A stretch of DNA of 64,000 nt from NCBI GenBank assembly GCA_963748215.1, contig CAVVHS010000006.1, forward strand, positions 64,001 through 128,000. The letters are read 5' to 3'. Below, one piece after another: positions 1-64,000 of the stretch. The notes below the pieces were generated by a model. The model was not told the origin of the DNA. It saw only the letters and a program-made list of their open reading frames with translations, and did no database searches. Origin of the DNA: an uncultured Gammaproteobacteria bacterium. Lineage in GTDB: Bacteria; Pseudomonadota; Gammaproteobacteria; UBA9214. The position numbers and the translations under genes were made by a program. Position 1 is the first letter of the stretch, and every line of letters begins with the position of its first letter.

Positions 1-2463
1 GGTGTTATAGGCAAAGGCACCCGCCGGGCTTGGCTCATCGAGGGTCAGAAAGTCCGGGTTGCCGGAGCGGTCCACGCCGTTTTCATCGAGGTCCATCCAG
101 GCCCCTTCATAGATGATGAGCACCCCCGGCATACAACGTTCGGTGACATAGGCGGGTACAACGACCTTGCCTCGCTCATTCCAGACTTCGCAGATATCCC
201 CCATCTTGATTCCCAGCTTTCTGGCATCCGACGCGTTTACGGTGACCTCCTGCTCGTAGGTCTCCCGCAGCCAGCTGCAATTGTTGAAAATCGAATGCGT
301 CCGATGGCGGGGATGCGGCGAGATCAGGTGGAACGGGTATTTGTCTGTTTTCGGACTGTTCAGTGATTCCCATGGCTCGATCCACTTCGGGATAGCCGGG
401 ATATGATAGCCGTACATGGTCTTGGTCCAGTCTGTTATCTGTGCAAGCTGGGTTGAGAGGATCTCGATCTTCCCGGAGGGGGTCTGGAAGGGCAATCCTT
501 TCTCAATCTGGTCCTGAAACGCGACATGTGGTCGGGACAGTTTGAACTTGTAGACACCTCTGCGCTTGAATTCATCCCACGGCATGGTCACGCCCTGATG
601 GGCCATGACCTTGTGCTCCCACCAGTCGCGCAAATAGGCCTCGTCGACATCATCCTCATACTGGAAGTAGTTACGCGTAGCCTTGGGATTGAAGTCGCGG
701 CCAAATTCAGGGCTTATTCGATAGGCCAGTTCAGTGAAGATCTGGAGGTCGGTCTTGCTTTCCCCCAGCGGTTCGATGACTTTGGGACGATGGATGTAGT
801 AATGCCCCTTGTACCACGGCAATGCAGCGTCGTGCCGCTCGAAATGTGTCGCCACCGGCAGCAGCACATCGGCCCAAAGCCCGGACGGTGTAATGGTGGA
901 ATCCATGCACACCACCAGCTCCATCTTCTTGATGGCCTGCAGCTCCTTGTTGATATTGGTGAGCTGGTTCAACCAGTCGGAACCTTGCCAGAAGATACCG
1001 CGGATATTGGGGATCTGTCCGTCAGTTGCATCCTCGCGTGGCCACAGGCCGATCTCTTCGCGCTTGACATTGGGATAGTTCAAAACACAGTGCGCCCAGC
1101 GATCGGACTTGATCGACTGGAACCAGATGTTCGAGTACTTGTCGTAAGGGTAAGCGACAGCCTCCGCGTGCCAGGCTTTGCCCACACCTTCGGCGCAACC
1201 ACCCAGGATGCCGATATTGCCGGTCATGGCCTGCAGTGCCGCTGCCATACGGTTGTATTGTTCGCCGTAGGCGTTACGGCCCGGCGCCCACGAAGCCTTG
1301 AGCGCAGCCGGCTTAGTGGTCGCGTACATATGAGCGAGCTTCTTGATGTCAGCGGCTTCCACGCCGCAAATCCCTGCAGCCCATTCAGGCGTCTTGGGCT
1401 GGCCGTCGGAGTTGCCCAGGATGTAATCCTTGAACGACTCCTTGCCTCTGGCCCAGTCCGGCATGGTACCGGCGTCCATGCCCTGCACGAATCGATTGAT
1501 GAAGGACTGGTCCTGGAGATTGCTGGTGAATATATAGTGCGCCATGCCCGCCAGCATGGCCGCATCGGTATTGGGCCGGATGGGAATCCACCACGCGTCA
1601 TATACCGCGGCCGAATCCGTATATTGCGGGTCGATCAGCACGAACTTGCAGCCTTGCTGTTTGGCCATGCGCATATAATAGAACGTATTGCCGCCATGGA
1701 AGGTATAGGCCGGGTTCCAGCCCCACATGATGATCAGCTTTGAGTATGCAAAGACGTCGTCCTCGTTGCCGTCCTCAATTGTGCCGAAAGTCGTGCGCGA
1801 GCTGAAGGTGGTGCCTTGATAGGAGGGCACTGACCATGAGTTGGTACGGCATCCGAACATTCCGAGGAAACGGGCAAGCAATCCTTCGATCTGGTCGGAT
1901 TTATGCAAAACACCATAAGAGGCGCCCGCATAGCTCTGGTCGAGGAGGGCCGTGGGCCCATACTTGTTCTTGATCTCAACCATCTTGGTGGCAACATGAT
2001 CGAGTGCGGTATCCCAGGAGACACGTTTGAATCTGCCTTCGCCACGTTCCCCGACGCGCATCATGGGATACAGCAGGCGCTCCGCCGAGTAGATGCGCTG
2101 GCGGTATGAGCGGCCGCGCAGACAGGCCCTTAACTGGGGTTCTTCAAATGTGTCCTTGCCGTGTTGACCGTCTGCCTGATAGCTTCCGTCGTCGGTCGAC
2201 AGGCGGACGATGACATCACCCTTTTTGTGGGCCACCAGCATGTGACGGGAACCGCAATTGTGTGCGCAACTGGTGACTACGGTTTCGAGTTCATCATCAC
2301 GTGGATAGGGTTCGTAAGCAAAGGCCCTGGCCTGTTTCGCAGTACGCAGGTCAATAAGGCTGCCGCCGGTCAGGGTCGCGGCGCCAGCAGCAGAGGTCTT
2401 CAGGAATGACCGTCGGGTCATGTTAAGTCGTGATGCGAGCGCCTTCAGTTTATCAGGATCCAT
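1..2463 (-). CDS. Tat-exported DMSO-reductase-family (DmsA-like) molybdopterin oxidoreductase catalytic subunit; 3' end beyond window start
   Basis: Absent from ORF track because no stop lies in the window. Manual translation from ATG at 2463 is open to base 1: MDPDKLKALASRLNMTRRSFLK (Tat), CAHNCGSRH...RACLRGRSYRQRIYSAERLLYPMMRVGERGEGRFKRVSWD, MWGWNPA, WIPIRPNTDAAM, FQTPSGKIEI, HPRHRTHS, C-terminal molydopterin-binding domain. Confidence 0.9.
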   Translation of the reverse strand, partial: MDPDKLKALASRLNMTRRSFLKTSAAGAATLTGGSLIDLRTAKQARAFAYEPYPRDDELETVVTSCAHNCGSRHMLVAHKKGDVIVRLSTDDGSYQADGQHGKDTFEEPQLRACLRGRSYRQRIYSAERLLYPMMRVGERGEGRFKRVSWDTALDHVATKMVEIKNKYGPTALLDQSYAGASYGVLHKSDQIEGLLARFLGMFGCRTNSWSVPSYQGTTFSSRTTFGTIEDGNEDDVFAYSKLIIMWGWNPAYTFHGGNTFYYMRMAKQQGCKFVLIDPQYTDSAAVYDAWWIPIRPNTDAAMLAGMAHYIFTSNLQDQSFINRFVQGMDAGTMPDWARGKESFKDYILGNSDGQPKTPEWAAGICGVEAADIKKLAHMYATTKPAALKASWAPGRNAYGEQYNRMAAALQAMTGNIGILGGCAEGVGKAWHAEAVAYPYDKYSNIWFQSIKSDRWAHCVLNYPNVKREEIGLWPREDATDGQIPNIRGIFWQGSDWLNQLTNINKELQAIKKMELVVCMDSTITPSGLWADVLLPVATHFERHDAALPWYKGHYYIHRPKVIEPLGESKTDLQIFTELAYRISPEFGRDFNPKATRNYFQYEDDVDEAYLRDWWEHKVMAHQGVTMPWDEFKRRGVYKFKLSRPHVAFQDQIEKGLPFQTPSGKIEILSTQLAQITDWTKTMYGYHIPAIPKWIEPWESLNSPKTDKYPFHLISPHPRHRTHSIFNNCSWLRETYEQEVTVNASDARKLGIKMGDICEVWNERGKVVVPAYVTERCMPGVLIIYEGAWMDLDENGVDRSGNPDFLTLDEPSPAGAFAYNT

Positions 2464-2487
2464 GTAGATACCCATTCTGTTCGATGA

Positions 2488-3297
2488 TCACTGTGCTGGT
2501 TGTACGGATTCCCCGGCTATGCCGCCAAGAAAACGTGCCTCCGATTCGCTGGGCCGGTCCTTTGCCCAGTCAGGAATCTGCTCGGCGATACCGGGCCAGC
2601 TATGACGCGGGAAAGGGAAACTGGTCCGGAACCATGCGCGTCCGCCGTGGCAGCCAAAACACACATCTGCATCTTCCTGGCCAGCCTGTTCGATGGCTTC
2701 GGCATTGAGGAAATTAACCTGGTGGCGATGGGTACGGATCGCAATATGGCAGGTCAGACATGAATCACCGAAGGTTTCGCTGACTTCGAGCCACGGGCCG
2801 GGCAGCCCCATGAGCTGGTAATCAAACTTTCCATGACACATCAGGCAGGTCTTCGGATTGACCACCTTGCGCAGCGTGAAGCCGGCATCGTTGCTGGTTG
2901 GCGGGACTGGTGCCTCCTCGCGAGGGTCGTGGCCCTGATGACAGGTGTTGCACTTCATGTCCATCACCCGTTTCGCCAGCGGCGTTACCAGGTGACGCCG
3001 GTGAAAAGTCTCCTGTGGTCCTGCATAGGTGTTCAGAGTCTGGTACCACGCCAGCGCTTCACTGGCCGTAACCCCGGCCGGTGACTGTTCCAGCACCTTG
3101 CGTTCCAGTATTTCCTGATGGCAACCCAGGCACTGTTCATCGCTTGTGCTATCGATTGCCGGTTTAAAATGGCTGGGATCCCAGCGCGCGGCTTCATATG
3201 CCTCTGTATCAGGATCGGCTGCCCGGACATCTATCCAGGCAGTAATCGTGCTTACCATAGCCAGCAGCAGAAAGATGGTTACCTTGACAGTTTGCAT
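2488..3297 (-). CDS. Periplasmic pentaheme cytochrome c
   Basis: Five CxxCH motifs (CLGCH, CNTCH, CLMCH, CLTCH, CFGCH); hydrophobic N-terminus; ATG at 3297 preceded by AAGGA. Confidence 0.9.
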   Translation of the reverse strand: MQTVKVTIFLLLAMVSTITAWIDVRAADPDTEAYEAARWDPSHFKPAIDSTSDEQCLGCHQEILERKVLEQSPAGVTASEALAWYQTLNTYAGPQETFHRRHLVTPLAKRVMDMKCNTCHQGHDPREEAPVPPTSNDAGFTLRKVVNPKTCLMCHGKFDYQLMGLPGPWLEVSETFGDSCLTCHIAIRTHRHQVNFLNAEAIEQAGQEDADVCFGCHGGRAWFRTSFPFPRHSWPGIAEQIPDWAKDRPSESEARFLGGIAGESVQPAQ

Positions 3298-3388
3298 CAA
3301 TCCCGTGTCCTTGAGAAAAGACAAATCAGTTCATGGCGAAAGAGATCAGAGGGTACGTCCCTGTACCCCCAGGATCCCTATTGAACCC

Positions 3389-4741
3389 TCACTCGCCCTT
3401 GGGTGGCGTCCATTCTTTCTTGCCTTCCATGCCCTGCATTCCGGACATACCGCCCATGCCTGACATGCCGGACATACCGCCCATGCCTGACATTCCGGAC
3501 ATACCGCCCATACCTGACATTCCGGACATACCGCCCATACCTGACATTCCAGACATACCACTGGCCGGATAGAAGTAGATCTGGCCCTGGGGTGTGATCT
3601 GGAAATAGCCGGACATACCGCCCATGCCACCCATGCCTCCCATGCCGGACATACCGCCCATGCCGGACATGCCGCCCATGCCGGACATGCCGCCCATGCC
3701 GGACATGCCGCCCATGCCGGACATACCGCCCATGCCACTCATACCGGACATGCCGCTAGGTACCCAGACCCACTGGCCGCCCATGCCTTGCATACCGGAC
3801 ATACCGCCCATGCCTGACATTCCGGACATACCGCCCATGCCTGACATGCCGGACATACCGCCCATGCCGGACATGCCACCCATGCCTGACATGCCGGACA
3901 TACCACCCATGCCGCTCATGCCTGACATGCCGCCCATACCGGACATCCCGCTCATACCACTGGCCGGATAGAAGTAGATCTGGCCCTGGGGTGTGATATT
4001 GAAGTAGCCGGACATACCGCCCATGCCACCCATGCCTTGCATGCCGGACATACCGCCCATGCCTGACATTCCGGACATACCGCCCATGCCACCCATGCCT
4101 TGCATACCGGACATGCCACCCATGCCGCCCATGCCTGACATACCACCCATACCGCCCATGCCACTCATGCCGGACATGCCGCCCATGCCGCTCGGCACAT
4201 AGACCCACTGGCCACTCATGCCTTGCATGCCACCCATACCGCCCATGCCTGACATACCACCCATGCCGCCCATGCCGGACATGCCACCCATGCCACCCAT
4301 GCCTGACATGCCGGACATACCACCCATGCCGCTCATGCCTGACATGCCGCCCATACCGGACATCCCGCTCATACCACTGGCCGGATAGAAGTAGATCTGG
4401 CCCTGGGGTGTGATATTGAAGTAGCCGGACATACCGCCCATGCCACCCATGCCTTGCATGCCGGACATACCACCCATGCCTTGCATGCCGGACATGCCGC
4501 CCATGCCTTGCATGCCGGACATGCCGCCCATGCCTTGCATGCCGGACATACCGCCCATGCCTTCCATGCCGGACATACCTTCCATACCGGACATACCTTC
4601 CATACCGGACATGCCTTCCATACCCGACATGCCGGCCATACCCGCCTCAGCGGAATGGACTTGCGGTGCACCGATCAGAGATCCCATTACGGTAACCAGT
4701 CCGATGATTTTCTTGAAGCGATACATTCGTGACATATTCAT
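3389..4741 (-). CDS. Secreted methionine/glycine-rich repeat protein (450 aa; 113 M-x-G triplets in six blocks separated by aromatic spacers)
   Basis: Strong RBS (GAGGAGAAGGAG) before ATG 4741; Sec-type signal MNMSRMYRFKKIIGLVTVMGSLIGAPQVHS; third-position variation between repeats while the frame stays open. Confidence 0.85.
   Translation of the reverse strand: MNMSRMYRFKKIIGLVTVMGSLIGAPQVHSAEAGMAGMSGMEGMSGMEGMSGMEGMSGMEGMGGMSGMQGMGGMSGMQGMGGMSGMQGMGGMSGMQGMGGMGGMSGYFNITPQGQIYFYPASGMSGMSGMGGMSGMSGMGGMSGMSGMGGMGGMSGMGGMGGMSGMGGMGGMQGMSGQWVYVPSGMGGMSGMSGMGGMGGMSGMGGMGGMSGMQGMGGMGGMSGMSGMGGMSGMQGMGGMGGMSGYFNITPQGQIYFYPASGMSGMSGMGGMSGMSGMGGMSGMSGMGGMSGMGGMSGMSGMGGMSGMSGMGGMSGMQGMGGQWVWVPSGMSGMSGMGGMSGMGGMSGMGGMSGMGGMSGMGGMSGMGGMGGMGGMSGYFQITPQGQIYFYPASGMSGMSGMGGMSGMSGMGGMSGMSGMGGMSGMSGMGGMSGMQGMEGKKEWTPPKGE
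3425..4640. repeat. 9-bp coding tandem repeat with a ~400-bp higher-order unit
   Basis: CATGCC-nnn / CATACC-nnn periodicity; cassette CCACTGGCCGGATAGAAGTAGATCTGGCCCTGGGGTGTGAT occurs three times (~3557, ~3957, ~4374). Confidence 0.95.
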
Positions 4742-4879
4742 ATCTTTCTCCTTCTCCTCAATAATATTCTTCTGAGTTAGACTGCGGTTATCCGCAGTCT
4801 GGTTTGGCACCGGCCTGGCAAACAGGCCGGGGTTTCTTTGCGCCCGCGTAGCGGGTGAGGCTGAGCAGCCAGGCGCCCT

Positions 4880-5200
4880 TCAGTCACCGGTATACCAACC
4901 ACGCATGTCATAATGGCCCGTCATGCCTGGATGGATAAACGGCGTATACCAGTTACCCTGGTCCTCGAGAAAACCGAGGCTGTTGGGGTAGGGCTTGCTT
5001 ACGCCTGTCAGTGCTTGCTGATACCAGACGTCACCCTTGATCACCTGCTTGATGACAGGTGCGTTGTTTGGACGCTCATAAGGTGTGAGACCGGCTATTG
5101 GATACTCTGCCTGCGCAACGCTCCATGCACTGAGCAGTGCAGCCGTAAGTCCGACGGACACTTTTCCCTGTCGATGATGTTTCAACTCACTCCTCCCCAC
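4880..5200 (-). CDS. Small secreted hypothetical protein, first gene of the operon
   Basis: Signal peptide ending AQA; Pro/Gly/aromatic-rich mature part (YPIAGLTPYERP...DQGNWYTPFIHPGMTGHYD); start codon uncertain. Confidence 0.7.
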   Translation of the reverse strand: MGRSELKHHRQGKVSVGLTAALLSAWSVAQAEYPIAGLTPYERPNNAPVIKQVIKGDVWYQQALTGVSKPYPNSLGFLEDQGNWYTPFIHPGMTGHYDMRGWYTGD

Positions 5201-5276
5201 GAGTGAAAGTCACAAGATCATACCGCGCTTTGATTTTCAAAATGCGGTTTGCCTTTAACTCCCTCAAATCTAATGT

Positions 5277-5293
5277 AGCAAACTCTGAGCCAA
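5277..5293 (-). promoter_or_regulatory. sigma54 -24/-12 promoter of the molybdoenzyme operon
   Basis: Minus strand TTGGCTCAGAGTTTGCT, GG-N10-GC spacing, ~75 bp upstream of first gene. Confidence 0.65.
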
Positions 5294-5570
5294 TAGCCGT
5301 CAACTTCCTGCAAGGGTCTGTTGTCAAACGGGTATTAGACTGATTGGCGGGAGCCGGGTGTCGTTCGCCAGTTACTGAAATCTGCCAATTTGGCGAGAGA
5401 AAAGGCTGGATACACACAACCTCATTGATTTGCCTGGAGAATTATTTATGCCAAATTTGCAGGTGATAGTGCGTTTCGCCAGCCGGGAGTGTACAGGCTG
5501 CGCAGCATGCATTTCGACGAGATCCGGGAAGGGTGTTAAGGACTTTTCACCGGATTGTCGGGCAGGAATA

Positions 5571-6374
5571 CTAAAATAAAGGCAACAGCTCGCCGTTCCG
5601 CTTGTTAATGATCAATTCATTACGCAACCTGTAGGGTGGTATTTGGTCAACAATCTTGACAAGATAAATCCAGTTGATGTTGCGAATACCGCCCACGCCA
5701 AGCTCTGTATATCCGGACTCCAAACGCCAGTTTTCACTGATCCGCCATGCCTCTTCGATGGTGTTTACCGGCAACTTTACCCCTGCCGTGAACAGGAATT
5801 CCTGTTGTTCTTCGGCACAATCCGCTTTGGTTGCGGTGGGAAGTGGAAGGGGGTGCGCTGGCGCCAGGAGATGTAAAGCGTTGCTGCCTTCCTGTACCAG
5901 ATTCCAGCTGTAAGCCTCTAACAATTCATGTAATTGCTGCATATCTTCAGATGACACCGTCAATGTGATCGATACAGGTGCCGGTTCCTGTGCCGGTGGA
6001 GTGTCCCGTAATGGCAATAAAAGGGTGGAACCATCAGGGGCGCGCTCTACGCGCCAGCCACGCGTTTCCAGCAGGCTGCGCAGGCTTTCAAAATCGCCGG
6101 TCATCGATGGCTGCGGCACAGTGACATCGTCTGCCTCCGCTGCCTGTGGAGTGTCTCGTAACGGAAATAACAGGGTGGAACCATCAGGGGTACGCTCTAT
6201 ACGCCAGCCCCGCGTTTCCAGCAGGCTGTGCAGGCTTTCAAAATCGCCGGTCATCGATGGCTGCGGTGCAGCGACATCGCTCGCCTCCGCATTCCATGCC
6301 CATATGGCATATCCCGTCAAAGCAAGCACCAGAACCCATCGGAAAGCCTCGTGCCACCGGATCAGAATTTTCAT
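5571..6374 (-). CDS. Secreted/membrane-anchored hypothetical protein with a 50-aa internal duplication and possible PepSY-like C-terminus
   Basis: GAGGAG RBS; N-terminal hydrophobic segment; PQPSMTGDFESLxSLLETRGWRxERxPDGSTLLxPLRDTP twice (DNA 5998-6140 and 6148-6290). Confidence 0.75.
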   Translation of the reverse strand: MKILIRWHEAFRWVLVLALTGYAIWAWNAEASDVAAPQPSMTGDFESLHSLLETRGWRIERTPDGSTLLFPLRDTPQAAEADDVTVPQPSMTGDFESLRSLLETRGWRVERAPDGSTLLLPLRDTPPAQEPAPVSITLTVSSEDMQQLHELLEAYSWNLVQEGSNALHLLAPAHPLPLPTATKADCAEEQQEFLFTAGVKLPVNTIEEAWRISENWRLESGYTELGVGGIRNINWIYLVKIVDQIPPYRLRNELIINKRNGELLPLF

Positions 6375-6486
6375 GTTATGCTCCTCAATACATTAATAAT
6401 AATTAGTTAATCGACCGCGCAGGGTATGTGCATGGCGACTTTGTTATCGACCTGGGTAGCAGGTGTCGGGCGCTCGTTATGGACGG

Positions 6487-6503
6487 AGCAATTGTCATGC
6501 CAG
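6487..6503 (-). promoter_or_regulatory. sigma54 -24/-12 promoter
   Basis: Minus strand CTGGCATGACAATTGCT, near-perfect consensus, upstream of 6374 gene. Confidence 0.75.
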
Positions 6504-6629
6504 TTGCCAGGTACAAGGCAGGCATCCAAATTGAGTCGCTGCGGAACCTGACTCACACACTGGTGTATTTTCCGGTTGAGGAGGTGTCCGCTTTGGGGCT
6601 GCCAGTATCGCAGTAGCTTTTGATGTTAG

Positions 6630-8534
6630 ATGAATATAATGCCCACAGCGACCACACGTTGGATAAAGACGAGTCTCAGCCGCAAGTTTCTGTCAGGCGT
6701 CGCTGCAGGGCTGGTCGTGACCTCGCTTGTCTTCCTGTTGTTGTTTATGGCCATGTACCGCGCCCAGTTGCAGTCAGAACGCATCCAGGCCGTAGAAGAT
6801 ATTAATCGGCTGCTGCAGACGTCTCTGGAAAACGCAATGCTCAAGCGGGATCTGGACGGACTGCGCGACATCGTTGCCAGACTCGGTCAACAGGACGGCA
6901 TTGTTGGGGTAATGATCGTCAATCCGGACGGTGAAGTGCGTTTTGCCGCTGATCAGAACATGCTGGGGCACCAATTTTCCAGGGAAACGGATTCAGCCTG
7001 CCGCGTATGTCACTTGAGCGGAAGCATGCCTGACGACACCACTGTTTTTACCGTAAACGAACGGGGGCAGGAGGTCTTGCGCAGCGTTAACCCCGTGCAG
7101 AACAAGGCAGCCTGTATCGGTTGCCATGGCCCGATAGAGACTCATCCTGTCAACGGCGTCCTGTTTGTCGACTACGATGCATTGCCCATTCGTCGTCATG
7201 CGCAACAAACGACTTTGTTACTCATGGGATCCGGTGCCCTGGTGGTGTTGATCACGTTAACGGGTGGCTGGTGGTTTATGCGCCGATTCGTTCTGCAACC
7301 GGTACAGCAGTTGTGCAAAGCCAGCCAGGCGATGTCAGAAGGACAACTTGATGCGCGTGTCCACTTGCCCGTAACAGATGAACTGGGAGAGCTCGGCCGC
7401 ACTTTCAACGTGATGGGAGAACGTCTGGAGCGGAGTATGCGTGAATTACAGGAGAAAGATTTATTCCTGCAAGGCGTTGTGGATGCCATTCCAGACGGTA
7501 TTCGCGTGATAGACGATCAGTTCGCAATTGTGCTGTCCAATCAGGCCTATCGCCAGCAGCTGGGTCTTGCAGAGGAAGAAGAAAGCGCCAGGCCGTGTTA
7601 CCTTTCCAGCCACAAGCGTTATCAACCCTGCCCGCCAACACTGGTACGCTGTCCGCTTCACGAGATCCTGAAAAACGGCGAGCCTGTGAAAGTGCTCGAT
7701 CAGTTTATTGGTGCTGATGGTCGGCCGTTTTCCGTGGAAGTGGTTGCTGCACCCATGCAGATGCCTGTCGGGGATGACTCCAGGACCCTGATCGTGGAAT
7801 CAGTGCGTAATCTCGAAGAACATGTTCTGTTCTCACAGGAACAACGACTTTCAGAACTGGGACGACTCGCGGCTGGTGTGGCCCATGAAATTCACAACCC
7901 GCTGACATCTATACGCCTTGCACTGGACTCGATGGTGAAAGCGGGGAAGCAGGCTGATGGGAACCTTTCCAGGGCATGGGACTATCTTGAGGTTATTGAT
8001 TCACAGGTCGATCAGTGCATCAGCATAACAGAGCGACTCCTGAAAATGAGCCTGTCTCCTGGGCAGCGCCAGGTTGTGGATATGAATGTCGCGGTTGGCG
8101 AGGTTATATCACTGGTTGCATGGGAAGCCGAGAACAAGAGTGTTTCAATCCATCAAAAACTCGATCCAGGCAACCCGCGGGTCATTGCGACTGAAAGCGA
8201 ATTTCGTACTGTGATCCTGAATCTGGTGCAGAATGCCTTTCATGCAATGCCGGATGGTGGACGGATCGACATCTGCACCCGGAAGAATAACGGAAACGTA
8301 ATACTCATCGTCGGGGATACGGGGGTGGGCATTCTCCCTGAAGACCGGCCGCATATCTTCGAGCCTTTCTTCAGTCGCCGTGCTGACGGCGTGAATGGCA
8401 CAGGGCTCGGCTTATCCATTCTTCGGGCAGTTGTCGACCACTATGGCGGACGCATCGAGGTAGAGAGCCAGCGCGGTCAGGGTAGCCGATTCACCGTATT
8501 ATTTCCCGATGCCGATAGCGAGGGAAGGTACTAG
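6630..8534 (+). CDS. Sensor histidine kinase with periplasmic diheme-c domain, HAMP, PAS, HisKA, HATPase
   Basis: Two TM helices flanking CRVCH and CIGCH; DELGELGRTFN (HAMP); GVAHEIHNPL; NLVQNA, DTGVGI, GTGLGL. Confidence 0.92.
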   Translation: MNIMPTATTRWIKTSLSRKFLSGVAAGLVVTSLVFLLLFMAMYRAQLQSERIQAVEDINRLLQTSLENAMLKRDLDGLRDIVARLGQQDGIVGVMIVNPDGEVRFAADQNMLGHQFSRETDSACRVCHLSGSMPDDTTVFTVNERGQEVLRSVNPVQNKAACIGCHGPIETHPVNGVLFVDYDALPIRRHAQQTTLLLMGSGALVVLITLTGGWWFMRRFVLQPVQQLCKASQAMSEGQLDARVHLPVTDELGELGRTFNVMGERLERSMRELQEKDLFLQGVVDAIPDGIRVIDDQFAIVLSNQAYRQQLGLAEEEESARPCYLSSHKRYQPCPPTLVRCPLHEILKNGEPVKVLDQFIGADGRPFSVEVVAAPMQMPVGDDSRTLIVESVRNLEEHVLFSQEQRLSELGRLAAGVAHEIHNPLTSIRLALDSMVKAGKQADGNLSRAWDYLEVIDSQVDQCISITERLLKMSLSPGQRQVVDMNVAVGEVISLVAWEAENKSVSIHQKLDPGNPRVIATESEFRTVILNLVQNAFHAMPDGGRIDICTRKNNGNVILIVGDTGVGILPEDRPHIFEPFFSRRADGVNGTGLGLSILRAVVDHYGGRIEVESQRGQGSRFTVLFPDADSEGRY

Positions 8535-8536
8535 TT

Positions 8537-9883
8537 ATGATAAAAACCATCCTGGTTGTCGAAGACGACAAGATTCTAAACCGGCTCATTGCCGAACACA
8601 TCGAACGCATAGGCTATGCGGTTCGGGCTGCGTACACCTGGGCAGAGGCCGATCAATATCTGGCGCACCATGAACCGGATCTCGTTTTGATGGATGTGCG
8701 ACTGCCGGACGCGAACGGGATGGAACTGCTTCCCCGGTTGGCAGGTGTGCAACCCGTCATTGTTGTCACTGCATACGGATCGGTGAAGGATGCCGTGAAA
8801 GCCATGCATGCAGGGGTCGAAGATTATCTGACCAAACCCATCAGCCTGGATGAATTGGAAATCGTGGTAAAGAGGACGCTGGATAATATCGCCATGCGAG
8901 CGGAACATCAATTTTGCATACAGCGGATGCAGGCCAGTGAAGGCAAAAAGCTCATGATTGGAAACAGCCCGGCCATGCAGGAGGTCCATCGCCTGATTGA
9001 TGCAGTTGCCGGTACCGATATGACCGTGCTTATTCAAGGAGAAAGTGGTGTCGGTAAGGAGCTCGTGGCGAAGACAGTCCATGAGCGCAGTAACCGGTCA
9101 AAATGTAATTTCGTTGCAGTGGACTGCTGCACCCTTCCGGAAAAACTGTTCGAATCCGAATTGTTCGGACACGAACGCGGTGCCTTCACCAGTGCTGACC
9201 GGCAAAAGAAAGGACTTATCGAGGGCGCCGGTGGCGGAAGCCTTTTTCTGGATGAGATAGGCGAAATCGAAATGGCGGTGCAGGCCAAACTGCTGCGCGT
9301 GCTCGAAACCGGGGTGTTTCGCCGGGTCGGAGGAACGAAGGATTTACGCGCCAATGTGCGGATCGTGGCGGCCACGAACAGCGACCTGGAAAAGGCCAGC
9401 CGGGAAGGAAGCTTCCGTTCCGACCTTTACTACCGCCTGAGTGCTTTTATCATTACAGTTCCTCCGTTACGCGAACGCCGTGAGGATATACCCGAACTCG
9501 TTGATTATTTTATAGGTAGTCGCGAATTTTCACGCCGCATCAATACCACGGTATCTCGTAGTGCGATGCGCGCCTTACTGGCCTATGACTGGCCAGGCAA
9601 TGTCAGGGAACTGAAAAACACAATCGAACGCGCCATCATACTTTCCTGGCAGACCAGGAAGATACGTCCAGAACATCTTGCGCCTATGATTGCCAGTACC
9701 GAGTCGTCAAGTTCGGTGACATTGACCTTCGATCATGAGCCGAGTCTTGCCGAGGTTGAGGGAAAGTATCTGCAGATGCTGCTGACGAAGTACTCGGGAC
9801 ATCGTTTGGACATAGCAAAAAGGCTGGGTGTCAGTGAAAGAAATATTTATCGATTGATCGATAAACATCAGCTAAAGAGCTGA
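8537..9883 (+). CDS. sigma54-dependent (NtrC/AtoC-type) response regulator
   Basis: Receiver domain; GESGVGKE Walker A; ESELFGHERGAFTSA; LFLDEIGE; WPGNVREL; Fis-type HTH. Confidence 0.95.
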   Translation: MIKTILVVEDDKILNRLIAEHIERIGYAVRAAYTWAEADQYLAHHEPDLVLMDVRLPDANGMELLPRLAGVQPVIVVTAYGSVKDAVKAMHAGVEDYLTKPISLDELEIVVKRTLDNIAMRAEHQFCIQRMQASEGKKLMIGNSPAMQEVHRLIDAVAGTDMTVLIQGESGVGKELVAKTVHERSNRSKCNFVAVDCCTLPEKLFESELFGHERGAFTSADRQKKGLIEGAGGGSLFLDEIGEIEMAVQAKLLRVLETGVFRRVGGTKDLRANVRIVAATNSDLEKASREGSFRSDLYYRLSAFIITVPPLRERREDIPELVDYFIGSREFSRRINTTVSRSAMRALLAYDWPGNVRELKNTIERAIILSWQTRKIRPEHLAPMIASTESSSSVTLTFDHEPSLAEVEGKYLQMLLTKYSGHRLDIAKRLGVSERNIYRLIDKHQLKS

Positions 9884-9920
9884 CAGCACGACACACAGTG
9901 CTGGGTGATCAGCGGTAACA

Positions 9921-10130
9921 TCCCGGGCTGCAATGCCCTTTACCCGGCAACTGCAAGCGGACCTTCCTTAGTCCGCCGCTCTCCCCGGGATCAATGCACC
10001 CAGGGTAAGATTGACCCATAATGCTTCCTGCAACGCCCGGTAAAGATCATCCGCTAACAGTTCCGTGATCTGGCGGGTAAAGGTCGGCGTCTATAAATGA
10101 TCGTACGCCAGTGAGGTATTCACCAGCGGC
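9921..10130 (-). pseudogene. Decayed 5' half of a RelE/HigB-2-like toxin gene (copy 1)
   Basis: Minus frames give TPTFTRQITELLADDLYRALQEALWVNLTLGALIPG / GLRKVRLQLPGKG, with lost start and frameshifts. Confidence 0.6.
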
Positions 10131-10342
10131 GTAGTACAGGCCAGGATTCAATCCGCGGACAGGTGAATCAGCGGTAGTCATGGCGCGTCTAAAACAAATG
10201 CCGGAAATCAGCAGAAAGAAGAACTTATTGGCCCAAAATTGCAATAATTCTAGACGCAGAATCGTAGTATATAGTTTATATAAAACAGAGAGATAAGTGT
10301 AGTTAGACAATCAGTAGGGGATGAGGGAATGGAACCGAATCT

Positions 10343-10445
10343 GAGGTTCACAAAATTGTCAGGAACAATTTTGAACGCCGCGAAGCGGCGGCCCCGAAGG
10401 GGCGGCGGACAGGGATGTCCGCCGTAAATCCTCTCACCCCGACCA
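10343..10445 (+). other. tRNA-Pro-like 3' fragment (T-arm, acceptor strand, CCA) interrupted in the T-loop by four hairpins
   Basis: GAGGTTCA (10343-10350) ... AATCCTCTCACCCCGACCA (10427-10445); no 5' tRNA half upstream. Confidence 0.65.
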
Positions 10446-10497
10446 ATGGTGAGCTTGATCGGTTCCTGAATATCGAGTCGCCGATTACCTGACCAAG

Positions 10498-10830
10498 GTC
10501 TACGATGTGGCCATTGTCGGGGCCGGTCCGGCCGGTATGTCGGCCGCAATCTATGCCGTGCGCAAGAATCTTTCGAAGCTGATAATTACCTCCGACATTG
10601 GCGGGCAGTTGGGTGCCACCTATGAGGTTGGCAATTACCCATGCATTCAGATGATCACCGGGCCAGACCGTCGAGCAGTTCGAAGTACACCTGGACAAGG
10701 TGCGCAGTGCCGATCGGGTCGAATCACTGACATTGCATGATCCGGTCGAGATTCACGGGTCGGGGCAGGTGGAAGGAGTCACGGTGAACAATCTTCAGAC
10801 AGGCAAGGTCCGAAGACTCGATGTGCAGGG
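10498..10830 (+). pseudogene. Thioredoxin reductase/AhpF-like flavoprotein remnant
   Basis: VYDVAIVGAGPAGMSAAIYAVRK...GGQL...NYP, then after an internal deletion EIHGSGQVEGVTVNNLQTGKVRRLDVQG. Confidence 0.75.
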
Positions 10831-10924
10831 GTACGAGCAATTGGCCGAGAAAAATCGTCCGCTCGGTATAGCGATGAACATCGAACTGGACATGCCTGAA
10901 CATTCATTGGAGGAGGTTGATTGT

Positions 10925-11224
10925 GAAGACTGGCTTGGCAACCAGTCGCCGAACGTATACACGGTATAATTGATTTCAACGTGGCATCCTGATGGTGCTT
11001 GCAAACTGGCACGGCAATACGATCTGGCAGAGTACGTGGTTTGCAGCTCTGCACACGAGGAACACACCCGCCATGCCCTGTTACTCGGTGCTTACCCTGG
11101 TGCCGATGCAGCAAGGGAAGCAATAACGGGTTTGCCGCCTGAGTTAAAAACCGGCAGGCCATGGATTAGAGAAATTACAGGTCTCAAGCAGTTGATGGTA
11201 AGTAACAGCCGGCAAGCCGAGTAA
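10925..11224 (+). pseudogene. SPOR-domain (DamX-like C-terminus) remnant
   Basis: WLGNQSPNVYTV*LIS...HALLLGAYPGADAAREAITGLPPELKTGRPWIREI, with internal stop. Confidence 0.5.
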
Positions 11225-11306
11225 GAGGCAGCCGTACCGATGTATATCAGGGAAAAATGTGCTTTGACAGCATTATTTGTAGTTTAACCGGGATGAGGAA
11301 TGCGCC

Positions 11307-11570
11307 ATGAATGAAACCAGAAAGTATATCGATGACATGCTCGATGAACTCAGGAAAGAGCGTGAAGAGCTCAAGCTGAAACTTGCTCTGGCCAAGATGG
11401 AGGCGGGTGACGAGTGGGAGAAACTTGAAGGCAAACTGCAGAAGCTCGAGTCCAAGGCCAGTGAGCTTGGCGATGCCACCGCGGAAGCTTCAAAGGGTAT
11501 CGGAGCGGCAGCGCAACTGCTCGGCGAGGAGATCCGGAAAGGATTCAGGATTATCGCCAAACGCCTTTAA
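11307..11570 (+). CDS. Small coiled-coil hypothetical protein
   Basis: GAGGA RBS; heptad-rich LRKEREELKLKLALAKMEAGDEWEKLEGK. Confidence 0.75.
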   Translation: MNETRKYIDDMLDELRKEREELKLKLALAKMEAGDEWEKLEGKLQKLESKASELGDATAEASKGIGAAAQLLGEEIRKGFRIIAKRL

Positions 11571-11853
11571 CCGGAAGGCATCTCAGGATTGGAACCCGGC
11601 CCAGTTGCCTGATATCGCAGGTGTGCGGACCCATCAGTGAGACAAGCGCATGCCTTGCCCTTCGTTTGCAGGGAAATCCGTATTGTGCACAGGCCACAGC
11701 AAGATGAATGCAAACAATTGCGATGTATATCATCACGGTTGTGAACTCTGGTCGGGCTTGCGAGATTGTGAAATGTTTTTACCGTGCAGGAACTATAATA
11801 GCAACGTAAGGTCGCATCCCGTGACGTGGATAATTCAGGCAAGGAGAGAATCA

Positions 11854-12090
11854 GTGGTAACTCAAATACACCATCAGAAACAGACAAAGGCAGCAAAGCA
11901 AAACGCGGCAACGCTATCAGAAGCAAAGCATCAGGCGGCCCGGGATGTCACTCCGGAACAGCGACATCAGATGATCGCGGTAATAGCCTATCTTATCGCC
12001 GAACAGCGTGGCTTTCAGGGCGATATGGCATTGAATGACTGGTTACAGGCAGAAGTGGAAGTGGATGACAGCGTCACAGCTCGACATTGA
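11854..12090 (+). CDS. DUF2934-domain protein
   Basis: EQRHQMIAVIAYLIAEQRGF...DWLQAEVEV; AAGGAG before GTG 11854. Confidence 0.75.
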   Translation: MVTQIHHQKQTKAAKQNAATLSEAKHQAARDVTPEQRHQMIAVIAYLIAEQRGFQGDMALNDWLQAEVEVDDSVTARH

Positions 12091-12119
12091 ATGATGCCTG
12101 GAGGCGAGGGTGGCCGTGT

Positions 12120-12470
12120 GACGCCGAAGGTGCGTGCAGGTGTGCCCTTGCCAATGGGTGCGCGCTAGCGCAATGCGGGAATCAACTTCGCAATATTCAG
12201 CTGCAATATCAACGCTGTCAGCCTGCTGCTGTCCAGTAGTCAGCGGGATAATAAGCCACCGTTACAGTAACGCTTGGTCCCCGGCAGAACCGTACCGGGG
12301 ATAAGTGGCATCTGTGGGTGAACGGTAACGGTCTGGGCACCCGCTATGCCTGCCCGTTCGATGGGTCGTATGCACCCGGGCAGGGTGATCGCTTCAACCA
12401 AAACAGGCTCCTGTTCGACCCGCATGCGACAGCGCTTGCCGGCACCGGGTGACGGGACTTCGCGCGTGCC
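12120..12470 (+). pseudogene. glgX: Glycogen debranching enzyme N-terminal remnant
   Basis: GVPLPMGAR*RNAGINFAIFS ... NRTGDKWHLWV...DGSYAPGQGDRFNQNRLLFDPHATAL; stop and frameshift. Confidence 0.7.
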
Positions 12471-12589
12471 TGCAGCAATTACGTATTAAATACCGATGAG
12501 ATAATGCAGCGGTAAAGCCCCGGTGCCCGGTGCCGGATGGCCGTAAGACCGGGAGAGCGGCCAGCCACCGTGAATCCCACGGTCCGGCA

Positions 12590-13509
12590 TGTGATCCATG
12601 AAACACGTGTACGGTTTTCTCACGATAACCCCTCGTTAGCGGTCGGCATACGGCGGTCTGTCCACGCTCGGCAGCATAGAGCGGCGCCCGGCCAGCTTTT
12701 TGTGCGCGTGTCTGGATGCAATGGTATGGCGGCCTGGGTATCGTCGTGCTGTCGATCACCCTGCTCATGGGGCATCGCGCTGCTGCGCGGTAGCTGGCAG
12801 ACCCGGTTGAAAGCGGGGAGACGCTGATCGCAATGTCGCGCATCCATGCGCGGCACAGCCTTGTCATCCATGTGTGCCTGACCCTTCTGGGCCGGCCGTG
12901 GTGTAGCCTCCGGCCGGTGAAGGCTTCGATGCCCTGCTGCTGGTACTGGCGGCGGTCTCGACAGGCGGCTTTTCCGCGTTCGATGCCAGTCCCGCCGGGC
13001 CGGGGTCAATGATCACCATGGCGGTGCTGGCAGACGCCCTGCTGGGTGCGGTGTCGATGCCATTGTACTGGCGTGTGGTGCAGGCGGGGCCGGGTGGGAG
13101 TTTGCGTGCACTTTTCGGCGATGTTGAGCTGCGTATGCTGCTGGCCGGCTGTCTGCGGGCGGGAGGTTTGCTGACCTGGTTCGCCTGGGAGCATGGCACG
13201 GCAAGGTACTGGTTCCACGGGCTGCTGATGGGCATTTCCGCCCTGACGACCACGGGCTTTGCCACCCTGCCGGTAGCGGATATGGGTACGGCCACGAAGC
13301 TGCTGATGAGCATCGCCATGCTGGTGGGTGGCAGCGTCGGTTCCACCGCCGGCGGCTTCAAATTATTGTGCCTGCTGATCCTCTGCATGCTGCAACTGAC
13401 ACTGCGTCGCCTGGCGATGCCGCCATATGCCGTGGCGGTGCCCTATCGCTCGGGGCATAAGCTTGACAACGATGACATACTGCGGTCCTTGATGATATCG
13501 CAGCGATGA
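12590..13509 (+). pseudogene. trkH: TrkH-type potassium uptake permease remnant
   Basis: WMQWYGGLGIVVLSI near 12715; SALTTTGFAT...MLVGGSVGSTAGGFK in 13009 ORF; fragmented and truncated. Confidence 0.75.
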
Positions 13510-13654
13510 TTCTGTTACAGGATGAAATCAGCTTCAAAGCCAGGCAAACGCCCGTTGTCCGGACACGCAAGGCAGCCAGGTGGAAGCTATACTCTTGTTA
13601 GTGCCGCCCCGTCGCGGGTATTCAGTCACACTGGAAGAATCAGGAGCCAGGTCT

Positions 13655-14083
13655 ATGCCGGTCTACGAACACATTCTCGCTGCCGTTGATTTGGGCGATC
13701 ATAGCGCAAGGGTGTTGCAGCATGCGCAAGCAATGGCACAATTGTGCGAAGCAGAACTAACCGTCCTGCATGTCGTGAACGATAGCCTGCCTACAGATGT
13801 GGATAACCTGATCGCGCTCGCGGACGATCTCGAAAGCAAGCTGGTTGAGGCTGCTGAGAAACAGCTGCATGAATTGCTGGAGCGGGAAGCACTCACCAGC
13901 AGTGTCCGGACTTCCATCGTGTCCGGACGTCCCAGGGTCGAGATTGTGCACATCGCCGAAAGAGAGAAGGCGGATTTGATCGTCCTGGGCGCGCACGTCC
14001 GGCACGGTCTTGCCGGTCTGTTCGGCTCCACTGCGAGCCACGTACTGACCCAGGCAGCCTGCAATGTACTGGTCGTGCGTTAG
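13655..14083 (+). CDS. Universal stress protein (UspA family)
   Basis: YEHILAAVDLG...ADLIVLGAHVRHGLAGLFGSTASHVL...CNVLVVR; AGGAG RBS. Confidence 0.9.
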   Translation: MPVYEHILAAVDLGDHSARVLQHAQAMAQLCEAELTVLHVVNDSLPTDVDNLIALADDLESKLVEAAEKQLHELLEREALTSSVRTSIVSGRPRVEIVHIAEREKADLIVLGAHVRHGLAGLFGSTASHVLTQAACNVLVVR

Positions 14084-14187
14084 GCAGTCTCCGGTTGACT
14101 GATTCCGTGTTGATGAAAGTGCTTCGCAACGCCTGCAATGACAGGTTGCCTGGGTTGATCGGGGGTTCCTGAGCAAAGGTAGTTCAT

Positions 14188-14829
14188 ATGAGCGGCTTTA
14201 CATCGTCCTACTCGCTGCTGCCACCCGTGGTCAGGACCTTGCTGATCGCCAACGGCCTGATGTTCATTTTCGAGCTTTACTATGGCGAGCCGCTGATTAC
14301 CGCCCTGGCGCTTTGGCCGCTGGGCCAGTCGGGCAGTTTTCCGGATCAGCCTGTACAGCAGCATTTCCAGCTGCTGCAGCTGGTGAGCTACAGTTTTCTG
14401 CATGGCAGCGTGATGCACCTGTTTCTGAATATGTATGCCCTGTGGCTGTTCGGCACGCGTATGGAGAATGTCTGGGGCTCCGCTGCATTCACCGTTTATT
14501 ATTTTGTGTGTGTGATCGGTGCCGGACTGGTGCAGCTGCTGGTGTCCACACAGAGCGGCGACTACTACCCGACCGTCGGTGCCTCCGGTGGCATATTCGG
14601 GCTGTTGCTCGCATTTGGCATGCGGTTTCCGAATGAAGTGCTGCTGCTGGTGTTCCCGCCGGTGGCATTGCCGGCAAAATGGTTCGTAACGATTTATGCA
14701 GGCATCGAGCTGTTCGCGGGCGTTACCGGGACCGCGGCGGGGGTGGCGCATTTTGCCCATCTGGGCGGCATGTTGTTCGGTTATCTCCTGATACGGTACT
14801 GGCGCATGCGCCCGCCCGGAGCACGTTGA
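14188..14829 (+). CDS. Rhomboid family intramembrane serine protease
   Basis: FLHGSVMHLFLNM, GASG, AHFAHLGG. Confidence 0.92.
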   Translation: MSGFTSSYSLLPPVVRTLLIANGLMFIFELYYGEPLITALALWPLGQSGSFPDQPVQQHFQLLQLVSYSFLHGSVMHLFLNMYALWLFGTRMENVWGSAAFTVYYFVCVIGAGLVQLLVSTQSGDYYPTVGASGGIFGLLLAFGMRFPNEVLLLVFPPVALPAKWFVTIYAGIELFAGVTGTAAGVAHFAHLGGMLFGYLLIRYWRMRPPGAR

Positions 14830-14941
14830 CCTTATTATGAAAACGGAGCGGGTCAGTTGCTGACCGTGTCAGGGGCTTTGGCAGAGAATTATCTCCATGG
14901 CGTGAAATTACAAGGCGCAATCAAGGTTGTATCTTTCTTCC

Positions 14942-15313
14942 TTACAGAAAACCCCGAACCAGGTAAAAACTCAACAGCAGCCCGAGAATCCCGATAATAG
15001 CGTTCGTGATTATTCCCAAACGAACGTTGTAACCACCGGGTATTTCAACCGGTCTTAATGTCTTCAGTACCTGCCGGTACTGGTTTATCGAAACGAATGC
15101 CAGGAACGAGGCGAGCAGGATAAAGGAGATACCTACGATGAAAGAAATATGTCGTTGAAAAACCTTTATTTCGTCTTTACCCGCGATCTCGAGAAACAGG
15201 CCAAAACGTTCTATAACAAAACCGAACGCCATAAGTGAAATGCTGGTTCTGTTCCACGCCAGCAAGGTGCGTTCGGCAGCAAACAGCACTCTTGGATCAT
15301 TCAGGTCGGACAT
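14942..15313 (-). CDS. DUF202/YidH family membrane protein
   Basis: DPRVLFAAERTLLAWNRT motif; 3 TM. Confidence 0.88.
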   Translation of the reverse strand: MSDLNDPRVLFAAERTLLAWNRTSISLMAFGFVIERFGLFLEIAGKDEIKVFQRHISFIVGISFILLASFLAFVSINQYRQVLKTLRPVEIPGGYNVRLGIITNAIIGILGLLLSFYLVRGFL

Positions 15314-15347
15314 CTGTGATACCTTGAATTAAATTATCTGAGAGCAA

Positions 15348-16319
15348 TCAGGCGCCGGGCACCAACAGCGGCGTCCCGTTCATTTCGTGCCATTGCAGTA
15401 TGCCGTCCCAGATTTCCTGTGCCGTTTCGGCGTACCAGAACAGCTCGCGGTCCTCTTCATCGATTACGCCTTCCTCGACCAGAAAATCCACGCTGAAGGC
15501 CTTCCGCCAGTACGCTTCACCGACGAGCACGATCGGTACCGGCTTGATCTTGCGTGTCTGCACCAGGGTCAGGGTCTCGAACAACTCGTCGAACGTACCA
15601 TAACCACCCGGAAATGCCACCAGCGCCCGGGTGCGTAACAGGAAGTGCAGTTTGCGCAAGGCGAAGTAGTGAAAGCGGAAACACAGGTCCGGTGTAATAT
15701 AGGAATTTGGATACTGTTCGTGCGGCAGCTTTATGTTCAGGCCGATGGACTTGCTGCCCTCGTCATGGGCGCCGCGATTGGCGGCTTCCATTATGCCGGG
15801 GCCGCCACCGGTCATGATCACCAGCTGACCGTCGCGTGATTGCTTGCCGGCCCGGCTCACCAGTCGGCCGAACGCCTGGGCTACCTCGTAATAAGAACTT
15901 TTGGCCAGTACCCGCTCGGCAACATGCAATTGCCGCTGCAAGCCGGTATTGTCGGGATCACCGGCGAGTTGCTCGCGCGTCTTATCCAGCCTGGCCTGCG
16001 CGGTTGAAGGGTCATGAATCCGTGTACTGCCAAACACGACAACGGTGTGCCGGATATCATGTTTCTGGAGCAGAAACTCCGGTTTCTGATAGTCAATTTG
16101 CAGACGCACGCCACGGGTTTCGTCCAGGTTGAGAAAATCGACATCCTGATCAGCCTGGAGATAGCTGGGATTTTCGAGGATTGCCTGCACACGATCCTGC
16201 ACTCCGGGATCCTCTGCTGCGGGTTTGGGCTGGCATCCCGGCAGTGGCTGGCGTCGTTGCTGCGGGTGTGGCGGGGCAGGGATGCGTGCCTGCCCTGGGG
16301 CGCCGTTATTTTTCTTCAT
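15348..16319 (-). CDS. LOG family (TIGR00730-like) nucleotide phosphoribohydrolase
   Basis: TGGGPGIMEAANRGA, PGGYGTFDELFE. Confidence 0.9.
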   Translation of the reverse strand: MKKNNGAPGQARIPAPPHPQQRRQPLPGCQPKPAAEDPGVQDRVQAILENPSYLQADQDVDFLNLDETRGVRLQIDYQKPEFLLQKHDIRHTVVVFGSTRIHDPSTAQARLDKTREQLAGDPDNTGLQRQLHVAERVLAKSSYYEVAQAFGRLVSRAGKQSRDGQLVIMTGGGPGIMEAANRGAHDEGSKSIGLNIKLPHEQYPNSYITPDLCFRFHYFALRKLHFLLRTRALVAFPGGYGTFDELFETLTLVQTRKIKPVPIVLVGEAYWRKAFSVDFLVEEGVIDEEDRELFWYAETAQEIWDGILQWHEMNGTPLLVPGA

Positions 16320-16418
16320 CGCGGTATTCCCTCGCGTCCTGAATGTTGCCCGTGAATATTACGTGACAATGCACTACCTGATATATCGATGTGTGCTTCA
16401 GGGCGTTGCAGGTGTCGA

Positions 16419-16652
16419 TCAGTCATAGGATTCGGGCAGGTTTTGCTCCCTGTCCCGCTGCATGCGCGACAGGTGACTGTGCAGCAGCCAGCCGACTGCA
16501 ATTCCTGTCAGCAGGATAAACACGAACATCAATGCCCTTGACATGACCACTTTCCAGAACAGGAAGCGCAGTTCGACAACCTCGGCGTTTTGAACGATAA
16601 AAATACTTGCCAGCGCAACCAGCAGCAGGATCGAGAACAGTTTCCAGTTCAT
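16419..16652 (-). CDS. LapA/DUF1049 family small membrane protein
   Basis: IFIVQNAEVVELRFLFW between two TM helices; GAGG RBS. Confidence 0.8.
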   Translation of the reverse strand: MNWKLFSILLLVALASIFIVQNAEVVELRFLFWKVVMSRALMFVFILLTGIAVGWLLHSHLSRMQRDREQNLPESYD

Positions 16653-16824
16653 TTATGCCTCATGGTGAATAGTGAAAAGCCGGAATCCCACGCAGGCCTG
16701 CACACGGTATGTCGGGATTGCCGATCCCCGATAATTTACCACGCCCTATGCTGGCTGTTCAGCCGCATGTCGATGTTCACGGTGATTATTTGGGCTCTTC
16801 CCCAAATCATGTGGGCAGATCTCC

Positions 16825-17100
16825 TTTACAGGGCCGAATTCATTCGGCCACCAGCTGGTTCGTGAATGGTCGAATGAATTCGACCCTACAGGAGACAAGG
16901 AGGCCATCCTGTCCTGTGACGCATTGCACAGAAGGCGTCTTTCCCTGCACCATCAAGTCTGTTGCATCACCACGGTCACCCGCGGTCGTCATCATTTGCT
17001 TACGGAGACCAGCGCAGCACGTCTGCTCGGATGAAACACCCTTGGTCGAATGAATTCGACCCTATGGTCTGATTGAGCAGGTCCGGATTCATTCGGCCAA
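16825..17100. repeat. Cluster of four GTAG-type REP-like palindromes
   Basis: GGTCGAATGAATTCGACCCTA at 16868 and 17044; inverted variants GGCCGAATTCATTCGGCC near 16832 and GGTCCGGATTCATTCGGCC near 17080. Confidence 0.75.
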
Positions 17101-17171
17101 GCACCTTGCCATCAGAAGCAATGCGTCTCGTCTGAATTGATGTGTTACCCACTCAATCAGGTGAAGGCCCA

Positions 17172-18152
17172 TTATTTGTGTGCCTTGCGCTTGTTCGGGA
17201 CGTGCAAGTCGGCGCGGGCCTGGCGAAAAGGCCGAATCACGGCAGGCGCTTCGCTGACTTCGTTGTTGATGGCCACCATCCACTCGGCATAATCAGGGTC
17301 AAGCCTTATGAGTGTTTGCACGATTTCCTGTTTGTAGGCCGTCTCGATCGGGGCGCTGCGGCCGGGCCAGATCCGGAACTTTACACGTACAAACGGCCGA
17401 CTGGCCGGCAATGAACCCGCTGTGCCGATTTCAGGTTTGCTGCGGATGATGCCCTGGAATTGCTGGACGAATCCCCGGGTGATTGCCTCTATTTTCTCCA
17501 GCATCTGCTGCGCAGTTTCCTGCTGCGATGAAAGGGTGATATCGGCAAAACAGCGAACGTACCCGCGCGGGTAAACAATGACATTGGACAGTGTCCGGTT
17601 GGGAATGAAAACCTGGGCGCCGAGCGGATTGAGCAAGACGGTAAAACGCATCCCGATACTCAGGACAAGCCCGGTCTGGCCCGAGATCTCCACCAGGTCG
17701 CCGATCTGGAATAAATCGGAAAAGATCACTGTCAATCCGGTCACCACATCCTGCACCAGTCCTTGCGAGCCGAAGCCGATGGCCAGTCCCAGGATGGAGG
17801 CACTGGCCAGATAGGCAGTCAGTGATACGCCGAATTCGTGCAGTACCAGCCCGATGGCACCGAAATACAGGGTGAAGACGAGTATGCTGGTTATCAGTCC
17901 TGCCAGGGTACGAAGCTTGGCCCAGCGCATGACCGCATCATTCGTGAGCAGGTGTTGCCCGATGAGACGAACCGCGCGCACCGTCAAATGGGCAATGGCG
18001 GCAATAGCGATTACCAGTACTATGCGTCCTGTTGTACCCAGTCCGGTGAAAGAAAATATGTCTGTTGTCACTGTACCTTGCTCACTGCGCAGGGGACTTC
18101 GGCAATCAAGGAAGTTCTGGTTTAATCGTAAAAAGACAGGTGCCCTGGCCAT
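17172..18152 (-). CDS. MscS family mechanosensitive channel protein (start uncertain)
   Basis: LGLAIGFGSQGLVQDVVTG...FQIGDLVEI...IGMRFT...FIPNR. Confidence 0.88.
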   Translation of the reverse strand: MARAPVFLRLNQNFLDCRSPLRSEQGTVTTDIFSFTGLGTTGRIVLVIAIAAIAHLTVRAVRLIGQHLLTNDAVMRWAKLRTLAGLITSILVFTLYFGAIGLVLHEFGVSLTAYLASASILGLAIGFGSQGLVQDVVTGLTVIFSDLFQIGDLVEISGQTGLVLSIGMRFTVLLNPLGAQVFIPNRTLSNVIVYPRGYVRCFADITLSSQQETAQQMLEKIEAITRGFVQQFQGIIRSKPEIGTAGSLPASRPFVRVKFRIWPGRSAPIETAYKQEIVQTLIRLDPDYAEWMVAINNEVSEAPAVIRPFRQARADLHVPNKRKAHK

Positions 18153-18440
18153 CCCGGCGCCCTGATTGTGATACTAGCGTGAACTCCCCGCCAAGAACAG
18201 CCAAGGGTTGCGGCACGGTGAAAGTCGCGGCCAGTCTCCCGGGGCCGGCAGGCAGTAACCCGTGGTGCATAGTGCGAGTGCTGTGATGCCGGTGCCCGGT
18301 ACGGCCGGATTCAGCAGCGCCGGCTTCGGTAAGGCTCCTCGAACACCGGCCTGCCCGGTCAGGGTCCGGAGACCCACAGATTTGTGGAACAAGCCAATCG
18401 TTAGCTGTATTTTACGAGGGCGTGATCAAACCCTCCCGTC

Positions 18441-18986
18441 ATGATTGAACAGATACAGGCGCAGGTCTTCCTGAAGTATGGATACATCATTCCTGATGAC
18501 TTCCTGTCCGACATGCCTGCCATGAGTATTGCCGGTGACAACGTCGACCGTGACCGGGAGCGGACACCGCACCGCCGGGATATCAGGGTGATACGCAATT
18601 ACATGATTACCTTCGGGCTGGTGAGTACGGTGTTCGATCTGCTGACATTCGGGGTATTGCTGTATCTGGCCGGTGAGGTGGCAGAGATATTCCGCACCGG
18701 CTGGTGCGTGGAATCATTGCTCACTGAATTGCTCATCCTGTTCGTAATCCGCACTTACAAACCGTTTTATCGAAGCCGGCCAGGCCGGTTTCTGGTCTGG
18801 AGCACATCCGGCGTTGCAGTGCTTGCGCTCCTCCTGCCCAATCTACCCCTTGGTGCCGTGTTCGGTTTCGTTCCCCTGCCTGCCACGATACTGGTTTCCA
18901 TACTGTTCATCACGGTGCTGTACGTGGTAACGACCGAACTGGTTAAACGCGCATTTTTCCGGCACTTCATTATGCATCATGGATAG
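18441..18986 (+). pseudogene. C-terminal fragment of MgtA-like P-type Mg2+ ATPase
   Basis: FLSDMPAMSIAGDNVD...FGLVSTVFDLLTF...FRTGWCVESLLTE; no phosphorylation or nucleotide-binding domains. Confidence 0.75.
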
Positions 18987-19971
18987 CGGTATGCCGGGCG
19001 ACGATGAAAAGGTTCTGAAGCCGGCCTGGAAAAGGATCGGGACCTGGTTTGCCGGACTGGTGCTGCTGTCGGGCCTGATTATCGTCGTCAGCCACTTCGG
19101 GGAACTCAGGCGTTTTGTACAGTTGATGCGCCAGGCCGACCCTGCCTGGTTGTTCCTGGTAGTGATCCTGCAAGCAGCGACATATACCTGTGTGGCCACT
19201 GTGTGGAACCTGGCCTTGCGCAAGTCGGGTCTGCATTATTCGATTATTTCCCTGATGCCCGTCAGTGTGGCCAAACTGTTTTCCGACCAGGCGATGCCCA
19301 GTGGCGGTATGAGCGGATCCGCCTTTTTTATCACCGCCCTGAGCAGGCGTGGTGTGCCTGCTCACACGTGCATGGCAATCATGCTGTTGAGTCTGGTGGC
19401 TTTTTACGGCGCCTATCTCCTCGCTGCAGTCCTGACTGTCCTGTTGCTGTGGTTTTACCACGCAATCAATACCTGGAGTATCACTGTCCTGGTCGTTTTC
19501 TGTGTCGTCGCAGTGGGTATTCCGGTCGGTGCCCTGTGGCTGCGCAGCCTGGGAAGGAGGCAACTGCCACCGGTCCTGCTGCGATATTCCGTACTGAGCC
19601 GCTTGAGGGATACGATTGCAAACGCGCCTGATGAGCTGTTGCGCAGCCCTGCGCTGGTCATTGTTTCCATGCTGTTGCATGGCGCTGTTTTTGTCCTGGA
19701 TGCCGCCAGCCTGTGGGTCATTTTGCAGATGGTCGGTGTGCAACTGTCTTTCTGGGTGGCTTTCCCGAGTTTTATCATGGCGTCCATGGTTGCCACGGTC
19801 AGCCCGACCCCCCTCGGGCTTGGCACCTTCGAAGTGACCTGCGTCAGTATGCTCGGGGTGCTCGGAATACCGATCGAGGCGGCACTGACGGCAACGATAT
19901 TGCTGCGCGGTTTTACCCTCTGGTTGCCTATGCTGCCCGGTATGTGGCTGGTGAGGCGCGCACTGCGTTAA
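18979..19971 (+). CDS. Lysylphosphatidylglycerol-synthase TM-domain (flippase-like) protein
   Basis: Multi-TM; PSGGMSG, PTPLGLGTFE, LLRGFTLWLP. Confidence 0.85.
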   Translation: MDSGMPGDDEKVLKPAWKRIGTWFAGLVLLSGLIIVVSHFGELRRFVQLMRQADPAWLFLVVILQAATYTCVATVWNLALRKSGLHYSIISLMPVSVAKLFSDQAMPSGGMSGSAFFITALSRRGVPAHTCMAIMLLSLVAFYGAYLLAAVLTVLLLWFYHAINTWSITVLVVFCVVAVGIPVGALWLRSLGRRQLPPVLLRYSVLSRLRDTIANAPDELLRSPALVIVSMLLHGAVFVLDAASLWVILQMVGVQLSFWVAFPSFIMASMVATVSPTPLGLGTFEVTCVSMLGVLGIPIEAALTATILLRGFTLWLPMLPGMWLVRRALR

Positions 19972-20090
19972 CGGGTCTGGTACCACTGCTGTGCCGTATC
20001 ATCATCAGGAAAGTTTATTGAATGCGGCTAATCCAGTGATTGGATGGTGTTGTGCGATACATGGACATGAAAATGCAGAACAACAATGAT

Positions 20091-20176
20091 GTCATACCCG
20101 CGCAGGCGGGTATCCAGTCAGTCACTGATGAGCAGGGGCACAAATAATCCTGGATTCCCGCCTGCGCGGGAATGAC
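20091..20176. repeat. Paired palindromic extragenic element
   Basis: GTCATACCCGCGCAGGCGGGTATCCAG ... CTGGATTCCCGCCTGCGCGGGAATGAC between convergent genes. Confidence 0.75.
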
Positions 20177-20279
20177 GGCTATGTGGGTCAGCAGTGGGGC
20201 CGGATACATTTTTGTATTGGTATGAGCAATTAATGTGCCCGGCCCTTTTATTGATTGACTGCGCTGTGATATCGCGGGA

Positions 20280-21521
20280 TTAACCATTTTCCAGAGACGC
20301 CTGCAACTCCATCCTGGTGTCATCATCATGCTTGCCCATCGGCACGATGAGTAGTTTTCCGGCGATAATCCGTGTGCTCTCCAGCTGATTGTTCCGGCGC
20401 AGCCGGGCGACTGTCGTCTGGCTGTTCTGCGCTATGGCGCTTAATGTATCACCCTGACGAACCCGGTACTTGACCGACTGTACGCGCTGGTCCGCGGTCA
20501 GTCGCGCGAGCCCTTCGCGGAAGCGTTGTTCACGTGCCGTGGGAATAAGCAAGGTGTGCGGCCTGGCGGGCGGTGTGATTGACCGGGTAAGGCCCGGGTT
20601 GAGGCGCTGCAGTTCGTTCATGGAGGACCCGGTCAGTCGTGCGGCAACCTGCAGATCAAGTTGTCCGCCGGTATCAACAGATGTGAAGTAATGGGTGTTG
20701 GCGATGGCCGGCAGTGTGATGTTGGAGGCCTCGGGGTTGGAGATGATGGCCTTCAGTGCGATCAGTTTCGGCACATAACCACGGGTCTCCTCAGGCAGCG
20801 GCAGGTGCCAGAAATCGACCGGTTTGCCCTGGCTGCGATTGAGGCGGATGGCCTTGTTTACCCGTGCGCGGCCTGCGTTGTATGCCCCCAGGGCCAGGAG
20901 CCAGTCACCGTCGAAGTATTGATGTAGCTCGCTCAGGTAATCCAGGGCTGCTTCGGTTGCTGCGACGATGTTCCGGCGGTCGTCAACCCACCAGTCCTGG
21001 CGCAGTCCGACATGTTTGGCCGTAGCCGGCATGAACTGCCAGATACCCACTGCCCCGGCAGGTGAGCGGGCATAGGGATCAAAGGCGCTTTCAATGACCG
21101 GCAGCAAGGCGAGTTCCGCGGGCAAACCGCGTTCCTCCACGCGACCGAGGATATAAAAGAGGTAGGGTTCACCACGCTGCAATATATGCTCGATATGACG
21201 GGGGTGATTGTGGAAGGTATCGATATGGGCTTGCACAGACGGCATGGTCTGTTGCGGAAAGTTGAACCCGGTGCGCAACCGCTCCCAGATATCAATGGCC
21301 TCGGCCGTGCCGGTAAGTGTCTCTTCCGCTGGCAAGTTATCCCCGACGGTTTTCAGGTGAGTGATTTCCGGCTGAAGGGAAGCGGGTGCAAGCAGGGTAT
21401 CCAGCGCTCGCTCCCGGTCGCTGTTGATCAGGGGAGTGTCCGGTGAAATATGATGGTGTGCGGTCAGCGTAGTGGCGGCCACTGCAAGCGCCGGGACCCA
21501 TAACGCATGTATTAGTGTCAT
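20280..21521 (-). CDS. MltD-like lytic transglycosylase with LysM
   Basis: LALLPVIESAFDP, AVGIWQFMPATA, ALGAYNAG, ETRGYVPKL, YRVRQGDTLSAIA. Confidence 0.9.
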   Translation of the reverse strand: MTLIHALWVPALAVAATTLTAHHHISPDTPLINSDRERALDTLLAPASLQPEITHLKTVGDNLPAEETLTGTAEAIDIWERLRTGFNFPQQTMPSVQAHIDTFHNHPRHIEHILQRGEPYLFYILGRVEERGLPAELALLPVIESAFDPYARSPAGAVGIWQFMPATAKHVGLRQDWWVDDRRNIVAATEAALDYLSELHQYFDGDWLLALGAYNAGRARVNKAIRLNRSQGKPVDFWHLPLPEETRGYVPKLIALKAIISNPEASNITLPAIANTHYFTSVDTGGQLDLQVAARLTGSSMNELQRLNPGLTRSITPPARPHTLLIPTAREQRFREGLARLTADQRVQSVKYRVRQGDTLSAIAQNSQTTVARLRRNNQLESTRIIAGKLLIVPMGKHDDDTRMELQASLENG

Positions 21522-22126
21522 TGTTGTGCAACTCCAGAATTTATTGTTGTTTCAGTTTTCCCTCTCTGGTGCGCAACCTCCGCCTGTGCTGCAGAGGTTT
21601 TTCCTTATTTCCTGTCTAATATAGATGCTATACGGCGGAAAGGTAGGGATGAATGGTACTTTGGTACAAGGAGACTATCCGCAAGCCGCTGTATCTGTAT
21701 GAGTTGCGATGTGAAACGAATGAATTAACAAGGATTTGTCTAAATGGATCCGCCGCAGAATTTGTGCGTGTCCGGATGGGCTATTGCTCTTGCTGAATCG
21801 TCATGCGCGCGAATGAATTATTGATATTCCTGAAACGTTTCAATTACAAATCCGTGAAACGCCCAATAAGTCAGAATTGCGGCCGGAATTCACTGCTCGT
21901 TCACGATGCGTCAAGAGATTGGCCAGGTGAGGCCTCTCGGAAGTTCAAGGCAGCTCCAAGCCATCGTTTCCAGATGACAATTCCGAATTCGCGACACTCA
22001 CGCTCCGAAGGCGATCCAGGGACTCATCCCTGTAATCGAAGTTGCTTCTTTCCGGGCTGAAGCTGTAAATCAACTCGCGTCGTATCTAACCTTGACTGGC
22101 AGCGTATAAGACATATACCTGACGCT

Positions 22127-22318
22127 ATGGCGAATTATGAATCGTCCGGTCTGGACCGGGTATTCATGGCGTTGTCAGATCCAGTTCGATGTGCGATCTT
22201 GCAATGCCTGTCCGAGTGCGATGACCGGGTGTCCGAACTGGCCGCACCCTTCGATATCTCGTTGGCGGCAATCTCTAGGCACCGTGATGGGTTGGAGCAT
22301 GTGGGGCTATTCGGATGA
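22127..22318 (+). pseudogene. Truncated ArsR-family regulator
   Basis: LDRVFMALSDPVRCAILQCL...VSELAAPFDISLAAISRH, ends prematurely. Confidence 0.7.
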
Positions 22319-22321
22319 GAA

Positions 22322-22808
22322 GATGATGCACTACTGTGCCATGAAGAACCGACCCAATCTGTCCATGGATAACAGCACCGATGACAGTATCCATTTTAAA
22401 TATTTCGAGAGTGAAGGTTTCAATGTTAAGGAACCTCTGATTAATTCGTCATGCCGGCGAAAGCCGGCATCCAGGCCATTTAAAAACACTGGATCCCGGC
22501 ATGCGCCGGGATGACGATGAGTGAATTCATCAGGGGTCCCTAATATTAAAGAAAATCGTGCTCTCACCCCGTTTATTCCAGGCCCGTCATGCCGGCGAAA
22601 GCCGGCATCCAGGCTGATGAAAACACCGGATCCCGGCATGCGCCGGGATGATATGAGTGAATTAATCAGAGGTTCCTTAACAAGGATGCGCACGTGCATG
22701 AGCTCACCATTCGATTTATTGATGAGGACAAAATCGAGCAGGACCGGGTTCTCTACCGGGACGGCAAGCCCGTGGATACCAAACGTATCGCGTTAGAGCG
22801 TATTTAAT
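22322..22808 (+). pseudogene. Hypothetical protein fragment split by a MITE
   Basis: Removing the element at 22426-22680 (keeping one TTAA) restores MMHYCAMKNRP...EGFNVNKDAHVHELTIRFIDEDKIEQ...ALERI*. Confidence 0.65.
22426..22680. mobile_element. MITE with perfect terminal inverted repeats, containing two palindromic modules
   Basis: TTAAGGAACCTCTGATTAATTC ... GAATTAATCAGAGGTTCCTTAA; no transposase. Confidence 0.85.
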
Positions 22809-22828
22809 CACAACCGGAGGAATTCGTT

Positions 22829-23143
22829 ATGTCCAGATACCTGTTTGTTTATCATGGTGGCAAGCAACCTGAAACACAGGATGACATAGACCGTGTGATG
22901 AAGGCCTGGAGTGACTGGTTTTCCGATATGGGCAGTGCCGTTGTAGATGGCGGTGCACCAGTCGGGATTTCATCGACAGTCAATGCCGACGGCAGTGTCA
23001 CAGACAATGGCGGCGCCAATCCTGCCGGTGGTTACAGCATCATTGCCGCAAATAATCTGGCTGACATACATGCCATGGCAAGGGGTTGCCCTATTCTGAT
23101 TGATGGCGGCAGCATTGAGATCGCCGAAATCATGCAAATGTGA
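22829..23143 (+). CDS. YciI-like family protein
   Basis: GGAGG RBS; AWSDWFSDMGSAVVDGGAP...GGYSII...ARGCPIL...SIEIAE. Confidence 0.8.
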   Translation: MSRYLFVYHGGKQPETQDDIDRVMKAWSDWFSDMGSAVVDGGAPVGISSTVNADGSVTDNGGANPAGGYSIIAANNLADIHAMARGCPILIDGGSIEIAEIMQM

Positions 23144-23240
23144 TGTATGCAGCGAGGCTTGAATCTCCCTGGCAGGAACAGCGCCGCCCCGGTTTGCGGT
23201 AGCCAGTCACCTCACACCGCCTCCATTTCGTGTGCTGTGC

Positions 23241-24098
23241 TTATTCCTGCGTAGCCGGTCTGGCATGCCTTCCCAGAAAGGCGGCAATGTCGTTCATAAC
23301 GTCGTAACGACTGCGGTAAGGGATTGAAAGTGCAGCGAGAATAGTGGCGTGATTGACCCCGTTGTAAACGTGTGGCTCGACCACCCCGCCTTTTTGCTGC
23401 ACGATTTCAGTCATATTGACGATATTGCGCATATAGACTTTCTTGTCCTGATTGCCATAGAGCAGCAACAATGGTGGTTCGCTGCCATCGACAAAATGGC
23501 TGGGCTGGGACTCGGGGTAGTCCATGTCGGCAAAGAGTGCTGACATGTAGGGCTTGTCGAAAATAAAATCATACGGTGCGGCAAGACCAATGAAGCCAAG
23601 AATGTTTTGATGCAATTCCACGCCGAGATAACGCTCATTCACGGTCAACATGGCGGCAATATGTCCGCCGGCGGAATGCCCCATCAGGAAAAGCTGCTCC
23701 GCGGTGCCGCCAAATCGTGCGATATTTCTGCTGACCCACGCCACCACTGCTGCACTGTCTTCCATTATTTGCGGAAACAATACTTCCGGATAACGGCGAT
23801 AGTCAGGAATCACCACCAGATATCCCCTTGCGGTCAGGGCCTGGGCAACAAATCGATAGGATTCCCGGGTATACGTGGTACAGGCACCCCAGCAGCCGCC
23901 ATAGAAAAAAATGACCGTGCCTTTCACTTTTCCCCTGGGCTGATAGATGTCCAGCTTGTTGAGTGTATGTGTGCCGTAAGGCTGGTTTCCCGTCAGGGTG
24001 TAGTCATCAAAACGTGCCAGGGTGTTGGCTACCATCAATGCGGAACTAGAGCAGGCGATGAGGAGCGGTGCAAGCACGGCAAGCAGGAGTGTTTTCAT
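23241..24098 (-). CDS. Alpha/beta hydrolase (carboxylesterase), probable lipoprotein
   Basis: LLIAC lipobox; FFYGGCW, PDYRRYP, GHSAGG nucleophile elbow. Confidence 0.88.
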   Translation of the reverse strand: MKTLLLAVLAPLLIACSSSALMVANTLARFDDYTLTGNQPYGTHTLNKLDIYQPRGKVKGTVIFFYGGCWGACTTYTRESYRFVAQALTARGYLVVIPDYRRYPEVLFPQIMEDSAAVVAWVSRNIARFGGTAEQLFLMGHSAGGHIAAMLTVNERYLGVELHQNILGFIGLAAPYDFIFDKPYMSALFADMDYPESQPSHFVDGSEPPLLLLYGNQDKKVYMRNIVNMTEIVQQKGGVVEPHVYNGVNHATILAALSIPYRSRYDVMNDIAAFLGRHARPATQE

Positions 24099-24407
24099 CA
24101 GTCTTCCGGTAATGATTCCAGTACGAACCGCGCGACGCACAATACGCTACAGGTCATGGATTATATACGGGTACCCACGCCTGGCAGGTGGCAGACACTG
24201 ATTTTAGAGTCATCGATAGGGGATCGGTAAATCCTGCCCCGCCTTCAGGCGATGACTCACTCCATGGTGCATGGAGTGAGTCGTGCATCATGAAATATGA
24301 ATACCGGCTGTGATGATGAATAGCCACGGTAGCGCATGGAATATCACGGATAGTAACGCTGCATACCGTCTGCTTGCTGGAGGTGTCGCAAAAGGTGTTT
24401 GTATTAT

Positions 24408-24454
24408 CGCAGGGTGTGCTGTGTGCGCCGTTACCGGTGCGTGAAACGCACCCT
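24408..24454. repeat. Degenerate REP-like pair
   Basis: GCAGGGTGTGCTGTGTGCGCC / GGTGCGTGAAACGCACCCTG; same family near 59078-59270. Confidence 0.5.
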
Positions 24455-24547
24455 GTATTCTATTCCCGCTCCCCGGCGTTCACCTGAGGAGGCGGGTTAA
24501 ATCGGCCGTATGGACGATCGATCCGGCTTTAGCCGGTGGAGTATTCG

Positions 24548-25009
24548 CTATTCACGTTGCATGTTCTGCACCGCAGGGGGTTCTGCTTCCTGGTTGCGAT
24601 AGTCGCTACATTCCTCGATAGCCTCAATAAAATTCAGGCGCGTTACCCCGGTCACCAATTCCGCCTGGTAGCCTTCTGACCATGAGAGTAATGGCTGTAC
24701 CTCAGCGCGCCATTCTTCAGCATCACCGCCGGCATAGAGCAGCACAACGTAGGGTTTGTGACACCCGGTAAAATGCAGGAAGCGCAGGCGCGGATTTGTC
24801 AGTTCCCTGACCCGGTTCGGGAGTCCTCCCCTGGCATTGATCTCGACTTGGGGGCAAATCACCATGACGAAACGGTTGGGCAGTTCACCACAGGAGTGAC
24901 GCCAGCGGTCAAGTACCGCGGGGATGAGCCCGGGGATCGAGGCTGCACTCCAGCTTTGGACGTAGGGTGGTATCCCCTCGATTTCCAACCGCTCCCTAAT
25001 CGGTTCCAT
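24548..25009 (-). CDS. Hypothetical protein divergent from Lrp/AsnC regulator
   Basis: 153-aa ORF with GGGAG RBS; no recognised motif. Confidence 0.6.
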   Translation of the reverse strand: MEPIRERLEIEGIPPYVQSWSAASIPGLIPAVLDRWRHSCGELPNRFVMVICPQVEINARGGLPNRVRELTNPRLRFLHFTGCHKPYVVLLYAGGDAEEWRAEVQPLLSWSEGYQAELVTGVTRLNFIEAIEECSDYRNQEAEPPAVQNMQRE

Positions 25010-25173
25010 GTTTTACTCCCGGCTGTTTGCTGGCTCGCTGATGGACAATTCCAGTCTAGAATAAAATTACTTTAAAATTGCCTAAAGTAGAAAAATAATA
25101 ATAAAATTACGCCGTAAAGCGGCTAAAATAGAAAAACAAACCTGTTTGGTTGAATTTATCAGGAAAATAACCC

Positions 25174-25635
25174 ATGGATGCAGTTGATCGGAAAATACTG
25201 GACCTGCTGCAGACCGATGCCAGCCTGACCGTCAAGCAGATTGCCGGGCAGATCCCCTTGTCGGTCACGCCGTGCTGGAAACGTATCCAGAAACTCGAGG
25301 CGCAGGGTTTCATCCGTGCGCGGGTTGCGCTCCTTGACCCCGAAAAAGTCAATGCGAATGTCACCGTCTTTGTTGCCATCAAGACCGATCAGCACACCAG
25401 GGAATGGATCGACCGCTTCTCCCGGGCTGTCAGCGATATGCCCGAGGTCATGGAGATCTATCGCATGAGTGGGGAAATCGATTATCTGCTGAAGGTTGTT
25501 GTCAGCAGCATCGAGGCCTATGACCTGTTCTACAAGAATCTGGTTGACCGCATTGAGCTATCCAATGTCACATCCAGTTTCGCGATGGAACGGATTAAAT
25601 ACACCACTGCACTGCCGATCAATGTAGAGCGCTAA
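25174..25635 (+). CDS. Lrp/AsnC family regulator, DecR(YbaO)-like
   Basis: DRKILDLLQ...LSVTPCWKRIQKLE...YRMSGEIDYLLKVV...VTSSFAMERIKYTTALP. Confidence 0.9.
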   Translation: MDAVDRKILDLLQTDASLTVKQIAGQIPLSVTPCWKRIQKLEAQGFIRARVALLDPEKVNANVTVFVAIKTDQHTREWIDRFSRAVSDMPEVMEIYRMSGEIDYLLKVVVSSIEAYDLFYKNLVDRIELSNVTSSFAMERIKYTTALPINVER

Positions 25636-25919
25636 CCCGCCTGTTGCACCAGGCTGGTGGAGGGAATGACTGCAGTCCAATCGCCAGCATTGTATGACCA
25701 CACGTCGTAGCCGGAACTGCATACCATCAGCTCGTGAGGTAGTAGACAGGCACAAAGAGAATCCACGTTCGACAATGTTTAGCTAGGGCAGGTCAGATAC
25801 CCGCTGCGTAAAATACATTGTTCTATAATCCTTGTTTGGAATGGCAACCCCCGGAGTGGTCGACTGACCCGACAGGGGCAATACTTCCCGTTAACTGTCG
25901 TACAAGGAAAGGCCATGGG

Positions 25920-26095
25920 CATTTCCCGCGCTGGTCGAAGTTGAGGATGTCGAAGCTGTCCGCGAGTGGACTATCGAAGATGTTCGGCTTGCTGCGCAGA
26001 TCGCCCCCCCCACGCCACCGAGTAACAGGACTGCGCAGCCTGTTCCCATGCTCTGGTAGTGATTGTTGATATCAGATGTTCAGGTATGGGGCATG
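25920..26095 (-). pseudogene. N-terminal remnant of an alpha/beta hydrolase
   Basis: GTGCAVLLLGGVGG / DLRSKPNIFDSPLADSFDILNFDQRG across a frameshift. Confidence 0.55.
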
Positions 26096-26135
26096 TTTTC
26101 TTCCATCGGCAGGAGTTAAATCCGATTGTCCCTGA

Positions 26136-26999
26136 TCAGGATTTTCCCCGGCCGGGATTATTGCCGCTGTATAAGCTCTCGGCGTGGTAGGCGAGATGCT
26201 CGCCGATGAAGGTGGCGACGAAATGATAACTGTGATCATAGTCCGGCTGCATGCGCAGGGTCAGCGGGAAATTGTGCGCCTTGCAGGCGGCCTCCAGGTT
26301 TTGCGGATAGAGTTGCTTGGCCAGAAACTCGTCACCGGTGCCGCTGTCGATGAGCAGCGGTATCGGTAGCGCACCTGCGGCAACCAGCGCGGTCGCATCA
26401 TAAGCCTGCCAGGCTTCCTGATCCTCTCCGAGATAGGCTTCGAAGCAACCCTGTCCCCAGCCGCTGACCATGGGGTTGCAGATGGGGGCAAAGGCCGAAA
26501 CAGATCGATAGGCTCCCGGATTTTTCAGGGCGCAGATCAATGCGCCATGACCGCCCATGGAGTGGCCGCTGATGGACTTGATGCCCGGCTGGACAGGGAG
26601 CTCGCGCTCGATCAGTGCCGGCAGCTCGCGGGTGACGTAGTCGTACATCCGGTAGTGCGCTGACCACGGTGCCCGGGTGGCGTTTACGTAGAATCCCGCC
26701 CCCTTGCCGAGGTCGTAGCGGTTTTGTCCATCCGCTACATCGGTGCCGCGCGGGCTGGTGTCGGGGAACACGAGTGCAATCCCCAGTTCGGCAGCATAGC
26801 GCTGCATGCCACCTTTGGTCCGCGCGTTGTCGTCGGTGCAGGTGAGACCGGACAGCCAGTACACCACCGGGACCCGTGCACTGGCTGCCTGGGGTGGCAG
26901 GTAGATGGAGAACCGCATGGTACAGTTGCAGGTTCCGGAGTCATGCGTGTAGCGGTTGAGCCAGCCACCGAATTCCCTGATATGTTCGATCTGCTGCAT
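26136..26999 (-). CDS. fghA: S-formylglutathione hydrolase
   Basis: WLSGLTCT, PDTSPRG, GAGFYVNAT, GHSMGGHGAL, YDHSY. Confidence 0.95.
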   Translation of the reverse strand: MQQIEHIREFGGWLNRYTHDSGTCNCTMRFSIYLPPQAASARVPVVYWLSGLTCTDDNARTKGGMQRYAAELGIALVFPDTSPRGTDVADGQNRYDLGKGAGFYVNATRAPWSAHYRMYDYVTRELPALIERELPVQPGIKSISGHSMGGHGALICALKNPGAYRSVSAFAPICNPMVSGWGQGCFEAYLGEDQEAWQAYDATALVAAGALPIPLLIDSGTGDEFLAKQLYPQNLEAACKAHNFPLTLRMQPDYDHSYHFVATFIGEHLAYHAESLYSGNNPGRGKS

Positions 27000-27220
27000 A
27001 ACTAGGCTCCTCGGAGAATATTCGCGGCGTGAACGGGTTTGCCTTTATGTACGGGCCTGGAGGTACGTTTGATGTGAGTTTCCCGCAGTTTGTGGCGCGG
27101 CTCCTGGCCGCTGCGCAGCGGCGTATCTTTATTACAGCACTGGATCAGGGCAGATCGTCGAGCAGGCTCCTGTGCGGGGTATAATCGGAACCTGTTGCTG
27201 ATCTGAGTGGAATACCGTCC

Positions 27221-27523
27221 ATGCACGCAATTGTCGGTTTTACCCTGGTACCCATCGATGCGGGGATTTCGGTCTCGCCCTATGTCGCGGCCATTGAGCA
27301 GGTGCTCGAGGAATCGGGCCTGACCTTTGAGGTCAACTGCAACAGCACCAACGTGGAAGGGGAGTGGGAAGACGTGTTTGCCGCCATCAAACGCTGTCAC
27401 GAGGTGGTCCACGGTGCGGGCGCACCCCGAATCCACACCTGCCTTCAGGTGGGCACGCGGGTAGACCGTGAACAGCGCATGGCCGAAAAACTCGAAAGCG
27501 TGGAAAGACGGCGCCACCGGTAA
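27221..27523 (+). CDS. MTH1187/thiamine-binding family protein
   Basis: VSPYVAAI...TNVEGEWEDVFAAIKRCHE...GTRVDRE. Confidence 0.85.
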   Translation: MHAIVGFTLVPIDAGISVSPYVAAIEQVLEESGLTFEVNCNSTNVEGEWEDVFAAIKRCHEVVHGAGAPRIHTCLQVGTRVDREQRMAEKLESVERRRHR

Positions 27524-27619
27524 GAATGGTATTCGCCGACTGCTGGATTCACAACCGTGCCGCTCCCGGGCCAACCGTCTTCCTGCTCCATCAGCACATG
27601 CTGCAGCGGCCGATGGTTG

Positions 27620-28399
27620 ATGAACGTTCGAGGGGATACTGAGTTGGTTTCCGGATCCGGTACCCATGGGCGTGAATGTGTCAGTGCACGAGCCGTTTTG
27701 CTGGACGCTGCCGGAACCCTGATCAGGCCCCGCGAGCCGGTGAGCGGGACGTATGCTGCGTTGGCCAGGCGCTGTGGCGTGGAACTCGAGGTCAGGAAGC
27801 TTGCACAGGCGTTCGAGACGGTCTTCGGCGATATGCCTGATCTGGCTTTCGAATGGACCTCGATTGATGAGTTGCACTGCCTGGAGCGGGCCTGGTGGCG
27901 ACTGCTGGTGCGCCGTGTGGTCGCCGGGGCCGGCAACTTTACTGGCGATTTCGATAGCTTTTTTGCGGCGCTGTACGAGCACTATGCACAGGGCCATGCC
28001 TGGGAGTGCTACCCCGAGGTGCCGGATGTTCTGGCAGGCCTGCACGCCAGGGACTACAGGCTTGCCGTCGTATCCAATTTCGACTCCCGATTGCCCGGGA
28101 TACTTCGTGCAGTGGGGATCTATGGTTACATGGATGCGGTCGTTTATTCCTCCAGGGCCGGCAGCGCCAAGCCGGATCCTGCTATTTTCAGGCAGGCGCT
28201 CGATGTGCTCGGTATTGCGCCGGAGCACGCGGTCCATGTCGGGGACAATCCGAAGGCCGATGTTGGAGGTGCACTTGCCGCAGGTCTTGCGGCACTGCTG
28301 ATTCGGCGCGGTCATGCGCCTGCGGTTGGTTCCGGGCAGGCGATCAGCAGCCTCGACGAGCTGTTTATCCGGCTCGAAAGTTCGGGTGGCACTATGTAA
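27620..28399 (+). CDS. HAD-superfamily hydrolase (REG-2-like); start uncertain
   Basis: LLDAAGTL, VVSNFD, KPDPAIF, HVGD. Confidence 0.85.
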   Translation: MNVRGDTELVSGSGTHGRECVSARAVLLDAAGTLIRPREPVSGTYAALARRCGVELEVRKLAQAFETVFGDMPDLAFEWTSIDELHCLERAWWRLLVRRVVAGAGNFTGDFDSFFAALYEHYAQGHAWECYPEVPDVLAGLHARDYRLAVVSNFDSRLPGILRAVGIYGYMDAVVYSSRAGSAKPDPAIFRQALDVLGIAPEHAVHVGDNPKADVGGALAAGLAALLIRRGHAPAVGSGQAISSLDELFIRLESSGGTM

Positions 28400-28484
28400 C
28401 CCGGGGACACGGCGGATGTGAAGGGGGATCGCTGTGCAGGGCAATTGCGCATGTCTCTGCTGTGCCGGTGATGAGTAGTGATGC

Positions 28485-29033
28485 CTAGAAATGTGGCTTT
28501 TCGGGTGAATTTTTATACATTTCCATACAGGCAATGATTTCCTGTTTGGCTTCATCAACACCACCCCAGCCTTCTACACGTACCCATTTGCCTTCGTCCA
28601 GGTCCTTGTAGTGTCCGAAGAAATGCGCGATGGCATCGAGAATCGTGGGTGAAAGGTCACGGAAACTCTGCACATCGCGATAGGTCTTGCACAACTTGTC
28701 GGTTGGTACTGCAAGCACTTTGGCATCGTCGCCGGATTCGTCAGTCATCTTCAGCACACCAACCGGACGGCAATGCACCACCGACCCGCTGATCAGCGGT
28801 ACCGGGGTCAACACAAGAACATCCACCGGGTCCCCGTCTTTCGATAACGTGTGGGGAACATAGCCATAGTTACAGGGATAGTGCATCGCCGCAGTCATGA
28901 AGCGGTCCACGAACATGGCACCGGTATCCTTGTCGACTTCGTATTTGACGGGGTCGGAGTGGGTTGGAATTTCGACAATTACATAGAAATCATTCGGGCA
29001 GTCGATGCCGGAACTGACGCGATCAAGATTCAT
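28485..29033 (-). CDS. ppa: Inorganic pyrophosphatase
   Basis: [28 protein letters not shown]. Confidence 0.97.
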
Positions 29034-29318
29034 TGTAGGCTTACCGTCATTTGAATTCGCCTCTCGTTGTATAGCGTTCCATTGTCCGGAACACCGGGTT
29101 TATTCACCAGAATAATGATGCCAAGGCGGACTTTCTGATCGTCGGTGGCTTCAGTCATGCACGCGCCCGCGAGTTGTTATTCGGTAGTGTCACACGTCAC
29201 CAGCTTGAGCACTCGAATATAGTCACCATTATGGCTCACTGACAGCGCCTGGCAGGCAGTCAGATTTGCAGAAGCAGATGTTTTGCAGGTTGATAAAAGG
29301 TTCGTTTTGCCGGGACTG

Positions 29319-29750
29319 TTACGTCTGCATGTTATCCTTGCCTGAAACCCAGCGCTTGCCGGTCACTGTGTCTTCCTGTTTCCAGAACGGCGCATCGGTC
29401 TTCAGGGTATCGATCATGTATTCACAGGCACGGAATGCGTTTTTGCGGTGCGCACAGGCGGCGGCGACAAACACGATGCGGTCATTCGGTGCAAGCTGGC
29501 CGACGCGGTGAATGATAACGGCATCGATCAGCTCCCAGTGCGTGATGGCATGCGCAGCAATCTCTTCCAGTGCTTTTTCGGTCATGCCCGGGTAATGTTC
29601 CAGGGCAAGCTGCGAGACGGCAGAGCCGTCATTGAGGTCGCGCACCAGGCCGGTGAAGCTTACTAGTGCACCTGCGCGTCCTGCACAGCGCTTGCGCAGC
29701 TGCTCCAGTTCCAGACCGGGGTCGAAATCCGCCTGCTGGACGAGGATCAT
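29319..29750 (-). CDS. moaE: Molybdopterin synthase catalytic subunit
   Basis: FTGLVRD, LEHYPGM, IHRVG, HRKNAF, APFWKQE. Confidence 0.95.
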   Translation of the reverse strand: MILVQQADFDPGLELEQLRKRCAGRAGALVSFTGLVRDLNDGSAVSQLALEHYPGMTEKALEEIAAHAITHWELIDAVIIHRVGQLAPNDRIVFVAAACAHRKNAFRACEYMIDTLKTDAPFWKQEDTVTGKRWVSGKDNMQT

Positions 29751-30002
29751 TCAGCCACCCGTCACCGGCGGGAACCAGGCTATCTCGTCGCCGTCGTGTA
29801 TATGTGTATCCGGTTTGACAACGGACTGGTTGACTGCGGTATGCAGGCGCGGGTCGCCAAGCGCCTCCTGCCAGTCGGCGCCGCGTGTCTGCAGCCAGGC
29901 GTTCAGTTGCGCCACGGTGGTGATGGTGTCCGGGAGTTCCAGCTGTTCCTCACCGGTACCCAGTGCTTCCCGCAAACTCGCAAAATAGCGTAGCTGAACC
30001 AT
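29751..30002 (-). CDS. moaD: Molybdopterin synthase sulfur carrier
   Basis: YFASLRE...AVNQ...GDEIAWFPPVTGG C-terminal Gly-Gly. Confidence 0.95.
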   Translation of the reverse strand: MVQLRYFASLREALGTGEEQLELPDTITTVAQLNAWLQTRGADWQEALGDPRLHTAVNQSVVKPDTHIHDGDEIAWFPPVTGG

Positions 30003-30012
30003 ATCTTGCCTG

Positions 30013-30996
30013 TTAGCCGCCGGTCTTTGCCATGAAGCGTACCACCTGCTGTGGTTTCTCCAGAAACTCATGACGTTCCGGTTTCAGGCTGATGGCAGCG
30101 CGTACTGCAGCCAGTAATCCGGCGTCATCGATGCCGGCACGCAGCAGCGGGCGAAGCTCGAATTTATGATCCTGGCCGAGGCACAGGTAGAGCGTGCCAT
30201 CGACGGCGAGCCTTACCCGGTTGCAGGTCTCGCAGAAATGCTGCGAGATGGGTGTGATGAAACCGATCCTGAGGCGTGTGCCGGCAATCTGGACATAACG
30301 TGCCGGGCCGCCACCGGGTACGACACCCGGGATCAGCTTGAAATCTTCAGCCAGCCTGGCCTTGACCGTTTGCAGGTCAAGGTAGTGGTCGGTGGCGCTC
30401 CTGCCGGTGTCGCCGATCGGCATGGTCTCGATCAGTCGCAGTGTAAAATCATGTTCGATACAGAATTCGACCATGTCCCTGATCTCATCGTCGTTGATAT
30501 CTTTCATGACGACCATGTTGATCTTGATGGGCTGAAAGCCGGCGTGTTTGGCTGCCATCAGGCCGTCCATGACCTTGTCGAGATTGCCGCGGGTGATTTC
30601 CTTGAAACGGTCGGCGCGCAATGAATCCAGCGAGACATTGATCCGCTTGATGCCTGCCCGGTACAACGCTGCGGCATGCCGTGAGAGCGCCACCGCGTTG
30701 GTGCTCAGGGACAGATCCTCTATACCCGGGATGCGTGAGAGTTGTCCGGTCAGTGTGGCCAGGTCCTTGCGAACCAGCGGCTCACCGCCGGTGATGCGGA
30801 TACGCTGCACACCGAGGGTTGCAAATGCGCGGATAACCCGTTCGATCTCCGCAAACGTCAGCCATTCTTCCGGTTCGCTGAAATCCCGATAATCGCCTGG
30901 CAGGCAGTAGAAACAGCGCAGATCGCAGCGGTCTGTGACAGACAGCCGTACATATTCTATGCTGCGACCAAACGGATCAATCAAGCCAGTGTTCAT
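30013..30996 (-). CDS. moaA: GTP 3',8-cyclase
   Basis: SVTDRCDLRCFYC; FCETCNRVR...LCL; C-terminal GG. Confidence 0.96.
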   Translation of the reverse strand: MNTGLIDPFGRSIEYVRLSVTDRCDLRCFYCLPGDYRDFSEPEEWLTFAEIERVIRAFATLGVQRIRITGGEPLVRKDLATLTGQLSRIPGIEDLSLSTNAVALSRHAAALYRAGIKRINVSLDSLRADRFKEITRGNLDKVMDGLMAAKHAGFQPIKINMVVMKDINDDEIRDMVEFCIEHDFTLRLIETMPIGDTGRSATDHYLDLQTVKARLAEDFKLIPGVVPGGGPARYVQIAGTRLRIGFITPISQHFCETCNRVRLAVDGTLYLCLGQDHKFELRPLLRAGIDDAGLLAAVRAAISLKPERHEFLEKPQQVVRFMAKTGG

Positions 30997-31059
30997 GACC
31001 TATGAGGCTAACCCACCCCCGCTGTTTTATCCAGCATCCAGACACCTAAGTATAGACAA

Positions 31060-31695
31060 TCATTGTCCCGGCAAGGTATTTGTCTGCCCAGCCAGTTTTT
31101 TCTCGATAAGCTGCCGGTCCGAGGGCGTATTCATATTCAGGAAGATATCCGGCGAGGCTGAAAAATCGGCCAGCGCCAGACGCTGCTGTTCATACCAGGT
31201 ATCAATCTTGCGCCCCCCCTCGCTGAGATAGGACAGCAGGCTGGGGAGCAGTTCGCAACGCAGCAGTGCGAAAACGGGTTGCATGCGAATACCGTCATGT
31301 GCAACGCAGATTTCGGCGTCCATCTTTTCCATCTCGTCGCGGAGCGTGACGCACAGGTGTGCCGGGACGAATGGCGAATCGCACGGCACCGCAAGAATCA
31401 ATGGCGTGGCGGCTGCCTGCATACCGGTTGCCATGCCGACCAGCGGGCCGAAAAAGTCACCCATCATATCGGCAATGACGGGATGGCCGAATTCGCGATA
31501 CCGGTCGAGGTTGCGGTTGGCATTGACGATAATATGGCCGGCCTGGGGGCGCAGTCCGGCAATGATATAGTCGAGCAGGGGCCTGCCATCCAGTTCGATC
31601 AGGCCCTTGTCCTTGCCGCCCATGCGACGTGCCTTGCCGCCAGCGAGTATGACTGCAGTGATATCCGGGTCCGGCGTCATGGATTTTACTGGCAT
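31060..31695 (-). CDS. mobA: Molybdenum cofactor guanylyltransferase
   Basis: VILAGGKARRMGGKDKG, GPLVG, PCDSPF, FLNMNTP. Confidence 0.95.
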   Translation of the reverse strand: MPVKSMTPDPDITAVILAGGKARRMGGKDKGLIELDGRPLLDYIIAGLRPQAGHIIVNANRNLDRYREFGHPVIADMMGDFFGPLVGMATGMQAAATPLILAVPCDSPFVPAHLCVTLRDEMEKMDAEICVAHDGIRMQPVFALLRCELLPSLLSYLSEGGRKIDTWYEQQRLALADFSASPDIFLNMNTPSDRQLIEKKLAGQTNTLPGQ

Positions 31696-31784
31696 GGTAT
31701 GTTCGTCCCTTTCGGTGTCTGCATGTGTTCACCAGAATAGTCAGATAACGATGCCGAAACTGGTGTATTTCCGGAGGTGGAAAA

Positions 31785-31991
31785 ATGAACGAAGACGCCG
31801 TAAACATGGAAATCAGAAAATTCCTCAAGAAGGTTGGTATTACCTCGCAGCGGGAAATCGAGAAGGCATTGCAGGAGGCGGCTGCAGCCGGGAAACTGGA
31901 TGAGCCGCTCTCTCTCAAGGCAACCATGACACTGGAAATCGCCGCGCTTGGGCTGGTGCATGTCACTGACGGTGATATCGCTGTTGAATGA
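31785..31991 (+). CDS. Small conserved hypothetical protein (DUF6494-like)
   Basis: GGAGG RBS; MNEDAVNMEIRKFLKKVGITSQREIEKA. Confidence 0.75.
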   Translation: MNEDAVNMEIRKFLKKVGITSQREIEKALQEAAAAGKLDEPLSLKATMTLEIAALGLVHVTDGDIAVE

Positions 31992-31997
31992 CCGTGC

Positions 31998-32855
31998 TCA
32001 GCGATCGGGTCTGGGCGGTCGGTGTTCGGGTTGAGCGTCAAAAATAATATTGCTCGCCCCGCTGTAAACCAGGAAATGTTTTCCCTTGGCGCGCGCGATC
32101 ATGGTGATACCCAGTTCCTGCGCAAGTTCCAGGCCCATGTGGGTGACCCCGGAGCGCGAGAGTAACACTGCAATACCCATGAGGGCCGACTTCATGACGA
32201 TTTCGGATGTCAGGCGGCCGGTGGTATAGAAGACCTTGTTCTCGCCACCGATAGCGTCCAGCCACATGTAACCGGATATGGCGTCGGCCGCATTGTGGCG
32301 CCCGACGTCTTCGGTATACATGAGTATCTCCGAACCCAGGCACAGGCCGCAGCCGTGTACTGCGCCCGCGCGTTTATAAATATCGTTGTGGTTTGCAACA
32401 TTCTCCAGCAGGGCGTAGAGGGTTGACTGGCGCAGTGTGACTGCCGGCAGCTTCACCGTGTACAGGGAATCCAGCGTGCAGCTGAAGACCGTGCCCTGGC
32501 CGCATCCGGTTGTCACAGTGCGTTTCCTGAGCTTCTCATCCCAGCCATCGATGCCTTTCCAGGTGGTCACCCTGACCGACTCGGTGCGATGATCGACGTT
32601 GACAGACTTTATCTGCTCAAGCTCATCGACGAAGCGCTGGTTGCGCAGGTAGCCCAGTGCAAGCGCTTCCGGGTGGGCGCCGATGGTCATCAGGGTGACG
32701 ATTTCGCGCTCATCCACATACAATGTCAGTGGCGACTCGCCCGGAATCTCTACCTCACGCACCGTATTGTATTCATCAACCACACTGACCGGGTGGGTAG
32801 GGGTAAGGCCGGCATGCGTGATTTCGGGGCGGTAGCGTTCCTGTGTTCGAGACAT
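31998..32855 (-). CDS. fdhD: Formate dehydrogenase accessory sulfurtransferase
   Basis: TTGCGQG, GAVHGC, EDVGRHNA, TTGRLTSE. Confidence 0.93.
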   Translation of the reverse strand: MSRTQERYRPEITHAGLTPTHPVSVVDEYNTVREVEIPGESPLTLYVDEREIVTLMTIGAHPEALALGYLRNQRFVDELEQIKSVNVDHRTESVRVTTWKGIDGWDEKLRKRTVTTGCGQGTVFSCTLDSLYTVKLPAVTLRQSTLYALLENVANHNDIYKRAGAVHGCGLCLGSEILMYTEDVGRHNAADAISGYMWLDAIGGENKVFYTTGRLTSEIVMKSALMGIAVLLSRSGVTHMGLELAQELGITMIARAKGKHFLVYSGASNIIFDAQPEHRPPRPDR

Positions 32856-32965
32856 ATTAGAAACCTGTCATGCGATGTGTCATGTATTGTGTGCCATGAT
32901 CAAGACTTATACTATGGTTGAAAGATCGAGGATAGCAATCCATGTAATTCCAGAGCTTGTATGGC

Positions 32966-33475
32966 ATGCCTGATTCCATCACAGCCCCGGTGCCCGACTC
33001 GTTTCACGTTTCCGTTATCGTCGCGTTCCGGATGACGCCCGAAAACCGCTGGCAAGACGGCTACTGGCAGGTGACCAGTGCAGTTGCGGGAGATCAGCCC
33101 GGCAAGGACAATGTCGGGGGTCGACAATTGCATGCAGCATCACAGGTGCAGCAATATCTGTGGACAGGTTTGCAGGTGAATCTGTTCAGGGACGACGCGG
33201 AAAACTACTACTACAACCTGGTCAGCGACAAACCAAGGGTCTTCATTATCTGCAGCCAGGAGACGGGCGAGCCGCCGCAGCCTTTGATTGCCACGCTGAG
33301 TTACGGTGAGGCCAGTTCCTATATGGAGACGGACATGCTGGTCGAGTCTGTTGTCATGCCGCCCGAACTTTACCGCTGGGCCGAGCACTTCGTACTGGAA
33401 CACTTTGTCCCGGAGAAGCGCAAGAAGCGCAAGCGGGACAACTGGAAGGAAGCCGATCATGAGCCGCGCGGGTAA
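32966..33475 (+). CDS. DUF3305 family protein
   Basis: LFRDDAENYYYNL...SYGEA...KKRKRD; typical FDH-cluster position. Confidence 0.8.
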   Translation: MPDSITAPVPDSFHVSVIVAFRMTPENRWQDGYWQVTSAVAGDQPGKDNVGGRQLHAASQVQQYLWTGLQVNLFRDDAENYYYNLVSDKPRVFIICSQETGEPPQPLIATLSYGEASSYMETDMLVESVVMPPELYRWAEHFVLEHFVPEKRKKRKRDNWKEADHEPRG

Positions 33476-34070
33476 GCCAGGGCAGGATGCCCCCGAAAGC
33501 CCGGGGGATTTCATGGCGCGCTGGTCGCGCCGCAAGAATCAGGCGCGTGATGAGGCTGCCCGGCCAGACGACCCCGCTGCAGGGATGGCGCTGCCGCCTG
33601 CAGCGGAAGCTGATGCATCGCCGGTATGCCAGCCGGAACAGGAATTAACCGATGCCGACATGCCGCCGGTCGAAACACTCGGTGCGGATAGTGATTATGC
33701 CCCGTTCATGTCGCCCGGTGTCAGCGACGGCCTGCGACAAAGGGCCTTGCGAATACTGTTCAGCCAGCCGGCCTGCAATATTACCGACGGCCTGAATGAT
33801 TACGACGGCGACTACACCCAGTTTGCCGGTCTTGGCAGTCTCGTCACCCATGAAATGAAGCGCATGCTGAAGCGTGAGCTGGCGGCTGACAAAAACAGGC
33901 AACAGCAATCTGCTGACCAGGCACAGGAATCACGCGCCGTCGATGCGGATGTGCCTGTCGCTGCGCAGCGGGAGGAGGCCCAGCCAGCCGCCCCGGACCG
34001 GCCCGATACGGAGGCGGTTGATGATGCGGCTGACAAGGACCCGGGCGACCCGGGCGTAGTCAATCCATGA
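33459..34070 (+). CDS. DUF3306 family protein
   Basis: FMARWSRRK...SDYAPFM...ALRILF...DGLNDYDGDY. Confidence 0.82.
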   Translation: MSRAGKPGQDAPESPGDFMARWSRRKNQARDEAARPDDPAAGMALPPAAEADASPVCQPEQELTDADMPPVETLGADSDYAPFMSPGVSDGLRQRALRILFSQPACNITDGLNDYDGDYTQFAGLGSLVTHEMKRMLKRELAADKNRQQQSADQAQESRAVDADVPVAAQREEAQPAAPDRPDTEAVDDAADKDPGDPGVVNP

Positions 34071-35680
34071 CAGTAAGTGATCAAGCTGCGACAGCCAGCC
34101 TGTCCGCAAGTACGCCCGATGGACAGGCCAGGGCGGCCGCGCTGGCGGCAGCGAGTCATGCCGGTCGCCAACCGGCAGGTATCGTTTCCTATCAGTCTGC
34201 CGGTCGGCTGCTAGTCATTGGCAGCGCAGCCGCTATCCGGGAGGTCACCCCGGCACTCGACACCCAGGCCGGCATCAGCTACAGCGGCCTGATCACGGAT
34301 GCCGGTGACGGACTTCCGGTGGTGACCGGTTTCCTCGGTCGCTTCGAGGTGCAGACAACGACCGGAGAGCCGCAGGTCTACGATCTGGTGCTGGACCTGG
34401 CAAGCCCACCCCTGCTGCAAGCCGAGGTGTTGCCGCCGGGATATTTTGCACCGAATGGAAATCCTGCGGCACTGCAGGCCGCGCTGGATGAGCTGCCCGA
34501 TCTGACCGGCGAGTTCGAGAAACCCCAGTACTTCCGCTACGACGCCACAATCTGTGCCCATGGCCGGAGCGGTATCACGGCCTGCACACGCTGTCTCGAT
34601 ACCTGTCCGACACAGGCCATTATCTCCCTGGGTGACACCATCGAGGTCAATGCCGGCCTCTGCCAGGGTGCGGGCAGCTGCGCCACGGCCTGTCCGACCG
34701 GCGCGATCAGCTACGGCTATCCTCGACTTGCAGACACCCTGCAGCGCCTGCGCCTGCTGCTACAGGCCTATCACGCGGCCGGCGGCACGGATGCCGTGCT
34801 GTTGTTTCACGATGCCGGTGCCGGTCGTGATGTCATGCGGCAGCTCGCGACGCAGTTGCCGGAACGGGTCATACCCCTGGAGGTGGAGGAGCTGGGCAGC
34901 GTCGGTATGGACACCTGGCTGGCGGCCCTGGCCTACGGTGCCGCGGCCGTGGTGCTGCTGGCAACGCCATCACTGCCGGGCCGTGTCATGCGCGAGGTGG
35001 TGTTGCAGATGGATGTGGCCAGCCAGATCCTGGCCGGTATGGGCTACCCGGCGGCAGTATTGCAGCTGTGCCGGTCGGGGGACGGCGCGTTTCCGGACCT
35101 GCCCGGCACGGCCGGCCGCCAGCCGGCGGGATTCGCGGCGCTGGACGAGAAACGTACCGTGATACGGCTGGCGGTTGAACACCTGCAGGCACAGGCGCCG
35201 GCACCCCGACCGCTGGTGTCTTTGCCGGCCGGGGCACCCTTCGGTGAAGTCCTGCTCGATCATGCGCGTTGCACCCTGTGCATGGCCTGTGTCTCGCAAT
35301 GCCCCGCCCGGGCGCTTGCCGCAGGTGACGACAGGCCGCAGCTGGTTTTTATCGAGGCCAATTGTGTTCAGTGTGGCATGTGTTGCCGAACCTGCCCCGA
35401 GGACGCGATCGCGGTTTCACCGCGCTACCTTTATGCTTCAGAGCAGCGAAACCAGCGCCGGGTGCTGTGCGAGGCAGAGCCGTTTCTGTGCGTCAGTTGC
35501 GGCAAACCGTTTGCCACACGCCAGGTGATCGAGAAGATCATGTCGAAAATGCAGGGCCACGCAATGTTTCAGGGCGCGGCACTGGAGCGACTGAAGATGT
35601 GTGCAGACTGCCGCGTCAAGGTCCTGTTCGCCGGCGAGACCGCTGATGACAAGCCAGCCTCACCGCGAGGCTGGTCATGA
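34067..35680 (+). CDS. FDH-associated polyferredoxin (4Fe-4S) protein
   Basis: CTRCLDTCP, CQGAGSCATACP, CTLCMACVSQCP, CVQCGMCCRTCP, CVSCGKPF. Confidence 0.9.
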   Translation: MTVSDQAATASLSASTPDGQARAAALAAASHAGRQPAGIVSYQSAGRLLVIGSAAAIREVTPALDTQAGISYSGLITDAGDGLPVVTGFLGRFEVQTTTGEPQVYDLVLDLASPPLLQAEVLPPGYFAPNGNPAALQAALDELPDLTGEFEKPQYFRYDATICAHGRSGITACTRCLDTCPTQAIISLGDTIEVNAGLCQGAGSCATACPTGAISYGYPRLADTLQRLRLLLQAYHAAGGTDAVLLFHDAGAGRDVMRQLATQLPERVIPLEVEELGSVGMDTWLAALAYGAAAVVLLATPSLPGRVMREVVLQMDVASQILAGMGYPAAVLQLCRSGDGAFPDLPGTAGRQPAGFAALDEKRTVIRLAVEHLQAQAPAPRPLVSLPAGAPFGEVLLDHARCTLCMACVSQCPARALAAGDDRPQLVFIEANCVQCGMCCRTCPEDAIAVSPRYLYASEQRNQRRVLCEAEPFLCVSCGKPFATRQVIEKIMSKMQGHAMFQGAALERLKMCADCRVKVLFAGETADDKPASPRGWS

Positions 35681-36288
35681 CCGGCGAGGCATCACCGGAT
35701 AGCGCAAGCCTCGAATCGGGCGAGCAGGCGCGTGCCGATATCTACCGGTTGCTGGGTGCGCTGCTATCCGGGCCGCCCGCTGCGGCACTGCTCGAGATGC
35801 TGCGGGACATTACCCCGGAGGACGTCGAAACCGGAGCCGCCATGACGGCCGCCTGGCAGGCGTTGCGGTCGGCTGCGGAGGACACTGTCCCGGCCGAACT
35901 GGAAGACGAATATTTCAATCTATTCATAGGGTTGGGGCGCGGCGAGCTGGTGCCCTATGCCTCGTTCTATATCCATGGTTTTCTTATGGAAAAGGTGCTA
36001 GCCTCGTTGCGAGACGAGCTGGCAGCGTTAGGTATAACGCGGCGCGAAGGCGTTGCCGAGCCGGAAGACCACGCGGCGGCTGTGTGCGAGATCATGGGGA
36101 TGATAATCGCCAGTCATGGTCTACACTTACAACAATTGGCTTTTTTTGAAACGTATATAGGTAGCTGGCTGGGCTGTTTTTTTGAGGATCTCAACAAGGC
36201 CGAAAAAGCGGATTTTTACCGGGCTGTCGCGTTACTGGGGCAGCAGTTTCTGGCGGTGGAGAGACAGTATTTCAGCATGCCGGCCTAG
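35677..36288 (+). CDS. TorD/DmsD family redox enzyme maturation chaperone
   Basis: EYFNLFIG...PYASFY...EPEDH. Confidence 0.9.
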   Translation: MTGEASPDSASLESGEQARADIYRLLGALLSGPPAAALLEMLRDITPEDVETGAAMTAAWQALRSAAEDTVPAELEDEYFNLFIGLGRGELVPYASFYIHGFLMEKVLASLRDELAALGITRREGVAEPEDHAAAVCEIMGMIIASHGLHLQQLAFFETYIGSWLGCFFEDLNKAEKADFYRAVALLGQQFLAVERQYFSMPA

Positions 36289-36335
36289 TGCGGGGGCACT
36301 TTAGACAGAACAAACCCGAAGCGTTGGAGGACGTC

Positions 36336-36545
36336 ATGAACAAGCAGCATGTGGCCGAGCGTCGCAGGTTTCTCAAAGGGGTCGCTGCCGCCGGTGGCGC
36401 CACGGCATTGACTACCGTGTTCGCATCCGGGCTGATTGCAACCGATCCGGGGGGTACTGCGGTCAGGAAAAACCAGCAACCCGAATCCCGCGGTTACCGC
36501 GAGACGGACCATATCAGGGAGTACTACCGGACGCTCAGGGAGTGA
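36336..36545 (+). CDS. Small Tat-signal protein of FDH clusters
   Basis: ERRRFLK; GYRETDHIREYY. Confidence 0.82.
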   Translation: MNKQHVAERRRFLKGVAAAGGATALTTVFASGLIATDPGGTAVRKNQQPESRGYRETDHIREYYRTLRE

Positions 36546-36666
36546 TCCGGTTTTTTTATGCGCTGATTTTCACCAGATACCGATCGATCGCCCGGGGTGG
36601 CACCGTAAACCGGGTATTTCGGACAACAAGGCGCAATGCCATTTCCGGTAATGAGGAGGCTGGACT

Positions 36667-39576
36667 ATGAAGCTGGTCAGGAAACAAGACACAGAACAGT
36701 CACCGGTGCGCGCGGCACTCAACGCGGCCACCATGGACCGCAGGACATTCCTCAAGCGAGCCGGCATTGGCGCCGGTGGTATAGCCGCAGCCAGTTCCCT
36801 GTCTCTGTCGATGATGCAGCGCGCAGAAGCGGCTGACGCACCGGCAGCCGCTGGCAGTAAGGCTACCCAGGTCCGATCGATCTGTACCCATTGCTCGGTT
36901 GGCTGTGGCATCTATGCCGAAGTGGAAAACGGTGTCTGGACCGGTCAGGAACCGGCCTTCGATCACCCGTTCAACCGGGGTGCCCACTGCGCCAAGGGCG
37001 CCTCGGTGCGGGAGCATGGCCACGGCGAACGCCGCCTGAAATACCCGACCAAGCTGGTCAATGGCAAGTGGACCAAGGTCTCCTGGGAGCAGGCCATCAG
37101 CGAGATCGGCGACCAGATGCTGGCCATTCGCGAGCAATCCGGACCGGATTCCGTCTACTGGCTGGGTTCGGCCAAGCACAACAACGAGCAGGCCTACCTG
37201 TTCCGCAAGTTTGCCGCGCTCTGGGGCACCAACAACGTCGATCACCAGGCGCGCATCTGTCATTCCACCACGGTTGCCGGTGTGGCCAATACCTGGGGCT
37301 ACGGTGCCATGACCAATTCCTACAATGACATCCACAACAGCAAGGCGATCCTGATCATCGGTGGCAATCCGGCCGAGGCGCACCCGGTCTCCCTGCTGCA
37401 CCTGTTCCAGGCCACGGAACGCAACAACGCACCGCTGATCGTGATCGATCCACGCTTTACCCGCACGGCGGCCCATGCCGATCAGTACATCCGTCTGCGT
37501 CCGGGTACCGATGTGCCGGTGGTCTGGGGCATGCTCTGGCATATTTTCGAAAACGGCTGGGAAGACAAGGAATTCATCAGGCAACGGGTCTATGGCATGG
37601 ACCAGATCCGTGCCGAGGTGGCGAAATGGACACCGGATGAAGTGGAACGTGTCTCCGGTGTGCCGGAAGAAGCCATCAAGCGCGCCGCGCAGACCATGGC
37701 CGAAAACCGCCCGGGTACCTTCATCTGGTGCATGGGCGGGACGCAGCACACCATCGGCAACAACAACACCCGTGCCTACTGCGTGTTCCAGCTGGCACTC
37801 GGCAACCTGGGCGTGGCGGGTGGCGGCACCAACATCTTTCGCGGCCACGACAATGTTCAGGGTGCCACCGATCTGGGCGTCCTGAGCCACACGCTACCGG
37901 GCTATTACGGGTTGACGGAAGGCGCCTGGAAACACTGGGCCCAGGTCTGGGATGTCGATTACGACTGGCTGGTCGCCCGCTTCGACACGGAGGAAAGCCC
38001 GGGCGACTTCTTCGGTGAAGAGGGGGCGTCCGATAAAGTCGTCAAACCGATGAACGAAAACGGTATTCCTGTATCACGCTGGATCGACGGCGTGCTCGAG
38101 GAAAAGACTCACATCGCGCAGCGCGACAACCTCAAGGCCATGGTGTTCTGGGGGCATGCCCCGAACAGCCAGACGCGCGGTGCGGAGATGAAGGATGCGA
38201 TGGAAAAACTTGACCTGATGGTCATCATCGACCCGTATCCCACCGTCAGTGCCGTCATGCATGACCGCACCGATGGCGTCTACCTGCTGCCGGCGGCCAC
38301 CCAGTTCGAGACCTACGGTTCGGTCACCGCCTCGAACCGCTCCCTGCAATGGCGTGACAAGGTCATCGACCCGTTGTTCGAGTCGCTGCCGGACCACACC
38401 ATTATGTACAAGTTCGCCAGCAAGCTGGGGTTCGCCGACGAGTTGTGCAAACACATTGCGGTGGAAAATGATGAGCCCAATATCGAGGACATCACCCGCG
38501 AATTCAACAAGGGCATGTGGACCATCGGCTATACCGGCCAGAGTCCGGAACGCCTGAAACAGCACCAGCAGAACTGGCATACCTTCGACTTCACCACGCT
38601 GGAGGCCAGGGGTGGCCCGGCCAACGGCGACTACTATGGCCTGCCCTGGCCCTGCTGGGGCACCGCCGGGATGGGACATCCCGGTACGCCCAACCTGTAC
38701 GACACCAGCAAGCCGGTGGCCCGCGGTGGCCTGAATTTCCGTGCCCGCTTCGGCGTCGAACACGAAGGCGTTAACCTGCTGTCCGAAGACTCCTACCCGG
38801 TCGGCAATGAAATCAGGGACGGCCATCCGGAGTTCACTGCCGACATGCTGAAGAAGCTTGGCTGGTGGAGTGATCTGTCCGACGCCGAGCAACAGCTGGC
38901 CGAGGGCAAGAACTGGAAGACGGATCTTTCCGGTGGCATCCAGCGGGTCGCCATCAAGCATGGCTGCGCCCCGTTCGGCAACGCCAAGGCACGTGCCGTT
39001 GTCTGGACCTTTCCCGATCCGGTCCCGATACACCGCGAGCCGCTGTATACCTCGCGTCGCGACCTGGTGGAGAAATACCCGACGTACGAGGACCGCAAGA
39101 CCTTCTATCGCCTGCCGACCCGTTACGCTTCGATCCAGGCGAAGGACTACACCGCTGACTACCCGCTGATCATGACCAGCGGCCGGCTGGTGGAGTATGA
39201 GGGTGGCGGTGACGAAACCCGTTCCAATCCCTGGCTGGCGGAATTGCAGCAGGACATGTTCGCCGAGATCAACATCGTCGATGCCAACAACAACGGTATC
39301 AGGGACGGCCAGCAAATATGGGTCGAGGGACCCGAGGGCTCACGCATCAAGGTCATGGCCAAGGTGACGCAGGAGGGCGTGGCGGCCGGTGTCGTCTGGC
39401 TGCCGTTCCATTTCGGCGGCCATTTCCAGGGCAGGGACCTGCGCGACAAATACCCGAAAGGCAGTGACCCCTACGTGCTCGGCGAGGCCTGCAACACGGC
39501 GTTCACCTACGGTTACGATTCCGTCACCCAGATGCAGGAAACCAAGTGTTCCCTGTGCCGCATCAGCCGCGCTTGA
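36667..39576 (+). CDS. fdhA: Formate dehydrogenase alpha subunit (Cys-ligand, Tat-exported)
   Basis: DRRTFLK; CTHCSVGC...HCAKG; DHQARICHSTT; RGHDNVQG. Confidence 0.95.
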   Translation: MKLVRKQDTEQSPVRAALNAATMDRRTFLKRAGIGAGGIAAASSLSLSMMQRAEAADAPAAAGSKATQVRSICTHCSVGCGIYAEVENGVWTGQEPAFDHPFNRGAHCAKGASVREHGHGERRLKYPTKLVNGKWTKVSWEQAISEIGDQMLAIREQSGPDSVYWLGSAKHNNEQAYLFRKFAALWGTNNVDHQARICHSTTVAGVANTWGYGAMTNSYNDIHNSKAILIIGGNPAEAHPVSLLHLFQATERNNAPLIVIDPRFTRTAAHADQYIRLRPGTDVPVVWGMLWHIFENGWEDKEFIRQRVYGMDQIRAEVAKWTPDEVERVSGVPEEAIKRAAQTMAENRPGTFIWCMGGTQHTIGNNNTRAYCVFQLALGNLGVAGGGTNIFRGHDNVQGATDLGVLSHTLPGYYGLTEGAWKHWAQVWDVDYDWLVARFDTEESPGDFFGEEGASDKVVKPMNENGIPVSRWIDGVLEEKTHIAQRDNLKAMVFWGHAPNSQTRGAEMKDAMEKLDLMVIIDPYPTVSAVMHDRTDGVYLLPAATQFETYGSVTASNRSLQWRDKVIDPLFESLPDHTIMYKFASKLGFADELCKHIAVENDEPNIEDITREFNKGMWTIGYTGQSPERLKQHQQNWHTFDFTTLEARGGPANGDYYGLPWPCWGTAGMGHPGTPNLYDTSKPVARGGLNFRARFGVEHEGVNLLSEDSYPVGNEIRDGHPEFTADMLKKLGWWSDLSDAEQQLAEGKNWKTDLSGGIQRVAIKHGCAPFGNAKARAVVWTFPDPVPIHREPLYTSRRDLVEKYPTYEDRKTFYRLPTRYASIQAKDYTADYPLIMTSGRLVEYEGGGDETRSNPWLAELQQDMFAEINIVDANNNGIRDGQQIWVEGPEGSRIKVMAKVTQEGVAAGVVWLPFHFGGHFQGRDLRDKYPKGSDPYVLGEACNTAFTYGYDSVTQMQETKCSLCRISRA

Positions 39577-39595
39577 GACAGGAAGGAGACGCATC

Positions 39596-40231
39596 ATGGC
39601 CCGAATGAAGTTCCTCTGCGATGCCGAACGCTGCATCGAATGCAACGCCTGTGTCACGGCATGTAAAAACGAAAACGATGTGCCCTGGGGTGTCAACCGC
39701 CGGCGCGTGGTGACCATCAATGACGGCTCGCCAGGTGAGCGATCCATGTCGGTGGCCTGCATGCACTGTTCCGATGCGCCCTGCGCTGCAGTCTGCCCGG
39801 TCGACTGTTTCTACTTCACCGATGACGGCGTGGTGCTGCATGACAAGGATATTTGTATCGGCTGCGGGTATTGCTTCTATGCCTGCCCGTTCGGTGCACC
39901 GCAGTTTCCACAGGACGGTGTGTTCGGACAGCGTGGCAAGATGGATAAGTGTACCTTCTGCGCCGGGGGTCCGGAGGCGGACAACTCGCCCGAGGAGCGC
40001 GCCAAGTACGGCAGCAACCGGCTGGCCGAAGGCAAGCTGCCCCTGTGCGCAGAAATGTGCGCCACCAAGGCACTGCTCGCCGGTGATGGTGATGCCGTTT
40101 CAACTATTTTTCGCGAACGTGTGACCTGGCGGGGCGCTGCCGGCTTGTCATGGGGCTGGGGGGTTGCCTATGGCAAGCCCGGCCTGCGCAGAGGCACCGC
40201 GATCGAGGGCAAGGCAACTGGCGGAGAATAG
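39596..40231 (+). CDS. fdhB: Formate dehydrogenase iron-sulfur (beta) subunit
   Basis: CIECNACVTAC, CMHCSDAPCAAVCP, CIGCGYCFYACP, KCTFC. Confidence 0.93.
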   Translation: MARMKFLCDAERCIECNACVTACKNENDVPWGVNRRRVVTINDGSPGERSMSVACMHCSDAPCAAVCPVDCFYFTDDGVVLHDKDICIGCGYCFYACPFGAPQFPQDGVFGQRGKMDKCTFCAGGPEADNSPEERAKYGSNRLAEGKLPLCAEMCATKALLAGDGDAVSTIFRERVTWRGAAGLSWGWGVAYGKPGLRRGTAIEGKATGGE

Positions 40232-40316
40232 CCGGACAGCAACACAGAGTTGATGTCCGGAGGTGCCCGTAGCAAACCGGGTTCGGTTACAGCGCGACCG
40301 CGAGGAGCCTGCATAT

Positions 40317-41390
40317 ATGTCCACTAACAAGCAGTCACGCATCCGGCGCCATCGCATGGTTGCATACTCACTGCTGTCGCTGCTGGTGCTGACGCTGGTA
40401 TTGCCGCTGATCCCCTATGCCGTGGCCGACCGTGGTGATACGACGGGCAAGGTCGTCAATCCGGGTACGGAGCTGTGGCGCGACGTGCGTCAGCGTGATC
40501 GCGCCGTGGCCGGCAGTACCCAGGTCAGGGGGGTGGATACCGGTATCCTGATCAACGTCTACGGCGAGGACTGGCGAGTTTTCCGCATGCAGCGGCTGAT
40601 CCCGTATGGCGCCGCGCTGATGGGAACCGTGTTATCTGTCATCCTGCTGTTCTACCTGGTGCGTGGCCCGTTGCGGATGCAGGGTGGTCCCGCGGGAAAC
40701 AGGATCCAGCGCTTTACCGTGTTCGAGCGCACCACCCACTGGTTTACCGTCAGCGTGTTCTGGTTGCTGGCACTGACCGGTCTGATACTGTTGTATGGCC
40801 GTTATGTGCTCATTCCATTGCTTGGTCCCGATGGTTTCGGGCTGACGGCCTCGGCCTGCAAGGAAGCGCATAACCTGTTCGGTCCGATGTTCCTGGTGGC
40901 GATCCTGATGCTGTTCGTGACGTTCGTGAAAGACAACATATATGCACGTGGCGACATGACATGGCTGCTCAAGGGCGGCGGCATGCTCGGTGGCGGACAT
41001 GTGAGTGCCGGCCGTTTCAATGCCGGCGAGAAGATCTGGTTCTGGATTGCCGTGCTCGGTGGCATCGTGTTGTGTGCGACCGGACTGATCCTGGACTTTG
41101 CCGTGCTTGGCCAGGGACGTGAGGTGATGGCGCTGTCACACGTATTGCATGGCATCGTGGCACTGATCGTGATCAGCGTGTCATTCGGGCATATCTATCT
41201 TGGCACCGCCGGTGTCGAGGGTACGCTGGGCAGCATGACCACCGGGTACGTCGACGAGGCCTGGGCAAAATCACATCACGATCGCTGGTATGCAGAGGTC
41301 AAGGCATCCGCGGCAGGGCAGGTTGAAACGGAACCGGCCGGTGGCGGCACTGCCGCCACCGGTGTTGCCAGTACGGCAAGGGATGGGTGA
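40317..41390 (+). CDS. fdhC: Formate dehydrogenase cytochrome b (gamma) subunit
   Basis: RFTVFERTTHW, HNLFG, GRFNAGEKIWFW, GHIY...WAKSHH. Confidence 0.92.
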   Translation: MSTNKQSRIRRHRMVAYSLLSLLVLTLVLPLIPYAVADRGDTTGKVVNPGTELWRDVRQRDRAVAGSTQVRGVDTGILINVYGEDWRVFRMQRLIPYGAALMGTVLSVILLFYLVRGPLRMQGGPAGNRIQRFTVFERTTHWFTVSVFWLLALTGLILLYGRYVLIPLLGPDGFGLTASACKEAHNLFGPMFLVAILMLFVTFVKDNIYARGDMTWLLKGGGMLGGGHVSAGRFNAGEKIWFWIAVLGGIVLCATGLILDFAVLGQGREVMALSHVLHGIVALIVISVSFGHIYLGTAGVEGTLGSMTTGYVDEAWAKSHHDRWYAEVKASAAGQVETEPAGGGTAATGVASTARDG

Positions 41391-41465
41391 AGAGCGCGAC
41401 CGGGAGCAACCCTCTCTCCCTGCAGAGAGGAGGTTTGTCGGACGGCAGTGACATAAGGATGGATC

Positions 41466-42104
41466 ATGTTTGGACAACTCGTTGACGGAATCTTCTGGGA
41501 TATAGCGCTGTGGGTGTTCGCCATCGGCGTGACCTGGCGCATCCTGTCGATCTTCCGGGTGCGCAACAAGCCTGATTTCTCGGTGCCGCGCGGCTCCGGA
41601 CTGGCCGGTGCCATCGGCGCCAACATCCGGCGTTTCATGCCGCGCACCGAGATGCGATCGCGTACCCGTATTCATGTTGTCGCCGGCTACCTGTTTCACG
41701 TCGGCCTGTTTGCCCTGTTGTTTTTCGCAGCACCGCACGTTCTGTTCGTCAAGACAGAAACCGGACTGGTCTGGACACCGATGCCGTACTGGGCATTTAT
41801 CGTATCAGCGCAACTTGCCTTTATCGGGCTGCTGCTGTTGTGGATTCACCGGGTTATGCACCCGGTAACCCGGCTGATCTCGAATGCCGATGACCATATT
41901 GCCGCGATCCTGACGTTTGTCGTCATGCTGACCGGGTGCATGGCACTGATCGGGGAATTTCAAGGGTTGCGGGTGTTCCACCGTTTCACGGTCGAGCTGC
42001 TGATGGTGTACTTCCCGTTCAGCCGGTTGATGCATGCCTTTATGTTCATCCCGAGCCGGGCGTTTACCGGCGCCTGGTTCGGCAGGCGCGGGGTGAAGGC
42101 CTGA
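41466..42104 (+). CDS. NarI/DsrM/HmcE-like membrane cytochrome b
   Basis: About 5 TM with His residues; YLFHVG, VFHRF, YFPFSRLMHAF. Confidence 0.8.
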   Translation: MFGQLVDGIFWDIALWVFAIGVTWRILSIFRVRNKPDFSVPRGSGLAGAIGANIRRFMPRTEMRSRTRIHVVAGYLFHVGLFALLFFAAPHVLFVKTETGLVWTPMPYWAFIVSAQLAFIGLLLLWIHRVMHPVTRLISNADDHIAAILTFVVMLTGCMALIGEFQGLRVFHRFTVELLMVYFPFSRLMHAFMFIPSRAFTGAWFGRRGVKA

Positions 42105-42139
42105 ACAGTGGCTGACGGATTGTCGACGAGGAGCGGAGC

Positions 42140-43408
42140 ATGAGTGACAGACTGGCGCGCGGTATCGAGGCCATGCGGACACAGATGGATACCCGCGTGA
42201 TGTCCTACATGTCCAGCTGTGTGCATTGCGGCATTTGTGCGGAGGCCTGTCTGTTCTACACGGAAACGGGTGACGCCCGCTACACACCGATCTACAAGAC
42301 CGAGCCCCTGCGCAAGCTGTGGCGTCAGGAATATACCTTCTGGGGCAAGCTCGCCGCCGGCATGGGACTGGGTAAAAAACTGACCGAGGACGACTTCGCC
42401 GACTGGGAGGAACTGGTCTACGACAGCTGCACCATGTGCAGCCGCTGCAGCATGGTGTGCCCGGTGGGTATCGATATCGCCTATCTCATCCGCAAGGTGA
42501 AAGAAGGGCTGTCCGCCGCAGGGTTCTCGCCGCCGGACCTGGTCGAGGCCGGCAAGCGGGCGCTGGAAATCGGCAGCCCCATGGGTGTCACCCTGGCGAC
42601 CCTGAAAGCCACCATCCGGGTGCAGGAACAGGAGACCGGCCTGGAGATACCGCTTGACCTGGAGGGTGCCGAGTACCTGTTGTTGCTGTCGTCCGGCGAA
42701 ATTGCCGGCTTCCCGGAATTCATCGGGTCGGTGGCGAAGATATTCAAGGCCGCCGGCGTATCATGGACCCTCAGCGGCGACTACTTCGAGGCGACCAATA
42801 CCGGTGTGCAACTCGGCGACTCGAAGCTGGCGGCAACGCTGGTCGAGCGCGTTGTGGCCGCAGCCGGAAAGCTGAACGTGAAAGCCGTTATCAGTCCCGA
42901 GTGCGGCCATGCCTACTCCACCATTCGCTGGGATGCCCCGAACTTCATCGGTCGGCCGCTGCCGTTCAGGGTGGTGCATATCATGGAACTGCTGGATGAG
43001 TTGCGGCGCGATGGACGTCTGAAAACCGACGGCGTTACCGACGAACGGCTCAGCTACCACGACCCCTGCAACGCCGCGCGCCGTGGCGGTGTGCTGGATC
43101 AGCCACGCAAGCTGCTGAACATGGTCGCGCCGAACTTTGTCGAGCTGCCCGAGACCGGCGCCATGAACTGGTGCTGCGGAGGTGGTGGCGGCGTGAGCTC
43201 CAACGAGCGTGCCAACGCGTTGCGCATACGGGTCTTCAGTGTCAAGAAACGGCAGCTGAATGCGGTAAAGGTTCAGGGGCTGGTCACTGCCTGTTCAAAC
43301 TGCCGGCACATGCTGGAAGACGGCCTGGAAGCCAACGATATACAGGATATCGAGCTGCTGGGCATGACCGAGCTGATTGCGAATCATCTGGTCGAAGAGC
43401 CAGGGTGA
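42140..43408 (+). CDS. HdrD/DsrK/HmcF-like Fe-S protein with CCG domains
   Basis: CVHCGICAEAC, CTMCSRCSMVCP, PECGHAY, HDPC, WCCGGGGG, TACSNC. Confidence 0.88.
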   Translation: MSDRLARGIEAMRTQMDTRVMSYMSSCVHCGICAEACLFYTETGDARYTPIYKTEPLRKLWRQEYTFWGKLAAGMGLGKKLTEDDFADWEELVYDSCTMCSRCSMVCPVGIDIAYLIRKVKEGLSAAGFSPPDLVEAGKRALEIGSPMGVTLATLKATIRVQEQETGLEIPLDLEGAEYLLLLSSGEIAGFPEFIGSVAKIFKAAGVSWTLSGDYFEATNTGVQLGDSKLAATLVERVVAAAGKLNVKAVISPECGHAYSTIRWDAPNFIGRPLPFRVVHIMELLDELRRDGRLKTDGVTDERLSYHDPCNAARRGGVLDQPRKLLNMVAPNFVELPETGAMNWCCGGGGGVSSNERANALRIRVFSVKKRQLNAVKVQGLVTACSNCRHMLEDGLEANDIQDIELLGMTELIANHLVEEPG

Positions 43409-43426
43409 CCGGTACCGACGGCGGCG

Positions 43427-43924
43427 TCAGTCTTCGTGTTGAGCTGCATCCTCCGCGTTCCACTCGCCGCTGCGACCGCCGGACTTGTGCAGCAGGCGCA
43501 CGCCGTCGATTACCATGCCACGGTCAACGGCCTTGCACATGTCGTAGATGGTCAGCGCGGCCACGGAGGCGGCAGTCAGCGCCTCCATCTCCACCCCCGT
43601 CGCACCCTTGAGCCGGCAGGCCGTGATGATGTGTACGCGGCTGCCGGGCTTGTCCAGCACGATGTCGACGTCGATGCCGGTCAGCATCAGGGGGTGGCAC
43701 AGCGGGATGAGATCGGCACAGCGCTTGGCGGCCTGGATGCCGGCGATGCGGGCAACGGCAATGACATCGCCTTTCCTGTGTCCGCCGGTCTCGATGAGCG
43801 TGAGCGTGTCTTGCGACATCCGCACCCAGGCCTCGGCGCGAGCCTCGCGTGCGGTCTCCGTCTTGTCGCCGACATCGACCATGCGGGCCGTGCCATGGGC
43901 GTCGATATGGGTTAAATTGTTCAT
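43427..43924 (-). CDS. moaC: Cyclic pyranopterin monophosphate synthase
   Basis: LTHID...[34 protein letters not shown]. Confidence 0.96.
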
Positions 43925-43960
43925 CGGGGTTATCCTGAAACCAGACAGTGAATATTGCCC

Positions 43961-44770
43961 ATGAAACGGTATTTTGCAAATCTTCCTTGCCTGGCTTTCG
44001 CGTTGTTTGCCACGCTTGCCATGGCCGGTGAGCCGGCGCTGGTGCGCATGGCCACCACCACGAGCACGGAAAATTCCGGCCTGTTTGACGTGATACAGCC
44101 GGTTTTCGAGCGCTCGCTCGACATCCGGGTGCACGTCATCGCAGTCGGTACCGGCAAGGCGCTGGAGCTGGGACGGCGCGGTGATGTCGACGTGGTCCTG
44201 GTGCATGCGAAGGCGGCCGAGGAGGCCTTCGTCAGGGACGGTTATGGCCTTGCACGCCACGAGATCATGTACAACGATTTTGTTATTGTCGGGCCGCCCG
44301 CGGATCCGGCCGGGGTGCGGGGCCTGCAGGATGCCGGCAAGGCGTTTGCCAGAATCGCCGCGGCGTCCGCGACCTTTGTCTCGCGCGGTGATGACTCGGG
44401 CACCCACAAGAAAGAGAACACCATCTGGCAACAGGCGGCTGTCCAGCCGCAGGGCGACTGGTACCGGCAGGTCGGCCAGGGCATGGGCAGTACGCTGCAG
44501 ATCGCCGGGGAAATGGCAGGCTACACACTGGTCGATCGCGGCACCTGGCTGGCGTACCGGGCCAGCAGCCCGCTGGCTTTGCTGGTATCGGGCGGGGAGG
44601 AACTGAATAATCCCTATGGCATCATTGCCGTCAATCCGGAGCGCTTCCCGGACGTCAATTACAGGGATGCGCAGCGCCTGATCGACTGGTTTGCCTCGCC
44701 CGAGGCGCACGCCCTGATTGCCGGCTACCAGGTCGATGGGGAACAGTTGTTCTACCCGGTAGCGAACTGA
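43961..44770 (+). CDS. tupA: Tungstate ABC transporter substrate-binding protein
   Basis: [28 protein letters not shown] (TupA TTTS motif). Confidence 0.9.
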
Positions 44771-44773
44771 TCC

Positions 44774-45475
44774 ATGGACAGTCTGACTGCCGCCACTGCC
44801 GAATCATTCCGTCTGCTGTTCTCGGGCAATGCAGATCTGTGGATCATCATCTTCACCTCGTTCAGCGTGTCGGTGAAGGCGATCCTGATCGCCGCGCCGC
44901 TAGCCTTCGTGGTGGCCTTCATGATGGCCCACCTGCGCTACCCGGGAAGGCGCGCGATGGTCGCCGGTTTCAGTGCCCTGCAGTCGATACCGGCCGTCGT
45001 CGTCGGCCTGACTGTCTACCTGGTATTGTCGCGCAGTGGCCCGCTCGGTGACCTCAAGCTGCTGTTCACCCATACCTCCATGGTTATCGGCCAGATCCTG
45101 CTGTCGCTTCCCCTGCTGGTCGCCCTGGGTCACGCGGCATTCCAGGCCGCTGACCGCCGGGTCTGGGAAACCTCCGTCACCCTGGGCGCAACACCCGGCC
45201 GCGCCTTCCTGACACTGGTACATGAGGTGCGTTTCGGCCTGATCGCTGCCTTGATTGCCGGTTTCGGGCGCATCATTGCCGAGGTTGGCTGTTCGATGAT
45301 GGTTGGCGGAAATATACTGGGTTACACGCGCAACATACCGACGGCGATTGCGCTGGAGACGACCAAGGGCGAGTTCGCACAGGCCATTGCGCTGGGAATG
45401 GTGCTGCTGACGCTGGCCTTGCTCCTGAACGGAATGCTGGCGTTTTTCCAGGGCCGCGGGGTGATGACATCATGA
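44774..45475 (+). CDS. tupB: Tungstate ABC transporter permease
   Basis: [33 protein letters not shown]. Confidence 0.9.
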
Positions 45476-46170
45476 AGGAAATACTGCGCTACAACGGCCT
45501 GCGAAAGTCGGTTCACGGCCGGCCGGTACTCGCTATCGATGCACTGGAAATACATGAGCACAGCTGTGTCGCGCTGAGCGGCAGGAACGGTGCAGGCAAG
45601 TCGACACTCATGCGGATCATCGCTGGCCTCGAGACGCCGGACAGCGCGACAATCCATTTCGAGGGGCAAGTGCTTTCGTGGCGCCGGGTCTGCAAGCGGA
45701 TGCATGGCCAGGTTATTTACCTGCACCAGAATCCCTACCTGTTCGATTGCAGCGTGACTGACAATATTGCCTATGGACTGCGCCGCCGCGGCCTGTCGCT
45801 GCGGGAGATATCCAGCAAAGTCTCGGAAGCGCTGGACTGGGCCGGCATCGGTCACCTGCAGTTGCGCAACGCGCATGACCTGTCGGGCGGCGAGCGGGCG
45901 CGGGTTGCCTTTGCGCGTGCCCGGATTCTCCGCCCGCGGATCCTGCTGCTGGACGAGCCGACCGCCAACATGGACTACGAGTCGCGCGGCCAGGCCTACC
46001 GCATGATCAAGCAGCTGAAGGATGATGGCGTCAGCATAATGATCGCGACCCATGAATTTCAAACCATCGCACACTTGTGTGATGATCACCTCTCACTCGA
46101 GTCGGGTGTGCTCAAGCTGCAGCCGATGGAAAAGGAAGTCGGAGAACGCAAGATCATCCCCTATGGCTGA
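45472..46170 (+). CDS. tupC: Tungstate ABC transporter ATPase
   Basis: GRNGAGKST, LSGGE, LLLDEPT; follows tupAB. Confidence 0.88.
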   Translation: MKEILRYNGLRKSVHGRPVLAIDALEIHEHSCVALSGRNGAGKSTLMRIIAGLETPDSATIHFEGQVLSWRRVCKRMHGQVIYLHQNPYLFDCSVTDNIAYGLRRRGLSLREISSKVSEALDWAGIGHLQLRNAHDLSGGERARVAFARARILRPRILLLDEPTANMDYESRGQAYRMIKQLKDDGVSIMIATHEFQTIAHLCDDHLSLESGVLKLQPMEKEVGERKIIPYG

Positions 46171-46345
46171 GAGGTGCGGCAAGTGGCCGCAGGTTCCACG
46201 ATAGTGAAACAGCGTTTACCCACGCCCGACAGGGGGAGGGCGCTGGCATGCTGGCTGCCAGGCGGATTGCTTCCCTGTCACGCCCGCCAGGAGAAGGGCC
46301 GGCATTTCATCCAGATTTGAAACAAACGCTTTCAGGATATCTGCT

Positions 46346-47617
46346 ATGCATGAAAATGAAATACAGCATCAACCCGGCTGTGAAGACGAACTGAATACCG
46401 GCCTGCTCACCGTCGCACAGGCGCAGGCACGGATCCTCGCAGGCGTCACGCCGGTCACCGCGTCTGAAACCCTGCCGGTGCGCGAGGCACTGGGACGCGT
46501 ACTTGCACAAGACATCGTATCTCCCATTGACGTTCCCTCGCACACCAATTCCGCGATGGACGGCTATGCCGTACGTGCCGCCGATCTGCCTGCCAGTGGC
46601 GTGCGCGAATTCCCGGTGCCCGGCACCTCCTGGGCCGGACGCCCGTGGCTGACGCCCATTGAACCCGGCCAGGCGGTGCAGATCATGACCGGTGGCATGA
46701 TGCCGGCAGGCGCGGATACGGTCGTGATGCAGGAGCAGGTCGAACGTGAAGGTGACACGGTGCGCATCGGCGCCGGTCACCGTTGCGGGCAGAATGTGCG
46801 CGCGGCCGGCGAGGACCTGACCGCCGGCCAGCAGGTGTTCACGGCAGGCAAGCAGCTGACGGCTGCCGATATCGGCGTGCTGGCCTCACTCGGGATGAGC
46901 GAGGTCAGTGTCTATCGCCGGCTGAAGGTGGCCTTCTTTTCCACCGGCGATGAACTGCGCTCGGTGGGCGAGACGCTGGGTCCCGGCGAGATCTACGACA
47001 GCAACCGCTACACCCTGTATGGCATGCTGAAGAAACTCGATGTCGAGATCATCGACATGGGTGTGGTGCGCGACGAGCGCGAACTTGTCGAGCAGGCGTT
47101 TCATGATGCCGCAGCCAGCGCCGATGCCATCATTACCTCCGGCGGTGTGTCGGTGGGTGAGGCGGACTACGTCAAGGAGACGCTGGAGAAGCTCGGCAAC
47201 ATGGCGTTCTGGAAGATCGCCATGAAGCCCGGGCGGCCGGTGACCTTCGGCCGCATCAACGATGCGGTATTCTTCGGTCTGCCGGGGAACCCGGTCTCGG
47301 TCATGGTGACCTATTTCCAGTTCGTTCGTCCGGCGTTGTTGAAGATGGCCGGGGAGACAGGGGCGCTCGGGGCCTTTACACTGCACGCGCGCGCGGCCTC
47401 CGCATTGAGAAAACGCCCCGGCCGTTATGAATTCCAGCGTGGTGTGCTGGAGCAATCCGCCCCGGGTGAATTTACCGTGCGCAGCGCCGGCGCGCAGGGT
47501 TCCGGTATCCTGCGCTCCATGAGCGAAGCCAACTGCTTTATCCTGCTCGACCCTGACCGCACCAGTGTAGAGATCGGTGAGGAAGTCGAAGTCCAGCCAT
47601 TCCAAAACCTTATTTGA
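46346..47617 (+). CDS. moeA: Molybdopterin molybdotransferase
   Basis: NSAMDGYA, STGDEL, SGGVSVGEAD, MKPGRP, LPGNP. Confidence 0.95.
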   Translation: MHENEIQHQPGCEDELNTGLLTVAQAQARILAGVTPVTASETLPVREALGRVLAQDIVSPIDVPSHTNSAMDGYAVRAADLPASGVREFPVPGTSWAGRPWLTPIEPGQAVQIMTGGMMPAGADTVVMQEQVEREGDTVRIGAGHRCGQNVRAAGEDLTAGQQVFTAGKQLTAADIGVLASLGMSEVSVYRRLKVAFFSTGDELRSVGETLGPGEIYDSNRYTLYGMLKKLDVEIIDMGVVRDERELVEQAFHDAAASADAIITSGGVSVGEADYVKETLEKLGNMAFWKIAMKPGRPVTFGRINDAVFFGLPGNPVSVMVTYFQFVRPALLKMAGETGALGAFTLHARAASALRKRPGRYEFQRGVLEQSAPGEFTVRSAGAQGSGILRSMSEANCFILLDPDRTSVEIGEEVEVQPFQNLI

Positions 47618-47632
47618 GGCGCGAGAGCCAGC

Positions 47633-48166
47633 ATGCCAGACAACCCCAATAAACGTGAATTCAAGCCACTGAACATCGCGGTCATGACGGTTTCCGATAC
47701 GCGTACCGACGCGACGGACAAGTCCGGTGACACGCTGGTAAAACTGCTGACCGGGGCCGGTCATACGCTGGCCGAAAAGCGTATCGTCCCGGATGACATT
47801 TACCGGATACGCGCCGTTATCTCGCAGTGGATTGCCGATGCTGGCATCAATGCGGTTATCACCACGGGTGGTACCGGTATTACCGGGCGTGACAGCACGC
47901 CGGAAGCCATTACGGTTCTGTTCGACAAGCAGATCGACGGCTTCGGCGAGGTGTTTCGTGCCGTGTCCTTTGAGGAGATCAATACCTCGACCATCCAGTC
48001 GCGGGCTGTGGCCGGCGTCGCCAACGCCACTTTCATCTTCTGCCTGCCGGGGTCCACCGGCGCCTGCCGTACCGGCTGGGGCAAGCTGATCAGCCACCAG
48101 CTCGACTACCGCACACGTCCCTGCAACCTGGTGGAACTGATGCCGCGGGTGCTGGAAAAGGGTTGA
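47633..48166 (+). CDS. moaB: Molybdenum cofactor biosynthesis protein B
   Basis: TVSDTR...DKSG, TTGGTGITGRD, QSRA, LPGS. Confidence 0.95.
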   Translation: MPDNPNKREFKPLNIAVMTVSDTRTDATDKSGDTLVKLLTGAGHTLAEKRIVPDDIYRIRAVISQWIADAGINAVITTGGTGITGRDSTPEAITVLFDKQIDGFGEVFRAVSFEEINTSTIQSRAVAGVANATFIFCLPGSTGACRTGWGKLISHQLDYRTRPCNLVELMPRVLEKG

Positions 48167-48245
48167 GTAGCACCGGTTTTTGTCGTTCCCGGGAATGCGT
48201 GCATCCGGCCCGCGGGATCATCGTGCTGCCTCGGCTACTGTTTAC

Positions 48246-48747
48246 CTAGCCCGTATTTCTCACCGGGATCCCGGAAGCTGGCGCACGACTGCAGGGATGC
48301 AGGAGGTAGGGCAACGCAGGGAGCAGTTGCCGAGGGCTCGTGTGACCGGATGCCGCTCTGGAATGAAAGATCCGCTCGAGGCGCAGAGCAGGGGCCCCGG
48401 CGCAGCCGGGGATGCGACCGCCGGTGAGCGGAAAATCGCTTCGAGTACCGCCGCGGATTTTCGCTCCACCGGGGGTCAGATCCCTACCGCTGCGCGGCGG
48501 GGCCCCTCTTCCGCCCCTCGAACCGATGCGGCCGTAGCTACCACTTGAATGAACAGGTCGCTCCCGACTTCCTGTCTCCCGCGACACTTGAACGTCCCTG
48601 TACATCGCAAGTACGGGTGCACGAGAACCAGCCAGGGCCGGGATAGGCACCGCCCATTGACACACTGTTTCGTGTCAAATGGGTATTCGTTTCATGGTTT
48701 CAGCTCTTTAGGTCGGGCCTCGCCGCCCGGTGAGAAATACGGGCTAG
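48246..48747. mobile_element. ~500-bp MITE with 22-bp perfect inverted ends (including CTAG), inserted in the last codons of mobB
   Basis: CTAGCCCGTATTTCTCACCGGG (48246-48267) and CCCGGTGAGAAATACGGGCTAG (48726-48747); no transposase. Confidence 0.85.
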
Positions 48748-49248
48748 CCACATTAAAATAAAATCTGTCACCCCGGCGGCATTGTTGATGTCCAGTAGCG
48801 GCAAATCGCCGGTGTCTGTCGCTGCATCCGTGGCCACTGCGATGATGCTGTCATCTCCCGGGTATAGTAGTGGATGTCCCAGCGCTGGCCGGTGTAACTC
48901 GATGCGTGTGTAGGGCACATGTTTGAAACCCTCGACCAGTACCAGGTCGATGCTGTCCTGGTCCAGCCTTTTGACCAGGTCATCCAGTACCGGGTCGCCG
49001 ATACTGTCGTTTTCCGTCATCAGGGCCCAGCGCCGGTCCGAGGCCACCAGCATCTGCCGGGCGCCGGCCTTGCGCAGCTCGTAACTGTCCTTGCCCGGCT
49101 TGTCGATATCGAAGTCATGGTGGGCATGCTTTATGACGCCGACACGCACGCCCCGATCCGCCAGTAGCGGGATCAGTTGTTTCAACAGGGTGGTCTTGCC
49201 GGTGCCGCTGTAGGCGGCAAAGCCCAGTACCGGTTTCGAGTATGTCAT
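48700..49248 (-). CDS. mobB: Molybdopterin-guanine dinucleotide biosynthesis protein B
   Basis: AAYSGTGKTTL, IKHAHHDFDIDKPGKDSY, LVLVEGFK; ATG at 49248. Confidence 0.93.
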   Translation of the reverse strand: MTYSKPVLGFAAYSGTGKTTLLKQLIPLLADRGVRVGVIKHAHHDFDIDKPGKDSYELRKAGARQMLVASDRRWALMTENDSIGDPVLDDLVKRLDQDSIDLVLVEGFKHVPYTRIELHRPALGHPLLYPGDDSIIAVATDAATDTGDLPLLDINNAAGVTDFILMWLARISHRAARPDLKS

Positions 49249-49367
49249 CCAGGCAGTGTACCCTGTGGGTGGCGAATTCCTGAATGATGCGGTGATTGGG
49301 GTCTGAAAAAGTCCGTTGCAGCAGGATGTTCTGCCCTGTCGACTGTTCTGCAACGTCCATACGCAGG

Positions 49368-49570
49368 TCCCGGGCTGGCCTTTATCCGGCAACTGCCGGC
49401 GAATTTCCCCCGTCTGCCGCGCCGTGGCATCAATGCAACCAGGGTGGAGTTGACCATAATGCCTGCCGCGCCTCCCGGCAGAGATCATTCGACAGCAGTT
49501 CCGTGATCTGGCATGTAAAGGTCGGCGTCTGAAAATGAGCATATGCCGATGAGGTGTTCGCCGGCGGCGC
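49368..49570 (-). pseudogene. Decayed 5' half of a RelE/HigB-2-like toxin gene (copy 2)
   Basis: Aligns with 9921-10130; MLIF / TPTFTCQITELLSNDL / VNSTLVALMP. Confidence 0.6.
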
Positions 49571-49675
49571 CTGGTAACAGCATGATTGAATCCTCAGATC
49601 GGACGGTCGCGGCCGCGGGGGATTATGAGACAGGTTCCTAACCAGGCCGGACGGGACCTGATTGACCGGTCAGGC

Positions 49676-51203
49676 TCAATTCCCGGTTTGTTGCCGGTTG
49701 TCGGGTCCTGACTGGTCCCAGGCAGTTTGGAGATGCTGATCGCGGCCGTAGGGGTCATCCCGAAAATGTAGCTTCCCTTCGTCATCACTCCAGACATTCA
49801 TATAAAGCAGATAGACCGGAACCGTATGCTTCAGCGTGACATTCCGTGTCGTGCCGGCATCCAGCGCCGCCCGAATCGCGTCACGATCCATCTGCTGGTC
49901 CGATGCCAGCAGATATTCCGCCAGCAGCATGGGTTCTTCGATACGGATACAGCCAGAGCTGAAGGTCCGGCCCGGGAGCCGGAACAGGATCTTGTTCGGT
50001 GAATCGTGCAGGTAGATGTCGTACGGGTTTTCGAATGAGAACTTCAGGCGCCCCAGGCTGTTGTCCGGGCCGGCGTCCTGCCTGAGGGTGTAGGCGAAAT
50101 TGCGTGGCGTCAGGCTCGACCAGTCGACCGCCTGTATATTCACTTCGCGCCCGTCCTGCGTGGAGAATACCCGAATCCGGTTCCTGTCCAGAAATGTCCT
50201 GTCCTCGCGCTGCAGCGGTAACAGGTCTTCCACCGCGATGGTATGGGGGACCGTCCAGGTGGGGTTGAAGGTAATCAGCTCGATGTGGCCCTGCAGGTCG
50301 GGTGTCTGCCGGTAGGCACGGCCCACAATGGCGCGCATGGAAAGCAGGGGTTTGTCGTGTTCGATAAGCTGCAACTCCGCTGCCACGATGTTGACCCGGA
50401 TATAGCGGTCTCCCATGTTGCGTGGCAACCAGCGCCAGCGTTCCAGGGTGATCCTGACCTGTTCGATCCGTTTCTCCACCGGCACATTGAGCGCTTCGAG
50501 TGTGCGGGCTCCGACCACGCCATCAATCCAGAGCCCGTGCTCCGCCTGAAACCGGCGCACCGCGGCGTCGAGCCCGGCATCGAAATACAGCGGATCGGCC
50601 TGCATCTCCGCCGTGTAATGACCGCTGATGCGCAGCCGGTTGCGCAAGGGGATCACGCGCTCGTCGCGTGTGCCGGGGTGCAGGTCATCGCCGGCAGGGA
50701 ATCAGCGGCCAGCCACCCGCGGCGCGTATGTCGAGCAGCTGCCGCAGCGTGTCGCGCAAGCGCCGGTACTGCGGGTGCGGCGGCAGCAGTGCCTCGTGGT
50801 ATGCCTCGACCGCGGCGGCCGTGTCGAAAGCGGGTAGCGGGATATGCGCATCCCGTGGCTGGCGGGTCAGGTGCCAGCCCGGATCCAGGGCGGGATCGAG
50901 GCGCCCCTGCGACAGGTCGCGGCCGTAGCGCGCGAACGCCTCATCCAGATGCCGGGAAAATTCGCGGAGGCTGGTCGCCGGGCCGGCCGGCCAGCTGTTC
51001 CAGTTCCTCCACGGCATAGTCGGAGGGCTCCAGCCCTTCGCTCTCGGCGCGATGCAGCAGCTCGAGTTGCGCCCGTTGCGCGGTGCCCGGCAGGCTCTCG
51101 CGGCGGCTATTGCACCGATAGCTACGACAACGCAGGCAAGCAGGCAGGGAGAAAACAGGCAGAGTGAAAAAAATATCCCCGCCGGGGCGGGGATGGTTTG
51201 CAT
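49676..51203 (-). pseudogene. YcbB/LdtD-like L,D-transpeptidase, frameshifted
   Basis: PG-binding (AVRRFQAEHGL.DGVVG), LERWRWLP, FNPTWTVP, IYLHD...SSGCIR; N-terminal half split over other frames (~50695, ~50990). Confidence 0.75.
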
Positions 51204-51245
51204 TCACGTTATAGCTGCCGGACGGGAACATGCCCGTTACAGCGG

Positions 51246-51781
51246 TCAGGCCTTGCGGCGTGCCAGTCCCAGCAGGCCGAGGCCGCTGAGCATCAGCCAG
51301 AGGGCGCCGGGCAGGGGGACGATGGTAACTGCGGTGGAGTGAACTGCGAAGAAATACGTGATTCTGGTTTGCGATGAAGCTGCCGAGGCCATTGCCGTCT
51401 GCCAGGCCGATATCCGCTGATACCGGTGGTGGCATTCGATGTGAAAGTATAGGTGCCGATGGTGCCGTAAATCCAACTGTGGTCCGAAACCCAGCTTTAC
51501 CGTATTCAGGCTGCCGGTGGTTCCTCGTCGGTGCCCTGTAATTCCGCTGATGCTTTCCGCGAAGCCATGAACGTCAGGAGTGTCGGGTCGTAGCTGATCA
51601 GAACCTGGCCGGAGTAATCCGGATCTGAAATATCGCTGGCATCCAGATCCAGATCCAGTGTGAATGTCTGGTTTGTTCCGACCGTGAGTGCCGACGGGGT
51701 TAGTGAGATTGATGCTGCAAACACCGCGGACCACCCGACTGTCAGGGCCAGGGCCAGCAATGCCTTAAATCCGGTTGTCAT
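51246..51781 (-). pseudogene. VPLPA-CTERM (PEP-CTERM-like) surface protein, frameshifted
   Basis: Signal peptide ORF 51506-51781; C-terminal VPLPGALWLMLSGLGLLGLARRKA in another frame. Confidence 0.7.
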
Positions 51782-51852
51782 TTCATTTCGTGCTCCTTCA
51801 AGGAACTGGTTTGATTTTATTGTCGCAATGTACTTCGGGTCGCTGGATTCCG

Positions 51853-52992
51853 CTACTGAACAGCCGGCAGCTGGGGCAGCAGGCCCACATCCCTGACCGT
51901 CAGCTCGTTGCCCCCGCCGGTATCGAGAACCACGTCGACCGCGTGCGCGACAGACTGGTTGCCAGCGCCGCCCAGCAGCACGCCCTGTACGTAACCCGAT
52001 GTGACGTTGGCGCTGAACTGGCCGGGATCCGATACCAGATCGACCGCCTGAACGGGGCCGCCCGCGTCAAAGGCATAACCCGGGTTCTGCCAGTTACCGG
52101 TCCAGCCAGGCTGGCTGCCGAAATTCACGGTGATATTCGCCATTGTACCGGTATTACCTGACATATTGCCTGAAAACGAGGCCGTCACATTACCGGCATT
52201 GAGTGTATCCAGTGTGTCCATGCTGCTTGCGATGCCCCAGGCAAATACGCCTGAATTTGTATTGTCCAGCGTCTGGTTGGTGGTACTGCCATGCAACCAG
52301 ACACCCCCTGCCCGGTCAAAGTTGCCTTCAGTATCGGGTTGACCCTTGAACACAATGAGTTTGGATTCGGTGCCCTCGACGATCCCGTTATAGCGCGGCG
52401 GCCCGGGCACATCCTCGCGCTGGAGGTTGTCGATAGACACCAGTTCGTTACTGCCGCCCGGATCGACGACGAACTGACTGGCGTCCGGATTCATGGCATA
52501 AGGCACCACACTGGATCCGCTGGTATCGGCGGGCTGAGCCGCCAGCCCGGGTGCGATGGTCGCAAAACCACAGGCAGCCCCCGGCGTGCAGGAACCCAGG
52601 GGCAGGGTTACCCCATCGCCGGCGGGGTCACGGGTAAACTCGTCGGGCCGGAGATTGGGGTCACCCTGTGCCAGCTTGATCGGCGCAACAGTGCCACCGG
52701 CTGCCGGTGCCAGTGACGCCCAGGGGCCCCAGCAGTAGATGGAGTTTGCGGCATTGGGATCTGCGCAGGGATCAACGGGGCTGCCCGCTGCCGGATTCAT
52801 ATCGGGGAGCGCCTCAACCAGCTTTTCCTGACAGGCGTCTACCAGACTCTTTGGAACGGAAGCCGGGTCTGCGGCCCAGCGTTTGAGTATTTCCGCACAA
52901 TCGCGATCCTTGAGCGCCATGCCACCGGCAAGGGCGCTGTTCAGGAACAGGGCGCAGCCGAGCAAGACGAGAAATCTAAAGTGGAAACGCAT
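51853..52992 (-). CDS. Secreted Gly/Ser/Thr-rich protein, probable cargo of adjacent Slam-like barrel
   Basis: Signal peptide; three Cys pairs; beta-rich C-terminus (ASFSGNM...ANITVNFGS...WTG...FDAGG). Confidence 0.7.
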   Translation of the reverse strand: MRFHFRFLVLLGCALFLNSALAGGMALKDRDCAEILKRWAADPASVPKSLVDACQEKLVEALPDMNPAAGSPVDPCADPNAANSIYCWGPWASLAPAAGGTVAPIKLAQGDPNLRPDEFTRDPAGDGVTLPLGSCTPGAACGFATIAPGLAAQPADTSGSSVVPYAMNPDASQFVVDPGGSNELVSIDNLQREDVPGPPRYNGIVEGTESKLIVFKGQPDTEGNFDRAGGVWLHGSTTNQTLDNTNSGVFAWGIASSMDTLDTLNAGNVTASFSGNMSGNTGTMANITVNFGSQPGWTGNWQNPGYAFDAGGPVQAVDLVSDPGQFSANVTSGYVQGVLLGGAGNQSVAHAVDVVLDTGGGNELTVRDVGLLPQLPAVQ

Positions 52993-53041
52993 GATTCATG
53001 ACTCCCGGGATGAAGAACAATCCACTGTTTTTAAGTAAGTA

Positions 53042-53058
53042 TGCAAAAGCCGTACCTG
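53042..53058 (-). promoter_or_regulatory. sigma54 promoter upstream of secreted protein
   Basis: Minus strand CAGGTACGGCTTTTGCA, GG-N10-GC. Confidence 0.6.
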
Positions 53059-53118
53059 AATATATTTACTATATATTACATATACTTGTTGCGCCTTTAT
53101 TAGATCGCATCGCGAATA

Positions 53119-53234
53119 TGTAATGTAAACTGACACTAAAACCCCAGTCATAATAATAGAAATGAAATAACCAGCTGTTTTTATTCAGTTAGTAGGTAAT
53201 CCAACAATCAGGCAAGCTGTTAATTCTTTCGACA
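53119..53234. promoter_or_regulatory. Two TGT-N11-ACA enhancer-like boxes (PEP-CTERM-box-like)
   Basis: TGTAATGTAAACTGACA (53119-53135) and TGTTAATTCTTTCGACA (53218-53234) in an AT-rich spacer. Confidence 0.5.
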
Positions 53235-53281
53235 CGGGGTGATCGAACAGGCGCAACTTAACCCGGCAAGGCCGGGCGCGA

Positions 53282-54598
53282 CTAGAAGCTTCGCGACAAT
53301 ACGAGGCTGATCTGGTCCCGGCTGTAGTCGTAGATCGGTACGTTGGAATCGTTTTCGGTATGGGTCCAGTTGCCGGTTAGCGCCCAGTTGTTCAGCACGC
53401 CCGATTTGAAGTTATGCTGAAATCCCAGGGTGTAGCGCCACTCGTCCTCGTCACGCGGATTCGGGAACCCGGGTTCCAGTCCCTTGAAATCATAGTTACG
53501 GTATCCGATCCGGGCGAACACCGAGCCGTTCTGCCAGGCCTGCGCGACACCGCCGAGATACAGATCGGGGCCTTCGTTCGCGAAACGCTCCGCGCTGTCG
53601 TCGGTGTCGAAGCGGAAATAGCCGGCACCCCCCTTGAGCGCCAGTTTCTTGTCGAAAAAGTACCGGCCCAGACTAAGTCCCGCCCACTGGTACCAGCCCT
53701 CGCGCACGCCGTCTATGTCCTTGTTGTAGTCACGCCGGGTCAGGACACCTTCCAGGCCAAACTCGGTCGAATTACCGATCTGCCAGTTAATGGAGGGATT
53801 GAGACTGCTAAACAACGCCAGACGTCCGTCGCCCAGCCAGATCTGGTCAGCCTGCAACCCGACGGCTGCGCGCCAGTGGCGTGGAACCACCCAGGCCGGA
53901 CCGGTGCGCAGTGTCAACAGGCCCAGATTGAAATCATGCTCATCGAAGTAGCCGCGAAAGTAGACATTGGCGGAACTCTGCCAGAGGAAAAAACCGGCGT
54001 GCTCGCCGGTCTGAAAGCGTTTCCCGGGGTTATAGGTGTGCGCCAGCCCCGGATTGATGACGAAGGCCAGGTCTTCCTGCTTCCGGGTAACCGCGAACGG
54101 CGTGCCGCCGATCTGGATCACTTCCTGGTTCGGTCCGACATTGACATTGCTGTCGTGCATGAGGCCCACGGCTATCGAAGGCGTCCAGGTATGGCGATCG
54201 GCCAGTTTTTTTTCGTCTGCGTCGATCTGCGCCAGGAATGCCAGCACGGTGGTGCGTACCGCAGGCGGTGTATTGGGGTCGTTCAGGACTCGCTCTGACT
54301 CGGCACGTGCCGCCGCATAATCCATGGACAGATAATAGGTTCGTGCAAGCTCCAGCCGTGCCCGGTGCATGCCGGGATTGCCGGTCAGTATGGCATCGAG
54401 CAACTCACGTGCCGTTCTCAGCCTGTCTTCCTCGATGGCCTGCAGTGCCGAGGTGAACTGTTCCTGCATGTCTTCGGCAACCGCTGGCATGGGTGCTGTC
54501 AATGCGGCCAATGTCCAGAAAGAAGCCAGCGCGGCTGTCGCCATGGCCCGTCCACGTTTCGTGCTGCCTGTTTCAGGTTTTTCTTGAATCATGGTCAT
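53282..54598 (-). CDS. TPR + outer-membrane beta-barrel protein, Slam/DUF560-like
   Basis: RARLELARTYY TPR; HDSNVNVGP barrel start; NDSNVPIYDYSRDQ; terminal Phe. Confidence 0.78.
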   Translation of the reverse strand: MTMIQEKPETGSTKRGRAMATAALASFWTLAALTAPMPAVAEDMQEQFTSALQAIEEDRLRTARELLDAILTGNPGMHRARLELARTYYLSMDYAAARAESERVLNDPNTPPAVRTTVLAFLAQIDADEKKLADRHTWTPSIAVGLMHDSNVNVGPNQEVIQIGGTPFAVTRKQEDLAFVINPGLAHTYNPGKRFQTGEHAGFFLWQSSANVYFRGYFDEHDFNLGLLTLRTGPAWVVPRHWRAAVGLQADQIWLGDGRLALFSSLNPSINWQIGNSTEFGLEGVLTRRDYNKDIDGVREGWYQWAGLSLGRYFFDKKLALKGGAGYFRFDTDDSAERFANEGPDLYLGGVAQAWQNGSVFARIGYRNYDFKGLEPGFPNPRDEDEWRYTLGFQHNFKSGVLNNWALTGNWTHTENDSNVPIYDYSRDQISLVLSRSF

Positions 54599-54663
54599 TG
54601 CCCGGGTACCTTTACCACGCCGATGCGGCGGCCCATTCTAAAAGACAATCGGTTTTTACTCAA

Positions 54664-55317
54664 TTGCCTTGCTCCTTCCGAAATCGGGCTTCACTTGCAC
54701 TGATCGGCGCATTGTTCGTTCTGTCGCTGTTGCCGGTCCACGCGTTCGCCTTTCCCGGCGACCTGTTCGGCTTCAATCAGACCCGGCAGTCAGATATACA
54801 TGTATTCAGGCAGTGGGTAGAGGTGCTTGGACGGCATCTGCGGGAAGATGCCCCGGCAGGTGATTGCCAGGAGAAAAAGTTCAACCGCTGTCATCTAGGC
54901 CAGTGGCTGGATTTTCTCGACAGCATTCGCAAACTGCCCCGTGACCAGCAGCTCGAGCGGGTCAATCGCTACGCCAACCGCAAACACTACGTGCTGGACA
55001 TGGATAATTACGGGGTGGAAGACTATTGGGCTGTAGCCAGCGAATTTCTGGACAGGGGCGGCGATTGCGAAGATTACGCCATTACCAAACTGTTTTCGCT
55101 GCGATGGCTGGATTACCCGACCGAGGATGCACGTATCGTGGTTCTCCAGGACACCAATCTGCGTATACCCCATGCGGTCCTTGCGGTTTCGCGCGGCCAG
55201 GATATTGCCATTCTCGATAACCAGATCAGCGAAGTCGTGTCTCATCACGATATCGTTCATTACCGCCCGGTTTACTCCATCAACGAGAACAGCTGGTGGC
55301 TGCATCTCCCGGAATGA
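54664..55317 (+). CDS. LapG-like transglutaminase-like cysteine protease (start uncertain)
   Basis: Signal peptide; DNYGVEDYW, GDCEDYAITK, HAVLAV, ILDNQ. Confidence 0.88.
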   Translation: MPCSFRNRASLALIGALFVLSLLPVHAFAFPGDLFGFNQTRQSDIHVFRQWVEVLGRHLREDAPAGDCQEKKFNRCHLGQWLDFLDSIRKLPRDQQLERVNRYANRKHYVLDMDNYGVEDYWAVASEFLDRGGDCEDYAITKLFSLRWLDYPTEDARIVVLQDTNLRIPHAVLAVSRGQDIAILDNQISEVVSHHDIVHYRPVYSINENSWWLHLPE

Positions 55318-57395
55318 AAACGCCGCATCATAGCGCTCCGGCGAAGACGCCCTCGATCGCAGCCGGCATTTTCATATTGCTTTTACTGGTCGGTCTGGGC
55401 GCCTACCTGATCAATCTCTATATCGGTAAAGAGCGCGAACGTGACCTGCAGCAATGGGAGACGCGTCTTGACCTGGTGGTGGATACCCGCATGGATGCCA
55501 TCGAACGCTGGATCGATTTGCGTTATGACGGGCTGCAGGAACTTGCCGACAATGCATCGCTCCAGCTCTATCTCTGGCAGCTGCTTCAGCCGCCGGACCG
55601 CGAGACGCCTGACACAGAACCGGCGCAGCTATCCTATCTGCGCAATCTGGTCCTGGCGGCGGCGGACCGGGATGGCTACTTCTCCATGGATACACCGCGC
55701 ATCCCGGCCGATTTGCCACAGACACAGGCGAGCGGCCTTGCCCTGTTGAACGACAAACTGCAGCCGGTCGTGACGACGCCAGGCATGCCGGAGATCGGCA
55801 AGGCCGAGCGCAGGGCGGCCAAAGTCGCCCTGGCCAGCGGCCGACATCAAATCGGCGAATTGCGACTGGACAGCCAGGACCACGCGATCATCGCCTTCGC
55901 AGTACCGGTGGCCGCGGTGCTTGGTGCGAAAACCGGGCAGCCGGCACCGATCGGCGTGCTGGTCGGCATACGAAATGCCGACGCCGAATTGATGCCGCTT
56001 CTGCATCAGGGGGCTTCCTTTGCCGAAGACAGCGAAGCCCTGTTGCTGGAGCAGCGCGACAACATGGTGGTCTACCTGTCTCCCGGCAAGGACGGCACCA
56101 AACCCACGCGGCGCAGCCTGCGCATGGACCGCACCAGCCTGGGCGGAGTCAATGCGGTTACAACACCGGGCGGCTTCGGTGTATTCAACAATTACCGTGG
56201 CGAACCGGTGCTACAGGTGAGCCGGCGCCTGGGGTCCACTCCCTGGATCCTGGTGCAGCAGGTAAACGCCGGACAGGCAATGAAAGAGTCGAACGAGCAT
56301 CGGCGCTTTCTGGTCACTGCGCTGTCACTGCTGCTGTTGACTGTTGCGGCCATGTCGGTTGCAGCCTGGCGTCATGGCAGCAGTGTCCGCGCCCAGCAGC
56401 AGGCCCATGAGTTGCGTGAAAAGGCACTGAAACTTCAGAAACAGACCGAGTTGTTGCACGCCGTTACCGACAACATCGATACGCTCACACTCTTGCTCAG
56501 TCAGGATGAACGTATCCTGTTCAGCAACCAGGCTACGGCCGAAGCGGCCGGTGCCGCACTGTCCGATCTCATCGGCAATCCCCTGAGTGCCGCGCTGGGG
56601 TCGGCGGTGAGTGCAGACCTGGAGCAAGGTATCAAGGCGGCACGCGCCTCCGGCAAAAACGCCTGGCGGGTGATCAGCCTGCCTATCGGTGGTCAAAGCC
56701 GAAGCTATCGCACGGGATTCATCCCGGTTGAACGTATCGGACGTCATGAGCAACCCTTGCTGCTGGTGCTCACTGATATAACGCAGTTGCAGCAGGCACA
56801 GCAGCGTCACTCCAGATTGCTGCGGAATCTGGTTTCCACTCTCGTTCACGTGGTCGACATGCACGACCCCTGGTCTGCACACCATTCGCAGCGCATGGTG
56901 GTGGTGGCCAATGCCATTGGCCGGGAATTGAGGCTGGGCAAGCAGGAGCGGCAGACACTGGAGTTGGCGGCGACCCTGGCCAATCTCGGCAAAATCATGA
57001 TCCCGCGCGAGATACTGGTCAAAACCGAACCCTTGACCGACGCGGAACACGAGTTACTGCAGAAGCATGTCCTGCATGGCCTGGACCTGCTTGAGAGCCT
57101 TGATTTTGACGGGCCGGTACTGGAAACCATTGCGCAAAAACAGGAGCTGCTCGATGGCAGCGGCTATCCGCATGGCTTGCATGCAGAGCAAATGAGCCTG
57201 ACAGGAAGGATTCTTTCGGTCGCCAATGTGTTCGTTGCCCTGACCAGTCCCCGCGCCTATCGCGCGGGCATGTCGACACAGCAGGCTGTCAGCGAGCTGA
57301 TGGCGGGCGCGGATACCCGCTACGACCGCCATGTGGTAGCGGCGCTGTTCCATATCGCGGAAAACAGGAAGGAGTGGCTGGAAAAAGGCAGTTGA
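55314..57395 (+). CDS. Membrane sensor with Cache-like and PAS domains and a degenerate HD-GYP domain
   Basis: Two TM; DPWSAHHSQRM, LANLGK (HD replaced by AN), QKQELLDGSGYP, VANVFVAL; ATGA overlap with protease. Confidence 0.85.
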   Translation: MKTPHHSAPAKTPSIAAGIFILLLLVGLGAYLINLYIGKERERDLQQWETRLDLVVDTRMDAIERWIDLRYDGLQELADNASLQLYLWQLLQPPDRETPDTEPAQLSYLRNLVLAAADRDGYFSMDTPRIPADLPQTQASGLALLNDKLQPVVTTPGMPEIGKAERRAAKVALASGRHQIGELRLDSQDHAIIAFAVPVAAVLGAKTGQPAPIGVLVGIRNADAELMPLLHQGASFAEDSEALLLEQRDNMVVYLSPGKDGTKPTRRSLRMDRTSLGGVNAVTTPGGFGVFNNYRGEPVLQVSRRLGSTPWILVQQVNAGQAMKESNEHRRFLVTALSLLLLTVAAMSVAAWRHGSSVRAQQQAHELREKALKLQKQTELLHAVTDNIDTLTLLLSQDERILFSNQATAEAAGAALSDLIGNPLSAALGSAVSADLEQGIKAARASGKNAWRVISLPIGGQSRSYRTGFIPVERIGRHEQPLLLVLTDITQLQQAQQRHSRLLRNLVSTLVHVVDMHDPWSAHHSQRMVVVANAIGRELRLGKQERQTLELAATLANLGKIMIPREILVKTEPLTDAEHELLQKHVLHGLDLLESLDFDGPVLETIAQKQELLDGSGYPHGLHAEQMSLTGRILSVANVFVALTSPRAYRAGMSTQQAVSELMAGADTRYDRHVVAALFHIAENRKEWLEKGS

Positions 57396-57787
57396 AGCCG
57401 GTGCCCGGACACTCGTGTCTCTCCTGTCGACTTGCTGTGTCCCGCGTCAAATCAGTGAGGTAATCCCCAGGTTATACCGGTGGACTTCCATTAATGCGAG
57501 CTATTTAGCGGTCATGCTCTATCTCCGGTCACGACCAGGAGAAGGAGAATTACCGCCGGGAGAATATCAGTGTCTGAGACATCCCGGCGGGACCGATTTA
57601 CCGTAATGCATGATGCCGGGGCGTCCGGGGTGATTGTTCCCGGCAGCGCGATGGCGAGCAGCATGGTTATTCGACCGGGACAGGCCATGATGCTTCCCGA
57701 TGCAACGCCCGGTTAGCACGCGCGTGCAGCGGACGGTGTTTCCATGCTGCAGACGTTCCACTGGACATTCGCTTCGAGAGTAAAGAT

Positions 57788-58147
57788 ATGTTCGAGAAAA
57801 AATACCAAAGCCCGCTGCCACTGCGGCTGTTTGCACTGCGCATGGCGTCGTTTTCCGGACTGGCGTTCCTGTTCATTGTCCTGTCCCTGGGTATTGGCGT
57901 CCTGGGCTATCACTACATCGCCGGTTTTTCTGTGATTGATTCCATACTGAACGCCTCCATGATCCTGACGGGTATGGGGCCGGTCGGAGAACTGCCGACA
58001 ACAGATGCCAAGTTGTTTGCCTCGGCGTACGCACTCTTCAGCGGTCTTGTGTTTGTCATCTTCATGGGTATTCTGCTTACTCCGATTTTGCACCGGATAT
58101 TGCACAAATTTCATTTCGATGAAACCCGCACGACAACCAAACCATAG
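57788..58147 (+). CDS. Small K+-channel-like membrane protein
   Basis: TM / pore helix (IDSILNASMILTGMGP) / TM. Confidence 0.7.
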   Translation: MFEKKYQSPLPLRLFALRMASFSGLAFLFIVLSLGIGVLGYHYIAGFSVIDSILNASMILTGMGPVGELPTTDAKLFASAYALFSGLVFVIFMGILLTPILHRILHKFHFDETRTTTKP

Positions 58148-58209
58148 CCTGGTTGTATTGCCGGTCCTGATGTCCGGCACATCAGCAGCCCTCAGCTGAA
58201 AAAGCAGTA

Positions 58210-58791
58210 ATGCGCAACGAGAGAGAAGTCGACATCAGCGACAGGGTCCGACGGGTCCTGTCACGGGCCTGCTCCAGGACATCGCTCACCTACCTGGTGG
58301 TCGGACTGCTGCTGGTTGCTGCCATCATTACCGGCGGCCACGAAATCGAAAGGCATTTCCATGCGATCGAGGTATGGATCACGCAGCTGGGCCCGTGGGG
58401 TGTGCTCGCATTCATCGGGCTGTTTGCCCTGGCAACGTCGTTGCTGTTGCCCGACACAGTGCTCTGTATCGTTGCCGGCGCGCTGTTCGGCCTGGGTTGG
58501 GGTATCGTCGCGGTCCTTGTCGGCAGTGTTCTGGCCGGTATGATCCAGTTTGCGCTCGCCCGCAAGCTCCTGCGGGCGCGGATCCAGCGAAGTCTTGCCA
58601 AGAGACCCTCGCTGGCTGCAATCCAGCGCGCCATCAGCCATGACGAGTTTCGCCTGCAGTTACTGGTGCGCCTGACGCCGTTGAATCCGGCCACCGTCAG
58701 TTATGTACTGGGCGCTGCCGGCGTCCGATTTCCCGGGTTTTTATTTGCCCTGCTGGCGCTCACGCCCAATCTGCATCCCTGGCCTTGTTGA
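58210..58791 (+). pseudogene. TVP38/DedA (VTT) membrane protein, C-terminally truncated
   Basis: LGPWG...AGALFG...LLVRLTPLNP..VSYVLG; ends abruptly where an opposite-strand fragment begins. Confidence 0.6.
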
Positions 58792-59056
58792 ACAGCTTTC
58801 TTGTGCTGCTTTTCGCGTTATCGAACAACTCCTCGATTTTGCTTTTGCCGGTAATCGCAGTCCGGAGCACCTCGATATGTTTTGTGGCCGCCTGGTAGTT
58901 GTCTTTATCACCGTAAAAATAGCCCGGCCGGTCAGCCGTTTCGATCTGCTCGGAGGCATAGGCAAGCGCTCGCAAGGCGGTATCCTTGTCCGTTTCCTGG
59001 GATTCCTCTGCTGCCAGGATGGCACCCTGCGCCAGTACCACAGGCAATGGTGTCAC
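58760..59056 (-). pseudogene. Possible YfdX-like C-terminal fragment
   Basis: PLPVVLAQGAILAA...ALRALAYASEQIETA..PGY; no signal peptide or N-terminus. Confidence 0.4.
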
Positions 59057-59077
59057 ATGCGCCTTGCGCTATGAGAT

Positions 59078-59380
59078 GCAGGGTGTGTTATACGCACCGC
59101 AAATAGTGCGCGGAGTGCACCCTACAACTACTCGTTAAGGCACCCAGCATTCGATTTTTCCGTGTCTTTCCGTGTGCTTCCGTGGCCATTTATCTTTTCA
59201 CGGCTCACGCCCCACCTCAGCTGCAGGAGGCACCCCGGGCGCCGTTCCCGGTGCGTAAAACGCACCCTACGTACCGCGGCTGATTAATTTTTCCGTGTTC
59301 TTCCGTGGATTCCATGGCCATGATCCAGCGCACCTGAAATTCACGTCTCACGCTGCGTAAAAGGTGCAGCCCCCTTTATA
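59078..59380. repeat. Mosaic intergenic repeat cluster (REP-like pairs and TTCCGTG arrays)
   Basis: GGTGCGTAAAACGCACCCTAC (59250) and relatives; TTTTTCCGTG-x-TTCCGTG-x-TTCC(G/A)TGGCCA at 59155 and 59288. Confidence 0.7.
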
Positions 59381-59397
59381 CACGCGCGACGGTCCCC

Positions 59398-61305
59398 TCA
59401 ACCTGCCTGCTTGCGCAAGTCAGGGTAGAGGGGAGGCGCACCGGCAGCTTGCGGTTCGGGAGACGGTCGTGTCGCGGGCCTCAGCAGTCCCTCATCAAAG
59501 GCTTTCCATAGTGTTTGACCGTTCCAGCCTTGCCCGTTTGCACCGTACAGCGCGGCCTCCAGGGCGCGAATGTGTTCACCTCCCTGCGCGACGCGTCCAG
59601 CCAGTGCGCCCAGGCTGCGCGGCGGCCGATCCGGCCACGTGGCGGCGGCCCAGTCCAGCAGGGCGGCTGCTGCAGATTGCGGGTCGGACCTGGTGCAGGC
59701 ATCGCGCAGGGACTGACGGCTGTGCGCCAGGGCTTCTTTGTCGGTCGTGCGGGTCGGTTGCGGCGTATCGGTGACACTGTCCGGCGCGGACGGCTGTGGT
59801 TTCCGCTGCCTGCGCATGCGCGCGAACGCGGCTGCCAGTAACAGCGCAACTCCCAGTGCGCCACCCATTTGCCAGTACCGGCGATGGTCTGTGACGGTGC
59901 CCGCGGTGGTGGCGGGGGCGGGAGGTGGTGTCACGGTCGCGCTGGCGTTGTCTGGCTGCGCGGCCGCACTGGCTGGCACTGTGGCCGGGCCGCTCGCAGC
60001 AGTTGCCGAAGCGGTGCTGCCGGTGCCGGTCTCGACCATGACGTCCCAGGCGGGCAGTTCGCTGCTTTGCTGCCTGTTATTGATGCTGTCCCACCAGCTG
60101 ACCTGGACGGCGGGGAAGTGGAGCTTGCCCGGTTGCGAGGGGACATAGGTGAAGCGCTGTTCGCTGCGCCCGTAGACCCAGTCGCCGTCGGTGCGGTTGC
60201 TCAATTCGGGCTGTTCGGGGTAGGCCCGCAGTGTGTCGGATCCTTCCATTTGAATACTCGGCAGCTGGGAGGCCTCCAGACCCTTGGCCTCGAGCGTCAG
60301 GGTCCGGGTGACGGGTTCGCCCGCGCGAAACACCGGCGGGGCGCTGGCCCAGCTGTCCTGCAGGACCAGATTCTGCGTGGGCAGCCAGTGGGTGCCGTCA
60401 TAACCGTCGGGACGCGGCTTGATGTCGAGCGTGAGCGAGTTGCTCGCCAGGCGTACCCGTTTGCCGGGGTCGCCAAATGGCGTGCCCGCGAAAAACCGGT
60501 CATTGAAGCCACTCCGGCCCAGCATCTGCTCGATCATGCTGTCCATACGGCCAAAAGATGAACGCTGGCCCGTCTCTGATACCGCCCGTCCGCTGAACAC
60601 GGTCGGTGCAATGGTCAGCTGGCCGCTGTGTTCCGGAAAGATCGCATAACGGCGTTCCACGACCTGGTAACTCTGTCCATCGATGGTCGTGTTGTATTGC
60701 CTGTCTTCGCCCAGTTGTTCGACTACGGCATTCTCCGGTTTCGGATCGGTAAAACTGCCCTCGATCAGCGGGACACGGTAGTAAAGACGGGTGGTGTAGA
60801 GAATCTGCTGTTGCACCCAGGTGTCGCCCTGGGACGGACTGATCTCGGAACGAATGAAGACAGGCTGACCTGCCTGTGCTGTCGCGGCTGCCGGCTGCTC
60901 ACTGACCTGGAGTGTCAGTGCGGATGTTTTGCTGTTGCCGACGTTCAGCGCCGGTATCGTACGGGTGCCACTGGCAAGCGGCGCCAGTTCGACCAGCCAT
61001 TCGTGTTTGTCAGAGCGCTGGCCGTTGATAATCCGGATCTGGCTGCTGCTGCTGGTACCCAGCACCTCGAAGTCTTTCTGCAGCGGCGTCAGGTCGGGCT
61101 GTTTGCCTTCATCGTCCCCGGTCGTGGCGATACGCAGGGTGACGGTGTCGCCCGTGTAGATGGCATCACGATCCAGGGTGGCTGTGACCGCTGCATTGAG
61201 CAGCCCGGGCATGATCAACAGCAGGGAAAATACTGCCAAAAGGGATCGCAAGCGGCGAACCGGTCCCTGCTGATATGAATGCCGTGTTTGTGCTGTAGCG
61301 TTCAT
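59398..61305 (-). CDS. batD: BatD family protein
   Basis: ATLDR...FEVLGTSSSSQIRIINGQ, ERRYAIFPEHSG, GEPVTRTL, WWDS. Confidence 0.88.
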   Translation of the reverse strand: MNATAQTRHSYQQGPVRRLRSLLAVFSLLLIMPGLLNAAVTATLDRDAIYTGDTVTLRIATTGDDEGKQPDLTPLQKDFEVLGTSSSSQIRIINGQRSDKHEWLVELAPLASGTRTIPALNVGNSKTSALTLQVSEQPAAATAQAGQPVFIRSEISPSQGDTWVQQQILYTTRLYYRVPLIEGSFTDPKPENAVVEQLGEDRQYNTTIDGQSYQVVERRYAIFPEHSGQLTIAPTVFSGRAVSETGQRSSFGRMDSMIEQMLGRSGFNDRFFAGTPFGDPGKRVRLASNSLTLDIKPRPDGYDGTHWLPTQNLVLQDSWASAPPVFRAGEPVTRTLTLEAKGLEASQLPSIQMEGSDTLRAYPEQPELSNRTDGDWVYGRSEQRFTYVPSQPGKLHFPAVQVSWWDSINNRQQSSELPAWDVMVETGTGSTASATAASGPATVPASAAAQPDNASATVTPPPAPATTAGTVTDHRRYWQMGGALGVALLLAAAFARMRRQRKPQPSAPDSVTDTPQPTRTTDKEALAHSRQSLRDACTRSDPQSAAAALLDWAAATWPDRPPRSLGALAGRVAQGGEHIRALEAALYGANGQGWNGQTLWKAFDEGLLRPATRPSPEPQAAGAPPLYPDLRKQAG

Positions 61306-61329
61306 GCTGTTGACTCCTGTATTGAATAG

Positions 61330-63243
61330 TTACCAGTCCTGCTGCGCCGGGTCCTGTTGTGTGCCGCGCTGGCTGTACTGGTAGAGAAACTTTCTGCGTA
61401 ACAGTCCACCGGGATCGTCCGGGATGCGCCGCAGCCAGCGCTCGTCGGCCTGTTGCTGTTCGGCGTCGGCGGTATTCAATGGCTCAGCTGCGGCTGGTGA
61501 ACCGGTCTGTTGCTGTTGTGCCTGTTCGGTCTCGCGCGCCTGGGCGGATTGTCCTTCAGCGCCGTCCTGCCTTTCGGACTGTGCCTGGGCTTCATCCTGC
61601 TGCTGATTGTCCTGGTCCTGGTTGTCGCCGCCAGACGGGTTGCCGGCCTGCTGCTGATTGTCCTGGTCCTGGTTGTCGCCGCCAGACGGGTTGCCGGCCT
61701 GCTGCTGTTTGTCCTGGTTCTGGTTGTCGCCGCCAGACGGGTTGCCGGCCTGCTGCGGGTTGTCCTGGTCGTCGCCGCCAGACGGGTCACCGGCCTGCTG
61801 CTGTTTGTCCTGGTCCTGGTTGTCGCCGCTATTCTGCTTGTCAGCCTGTTGTTGCTGTTGCTGTTGCTGTTGCTGTTTCAGCAGCTTTTCCAGTTCCTGC
61901 CTGTTGTGGCTGGCATCGGCCAGGGTCGGGTTTTTGGCCAGCGCCTCGTCATAAGCGTCGATCGCGTCCTGGTAACGTCCCAGCTGTGCCAGCGCGTTGC
62001 CGCGATTGTAGTCACCTTGTGCAGTATCACTGGCAGCAAAGGACTTGAGTGCGTCTGCATAATCGCCAGCCCGGTAAGCGGCTTCGCCGCGGCGCAGGGG
62101 TTGCTCGGCCAGTTGCCGGGCGCGCTCGGCATCACCGGCCTTCAGTGCCTGGTCAGCCTGCTGATCGTGACGCAGCCACAGGTCATCCCAACCGGAGGCC
62201 ATGGCCGGTTGTGGCAGGTTACCGAGCGTGACCGCTATCAACAGCGGCAGCACCATCAACCAGCCACGGCGAAAGGCCAGTGCGGCCAGCGGCAACAGTG
62301 CCAGTACCAGCCACGGGCCTTCCGAGCGCCACAGGTCGGTGGCCTGTTCCGTGCCTTGCGGGCGTGAATCCAGGGCCTGTGACGACGCAGGTAGAACCTG
62401 GGCCAGGTCGGCATCATTGACGGTAATGGTGGTGTAGCGGCCACCGCCAGCGCTGGCCAGCTGCCGCAATTTCGCGACATCCAGCGCCGGCATTACAACC
62501 TGACCCTGACTATCGCGAACGAAGTTGCCCTGCTGGTCCGGTATCGGTGCGGGCCTGTCACTGCCCACGCCCAGTACCGAGAGGCGGTAACCCTGATGCA
62601 GCAAATCGGCAGCGGCATCCTGAGTGTGCGGGTCAGTATAGTCATCGGCAATCAGCAGAATATCACCCCGGTTCAGACCGGCTTGCTTGAGGAGTTCGCC
62701 GGCCTGGAGAATGCCCAGATCGGCTCGGCCGCCCTGGACCGGCATCAGGTTGGGGTTGAGCGGCGCGAGCAGGGACTGGATGGTGCGTGCATCATTGGTC
62801 AGTGGTGACACGGTGAAGGCGTCGCCTGCATAGACCACCAGCCCGGTTTGACCTTCCTTGCGCTGCTTCAGAATTTCCGCCACCTTGAAACGCGCGCGCT
62901 CCAGCCGCGAGGGCGTGAGATCGCTGCTCAGCATCGAGCGTGACAGATCCAGCACGACCACGACGGCATCCTGGCTGCGATAGACGGGTTGCGGTTGCTT
63001 CTGCCAGACCGGATCGGCTAGCGCGACCACGGCCATCAGCCAGCCAGCCGCGAGCAACCACAGGGGCAGATGACTGAGCGCCTGTACCGGTTTGTCGAGC
63101 AGATAGGGCAGGAGGTGGCGTTCGCAGGCCTGTTGCCAGTCGCTGCCAGCCGTGCCGGCGCGCGGCAGCCACCACAACAGCAGCGCCATGGGCAGCAGTG
63201 CCAGGAACCAGAGCGGTTGCAGGAAGTGAAACTGTTCAGGCAT
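61330..63243 (-). CDS. VWA + TPR protein (BatB/BatC fusion type)
   Basis: FHFLQPLW, DLSRSM..DLTPSRL, YNRGNALA TPR, WLRRIPDDPGGLLRRKF. Confidence 0.9.
   Translation of the reverse strand: MPEQFHFLQPLWFLALLPMALLLWWLPRAGTAGSDWQQACERHLLPYLLDKPVQALSHLPLWLLAAGWLMAVVALADPVWQKQPQPVYRSQDAVVVVLDLSRSMLSSDLTPSRLERARFKVAEILKQRKEGQTGLVVYAGDAFTVSPLTNDARTIQSLLAPLNPNLMPVQGGRADLGILQAGELLKQAGLNRGDILLIADDYTDPHTQDAAADLLHQGYRLSVLGVGSDRPAPIPDQQGNFVRDSQGQVVMPALDVAKLRQLASAGGGRYTTITVNDADLAQVLPASSQALDSRPQGTEQATDLWRSEGPWLVLALLPLAALAFRRGWLMVLPLLIAVTLGNLPQPAMASGWDDLWLRHDQQADQALKAGDAERARQLAEQPLRRGEAAYRAGDYADALKSFAASDTAQGDYNRGNALAQLGRYQDAIDAYDEALAKNPTLADASHNRQELEKLLKQQQQQQQQQQADKQNSGDNQDQDKQQQAGDPSGGDDQDNPQQAGNPSGGDNQNQDKQQQAGNPSGGDNQDQDNQQQAGNPSGGDNQDQDNQQQDEAQAQSERQDGAEGQSAQARETEQAQQQQTGSPAAAEPLNTADAEQQQADERWLRRIPDDPGGLLRRKFLYQYSQRGTQQDPAQQDW
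61596..61880. repeat. ~51-bp coding tandem repeat plus poly-Gln
   Basis: QQQAGNPSGGDNQDQDN-type unit about four times; CAG/CAA run. Confidence 0.85.
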
Positions 63244-64000
63244 GGTGAACCTCGCGTGCGGGGAGACCTTGCAGCCCGGGTACATGCGTCAGTGCAATCA
63301 GCAAGACGATGAACATGGCAAAACCCAGTGGCCAGCGATAAAGCTCGGCAACCGGACGGAAGGTCTGCTGGTCTTCGCTGACCGGTTCGATGCTGTCGAG
63401 CAGGTGATAGATCTGTTGCAGTTCCTTGACGTCGCGCGCCCGGAAATAACGGCCGCCGGTCGCTTCGGCGACGGCCTTGAGCGTGCCTTCATCCAGTTCC
63501 GTGTTGGCGACACGCTGCCTGCCGAAAATACCCTGGACCACCATCTGGTCGGCACCCATGCCGATAGTGTAGATGCGGACCTGTTCACGGCTGGCGAGTT
63601 CTGCCGCCTTGAGGGGCGCGACTTCGCCGGCGGTGTTGTCGCCGTCGGTCAGCAGTACCAGTACGCGGTTTTCCTGCGGTTGATCGCGCAGACGCTTGAC
63701 CGCCAGGCCGATGGCATCACCGATGGCAGTGCGCTTGCCGGCCAGGCCGATGGCGGCTTCGTCGAGCTGCGTGCGGACGGTTTCCCTGTCGAAGGTCAGC
63801 GGGGTCTGCAGGTAGGCCTGATCGCCGAACAGAATCAGTCCCAGACGGTCACCCTTGCGATGATCGATGAAGTCACCGGCAACGGCCTTTACGGCGGTGA
63901 GTCGGGATACAACATGGCCACTGATAGTCATGTCCTCGGCTTCCATGCTGCCGGAAATATCCACGGCCAGCATCAGGTCCCGGCCGCTGACCGGAAGCTG
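63236..64000 (-). CDS. batA: BatA-type VWA protein, 5' end beyond window
   Basis: GRDLMLAVDISGSM, GDRLGLILFG, TAIGDAIGLA, LLTDG, TGGRYFRA. Confidence 0.9.
   Translation of the reverse strand, partial: QLPVSGRDLMLAVDISGSMEAEDMTISGHVVSRLTAVKAVAGDFIDHRKGDRLGLILFGDQAYLQTPLTFDRETVRTQLDEAAIGLAGKRTAIGDAIGLAVKRLRDQPQENRVLVLLTDGDNTAGEVAPLKAAELASREQVRIYTIGMGADQMVVQGIFGRQRVANTELDEGTLKAVAEATGGRYFRARDVKELQQIYHLLDSIEPVSEDQQTFRPVAELYRWPLGFAMFIVLLIALTHVPGLQGLPAREVHHA

Follow-up and report, generated by a model that had tools for sequence, protein, structure and literature searches.

A methionine-polymer operon

The window analysed here, a 64,000-nt stretch of DNA from an uncultured gammaproteobacterium, begins with a co-directional unit on the reverse strand. 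In order of transcription, it encodes p267, a secreted repeat protein of 267 amino acids whose reading frame carries a 150-nt tandem repeat (positions 5571..6374); p106, a small secreted protein of 106 amino acids with a signal peptide ending in SVAQA before EY (4880..5200); a secreted methionine polymer of 450 amino acids, (Met-x-Gly)113, with an ATG start and a signal peptide ending in VHSA before EAG (3389..4741); a pentaheme c-type cytochrome, cyt5, with five CxxCH motifs (2488..3324); and a Tat-exported DmsA/YnfE-like molybdopterin catalytic subunit with a Tat signal and the Pfam domains Molybdopterin and Molydop_binding (1..2475). On the forward strand lie a sensor histidine kinase (6630..8534), in which HAMP, PAS, HisKA and HATPase domains (Pfam) follow a periplasmic domain with c-type heme motifs, and a σ54-dependent response regulator (8537..9883; Pfam Sigma54_activat, 1.8e-66; Response_reg, 1.2e-25) composed of a receiver, an AAA+ σ54 interaction domain and HTH_8.

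A sequence-only reading of the window had listed a 106-aa open reading frame, the methionine polymer, the cytochrome, the DmsA-like enzyme, a σ54 site, the kinase and the activator; all are present on the strands it gave. The unit is larger than that reading described. It extends upstream to p267 and, beyond the window downstream of dmsA, to a DmsB-like protein, a TorD/DmsD-like protein and a protein of 356 aa that carries two 4Fe-4S dicluster domains. The first reading had proposed a look downstream for DmsB/C and TorD; the DmsB- and TorD-like partners are there. A DmsC-type membrane anchor was absent from the genes inspected at the window locus and among the conserved cluster genes, and a quinol-oxidising, energy-conserving subunit (DmsC or NrfD) was not found in the cluster. 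The 267-aa frame, its own σ54-type site at 6502-6487, the downstream genes and the absence of DmsC had escaped the first reading.

Two σ54-type -24/-12 elements lie on the reverse strand: TGGCATGACAATTGCT at 6487..6502, approximately 113 nt upstream of the 267-aa frame, and TGGCTCAGAGTTTGCT at 5277..5292, approximately 90 nt upstream of the 106-aa frame. The motif TGGC-N7-T[TG]GC[AT] occurs only five times on both strands of the 64-kb window. At other loci the same motif stands no more than 400 nt upstream of p267 homologues (7 of 10 loci) and of p106 homologues (8 of 15 loci). The proposed placement of the operon behind a σ54 motif and next to a σ54 two-component pair is borne out by these promoter-like sites and by the adjoining kinase and regulator genes. 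The regulator lies divergently beside the operon in 13 of the loci that we fetched, and the gene order is kept across loci, with regulator and kinase divergent to p267, p106, polymer, cyt5, dmsA, dmsB, torD-like and fer4. Two CxxCH motifs occur in the kinase, at residues 124 and 162; the latter is kept in all 12 homologues examined and the former in 3 of them.

The polymer of the window comprises exactly 113 M-x-G units, a count identical to that first proposed, in six blocks of 24, 18, 20, 20, 16 and 15. Five conserved aromatic interruptions separate the blocks, three of the form YF(N/Q)ITPQGQIYFYPASG and two QWV(Y/W)VPSG motifs. Methionine makes up 26% and glycine 38% of the chain, and no other frame of this kind occurs in the 3.5-Mb genome. 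Separate Met/His-rich frames of the usual copper type are found elsewhere in the same genome. Across loci the polymers are strictly periodic and almost uncharged (141-450 aa; 22-27% Met; 34-40% Gly), with approximately 30 to 113 units, each of which begins with Met without exception. Frame-intact polymers contain 0-1 His, no Cys and almost no Pro or charged residues, and only 2-4 Lys/Arg follow the signal peptide. The polymer is Sec-exported and probably disordered. Matches to collagen families reflect only the periodic Gly at every third residue.

The DmsA-like enzyme has 856 residues in total, the first 825 encoded in the window and 31 codons past its start (contig positions 63905-64000). 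Its best-matching families are DmsA/YnfE and the BisC S-/N-oxide reductases; against TIGR02166 (dmsA_ynfE) it scores 600 bits, below the NCBIfam cut-off of 777.7. Among solved structures, Rhodobacter DMSO reductase is the nearest (8.8e-75). The Ser molybdenum ligand of DorA and Escherichia coli DmsA is aligned and invariant, consistent with the predicted S-/N-oxide reductase type, and the motif of the first Fe-S cluster (FS0) is C-x3-C-x3-H in 34 of 34 relatives. All ten cyt5 homologues examined have five CxxCH motifs; cyt5 itself weakly matches Cytochrome_C7, Paired_CXXCH_1 and NapC/NirT in Pfam and NrfB in NCBIfam. Its N terminus resembles a cleavable Sec signal, with A-x-A type ends in the homologues (read by eye, without a predictor), and the cytochrome is probably soluble and periplasmic.

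In p267, three small helix-strand-strand modules precede a PepSY-like domain at the C terminus, and homologues occupy the same position in 11 loci. Residues 200-267 are modelled by AF2 at a pLDDT of approximately 88, with the YpeB PepSY domain as the best, albeit weak, structural match (Z 6.9). This domain is fused to a second polymer at one locus (L010) and lies inside the polymer frame at another (L050). Translation of p106 probably begins at the TTG at 5185, which a GGAGG site precedes; this gives 101 aa and a mature protein of approximately 75 aa; its Atlas record likewise begins there. p106 has no Pfam or NCBIfam match, its 81 homologues are all unnamed or 'hypothetical', and its AF2 model is of low confidence (pLDDT 65.6). 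An alignment of 39 sequences has 15 invariant columns.

Linkage of polymer and reductase

Of 32 loci, 31 have the polymer gene directly upstream of, and co-directional with, cyt5 and dmsA; they comprise 28 of the 29 primary loci taken from genome contigs, both of two loci from relatives, and the window. The absence of Met-rich frames from homologous loci had been named as the outcome that would count against the pairing, and the reverse was found. Carriers include Sedimenticolaceae, Thiodiazotropha, tubeworm symbionts, Thiotrichaceae and Thiobacillus, among others. In an even draw of 400 genomes from the class, which may overlap the genomes behind the 29 primary loci, p106 occurs in 11 besides the window's own; the polymer follows in nine, one contig ends and one locus lacks it. 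The suggested DMSO-reductase-family phylogeny places the polymer-adjoining DmsA sequences in one clade (28 rows; SH-aLRT 99 on a quick tree). A paralogous cytochrome-reductase pair, present in some of these genomes, stands after a Crp/FNR-like gene and has no polymer. The pairing of polymer and reductase is not due to chance.

The association is not universal. A Thioalkalivibrio locus (L034) and a second genome (G046) have p106 and the enzyme without polymer, and the enzyme therefore has a polymer-independent function. The whole cluster is absent from all 24 same-genus genomes searched and is therefore accessory.

Expression in a lucinid symbiont

In published data, a syntenic cluster is among the most expressed genes and proteins of a lucinid clam symbiont; these Thiodiazotropha genes were equated with the cluster by gene order, gene sizes and annotations rather than by sequences. 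The supplementary table ranks transcripts for DmsB 12th, DmsA 13th, the p267-like gene 17th, the cyt5-sized gene 21st and the TorD-like gene 47th of approximately 4,077; the symbiont's second dmsA ranks near 2,001. A 1011-nt gene at the polymer's position ranks 57th of approximately 4,077, and its label, SRP54, is probably a mislabel. The DmsA-like, p267-like and cyt5-sized proteins are listed in all six symbiont proteomes, with NSAF values of 0.56-0.62%, 1.05-1.26% and 0.26-0.30%, respectively, in the first three shown. The polymer product has no match in the six proteomes, which is uninformative either way: with only 2-4 Lys/Arg after the signal peptide, its absence is expected. Such strong expression, alongside an aerobic oxidase, is easier to reconcile with a protective role than with respiration that is strictly anaerobic.

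A proposed methionine redox cycle

We tentatively favour, at somewhat less than even chances, a σ54-controlled periplasmic cycle between methionine and methionine sulfoxide, in which the polymer absorbs oxidants and a cytochrome-fed molybdenum enzyme re-reduces it. The Sec-exported (Met-x-Gly)n chain, which contains next to no Lys, Arg, His or Cys, would present approximately 30 to 113 exposed thioethers, which we infer take up two-electron oxidants to become methionine sulfoxide. After oxidant attack, these sulfoxides would probably be returned to methionine by the Tat-exported DmsA-like enzyme, a Mo-bisPGD protein acting together with a DmsB-type partner that carries four clusters. The dedicated pentaheme cytochrome would feed the enzyme in place of the quinol-oxidising DmsC anchor, probably drawing on a periplasmic cytochrome c pool kept reduced by sulfur oxidation. 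The heme-c sensor kinase and σ54 activator would set expression in response to an inducing signal, with p106 and the very abundant p267, with its PepSY-like C terminus, as putative accessory proteins. In bacteria at oxic-sulfidic interfaces, the net effect would be that oxidants are removed catalytically from the periplasm.

The periplasmic oxidant sink proposed from sequence gains from the conserved unit, the clade-specific linkage, the Ser ligand and the σ54 setting; the further suggested role as a stored electron acceptor falls short on capacity, as discussed below. Fusions also speak for the cycle: one chain (P0091) joins a Met-rich segment, cytochrome c and a cyt5 domain, and the C-terminal domain of p267 is joined to a polymer at L010 and L050. 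Counting against it, methionine reacts fast with HOCl and chloramines and slowly with H2O2, which makes it harder to name the oxidant that would matter in sediments and soils. In addition, MsrA and MsrB copies that carry signal peptides are encoded in the genome of the window, so a dedicated molybdenum reductase is not strictly needed; a PF00174 gene (sulfite-oxidase fold, MsrP-type) was not found in that genome. Precedents for parts of the cycle appear in published reports: DorA reduces protein-bound methionine sulfoxide (PMC7402097), methionine sulfoxide in the periplasm is repaired by Campylobacter BisA, whose partner is a soluble cytochrome c (PMC10653797), YedY regenerates MrpX after its sacrificial oxidation (PMC4436054), and hypochlorite induces Haemophilus influenzae DmsABC (PMC11024254).

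Alternative readings

The enzyme may instead be an ordinary respiratory or detoxifying reductase of small S-/N-oxides (DMSO, free methionine sulfoxide, TMAO), with the polymer an accessory rather than a substrate; we regard this as unlikely, if the most serious of the alternatives. As an accessory it might serve locally as an antioxidant shield, provide a matrix in which a Mo/Fe-S enzyme sensitive to oxygen can function despite an oxic periplasm, or hold the enzyme as a scaffold. Persistence of the enzyme clade without polymer in L034 and G046, and as the paralogue after the Crp/FNR-like gene, agrees with this. So do the (MxG)n tails found on many further redox proteins of the periplasm (NapC-type cytochromes, CcoP, cytochrome c, a PQQ dehydrogenase and a DsrE-like protein), which suggest a generic protective or tethering module. 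The symbiont authors also call the gene a DMSO reductase (PMC6872982; bioRxiv 10.64898/2025.12.05.692423; PMC11237559), although the preprint (bioRxiv 10.64898/2025.12.05.692423) states that organosulfur cycling has never been demonstrated experimentally in these symbionts. What this reading does not account for is that a stand-alone polymer, with as many as 113 units, adjoins this one clade, in 31 of 32 loci, and is absent from the close paralogue in the same genomes. Moreover, an oxidised shield must still be re-reduced by something.

Binding of Cu(I) by MxxM repeats is an alternative that the first reading did not weigh. In Ctr1, CueO and CusF-type proteins, Cu(I) is known to be bound by MxxM and MxM 'Mets' motifs, which the MxxM repeats of the polymer resemble. 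The polymer could be a periplasmic sponge or store for Cu(I) (or Ag/Hg) whose MxxMxxM repeats would chelate soft metal ions, linked to the reductase only indirectly, for example by shielding a very abundant Mo/Fe-S enzyme from copper. Similar (MxG)n runs occur in a CusB-like RND adaptor (P0093 was inspected; several more stand in the match table) and in a multicopper oxidase (P0101), and the lucinid symbiont expresses copper-delivery genes strongly (the top rows of the table include one for Cox11). However, the copper proteins carry the M-x-G-M-x-G pattern in a short insert or tail that also contains Lys, Glu, Asp and His, whereas the polymer is free-standing and near-pure, and the usual companions of Met at copper sites (His, Asp, Cys) are missing from its frame-intact versions. 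Among the conserved cluster genes tracked there is no copper-homeostasis gene (P-type ATPase, CusCBA, multicopper oxidase or CopC/D), the regulator is a heme-c sensor with a σ54 activator rather than a CusRS/CopRS-type pair, and the genome has its copper-type Met/His-rich frames elsewhere. We consider a metal store doubtful, and somewhat more so than a reductase of small oxides.

The stored acceptor of the sequence-only reading, a rechargeable Met/MetSO 'battery' charged under oxygen and respired in anoxic phases, is probably wrong, and we give it very little credence. The hosts and habitats of the carriers alternate between oxic and sulfidic conditions, and the cytochromes to which the enzyme is wired might run in either direction. 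By rough estimate, however, approximately 230 electrons per chain of approximately 36 kDa amount to approximately 6 mmol electrons per g polymer, which at 1% of dry mass would cover seconds to approximately 1 minute of ordinary respiration; this capacity is too small, so the role looks quantitatively implausible. No charging enzyme is evident, and the missing DmsC or NrfD subunit weighs against it too. Equally improbable is a structural periplasmic protein (a hydrogel, collagen-like fibre or sulfur-globule envelope component) tied to the enzyme only by shared regulation: most carriers store sulfur globules, the one Thioalkalivibrio locus lacks polymer (a single data point), Gly at each third residue draws collagen-family matches and the aromatic β-type motifs could zip chains together, but a purely Gly-x-y fibre would not need an invariant first-position Met, the Pro and charged residues that stabilise bacterial collagens are almost absent, and the enzyme has a Ser ligand, unlike the Cys that, to our knowledge, enzymes acting on sulfur or polysulfide have.

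Relation to known systems

The methionine redox cycle that we favour has its nearest counterpart in the hypochlorite-scavenging system MrpX/YedY1Z1 (MsrPQ) of Azospira suillum (PMC4436054). There, too, a Sec-exported, probably unfolded Met-rich protein shares an operon with a Tat-exported molybdoenzyme; both systems are periplasmic, under dedicated stress-type regulation, and have a molybdoenzyme proposed to regenerate the Met protein. With Met at 20% and charged residues at 44%, MrpX is a small peptide, whereas the polymer is longer, periodic, almost uncharged and interrupted by aromatic motifs. The reductases differ in fold (sulfite-oxidase-fold MsrP with MsrQ, versus DMSO-reductase-family DmsAB with a pentaheme cytochrome), as do the regulators (SigF/NrsF, versus a heme-c kinase and σ54 activator).

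DorA, BisA, MtsZ and DmsABC resemble the enzyme as periplasmic Mo-bisPGD S-oxide reductases with a Ser ligand, and H. influenzae MtsZ, a DMSO-reductase-family enzyme, reportedly reduces methionine sulfoxide. Action on protein-bound methionine sulfoxide is described for both Rhodobacter sphaeroides DorA (PMC7402097) and Campylobacter concisus BisA/BisB (PMC10653797), and the soluble cytochrome c that supplies BisA (PMC10653797) is the counterpart of the pentaheme cytochrome. Unlike the enzyme clade, DorA, BisA, MtsZ and H. influenzae DmsABC have no dedicated Met polymer gene alongside, and DorA, TorA and BisA lack the DmsB subunit and FS0. With E. coli DmsABC/YnfEFGH (TIGR02166), the best-scoring family, the enzyme shares full-length alignment, a Tat signal, a DmsB-type partner and a TorD/DmsD-type chaperone, but its third FS0 cysteine is replaced by His, and the clade has DmsA, DmsB and the pentaheme cytochrome but neither the DmsC quinol anchor nor YnfH. 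On our quick tree, E. coli DmsA sits on a very long branch.

The first reading knew of no described pairing of a large Met polymer with a DMSO-reductase-family enzyme, and we found no description in the literature searched. This suggests that the pairing, which belongs to the same theme as MrpX/MsrP and DorA/BisA, is itself new. Many sulfur-oxidising bacteria, animal symbionts included, keep a secreted methionine polymer of approximately 30 to 110 units beside a DMSO-reductase-type enzyme.

A conserved gene unit around the reductase

Five genes run in one direction at the beginning of the window (1–6374, minus strand): p267, p106, the methionine polymer, cyt5 and the gene for a DmsA-like enzyme. 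The first two encode secreted proteins. p267 (5571–6374) contains a 150-nt tandem duplication, and p106 (4880–5200) probably starts at a TTG at 5185 behind a GGAGG site, the start also given in its Atlas record. The polymer gene (3389–4741) encodes 450 amino acids from an ATG and is followed by the genes for a cytochrome c with five CxxCH motifs (cyt5; 2488–3324) and a Tat-exported DmsA-like enzyme (1–2475), which continues past the window edge to 856 amino acids in the genome. In the genome (the window is G000:C6:64001–128000), three more genes follow within locus L001, encoding a DmsB-like four-cluster protein (L001:17216–17881, minus strand; Fer4_11, 5e-23), a TorD/DmsD-like chaperone (L001:16431–17216, minus strand; Nitrate_red_del, 1.5e-20) and a 356-amino-acid protein with two 4Fe–4S dicluster domains (fer4). 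The reductase belongs to a conserved eight-gene unit that, as in DmsABC-type complexes, includes both a four-cluster subunit and a DmsD/TorD-type chaperone. No DmsC/NrfD-type quinol-oxidising membrane anchor was found among the genes flanking the operon; the comparison across loci followed ten other proteins.

Beyond the end of the operon, on the opposite strand and outside the window, a lipoprotein gene (G000:C6:59637–61214 in the genome of the window, or L001:13637–15214; plus strand) combines a thioredoxin-like domain (CINC, within a conserved WTYGCINC) with NHL repeats. It adjoins the cluster here and lies near it in 12 other loci, and its product may work with the system as a partner that uses thiol chemistry. 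A 464-amino-acid lipoprotein-like ORF some 7 kb away from the operon (L001:9820–11214, G000:C6:55820–57214; minus strand) has a poly-Gly stretch near its N terminus and a C-terminal cytochrome c domain, and L001:12350–12925 is an RseA-like anti-sigma-E ORF.

Divergent from the operon and upstream of it are a histidine kinase, with two CxxCH motifs in its periplasmic part, and a sigma54-dependent response regulator. The pair has the full NtrC-type set: receiver, sigma54-interaction AAA+ and HTH domains, a partner kinase and −24/−12 sites at the target. These sigma54-type elements precede p106 (5292–5277, minus strand) and p267 (6502–6487, minus strand). The motif occurs just five times in the 64-kb window, both strands counted, and was found upstream of the homologous genes in other loci (8 of 15 for p106 and 7 of 10 for p267). 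The gap after p106 and before the polymer gene contains an 8-bp GC-rich inverted repeat with a 5-nt loop (CCGGCCTG / CAGGCCGG; 4810–4830, minus strand). It has no T-run after it and might determine how much p106 transcript is made relative to polymer transcript.

A near-pure methionine polymer

The polymer has a Sec-type signal peptide, exactly 113 Met-x-Gly units and the C-terminal end KKEWTPPKGE; the sequence-only reading had described a secreted (Met-x-Gly)113 protein of 450 amino acids, and our count agrees with it in full. The units form six blocks (24, 18, 20, 20, 16 and 15 units) separated by three YF(N/Q)ITPQGQIYFYPASG motifs and two QWV(Y/W)VPSG motifs. Across 13 complete polymers the length ranges from 141 to 450 amino acids, with 31–113 units, and that of the window is the longest seen. 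Most of the 13 contain 22–27% Met and 34–40% Gly, and most carry one to three copies of a GYF.ITP.G.IFFYP motif. Past the signal peptide, frame-intact polymers have only 2–4 Lys or Arg; they have 0–1 His and no Cys. The 3.5-Mb genome of the window has no second ORF of this type. Two other Met-rich ORFs of this genome, both outside the window (G000:C7:235402–236904 and G000:C6:855680–856627, each on the plus strand), carry His/Met motifs such as HMQTMQEHMDMM in the usual style of copper proteins and are unlike the polymer.

Frameshifts occur within the polymer gene in several long-read assemblies (L008, L020 and L021), and many short-read contigs start or stop inside it; a contig boundary falls within the gene in at least 16 loci. 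The repeat also opens many overlapping frames (3300–4800 of the window: PMPDMPP.. on the plus strand, RHGRHV.. and AWAVCPAW.. on the minus strand), and gene callers may pick the wrong one. We rejected the ORFs on the opposite strand within the polymer gene (the PMPDMPP.. and RHGRHV.. frames), which we attribute to the repeat itself: stop codons break them up, they lack a signal peptide and they are not conserved in orientation relative to the operon. The MxG frame is intact and co-directional across loci of widely differing GC content. The only family match of the polymer, to collagen (PF01391, 30.2 bits; cut-off, 27.2), is compositional, and the NCBIfam models for Scl2 and Lcl fall well short of their cut-offs.

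We scored 8,000 of the candidates from a polymer homologue search, and 40 of those passed; being driven by composition, this search serves to identify fusions rather than to count relatives. Among the matches listed, (MxG)n tails or linkers occur on periplasmic redox proteins (P0083, P0084, P0085, P0086, P0087, P0091, P0100 and P0108), with NapC-type cytochromes, CcoP, cytochromes c, a PQQ dehydrogenase and a DsrE-like protein represented. One of these, P0091, contains a Met-rich segment together with a cytochrome c and a cyt5 domain in a single protein. Also among the matches listed are an OmpA-like protein (P0082) whose (MSG/MDG) run spans 150 residues, and CusB-like adaptors and a multicopper oxidase with (MxG)n runs. 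To judge from these sequences, the (MxG)n tail or linker may be a widespread, unannotated module.

The secreted proteins p106 and p267 gave little structural signal. The AF2 model of p106 (mean pLDDT, 65.6; pTM, 0.35) was too poor for a fold search, and the ESM Atlas returned only ‘hypothetical protein’ clusters and no model. A CusF-like metal site in p106 was rejected, as the His and Met of HPGMTGHYDM are not conserved. Complex predictions of mature p106 with the DmsA-like enzyme (residues 46–856, 25-row alignment) scored 0.79, 0.00 and 0.00 in three runs and carry no weight either way. The p267 model was poor overall (mean pLDDT, 61) and confident in the C-terminal 70 residues only; this domain resembles PepSY-type domains with a best Z of 6.9, within the chance range for the search. 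The same PepSY-like domain is joined to a second polymer gene in one locus (L010:4519–5487, plus strand) and lies within the polymer ORF in another (L050:1730–3256, plus strand).

Linkage across genomes

We searched for cyt5 in 24 genomes of the same genus and in other families of the class. It was not found in the 24; it was found in two genomes from other families, and in both the contig ends in an (MxG)n ORF immediately upstream. A wider scan, with one genome per species, yielded 33 loci. Going by the titles of the records, they represent Sedimenticolaceae, Sedimenticola, Candidatus Thiodiazotropha (lucinid symbionts), tubeworm endosymbionts (from Escarpia and Lamellibrachia), Thiotrichaceae, Cocleimonas, Arenicellales, Chromatiales, Thiobacillus, Thioalkalivibrio, and unclassified Gammaproteobacteria and Betaproteobacteria. 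One record labelled Clostridia is probably a binning error, because the tree puts its DmsA together with that of an Arenicellales locus.

An (MxG)n ORF lies directly upstream on the same strand in 28 of 29 primary-copy loci, in two of which only the last 23 or 10 residues of the polymer are present, at a contig start. The presence of Met-rich ORFs at homologous loci had been set beforehand as a check; counting the two relatives and the window, the polymer is upstream in 31 of 32 loci, and the proposal that a secreted Met-rich protein is encoded together with the reductase is confirmed both in the window and across loci. The exception is the Thioalkalivibrio locus (L034), in which p106 is followed by 286 nt and then the cytochrome, with no polymer. 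As far as the contigs extend, the gene order is kept: response regulator and kinase, then, divergently, p267, p106, polymer, cyt5, dmsA, dmsB, the torD-like gene and fer4. We also sought p106 in 400 genomes drawn evenly from the class, a sample that may overlap the first. Excluding the genome of the window, it was found in 11, and the polymer follows in 9 of these. In one of the remaining two, the contig stops 326 nt downstream, within an ORF that opens with a signal peptide; in the other, p106 is placed after the torD-like gene and the polymer is absent. Further polymer genes, convergent with the cluster and downstream of it, occur in L020 (20322–20798, minus strand) and L021 (18425–19102, minus strand) and end in ..GNKPWYMFWK.

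Second cytochrome–dmsA(–dmsB) sets are present in L036–L039 and as second copies in L019, L029, L033 and L035 (for example, L033:9950–14263, L019:16520–20746 and L038:9059–14065). No Met-rich ORF was flagged beside these sets. A Crp/FNR-like regulator is encoded upstream in the three readable cases (L019, L033 and L038), and this paralogous, Crp/FNR-linked set may be the ancestral, anaerobically regulated form. In a quick maximum-likelihood tree rooted on Escherichia coli DmsA, 27 polymer-linked sequences and that of Thioalkalivibrio form one clade (SH-aLRT, 99), with the paralogous sequences outside it. Because the polymer-linked enzymes group together and the paralogues outside the clade lack a polymer, the polymer tracks a single enzyme lineage, with at least one loss.

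The reductase and its probable electron supply

The DmsA-like enzyme has the domains of the Mo-bisPGD superfamily (PF00384, 1.4e-46; PF01568, 4.1e-20) and a Tat signal (PF10518, 24.0 bits; cut-off, 22.7) in which RRSFLK is invariant in the alignment. Its best-matching families are DmsA/YnfE and BisC-type S-/N-oxide reductases, and the nearest solved structures are Rhodobacter DMSO reductases and TMAO reductases. With 600.2 bits, the TIGR02166 (DmsA/YnfE) score does not reach its cut-off (777.7), and the DmsA, YnfE and YnfF equivalog models score far below their own thresholds. A VPSYQG motif contains a Ser that all 34 of 34 relatives keep; in the alignment it coincides with the Ser of GDYS (E. 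coli DmsA) and of GDYST (Rhodobacter DorA), the molybdenum ligand in those two enzymes. With Ser as the ligand, we set aside a sulfur or polysulfide reductase identity. Polymer-linked enzymes of different families share a strikingly high 77–84% identity.

In the DmsA/YnfE subfamily the first, N-terminal Fe–S cluster (FS0) has four Cys ligands (C-x3-C-x3-C ... C). All 34 sequences from this clade and its paralogues have the FS0 motif C-AHN-C-GSR-H ... RAC (residues about 66–84), whereas E. coli DmsA has C-TVN-C-GSR-C ... RAC; the third Cys is thus a His. The Pfam Fe4S4 domain, at 20.2 bits, misses its cut-off of 22.7, and FS0 may be His-ligated or otherwise altered.

All 10 cyt5 homologues have five CxxCH motifs. 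Family matches are weak, to Pfam NapC/NirT and to NCBIfam NrfB, the latter under its cut-off. Multiheme cytochromes of the NapC/NirT and NrfB types have four or five CxxCH motifs, and those of the NapC/NirT type an N-terminal membrane anchor. Because the N terminus of cyt5 resembles, by eye, a cleavable signal in several homologues, electrons probably reach the enzyme by way of the pool of soluble cytochromes in the periplasm and not straight from quinol.

Expression of a syntenic cluster in a lucinid symbiont

Petersen et al. provide a supplementary transcript table for a lucinid symbiont (about 4,077 genes, in the order of a length-adjusted share column). In it, a contiguous run of NODE_1 genes has the same order and sizes as the operon: an opposite-strand kinase (peg.2060, rank 267), a hypothetical gene of 780 nt (peg.2061, rank 17), a 1011-nt gene labelled ‘SRP54 Ffh’ (peg.2062, rank 57), a hypothetical gene of 756 nt (peg.2063, rank 21), DmsA of 2565 nt (peg.2064, rank 13), a 4Fe–4S protein (peg.2065, rank 12) and TorD (peg.2066, rank 47). 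A second dmsA (peg.3323) is almost silent (rank about 2,001; in the first individual, 18 counts). Synteny, gene sizes and the SRP54 label lead us to infer that peg.2062 is the polymer and peg.2064 belongs to the polymer-linked DmsA clade.

Three cluster-type proteins are present in all six proteomes of the same study. Their NSAF values in the first three are 0.56–0.62% for the DmsA-like protein, 1.05–1.26% for a 259-amino-acid hypothetical protein resembling p267 and 0.26–0.30% for a 249-amino-acid hypothetical protein of the size of cyt5. The gene at the position of the polymer has no entry in the six proteomes, as expected for a product without tryptic sites. The polymer has been overlooked because its gene breaks short-read assemblies, its only family match is a compositional one to collagen, trypsin releases no peptides from it and SRP54 is the label it has received in at least one pipeline.

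Published work shows the symbiont reductase expressed together with aerobic oxidases (PMC6872982; bioRxiv 10.64898/2025.12.05.692423) and places dmsAB near a divergent soxY in lucinid symbionts (PMC11237559). According to the 2025 preprint, the role of the highly expressed reductase is experimentally undemonstrated (bioRxiv 10.64898/2025.12.05.692423). A Met-rich gene is mentioned in none of these publications.

A candidate methionine cycle and its alternatives

As the most economical reading we tentatively adopt, with nearly as much confidence as doubt, a Met/MetSO cycle in the periplasm. The polymer would act as an oxidant trap, and a DmsAB–cyt5 complex would be the reductase of the oxidised polymer. 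Three published results give precedent: the MrpX–YedY system (PMC4436054), the ability of DorA (PMC7402097) and BisA (PMC10653797), both of the DMSO reductase family, to reduce MetO within proteins, and induction of Haemophilus influenzae DmsABC by oxidant (PMC11024254). As in the cluster, the MrpX–MsrP (YedY) system encodes a secreted Met-rich protein together with a reductase, but that reductase is the sulfite-oxidase-fold MsrP (PF00174) with MsrQ, and not the enzyme type of the cluster. PF00174 was not found in the genome of the window (95% complete), and the control search was positive in 9 of 14 reference genomes. We count against the cycle the slow reaction of methionine with H2O2, the signal-peptide-bearing MsrA and MsrB genes in the same genome, the copper-binding record of such repeats and the retention of the enzyme without the polymer in two lineages.

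That retention favours the reading in which the enzyme reduces a small molecule and the polymer is an accessory; the linkage of polymer and enzyme in 31 of 32 loci speaks against this reading, which we consider unlikely. Copper binding by the polymer seems to us more doubtful still. Met-x-Gly-type repeats have a record of binding copper, and MxxM is abundant in the polymers. However, Met-motif Cu(I)-binding proteins combine MxxM or MxM with His or Asp ligands in a copper-homeostasis gene context; the frame-intact polymers have almost no His and no Cys, and the conserved cluster contains no copper genes. A Met/MetSO ‘battery’, the stored electron acceptor suggested by the sequence-only reading, fails on capacity by our own estimate and is very improbable. 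We give equally little credence to a purely structural polymer: Scl/Lcl-type bacterial collagen-like proteins form a Gly-X-Y triple helix and are usually rich in Pro or charged residues, and the polymer shares their Gly periodicity but, in its 450-amino-acid form, has only 12 Pro and few charged residues.

Extending the Met/MetSO cycle to its hosts, we propose more guardedly that sulfur oxidisers, including the symbionts of lucinid clams and tubeworms, may run a so far unrecognised periplasmic ‘methionine polymer cycle’, in which dedicated poly(Met-x-Gly) would be a regenerable oxidant trap recharged by a specialised DmsAB–pentaheme complex with electrons ultimately from sulfur oxidation. If true, this would explain why symbionts that respire aerobically have an ‘anaerobic’ DMSO reductase as one of their most abundant proteins. 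The polymer would then be among the most methionine-dense functional proteins known, and a redox-switchable periplasmic gel, with oxidation-dependent polymer solubility, would be a further new property.

The concept of a Met-rich scavenger paired with a Mo reductase is already known. What is new is the polymer, the family to which the enzyme belongs, its wiring to a cytochrome, the regulators and the range of hosts. In full-text searches, mostly of literature outside subscription journals, we found no description of a Met polymer paired with a DMSO-reductase-family enzyme. The most striking member of the cluster is this near-pure, so far overlooked methionine polymer. If it is the substrate of the enzyme, chemosynthetic symbioses and the sulfur oxidisers of sediments would have an antioxidant strategy that is both new and abundant, and the DMSO reductase family would gain a natural substrate that is a macromolecule. 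If it binds copper instead, it would be a periplasmic metal store of a new type. In both cases, cultivable Sedimenticola allows a direct test, which opens a long-standing puzzle of chemosynthetic symbiosis to experiment.

Follow-up and report, generated by a model that had tools for sequence, protein, structure and literature searches.

Hypochlorite oxidises the secreted Met-rich peptide MrpX, and a periplasmic Mo enzyme is proposed to re-reduce it; MrpX guards the cell against a by-product that arises in (per)chlorate respiration (PMC4436054). Reduction of protein-bound Met sulfoxide has also been described for Rhodobacter DorA, and a SYGW motif is reported as needed for sulfoxide reduction by Dor-type enzymes (PMC7402097); MtsZ is reported to prefer free MetSO (PMC13488963). 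In lucinid symbionts, "DMSO reductase" is reported to be among the most expressed genes and is read as an electron sink (bioRxiv 10.64898/2025.12.05.692423 and PMC12172469).

Here we describe a locus of an uncultured gammaproteobacterium in which an extreme Met- and Gly-rich protein, the Met array, is encoded together with a relative of DMSO reductases. The window, i.e., the whole stretch of DNA that was analysed, is 64,000 nucleotides long, and all coordinates refer to it unless stated. We put at about even the chance that the Met-array protein is a periplasmic Met/Met-sulfoxide redox buffer recycled by the DmsAB-type reductase. No prior description of the Met-array/DMSO-reductase cassette was found in the article listings and main-text passages searched.

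The Met-array gene

3389..4741, minus strand: Met-array gene for a secreted (Met-x-Gly)113 protein (P0001), 450 aa, stop codon included
4643..4741, minus strand: Sec-type signal peptide without a lipobox Cys, residues 1-33, MNMSRMYRFKKIIGLVTVMGSLIGAPQVHSAEA
4373..4423, minus strand: spacer 1, YFNITPQGQIYFYPASG, residues 107-123; predicted beta-hairpin, strands 106-110/116-120, block pLDDT 80
4187..4210, minus strand: spacer 2, QWVYVPSG, residues 178-185
3956..4006, minus strand: spacer 3, YFNITPQGQIYFYPASG, residues 246-262; predicted beta-hairpin, strands 246-249/255-258, block pLDDT 82
3752..3775, minus strand: spacer 4, QWVWVPSG, residues 323-330
3557..3607, minus strand: spacer 5, YFQITPQGQIYFYPASG, residues 379-395; predicted beta-hairpin, strands 378-382/388-392, block pLDDT 82
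3392..3421, minus strand: C-terminal tail KKEWTPPKGE, its Trp being W444
3349..3370, minus strand: terminator-like hairpin just 3' of the Met-array stop codon (consensus match alone)

The reading frame starts with the ATG at 4741, which has an SD-like GAGGAGAAGGAG upstream. A GTG at 4810 was rejected as the start, adding 23 residues without signal-peptide logic. The cleavage site after residue 33 is a probable one; AlphaFold places a helix at residues 3-19, and the same n/h/c layout is found in homologues. The hairpin behind the gene possibly acts as a partial terminator between the Met-array and cytochrome genes.

Counted with a regular expression, the M-x-G triplets number exactly 113 and form six blocks (residues 35-106, 124-177, 186-245, 263-322, 331-378, and 396-440, with 24, 18, 20, 20, 16, and 15 triplets), and the spacers between them follow the order YFNITPQGQIYFYPASG, QWVYVPSG, YFNITPQGQIYFYPASG, QWVWVPSG, and YFQITPQGQIYFYPASG. 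The x position is occupied by S (n = 55), G (n = 43), Q (n = 9), E (n = 5), or A (n = 1). Met makes up 117 of all 450 residues (26.0%) and Cys none, and the mature chain of 417 aa (G 166, M 113, S 60, E 7, K 3, R 0) is 27% Met and 40% Gly with 2.4% charged residues. By composition count, His and Asp are absent from the mature chain, and Pro is absent from the 113 triplets, in which X is always Met and Y is S, G, Q, E, or A. An earlier note made from the sequence had given the triplet and block counts, the signal peptide, the alternating spacers and tail, a Met content of about 26% without Cys, and a mature chain nearly free of Lys and Arg, all of which the recount reproduced.

Gly is encoded by GGC (n = 99), GGT (n = 48), GGA (n = 7), and GGG (n = 2), all six Ser codons are used, 8 different DNA sequences encode the 31 occurrences of the hexapeptide GMGGMS, and Tandem Repeats Finder reported periods of 9, 18, and 27 nt with matches of just 63-69%. 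The synonymous variation under a fixed amino acid pattern that the note had remarked upon is thus real, and the selection on the protein that it proposed is supported more strongly by 21 intact homologues of 125-481 aa in other genomes. One recent internal duplication left two identical copies of 183 nt spaced 417 nt apart (4471-4289 and 4054-3872), with spacer 3 falling within the second copy. Other frames are open across the repeat too; only the MxG frame has an SD, a signal peptide, and conserved spacers.

Short contigs match both ends of the gene (contig set X5: 3221-3478 with 0 differences and 4524-4705 with 2 differences), and the DNA contigs doing so come from two independent studies. 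None of the short contigs compared bridges the interior. In close relatives, unique stretches of the gene are represented among contigs from RNA libraries, again of two studies.

In an AlphaFold2 model built from a 14-row alignment, the Met arrays have no structure (pLDDT 31-40), the three long (17-residue) spacers come out as beta-hairpins, and the 8-residue QWVxVPSG spacers have no confident structure. Because the arrays are predicted to be disordered, their Met side chains would be exposed. Hairpins linking flexible or polyglycine-II arrays, and perhaps acting as assembly (self-association) nodes, had been suggested before, of which the hairpins and the flexibility are supported as predictions and the polyglycine-II form finds no support. 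The spacer 1 motif YFxITPxGxI(F/Y)FYP is kept across gammaproteobacterial homologues, spacer 2 has the counterparts NWVWVPSG, HWVWVPAG, and YWVPAG, every row of the 14-row alignment has the Trp of W444, and GW(T/N/A)PPxx forms the end of many homologues.

The operon and its regulation

4880..5185, minus strand: ORF106, small secreted protein, first operon gene (ORF list gives GTG 5200)
2488..3324, minus strand: pentahaem cytochrome c, five CxxCH motifs (Pfam profiles)
1..2475, minus strand: DmsA-like molybdopterin subunit with TAT signal, 856 aa, running past the window start (whole gene in L002, 13905..16475)
5278..5292, minus strand: sigma-54-type -24/-12 element TGGCTCAGAGTTTGC, upstream of ORF106
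5571..6374, minus strand: ORF267, secreted or anchored, with an internal duplication of about 45 aa (ORF list)
6488..6502, minus strand: second sigma-54-type element TGGCATGACAATTGC, upstream of ORF267
6630..8534, plus strand: sensor histidine kinase, HAMP-PAS-HisKA-HATPase, two CxxCH motifs in the periplasmic part
8537..9883, plus strand: sigma-54-dependent response regulator with receiver, AAA+, and HTH_8 (Pfam domains)

The Met array is the second gene of an operon that lies on one strand with short gaps, in the order ORF106, Met array, pentahaem cytochrome c, DmsA-like subunit (TAT), DmsB-like subunit, TorD/DmsD-like chaperone, and polyferredoxin. ORF106 likely starts with the TTG at 5185, which is preceded by GGAGGAG. 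It had no Pfam or NCBIfam match and sits among Atlas clusters of hypothetical proteins; its AlphaFold model is mostly coil (pLDDT 70.8, pTM 0.32), and a 28-row alignment has 15 invariant columns.

The start of the cytochrome is likely Met10, at 3297, by comparison with G029, the nearest relative with a complete locus. Its Pfam matches are Cytochrome_C7 (8.1e-9), Paired_CXXCH, and a weak NapC/NirT (2.1e-6), and all 15 Cys/His of the five CxxCH motifs are invariant (alignment A1). No solved structure related by sequence was found for it. No DmsC/NrfD-type membrane anchor was matched among the operon ORFs, and the cytochrome fills the place of the anchor in the gene order.

The DmsA-like subunit contains the molybdopterin oxidoreductase and dinucleotide-binding domains (PF00384, 1.4e-46; PF01568, 4.1e-20) and a TAT signal (PF10518, 3.4e-5; RRSFLK). 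Its best NCBIfam model was TIGR02166 dmsA_ynfE at 601.5 bits, below the cut-off of 777.7, with bisC/TorA next, and on these scores it is best filed as a divergent relative of DmsA/YnfE outside the subfamily as curated. The DmsB-like partner also scored below its cut-off (TIGR02951, 5.6e-57, 192.3 bits against 214.1), and the chaperone is of TorD/DmsD type (PF02613, 1.5e-20). The nearest structures to the DmsA-like enzyme are Rhodobacter DMSO reductase 1eu1 (1.7e-75) and the TMAO/MtsZ-type reductase 7l5i. Ser is found at the position aligned to the 1eu1 Mo ligand, which we take to be Ser147 in the numbering of that structure, and Tyr114 is kept. At the level of its alignments, the enzyme is shown to be of S/N-oxide-reductase character, Ser Mo ligand included. 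The counterpart of SYGW is SYAG, with Tyr kept and Trp replaced by Gly; given this loss and the sub-cut-off dmsA_ynfE score, the substrate could be something else.

Strict TGGC-N7-TTGC elements were found at most 400 nt upstream of the ORF106 homologue at 18 of 35 loci, with 0.037 expected per 400 nt. Homologues of the sensor kinase lie near 32 of the 62 cassette loci described below, and those of the response regulator near 24 of 62 (tblastn). Of the 31 kinase homologues with an aligned N-terminus, 27 contain one or more CxxCH motifs among their first 230 aa. ORF267 had tblastn matches at 16 of the 62 loci, and a copy of the C-terminal domain of ORF267 is found within the Met array of locus L016 (BLASTP, 37% over 67 aa, E 8e-13).

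Distribution and variation of the cassette

A search seeded with the pentahaem cytochrome yielded 62 loci, whose neighbours were identified by tblastn with the window proteins. They belong to sulfur oxidisers, lucinid symbionts, Azonexus, Hyphomicrobium, and Azospirillum, with sulfur-storing carriers (Thiomargarita, Thioploca, Chromatiaceae, Sedimenticola, Thiodiazotropha) and further records from Azospirillum halopraeferens and Methyloversatilis. DmsA was matched at 59 of 62 loci (72-98% identity), DmsB at 56, TorD at 52, and ORF106 at 38. Where at least 1.5 kb upstream of the cytochrome was available, a same-strand Met/Gly-rich ORF was found just upstream at 36 of 40 loci; by a strict test for M-x-G arrays, the number is 31 of 40.

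The 21 intact homologues each have both a signal peptide and a stop codon, and many others are partial. The repeat units of the homologues include (MxG)n with hairpins, GMYGMRGMG, GMSGMSGQEGMAGQK, and plain (MSGMGG)n, and small Gly/Met/Tyr-rich forms occur in the Thiomargarita-type loci L032 and L037. Judged from these sequences, Met-richness is conserved across homologues and the sequence itself is not, which fits selection for a side-chain property. Met-rich stretches are joined to a homologue of the pentahaem cytochrome in P0011 (608 aa), and the NapC/NirT-type cytochromes P0005 and P0020 have (MxG)n tails. A word-based protein search found similar arrays within the CusB-like adaptors P0013, P0016, and P0019 and the multicopper oxidase P0021.

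Frameshifted orthologues in close relatives had been named beforehand as evidence against the gene, and this is partly the case: in G029 (L015) the Met-array gene is split over two frames. Such splits affect 6 of 37 homologues examined (L015, L028, L029, L044, L051, L053), and three (L033, L046, L071) have N gaps. The contigs that carry the six split genes all have names of the form contig_N and come from a few binning series; four further loci of these series are intact, so that sequencing indels are a plausible cause. The Met-array gene is damaged systematically in assemblies, by broken contigs, scaffold gaps, and frameshifts in long-read bins. With this damage and automatic collagen-like naming, it has probably been overlooked in many genomes.

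Function of the Met array

A store of Met that is oxidised and then re-reduced appears the most likely function, because the Met array shares a conserved operon with a haem protein and a Mo enzyme. The Sec-exported, largely disordered chain would display about 113 thioether side chains in the periplasm, where peroxide, hypohalous acids, or similar oxidants may convert array Met into Met sulfoxide. The DmsA-like Mo-bisPGD subunit and the DmsB-like FeS subunit would reduce it back, the co-encoded pentahaem cytochrome c presumably feeding them the electrons, and the haem-motif sensor kinase with its sigma-54 activator would switch the operon on.

For the redox buffer we count the operon, its conservation, the conserved Met-richness, the cytochrome fusions, the enzyme type, the precedents, MsrP absence, the disorder, and the sigma-54 elements. 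Against it we count SYAG, the sub-cut-off DmsA score, undepleted MsrP, the MxxM/copper likeness, the reading of Ca. Thiodiazotropha transcripts as DMSO respiration (below), and the split gene of G029. An MsrP-type enzyme (PF00174, NF003767) was not found in the source genome, which is 95% complete. MsrP exceeded the cut-off in 22 of the 55 cassette-holder genomes searched, compared with 123 of 301 genomes of the class sample; being undepleted among cassette holders, it shows that the cassette is not simply an MsrP replacement.

A more speculative and rather improbable extension is a "thioether battery", in which array sulfoxides are loaded by oxidants or oxygen and discharged in anoxia as a terminal electron acceptor. 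Electrons would run from quinol through the pentahaem cytochrome and DmsAB to a protein-bound, cell-owned sulfoxide pool, and with a very abundant chain of about 113 Met, the cell could in effect respire peroxide or hypohalite. In that case, the highly transcribed "DMSO reductase" of lucinid symbionts would not respire environmental DMSO at all.

Of the alternatives to the redox buffer, the one that survives best, itself unlikely, is that DmsAB respires a small external substrate (DMSO, another S/N-oxide, selenate, or chlorate), with the Met array as an accessory that could serve as a decoy for a reactive by-product or as a protectant of haem or Mo proteins. The DmsA-like family includes DMSO and selenate (YnfE) reductases, and in three lucinid-symbiont genomes the cassette's own enzyme is the sole DmsA-family match above 600 bits. 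The strong expression reported for "DMSO reductase" in lucinid symbionts, read as an electron sink, also agrees with this alternative, and MrpX, with its role against a by-product of (per)chlorate respiration (PMC4436054), offers a precedent for such an accessory. Transcripts of dmsB and dmsD in Ca. Thiodiazotropha are higher in the upwelling season, which the authors and others take as DMSO respiration, not stress defence (PMC12172469). Small-substrate respiration leaves unexplained, however, why a huge Met array and not any scavenger stands beside DmsAB across classes and why Met-rich stretches are fused to the partner cytochrome in P0011, and the operon lacks a DmsC/NrfD-type quinol-oxidising anchor.

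It is rather unlikely that the array is a periplasmic Cu(I)/Ag(I) sponge or chaperone, in which three thioethers would bind each soft metal ion and each chain dozens of Cu(I). MxxM is the "Mets" motif through which Ctr1-type and Cus/Pco proteins bind Cu(I), the M-x-G register is an unbroken run of MxxM and MxxMxxM, and like arrays occur in the CusB-like proteins and multicopper oxidase named above. Yet no copper-homeostasis gene is among the conserved cassette neighbours, and the mature chain has no His, a residue that often accompanies Met where Cu or Ag is bound. Among the roles put forward earlier (a Cu/Ag sponge, a sulfur store, or a coat), Cu(I) binding stays alive as a rival, and the operon points instead to Met/Met-sulfoxide cycling; this is favoured over those roles because the conserved operon has a DmsAB-type reductase, a pentahaem cytochrome, and a TorD chaperone.

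A structural protein, either an Sgp-like sulfur-globule coat or a collagen-like or polyglycine-II fibre cross-linked by the hairpins, is very unlikely. Gly at every third residue agrees with it, as does a marginal Pfam Collagen match (PF01391; the protein as a whole reaches 30.8 bits, the cut-off being 27.2, which none of its stretches exceeds by itself), and the nearest Atlas cluster is auto-named collagen-like. Many cassette carriers store sulfur, and the small forms of L032 and L037 recall Sgp proteins, which are Gly/Tyr-rich. Against this, AlphaFold gives the arrays no structure, and NCBIfam collagen-adhesin models reached 48-50 bits against cut-offs of 325-500. A collagen triple helix is stabilised by imino-acid or charge-rich X/Y positions, and since the triplets lack Pro and charged residues are scarce, a stable one is improbable here. 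The earlier idea of an Sgp-like coat is further weakened by the cassettes of Hyphomicrobium, Azospirillum halopraeferens, Azonexus, and Methyloversatilis, which are not known to store sulfur globules, and a coat gives no reason for the linkage to DmsAB.

That there is no functional gene at all, and the locus is a hypervariable repeat resembling coding sequence, a product of faulty assembly, or a gene in decay, is barely credible: the unspanned interior, the exact duplication, the other open frames, and the split or gapped homologues speak for it, but the 21 intact homologues, the amino acid pattern kept under synonymous change, the start signals and spacers confined to the MxG frame, the DNA and RNA contigs, and the plausibility of sequencing indels speak against it.

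If the redox-buffer reading is true, the "sacrificial methionine plus molybdenum reductase" defence would have evolved a second time independently, with a different protein, enzyme superfamily, and regulator than MrpX-MsrP, spread in environmentally dominant sulfur oxidisers and animal symbionts, not pathogens. A protein would then be the natural substrate of a DmsAB-type enzyme, a class now described for small sulfoxides only, and the "DMSO reductase" that lucinid symbionts and large sulfur bacteria express highly would have to be interpreted anew.

Comparison with known systems

Mets-motif Cu(I) binders comprise Ctr1 N-termini, CusF/CusB, PcoE/SilE, and Met-rich loops of CopA/CueO. They share the MxxM spacing with the Met array, which in contrast has no His or Asp and no copper genes in its cassette and is an order of magnitude longer. 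Sgp of Chromatiaceae and the collagen-like Scl/Lcl are, like the Met array, secreted, low-complexity, and Gly-periodic; the Met array differs in having no Pro in its triplets and a cassette that extends outside globule-forming lineages.

E. coli DmsABC and YnfEFGH share with the cassette the TIGR02166 family, the TAT signal, the DmsB-like partner, and the DmsD/TorD-type chaperone. The cassette differs from them by scores below the family cut-offs, by the lack of a DmsC/NrfD anchor, and by the addition of the pentahaem cytochrome c, ORF106, and the Met array. MtsZ/MtsY (TorZ/TorY type) of Haemophilus influenzae and Rhodobacter DorA are periplasmic Mo-bisPGD S-oxide reductases that take Met sulfoxide, with MtsY a multihaem cytochrome electron donor. 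MtsZ and DorA are monomeric Dor/Tor-type enzymes without an FeS subunit, whereas the enzyme here is DmsA-type, with an N-terminal Cys-motif domain and DmsB; unlike the cassette, they have no dedicated Met-array partner gene.

MrpX with YedY1/YedZ1 (MsrP/MsrQ type) of Azospira suillum PS resembles the Met array in that a Met-rich periplasmic protein with a signal peptide is encoded beside a TAT-exported Mo enzyme, and the two may share a proposed logic of sacrificial Met oxidation, enzymatic re-reduction, and a dedicated stress-type regulator. MrpX is described as a small peptide in which Met makes up 20% and charged residues 44% (PMC4436054), against 450 aa here and a mature chain with 27% Met, 40% Gly, and 2.4% charged residues, a strict M-x-G register, and aromatic hairpin spacers. 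The enzyme here is of the DMSO-reductase family with an FeS subunit and pentahaem cytochrome, compared with the sulfite-oxidase-fold YedY and YedZ, and the regulator is a sigma-54 two-component system, compared with the SigF/NrsF ECF pair. On the redox-buffer reading, the cassette would be an analogue of MrpX-MsrP assembled from presumably unrelated parts.

Gene cluster and array protein

The Met-x-Gly array gene is the second gene of a same-strand cluster that is accompanied by a kinase, a regulator and two promoter-like elements, as follows.

First cluster gene: ORF106, a small secreted protein without family
3389..4741 (-), second cluster gene: Met array gene
3349-3370: terminator-like hairpin after the array-gene stop codon
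Third cluster gene: cytochrome c with five CxxCH motifs
Fourth cluster gene: DmsA-like protein, 856 aa, TAT signal, best family dmsA_ynfE at 601.5 bits (cut-off 777.7), next bisC/TorA
Fifth cluster gene: DmsB-like protein, four-cluster
Sixth cluster gene: TorD/DmsD-like chaperone
Seventh cluster gene: polyferredoxin
5278-5292: sigma-54-type -24/-12 element TGGCTCAGAGTTTGC, upstream of ORF106
5571-6374 (-): ORF267, upstream of the cluster on the same strand
6488-6502: sigma-54-type -24/-12 element TGGCATGACAATTGC, upstream of ORF267
6630-8534 (+): HAMP-PAS histidine kinase with two periplasmic CxxCH, divergent from ORF267
Beside the kinase: sigma-54-dependent response regulator, divergent from ORF267

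No DmsC/NrfD anchor is encoded in the cluster.

The array gene starts at an ATG preceded by GAGGAGAAGGAG and encodes a product of 450 residues (P0001). A 33-residue signal peptide is followed by 113 M-x-G triplets, arranged as six unbroken blocks (24, 18, 20, 20, 16 and 15) that are separated by the alternating spacers YF(N/Q)ITPQGQIYFYPASG (three copies) and QWV(Y/W)VPSG (two copies), and the chain ends in KKEWTPPKGE. Met makes up 117 of the 450 residues (26.0%), and the mature chain of 417 aa holds 166 Gly, 113 Met, 60 Ser and 3 Lys, with zero Cys, His, Arg, Asp and Leu. This script count reproduced exactly the ORF, blocks, spacers and composition described in the earlier note.

The DNA of the array gene is no simple tandem array. 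Tandem Repeats Finder returned periods of 9, 18 and 27 nt with matches of just 63-69%, four Gly and six Ser codons are used, and the commonest hexapeptides (24-31 copies each) occur in 8-12 DNA versions. The variety of synonymous codons and of hexapeptide-encoding versions implies that the protein pattern has been maintained while synonymous sites drifted, as had been supposed from a first reading of the DNA. A 183-nt exact internal duplicate found by script at an offset of 417 nt (window 4289-4471 and 3872-4054) marks a recent unit duplication and is the stretch of the gene most likely to collapse or expand in assemblies.

An AlphaFold2 model of P0001 built on a 14-row alignment has a mean pLDDT of 42.7, with the signal peptide as a helix. 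The three long spacers are predicted beta-hairpins (block pLDDT 80-82), and all else, the two short spacers included, falls below 50; given this low pLDDT, the arrays are predicted to be disordered and exposed. The suggestion that spacers form hairpins linking flexible arrays is therefore upheld by the model for the three long spacers and the arrays but not for the two short spacers. The model gave no support for a globular core, a collagen helix or a polyglycine-II bundle, the last of which had been proposed for the Met arrays. A marginal Pfam Collagen match and a collagen-like Atlas cluster name reflect Gly periodicity only, since the triplets are without Pro.

Conservation of the cassette

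A search of 61 relatives with P0001 "matched" 16 genomes; most of the weak matches are unrelated low-complexity frames (e.g. at locus L007) and were rejected, and only the matches in genomes G029, G030, G003 and G058 were accepted as real. G058, from another family of the same class, encodes a Met-rich secreted protein of quite another kind, built on a GMYGMRGMG repeat, and its gene is followed directly by a cytochrome gene at 58% identity. Because a dissimilar array stands beside a related cytochrome, the cytochrome and not the array was chosen as bait.

An alignment of three cytochromes, searched against species-representative genomes, returned 62 loci. Their record titles name Sedimenticola, Sedimenticolaceae, Ca. 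Thiodiazotropha and other lucinid symbionts, Thiomargarita, Thioploca, Ca. Parabeggiatoa, Chromatiaceae, Thiohalocapsa, Azonexus/Dechloromonas, Methyloversatilis, Hyphomicrobium, Azospirillum halopraeferens DSM 3675, a Granulosicoccaceae genome and a Desulfobulbus bin. Azospirillum halopraeferens DSM 3675, at L068, is a cultured carrier of the cassette. By tblastn with the window proteins, the cytochrome was found in 61 of the 62 loci, DmsA in 59 (72-98% identity; 25% in the distant L074), DmsB in 56, TorD in 52, ORF106 in 38, the polyferredoxin in 34, the kinase in 32, the regulator in 24 and ORF267 in 16, all of which are lower bounds because many loci are incomplete.

Of the 40 loci with at least 1.5 kb of upstream DNA, 36 have a Met/Gly-rich ORF shortly before the cytochrome gene and on its strand. 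It is absent from L036, L059, L072 and L074, of which L074 is just 29% identical and L059 and L072 differ in gene order. When the test for M-x-G arrays was made strict, with 8 or more triplets required in runs of no fewer than 3, 31 of the 40 loci were positive, plus 14 of 21 loci with less upstream DNA; the gap between 36 and 31 consists of Azonexus-type (GMSGMSGQEGMAGQK) and Thiomargarita-type (GMGMGGMGMY) repeats. Hairpin spacers characterise the array forms of Gammaproteobacteria. As varied repeats occupy one position across the loci, it is Met-richness, secretion and position that are conserved, not sequence.

The strict test located six more arrays elsewhere in the loci. Second arrays were seen about 4 kb upstream in two Sedimenticolaceae genomes (L017 1501-2484, L019 1498-2319), and at three Hyphomicrobium-type loci an array separates the cytochrome gene from the DmsA gene (L063 7606-8109, L065 7764-8231, L067 4801-5175).

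Gene or artefact

Further reading frames across the repeat are also open; the ribosome-binding site, signal peptide, conserved spacers and conserved C-terminal Trp occur in the MxG frame only. Among the loci recovered independently of the array protein, 21 homologues are intact from signal peptide to stop (125-481 aa, 20-30% Met, 29-48% Gly, 0-3 Cys). At the level of sequence, these homologues settle that the array ORF is a gene.

Six of the 37 homologues inspected are split over two frames (L015, L028, L029, L044, L051, L053), including that of G029 (L015), the nearest relative with a complete locus. The frameshifts in close relatives that the earlier note had considered were thus seen in G029, against 21 intact homologues elsewhere. 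The contigs carrying the six split genes are all named contig_N and come from a few binning series; four further loci from these series are intact. Consensus indels seem the likelier cause. Runs of N interrupt the array in L033, L046 and L071, and the contig ends inside the array gene in L014, L021, L024, L025, L038, L047, L055, L062, L066 and L069. Short-read contigs and scaffolds therefore break exactly within this gene, which is probably under-reported in public annotations.

Both ends of the array gene are matched by contigs from two DNA studies, run X5 covering 3221-3478 with 0 differences and 4524-4705 with two, and run X1 covering 4506-5400. No contig of the four matched runs bridges the array, so that the contigs neither bear out nor contradict the repeat length, and parts of the gene without contig cover carry no meaning. 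In close relatives, unique parts of the array gene are covered by RNA-library contigs from two further studies, namely a 564-nt contig of run X11 over 4524-5092 with 25 other letters and pieces of run X9 over 4625-4738, 3917-4036 and 3283-3439, presence in an RNA library not being proof of transcription. In the RNA libraries, summed word depth is much greater over the repeat bins than over the flanking cytochrome bins, reaching 60,850 versus 0-50 in X9; in X1 (DNA) it is 414 versus 12-18. This excess is a hint only, as depths of this kind sum over many organisms and give no ranking of genes.

Promoters and regulators

In 18 of 35 loci a strict sigma-54 motif stands no more than 400 nt ahead of the ORF106 homologue (expected 0.037 per 400 nt), and no sigma-70-like site was found on the operon strand. 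The haem-c motifs of the kinase, CRVCH and CIGCH, lie between its two hydrophobic segments, and at least one CxxCH is kept in 27 of 31 neighbouring kinase homologues with an aligned N-terminus. Judging by these motifs, the kinase may sense redox state or a ligand through periplasmic haem.

Immediately beyond the window, in an orientation convergent with the last operon gene, the source locus (L002 9637-11214 (+)) encodes a secreted protein in which a thioredoxin-like (TlpA/ResA-type) domain is joined to NHL repeats. In 9 of 62 loci the cassette has a homologue of this protein nearby, a possible additional tie to extracytoplasmic redox repair. Separately, a 181-aa ORF at window 18441-18986 (+) matches only the P-type cation ATPase C-terminal domain (PF00689, 5.3e-17) and may be a fragment or split gene.

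Array fusions, ORF106 and ORF267

A word-based protein search with P0001 gave 22 matches among 8000 scored candidates. Owing to low complexity it found no true orthologue and is of use only for examples of fusions. In P0011 (608 aa), Met-rich stretches are joined to a class I cytochrome c as well as to a homologue of the cassette pentahaem cytochrome, P0005 and P0020 are NapC/NirT-type tetrahaem cytochromes with (MxG)n tails, and the OmpA-like P0002 and DsrE-like P0004 each carry an array. Shorter arrays occur in CusB-like proteins and a multicopper oxidase (P0013, P0016, P0019, P0021). Judged from these sequences, the M-x-G array behaves as a mobile module, appearing as tail or insert of other periplasmic proteins.

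ORF267 carries a hydrophobic segment at its N-terminus, contains two almost identical repeats of about 45 aa (...APQPSMTGDFESL(H/R)SLLETRGWR(I/V)ER...) and belongs to no Pfam family. Within the array protein of L016, a 67-residue domain (6610-6810) shares 37% identity with the ORF267 C-terminus (E 8e-13) and has MxG repeats on either side, and neither this insert nor the ORF267 C-terminal domain matched anything credible in Pfam at E up to 5. ORF267 is probably a further part of the module.

AlphaFold models ORF106 largely as coil, together with three short helices (pLDDT 70.8, pTM 0.32), which would fit a subunit folding on a partner. A complex prediction of ORF106 27-101 (alignment A3) with DmsA 46-856 (alignment A4) scored 0.00 and 0.00, which speaks neither for nor against binding. 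In L033 (Thiotrichaceae) and also in G058, the ORF106 homologue is encoded downstream of the chaperone gene, not upstream of the array; that of L033 (11946-12431) has its own Met/Tyr/Pro/Gln-rich C-terminal tail.

The DmsA-like enzyme

The solved structures nearest to the DmsA-like protein are Rhodobacter DMSO reductases (1eu1 at 1.7e-75; 4dmr, 1dmr and others), TMAO reductases and 7l5i. A Ser aligns to the Mo ligand Ser147 of 1eu1, and Tyr114 is retained. In the SYGW motif, as it is defined in PMC7402097, the alignment to 1eu1 places Gly instead of Trp in the cassette enzyme. A Ser ligand fits the S/N-oxide (and YnfE-type selenate) reductases and not the Cys/Sec or Asp groups. The enzyme is divergent and may therefore act on another substrate, a point against the Met-array reading set out below.

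Proposed function

The presence of a secreted thioether array beside an S-oxide reductase is most simply explained if the reductase acts on the oxidised Met array, and we give this an even chance. Electrons would pass from quinol or another donor through the pentahaem cytochrome to DmsB, DmsA and finally Met sulfoxide, with the haem-motif kinase as putative sensor. DorA of Rhodobacter, of the DMSO-reductase family, is described in PMC7402097 as acting on protein-bound Met sulfoxide. A profile search of the source genome (95% complete) detected no MsrP-type enzyme.

A serious rival is respiration of small substrates by DmsAB, with the array as an accessory. A 2026 review states, against the array as substrate, that Dms-/Dor-type enzymes convert only small molecules (PMC13488963). 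The dmsB and dmsD genes of Ca. Thiodiazotropha are reported to rank with the most strongly transcribed orthogroups, especially in the upwelling season (PMC12172469), and accounts of lucinid symbionts read their "DMSO reductase" as an alternative electron sink (bioRxiv 10.64898/2025.12.05.692423; PMC11237559). Since the sole DmsA-family match above 600 bits in three lucinid-symbiont genomes is the cassette enzyme (next best 217-220 bits), this published expression very probably concerns the cassette, the species being different ones. Strong expression at low oxygen is more in keeping with respiration than with stress defence alone, and we therefore retain both small-substrate respiration and, as the bold reading, a rechargeable sulfoxide store.

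MxxM is a copper(I) motif. The M-x-G register amounts to a continuous MxxM and arrays are also found in copper proteins, both of which were counted against the sulfoxide reading.

Depletion of MsrP among cassette holders was rejected, as 22 of 55 holders (1 of 5 plus 21 of 50) exceed the cut-off of the MsrP model NF003767, compared with 123 of 301 genomes in an evenly drawn class sample. Three of the 301 are unpublished (G079, G157, G311), all of them below the cut-off, and the class figure depends in part on these. MsrP is as common in holders as class-wide, and the cassette is thus no simple MsrP replacement, which also speaks against the sulfoxide reading.

Comparison with known systems

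The logic of a Met-rich periplasmic sink paired with a Mo reductase is already known from MrpX. No prior description of the Met array itself was found in the literature searched. As PMC4436054 describes it, MrpX of Azospira suillum is a secreted Met-rich peptide that is strongly induced and oxidised by hypochlorite, and it is encoded with the periplasmic Mo enzyme YedY1, which is thought to regenerate it. Unlike in that system, the array is far more extreme, and enzyme superfamily, electron donor and regulator are unrelated, as the protein also appears to be. By analogy, the cassette would employ other parts for an MrpX-like logic.
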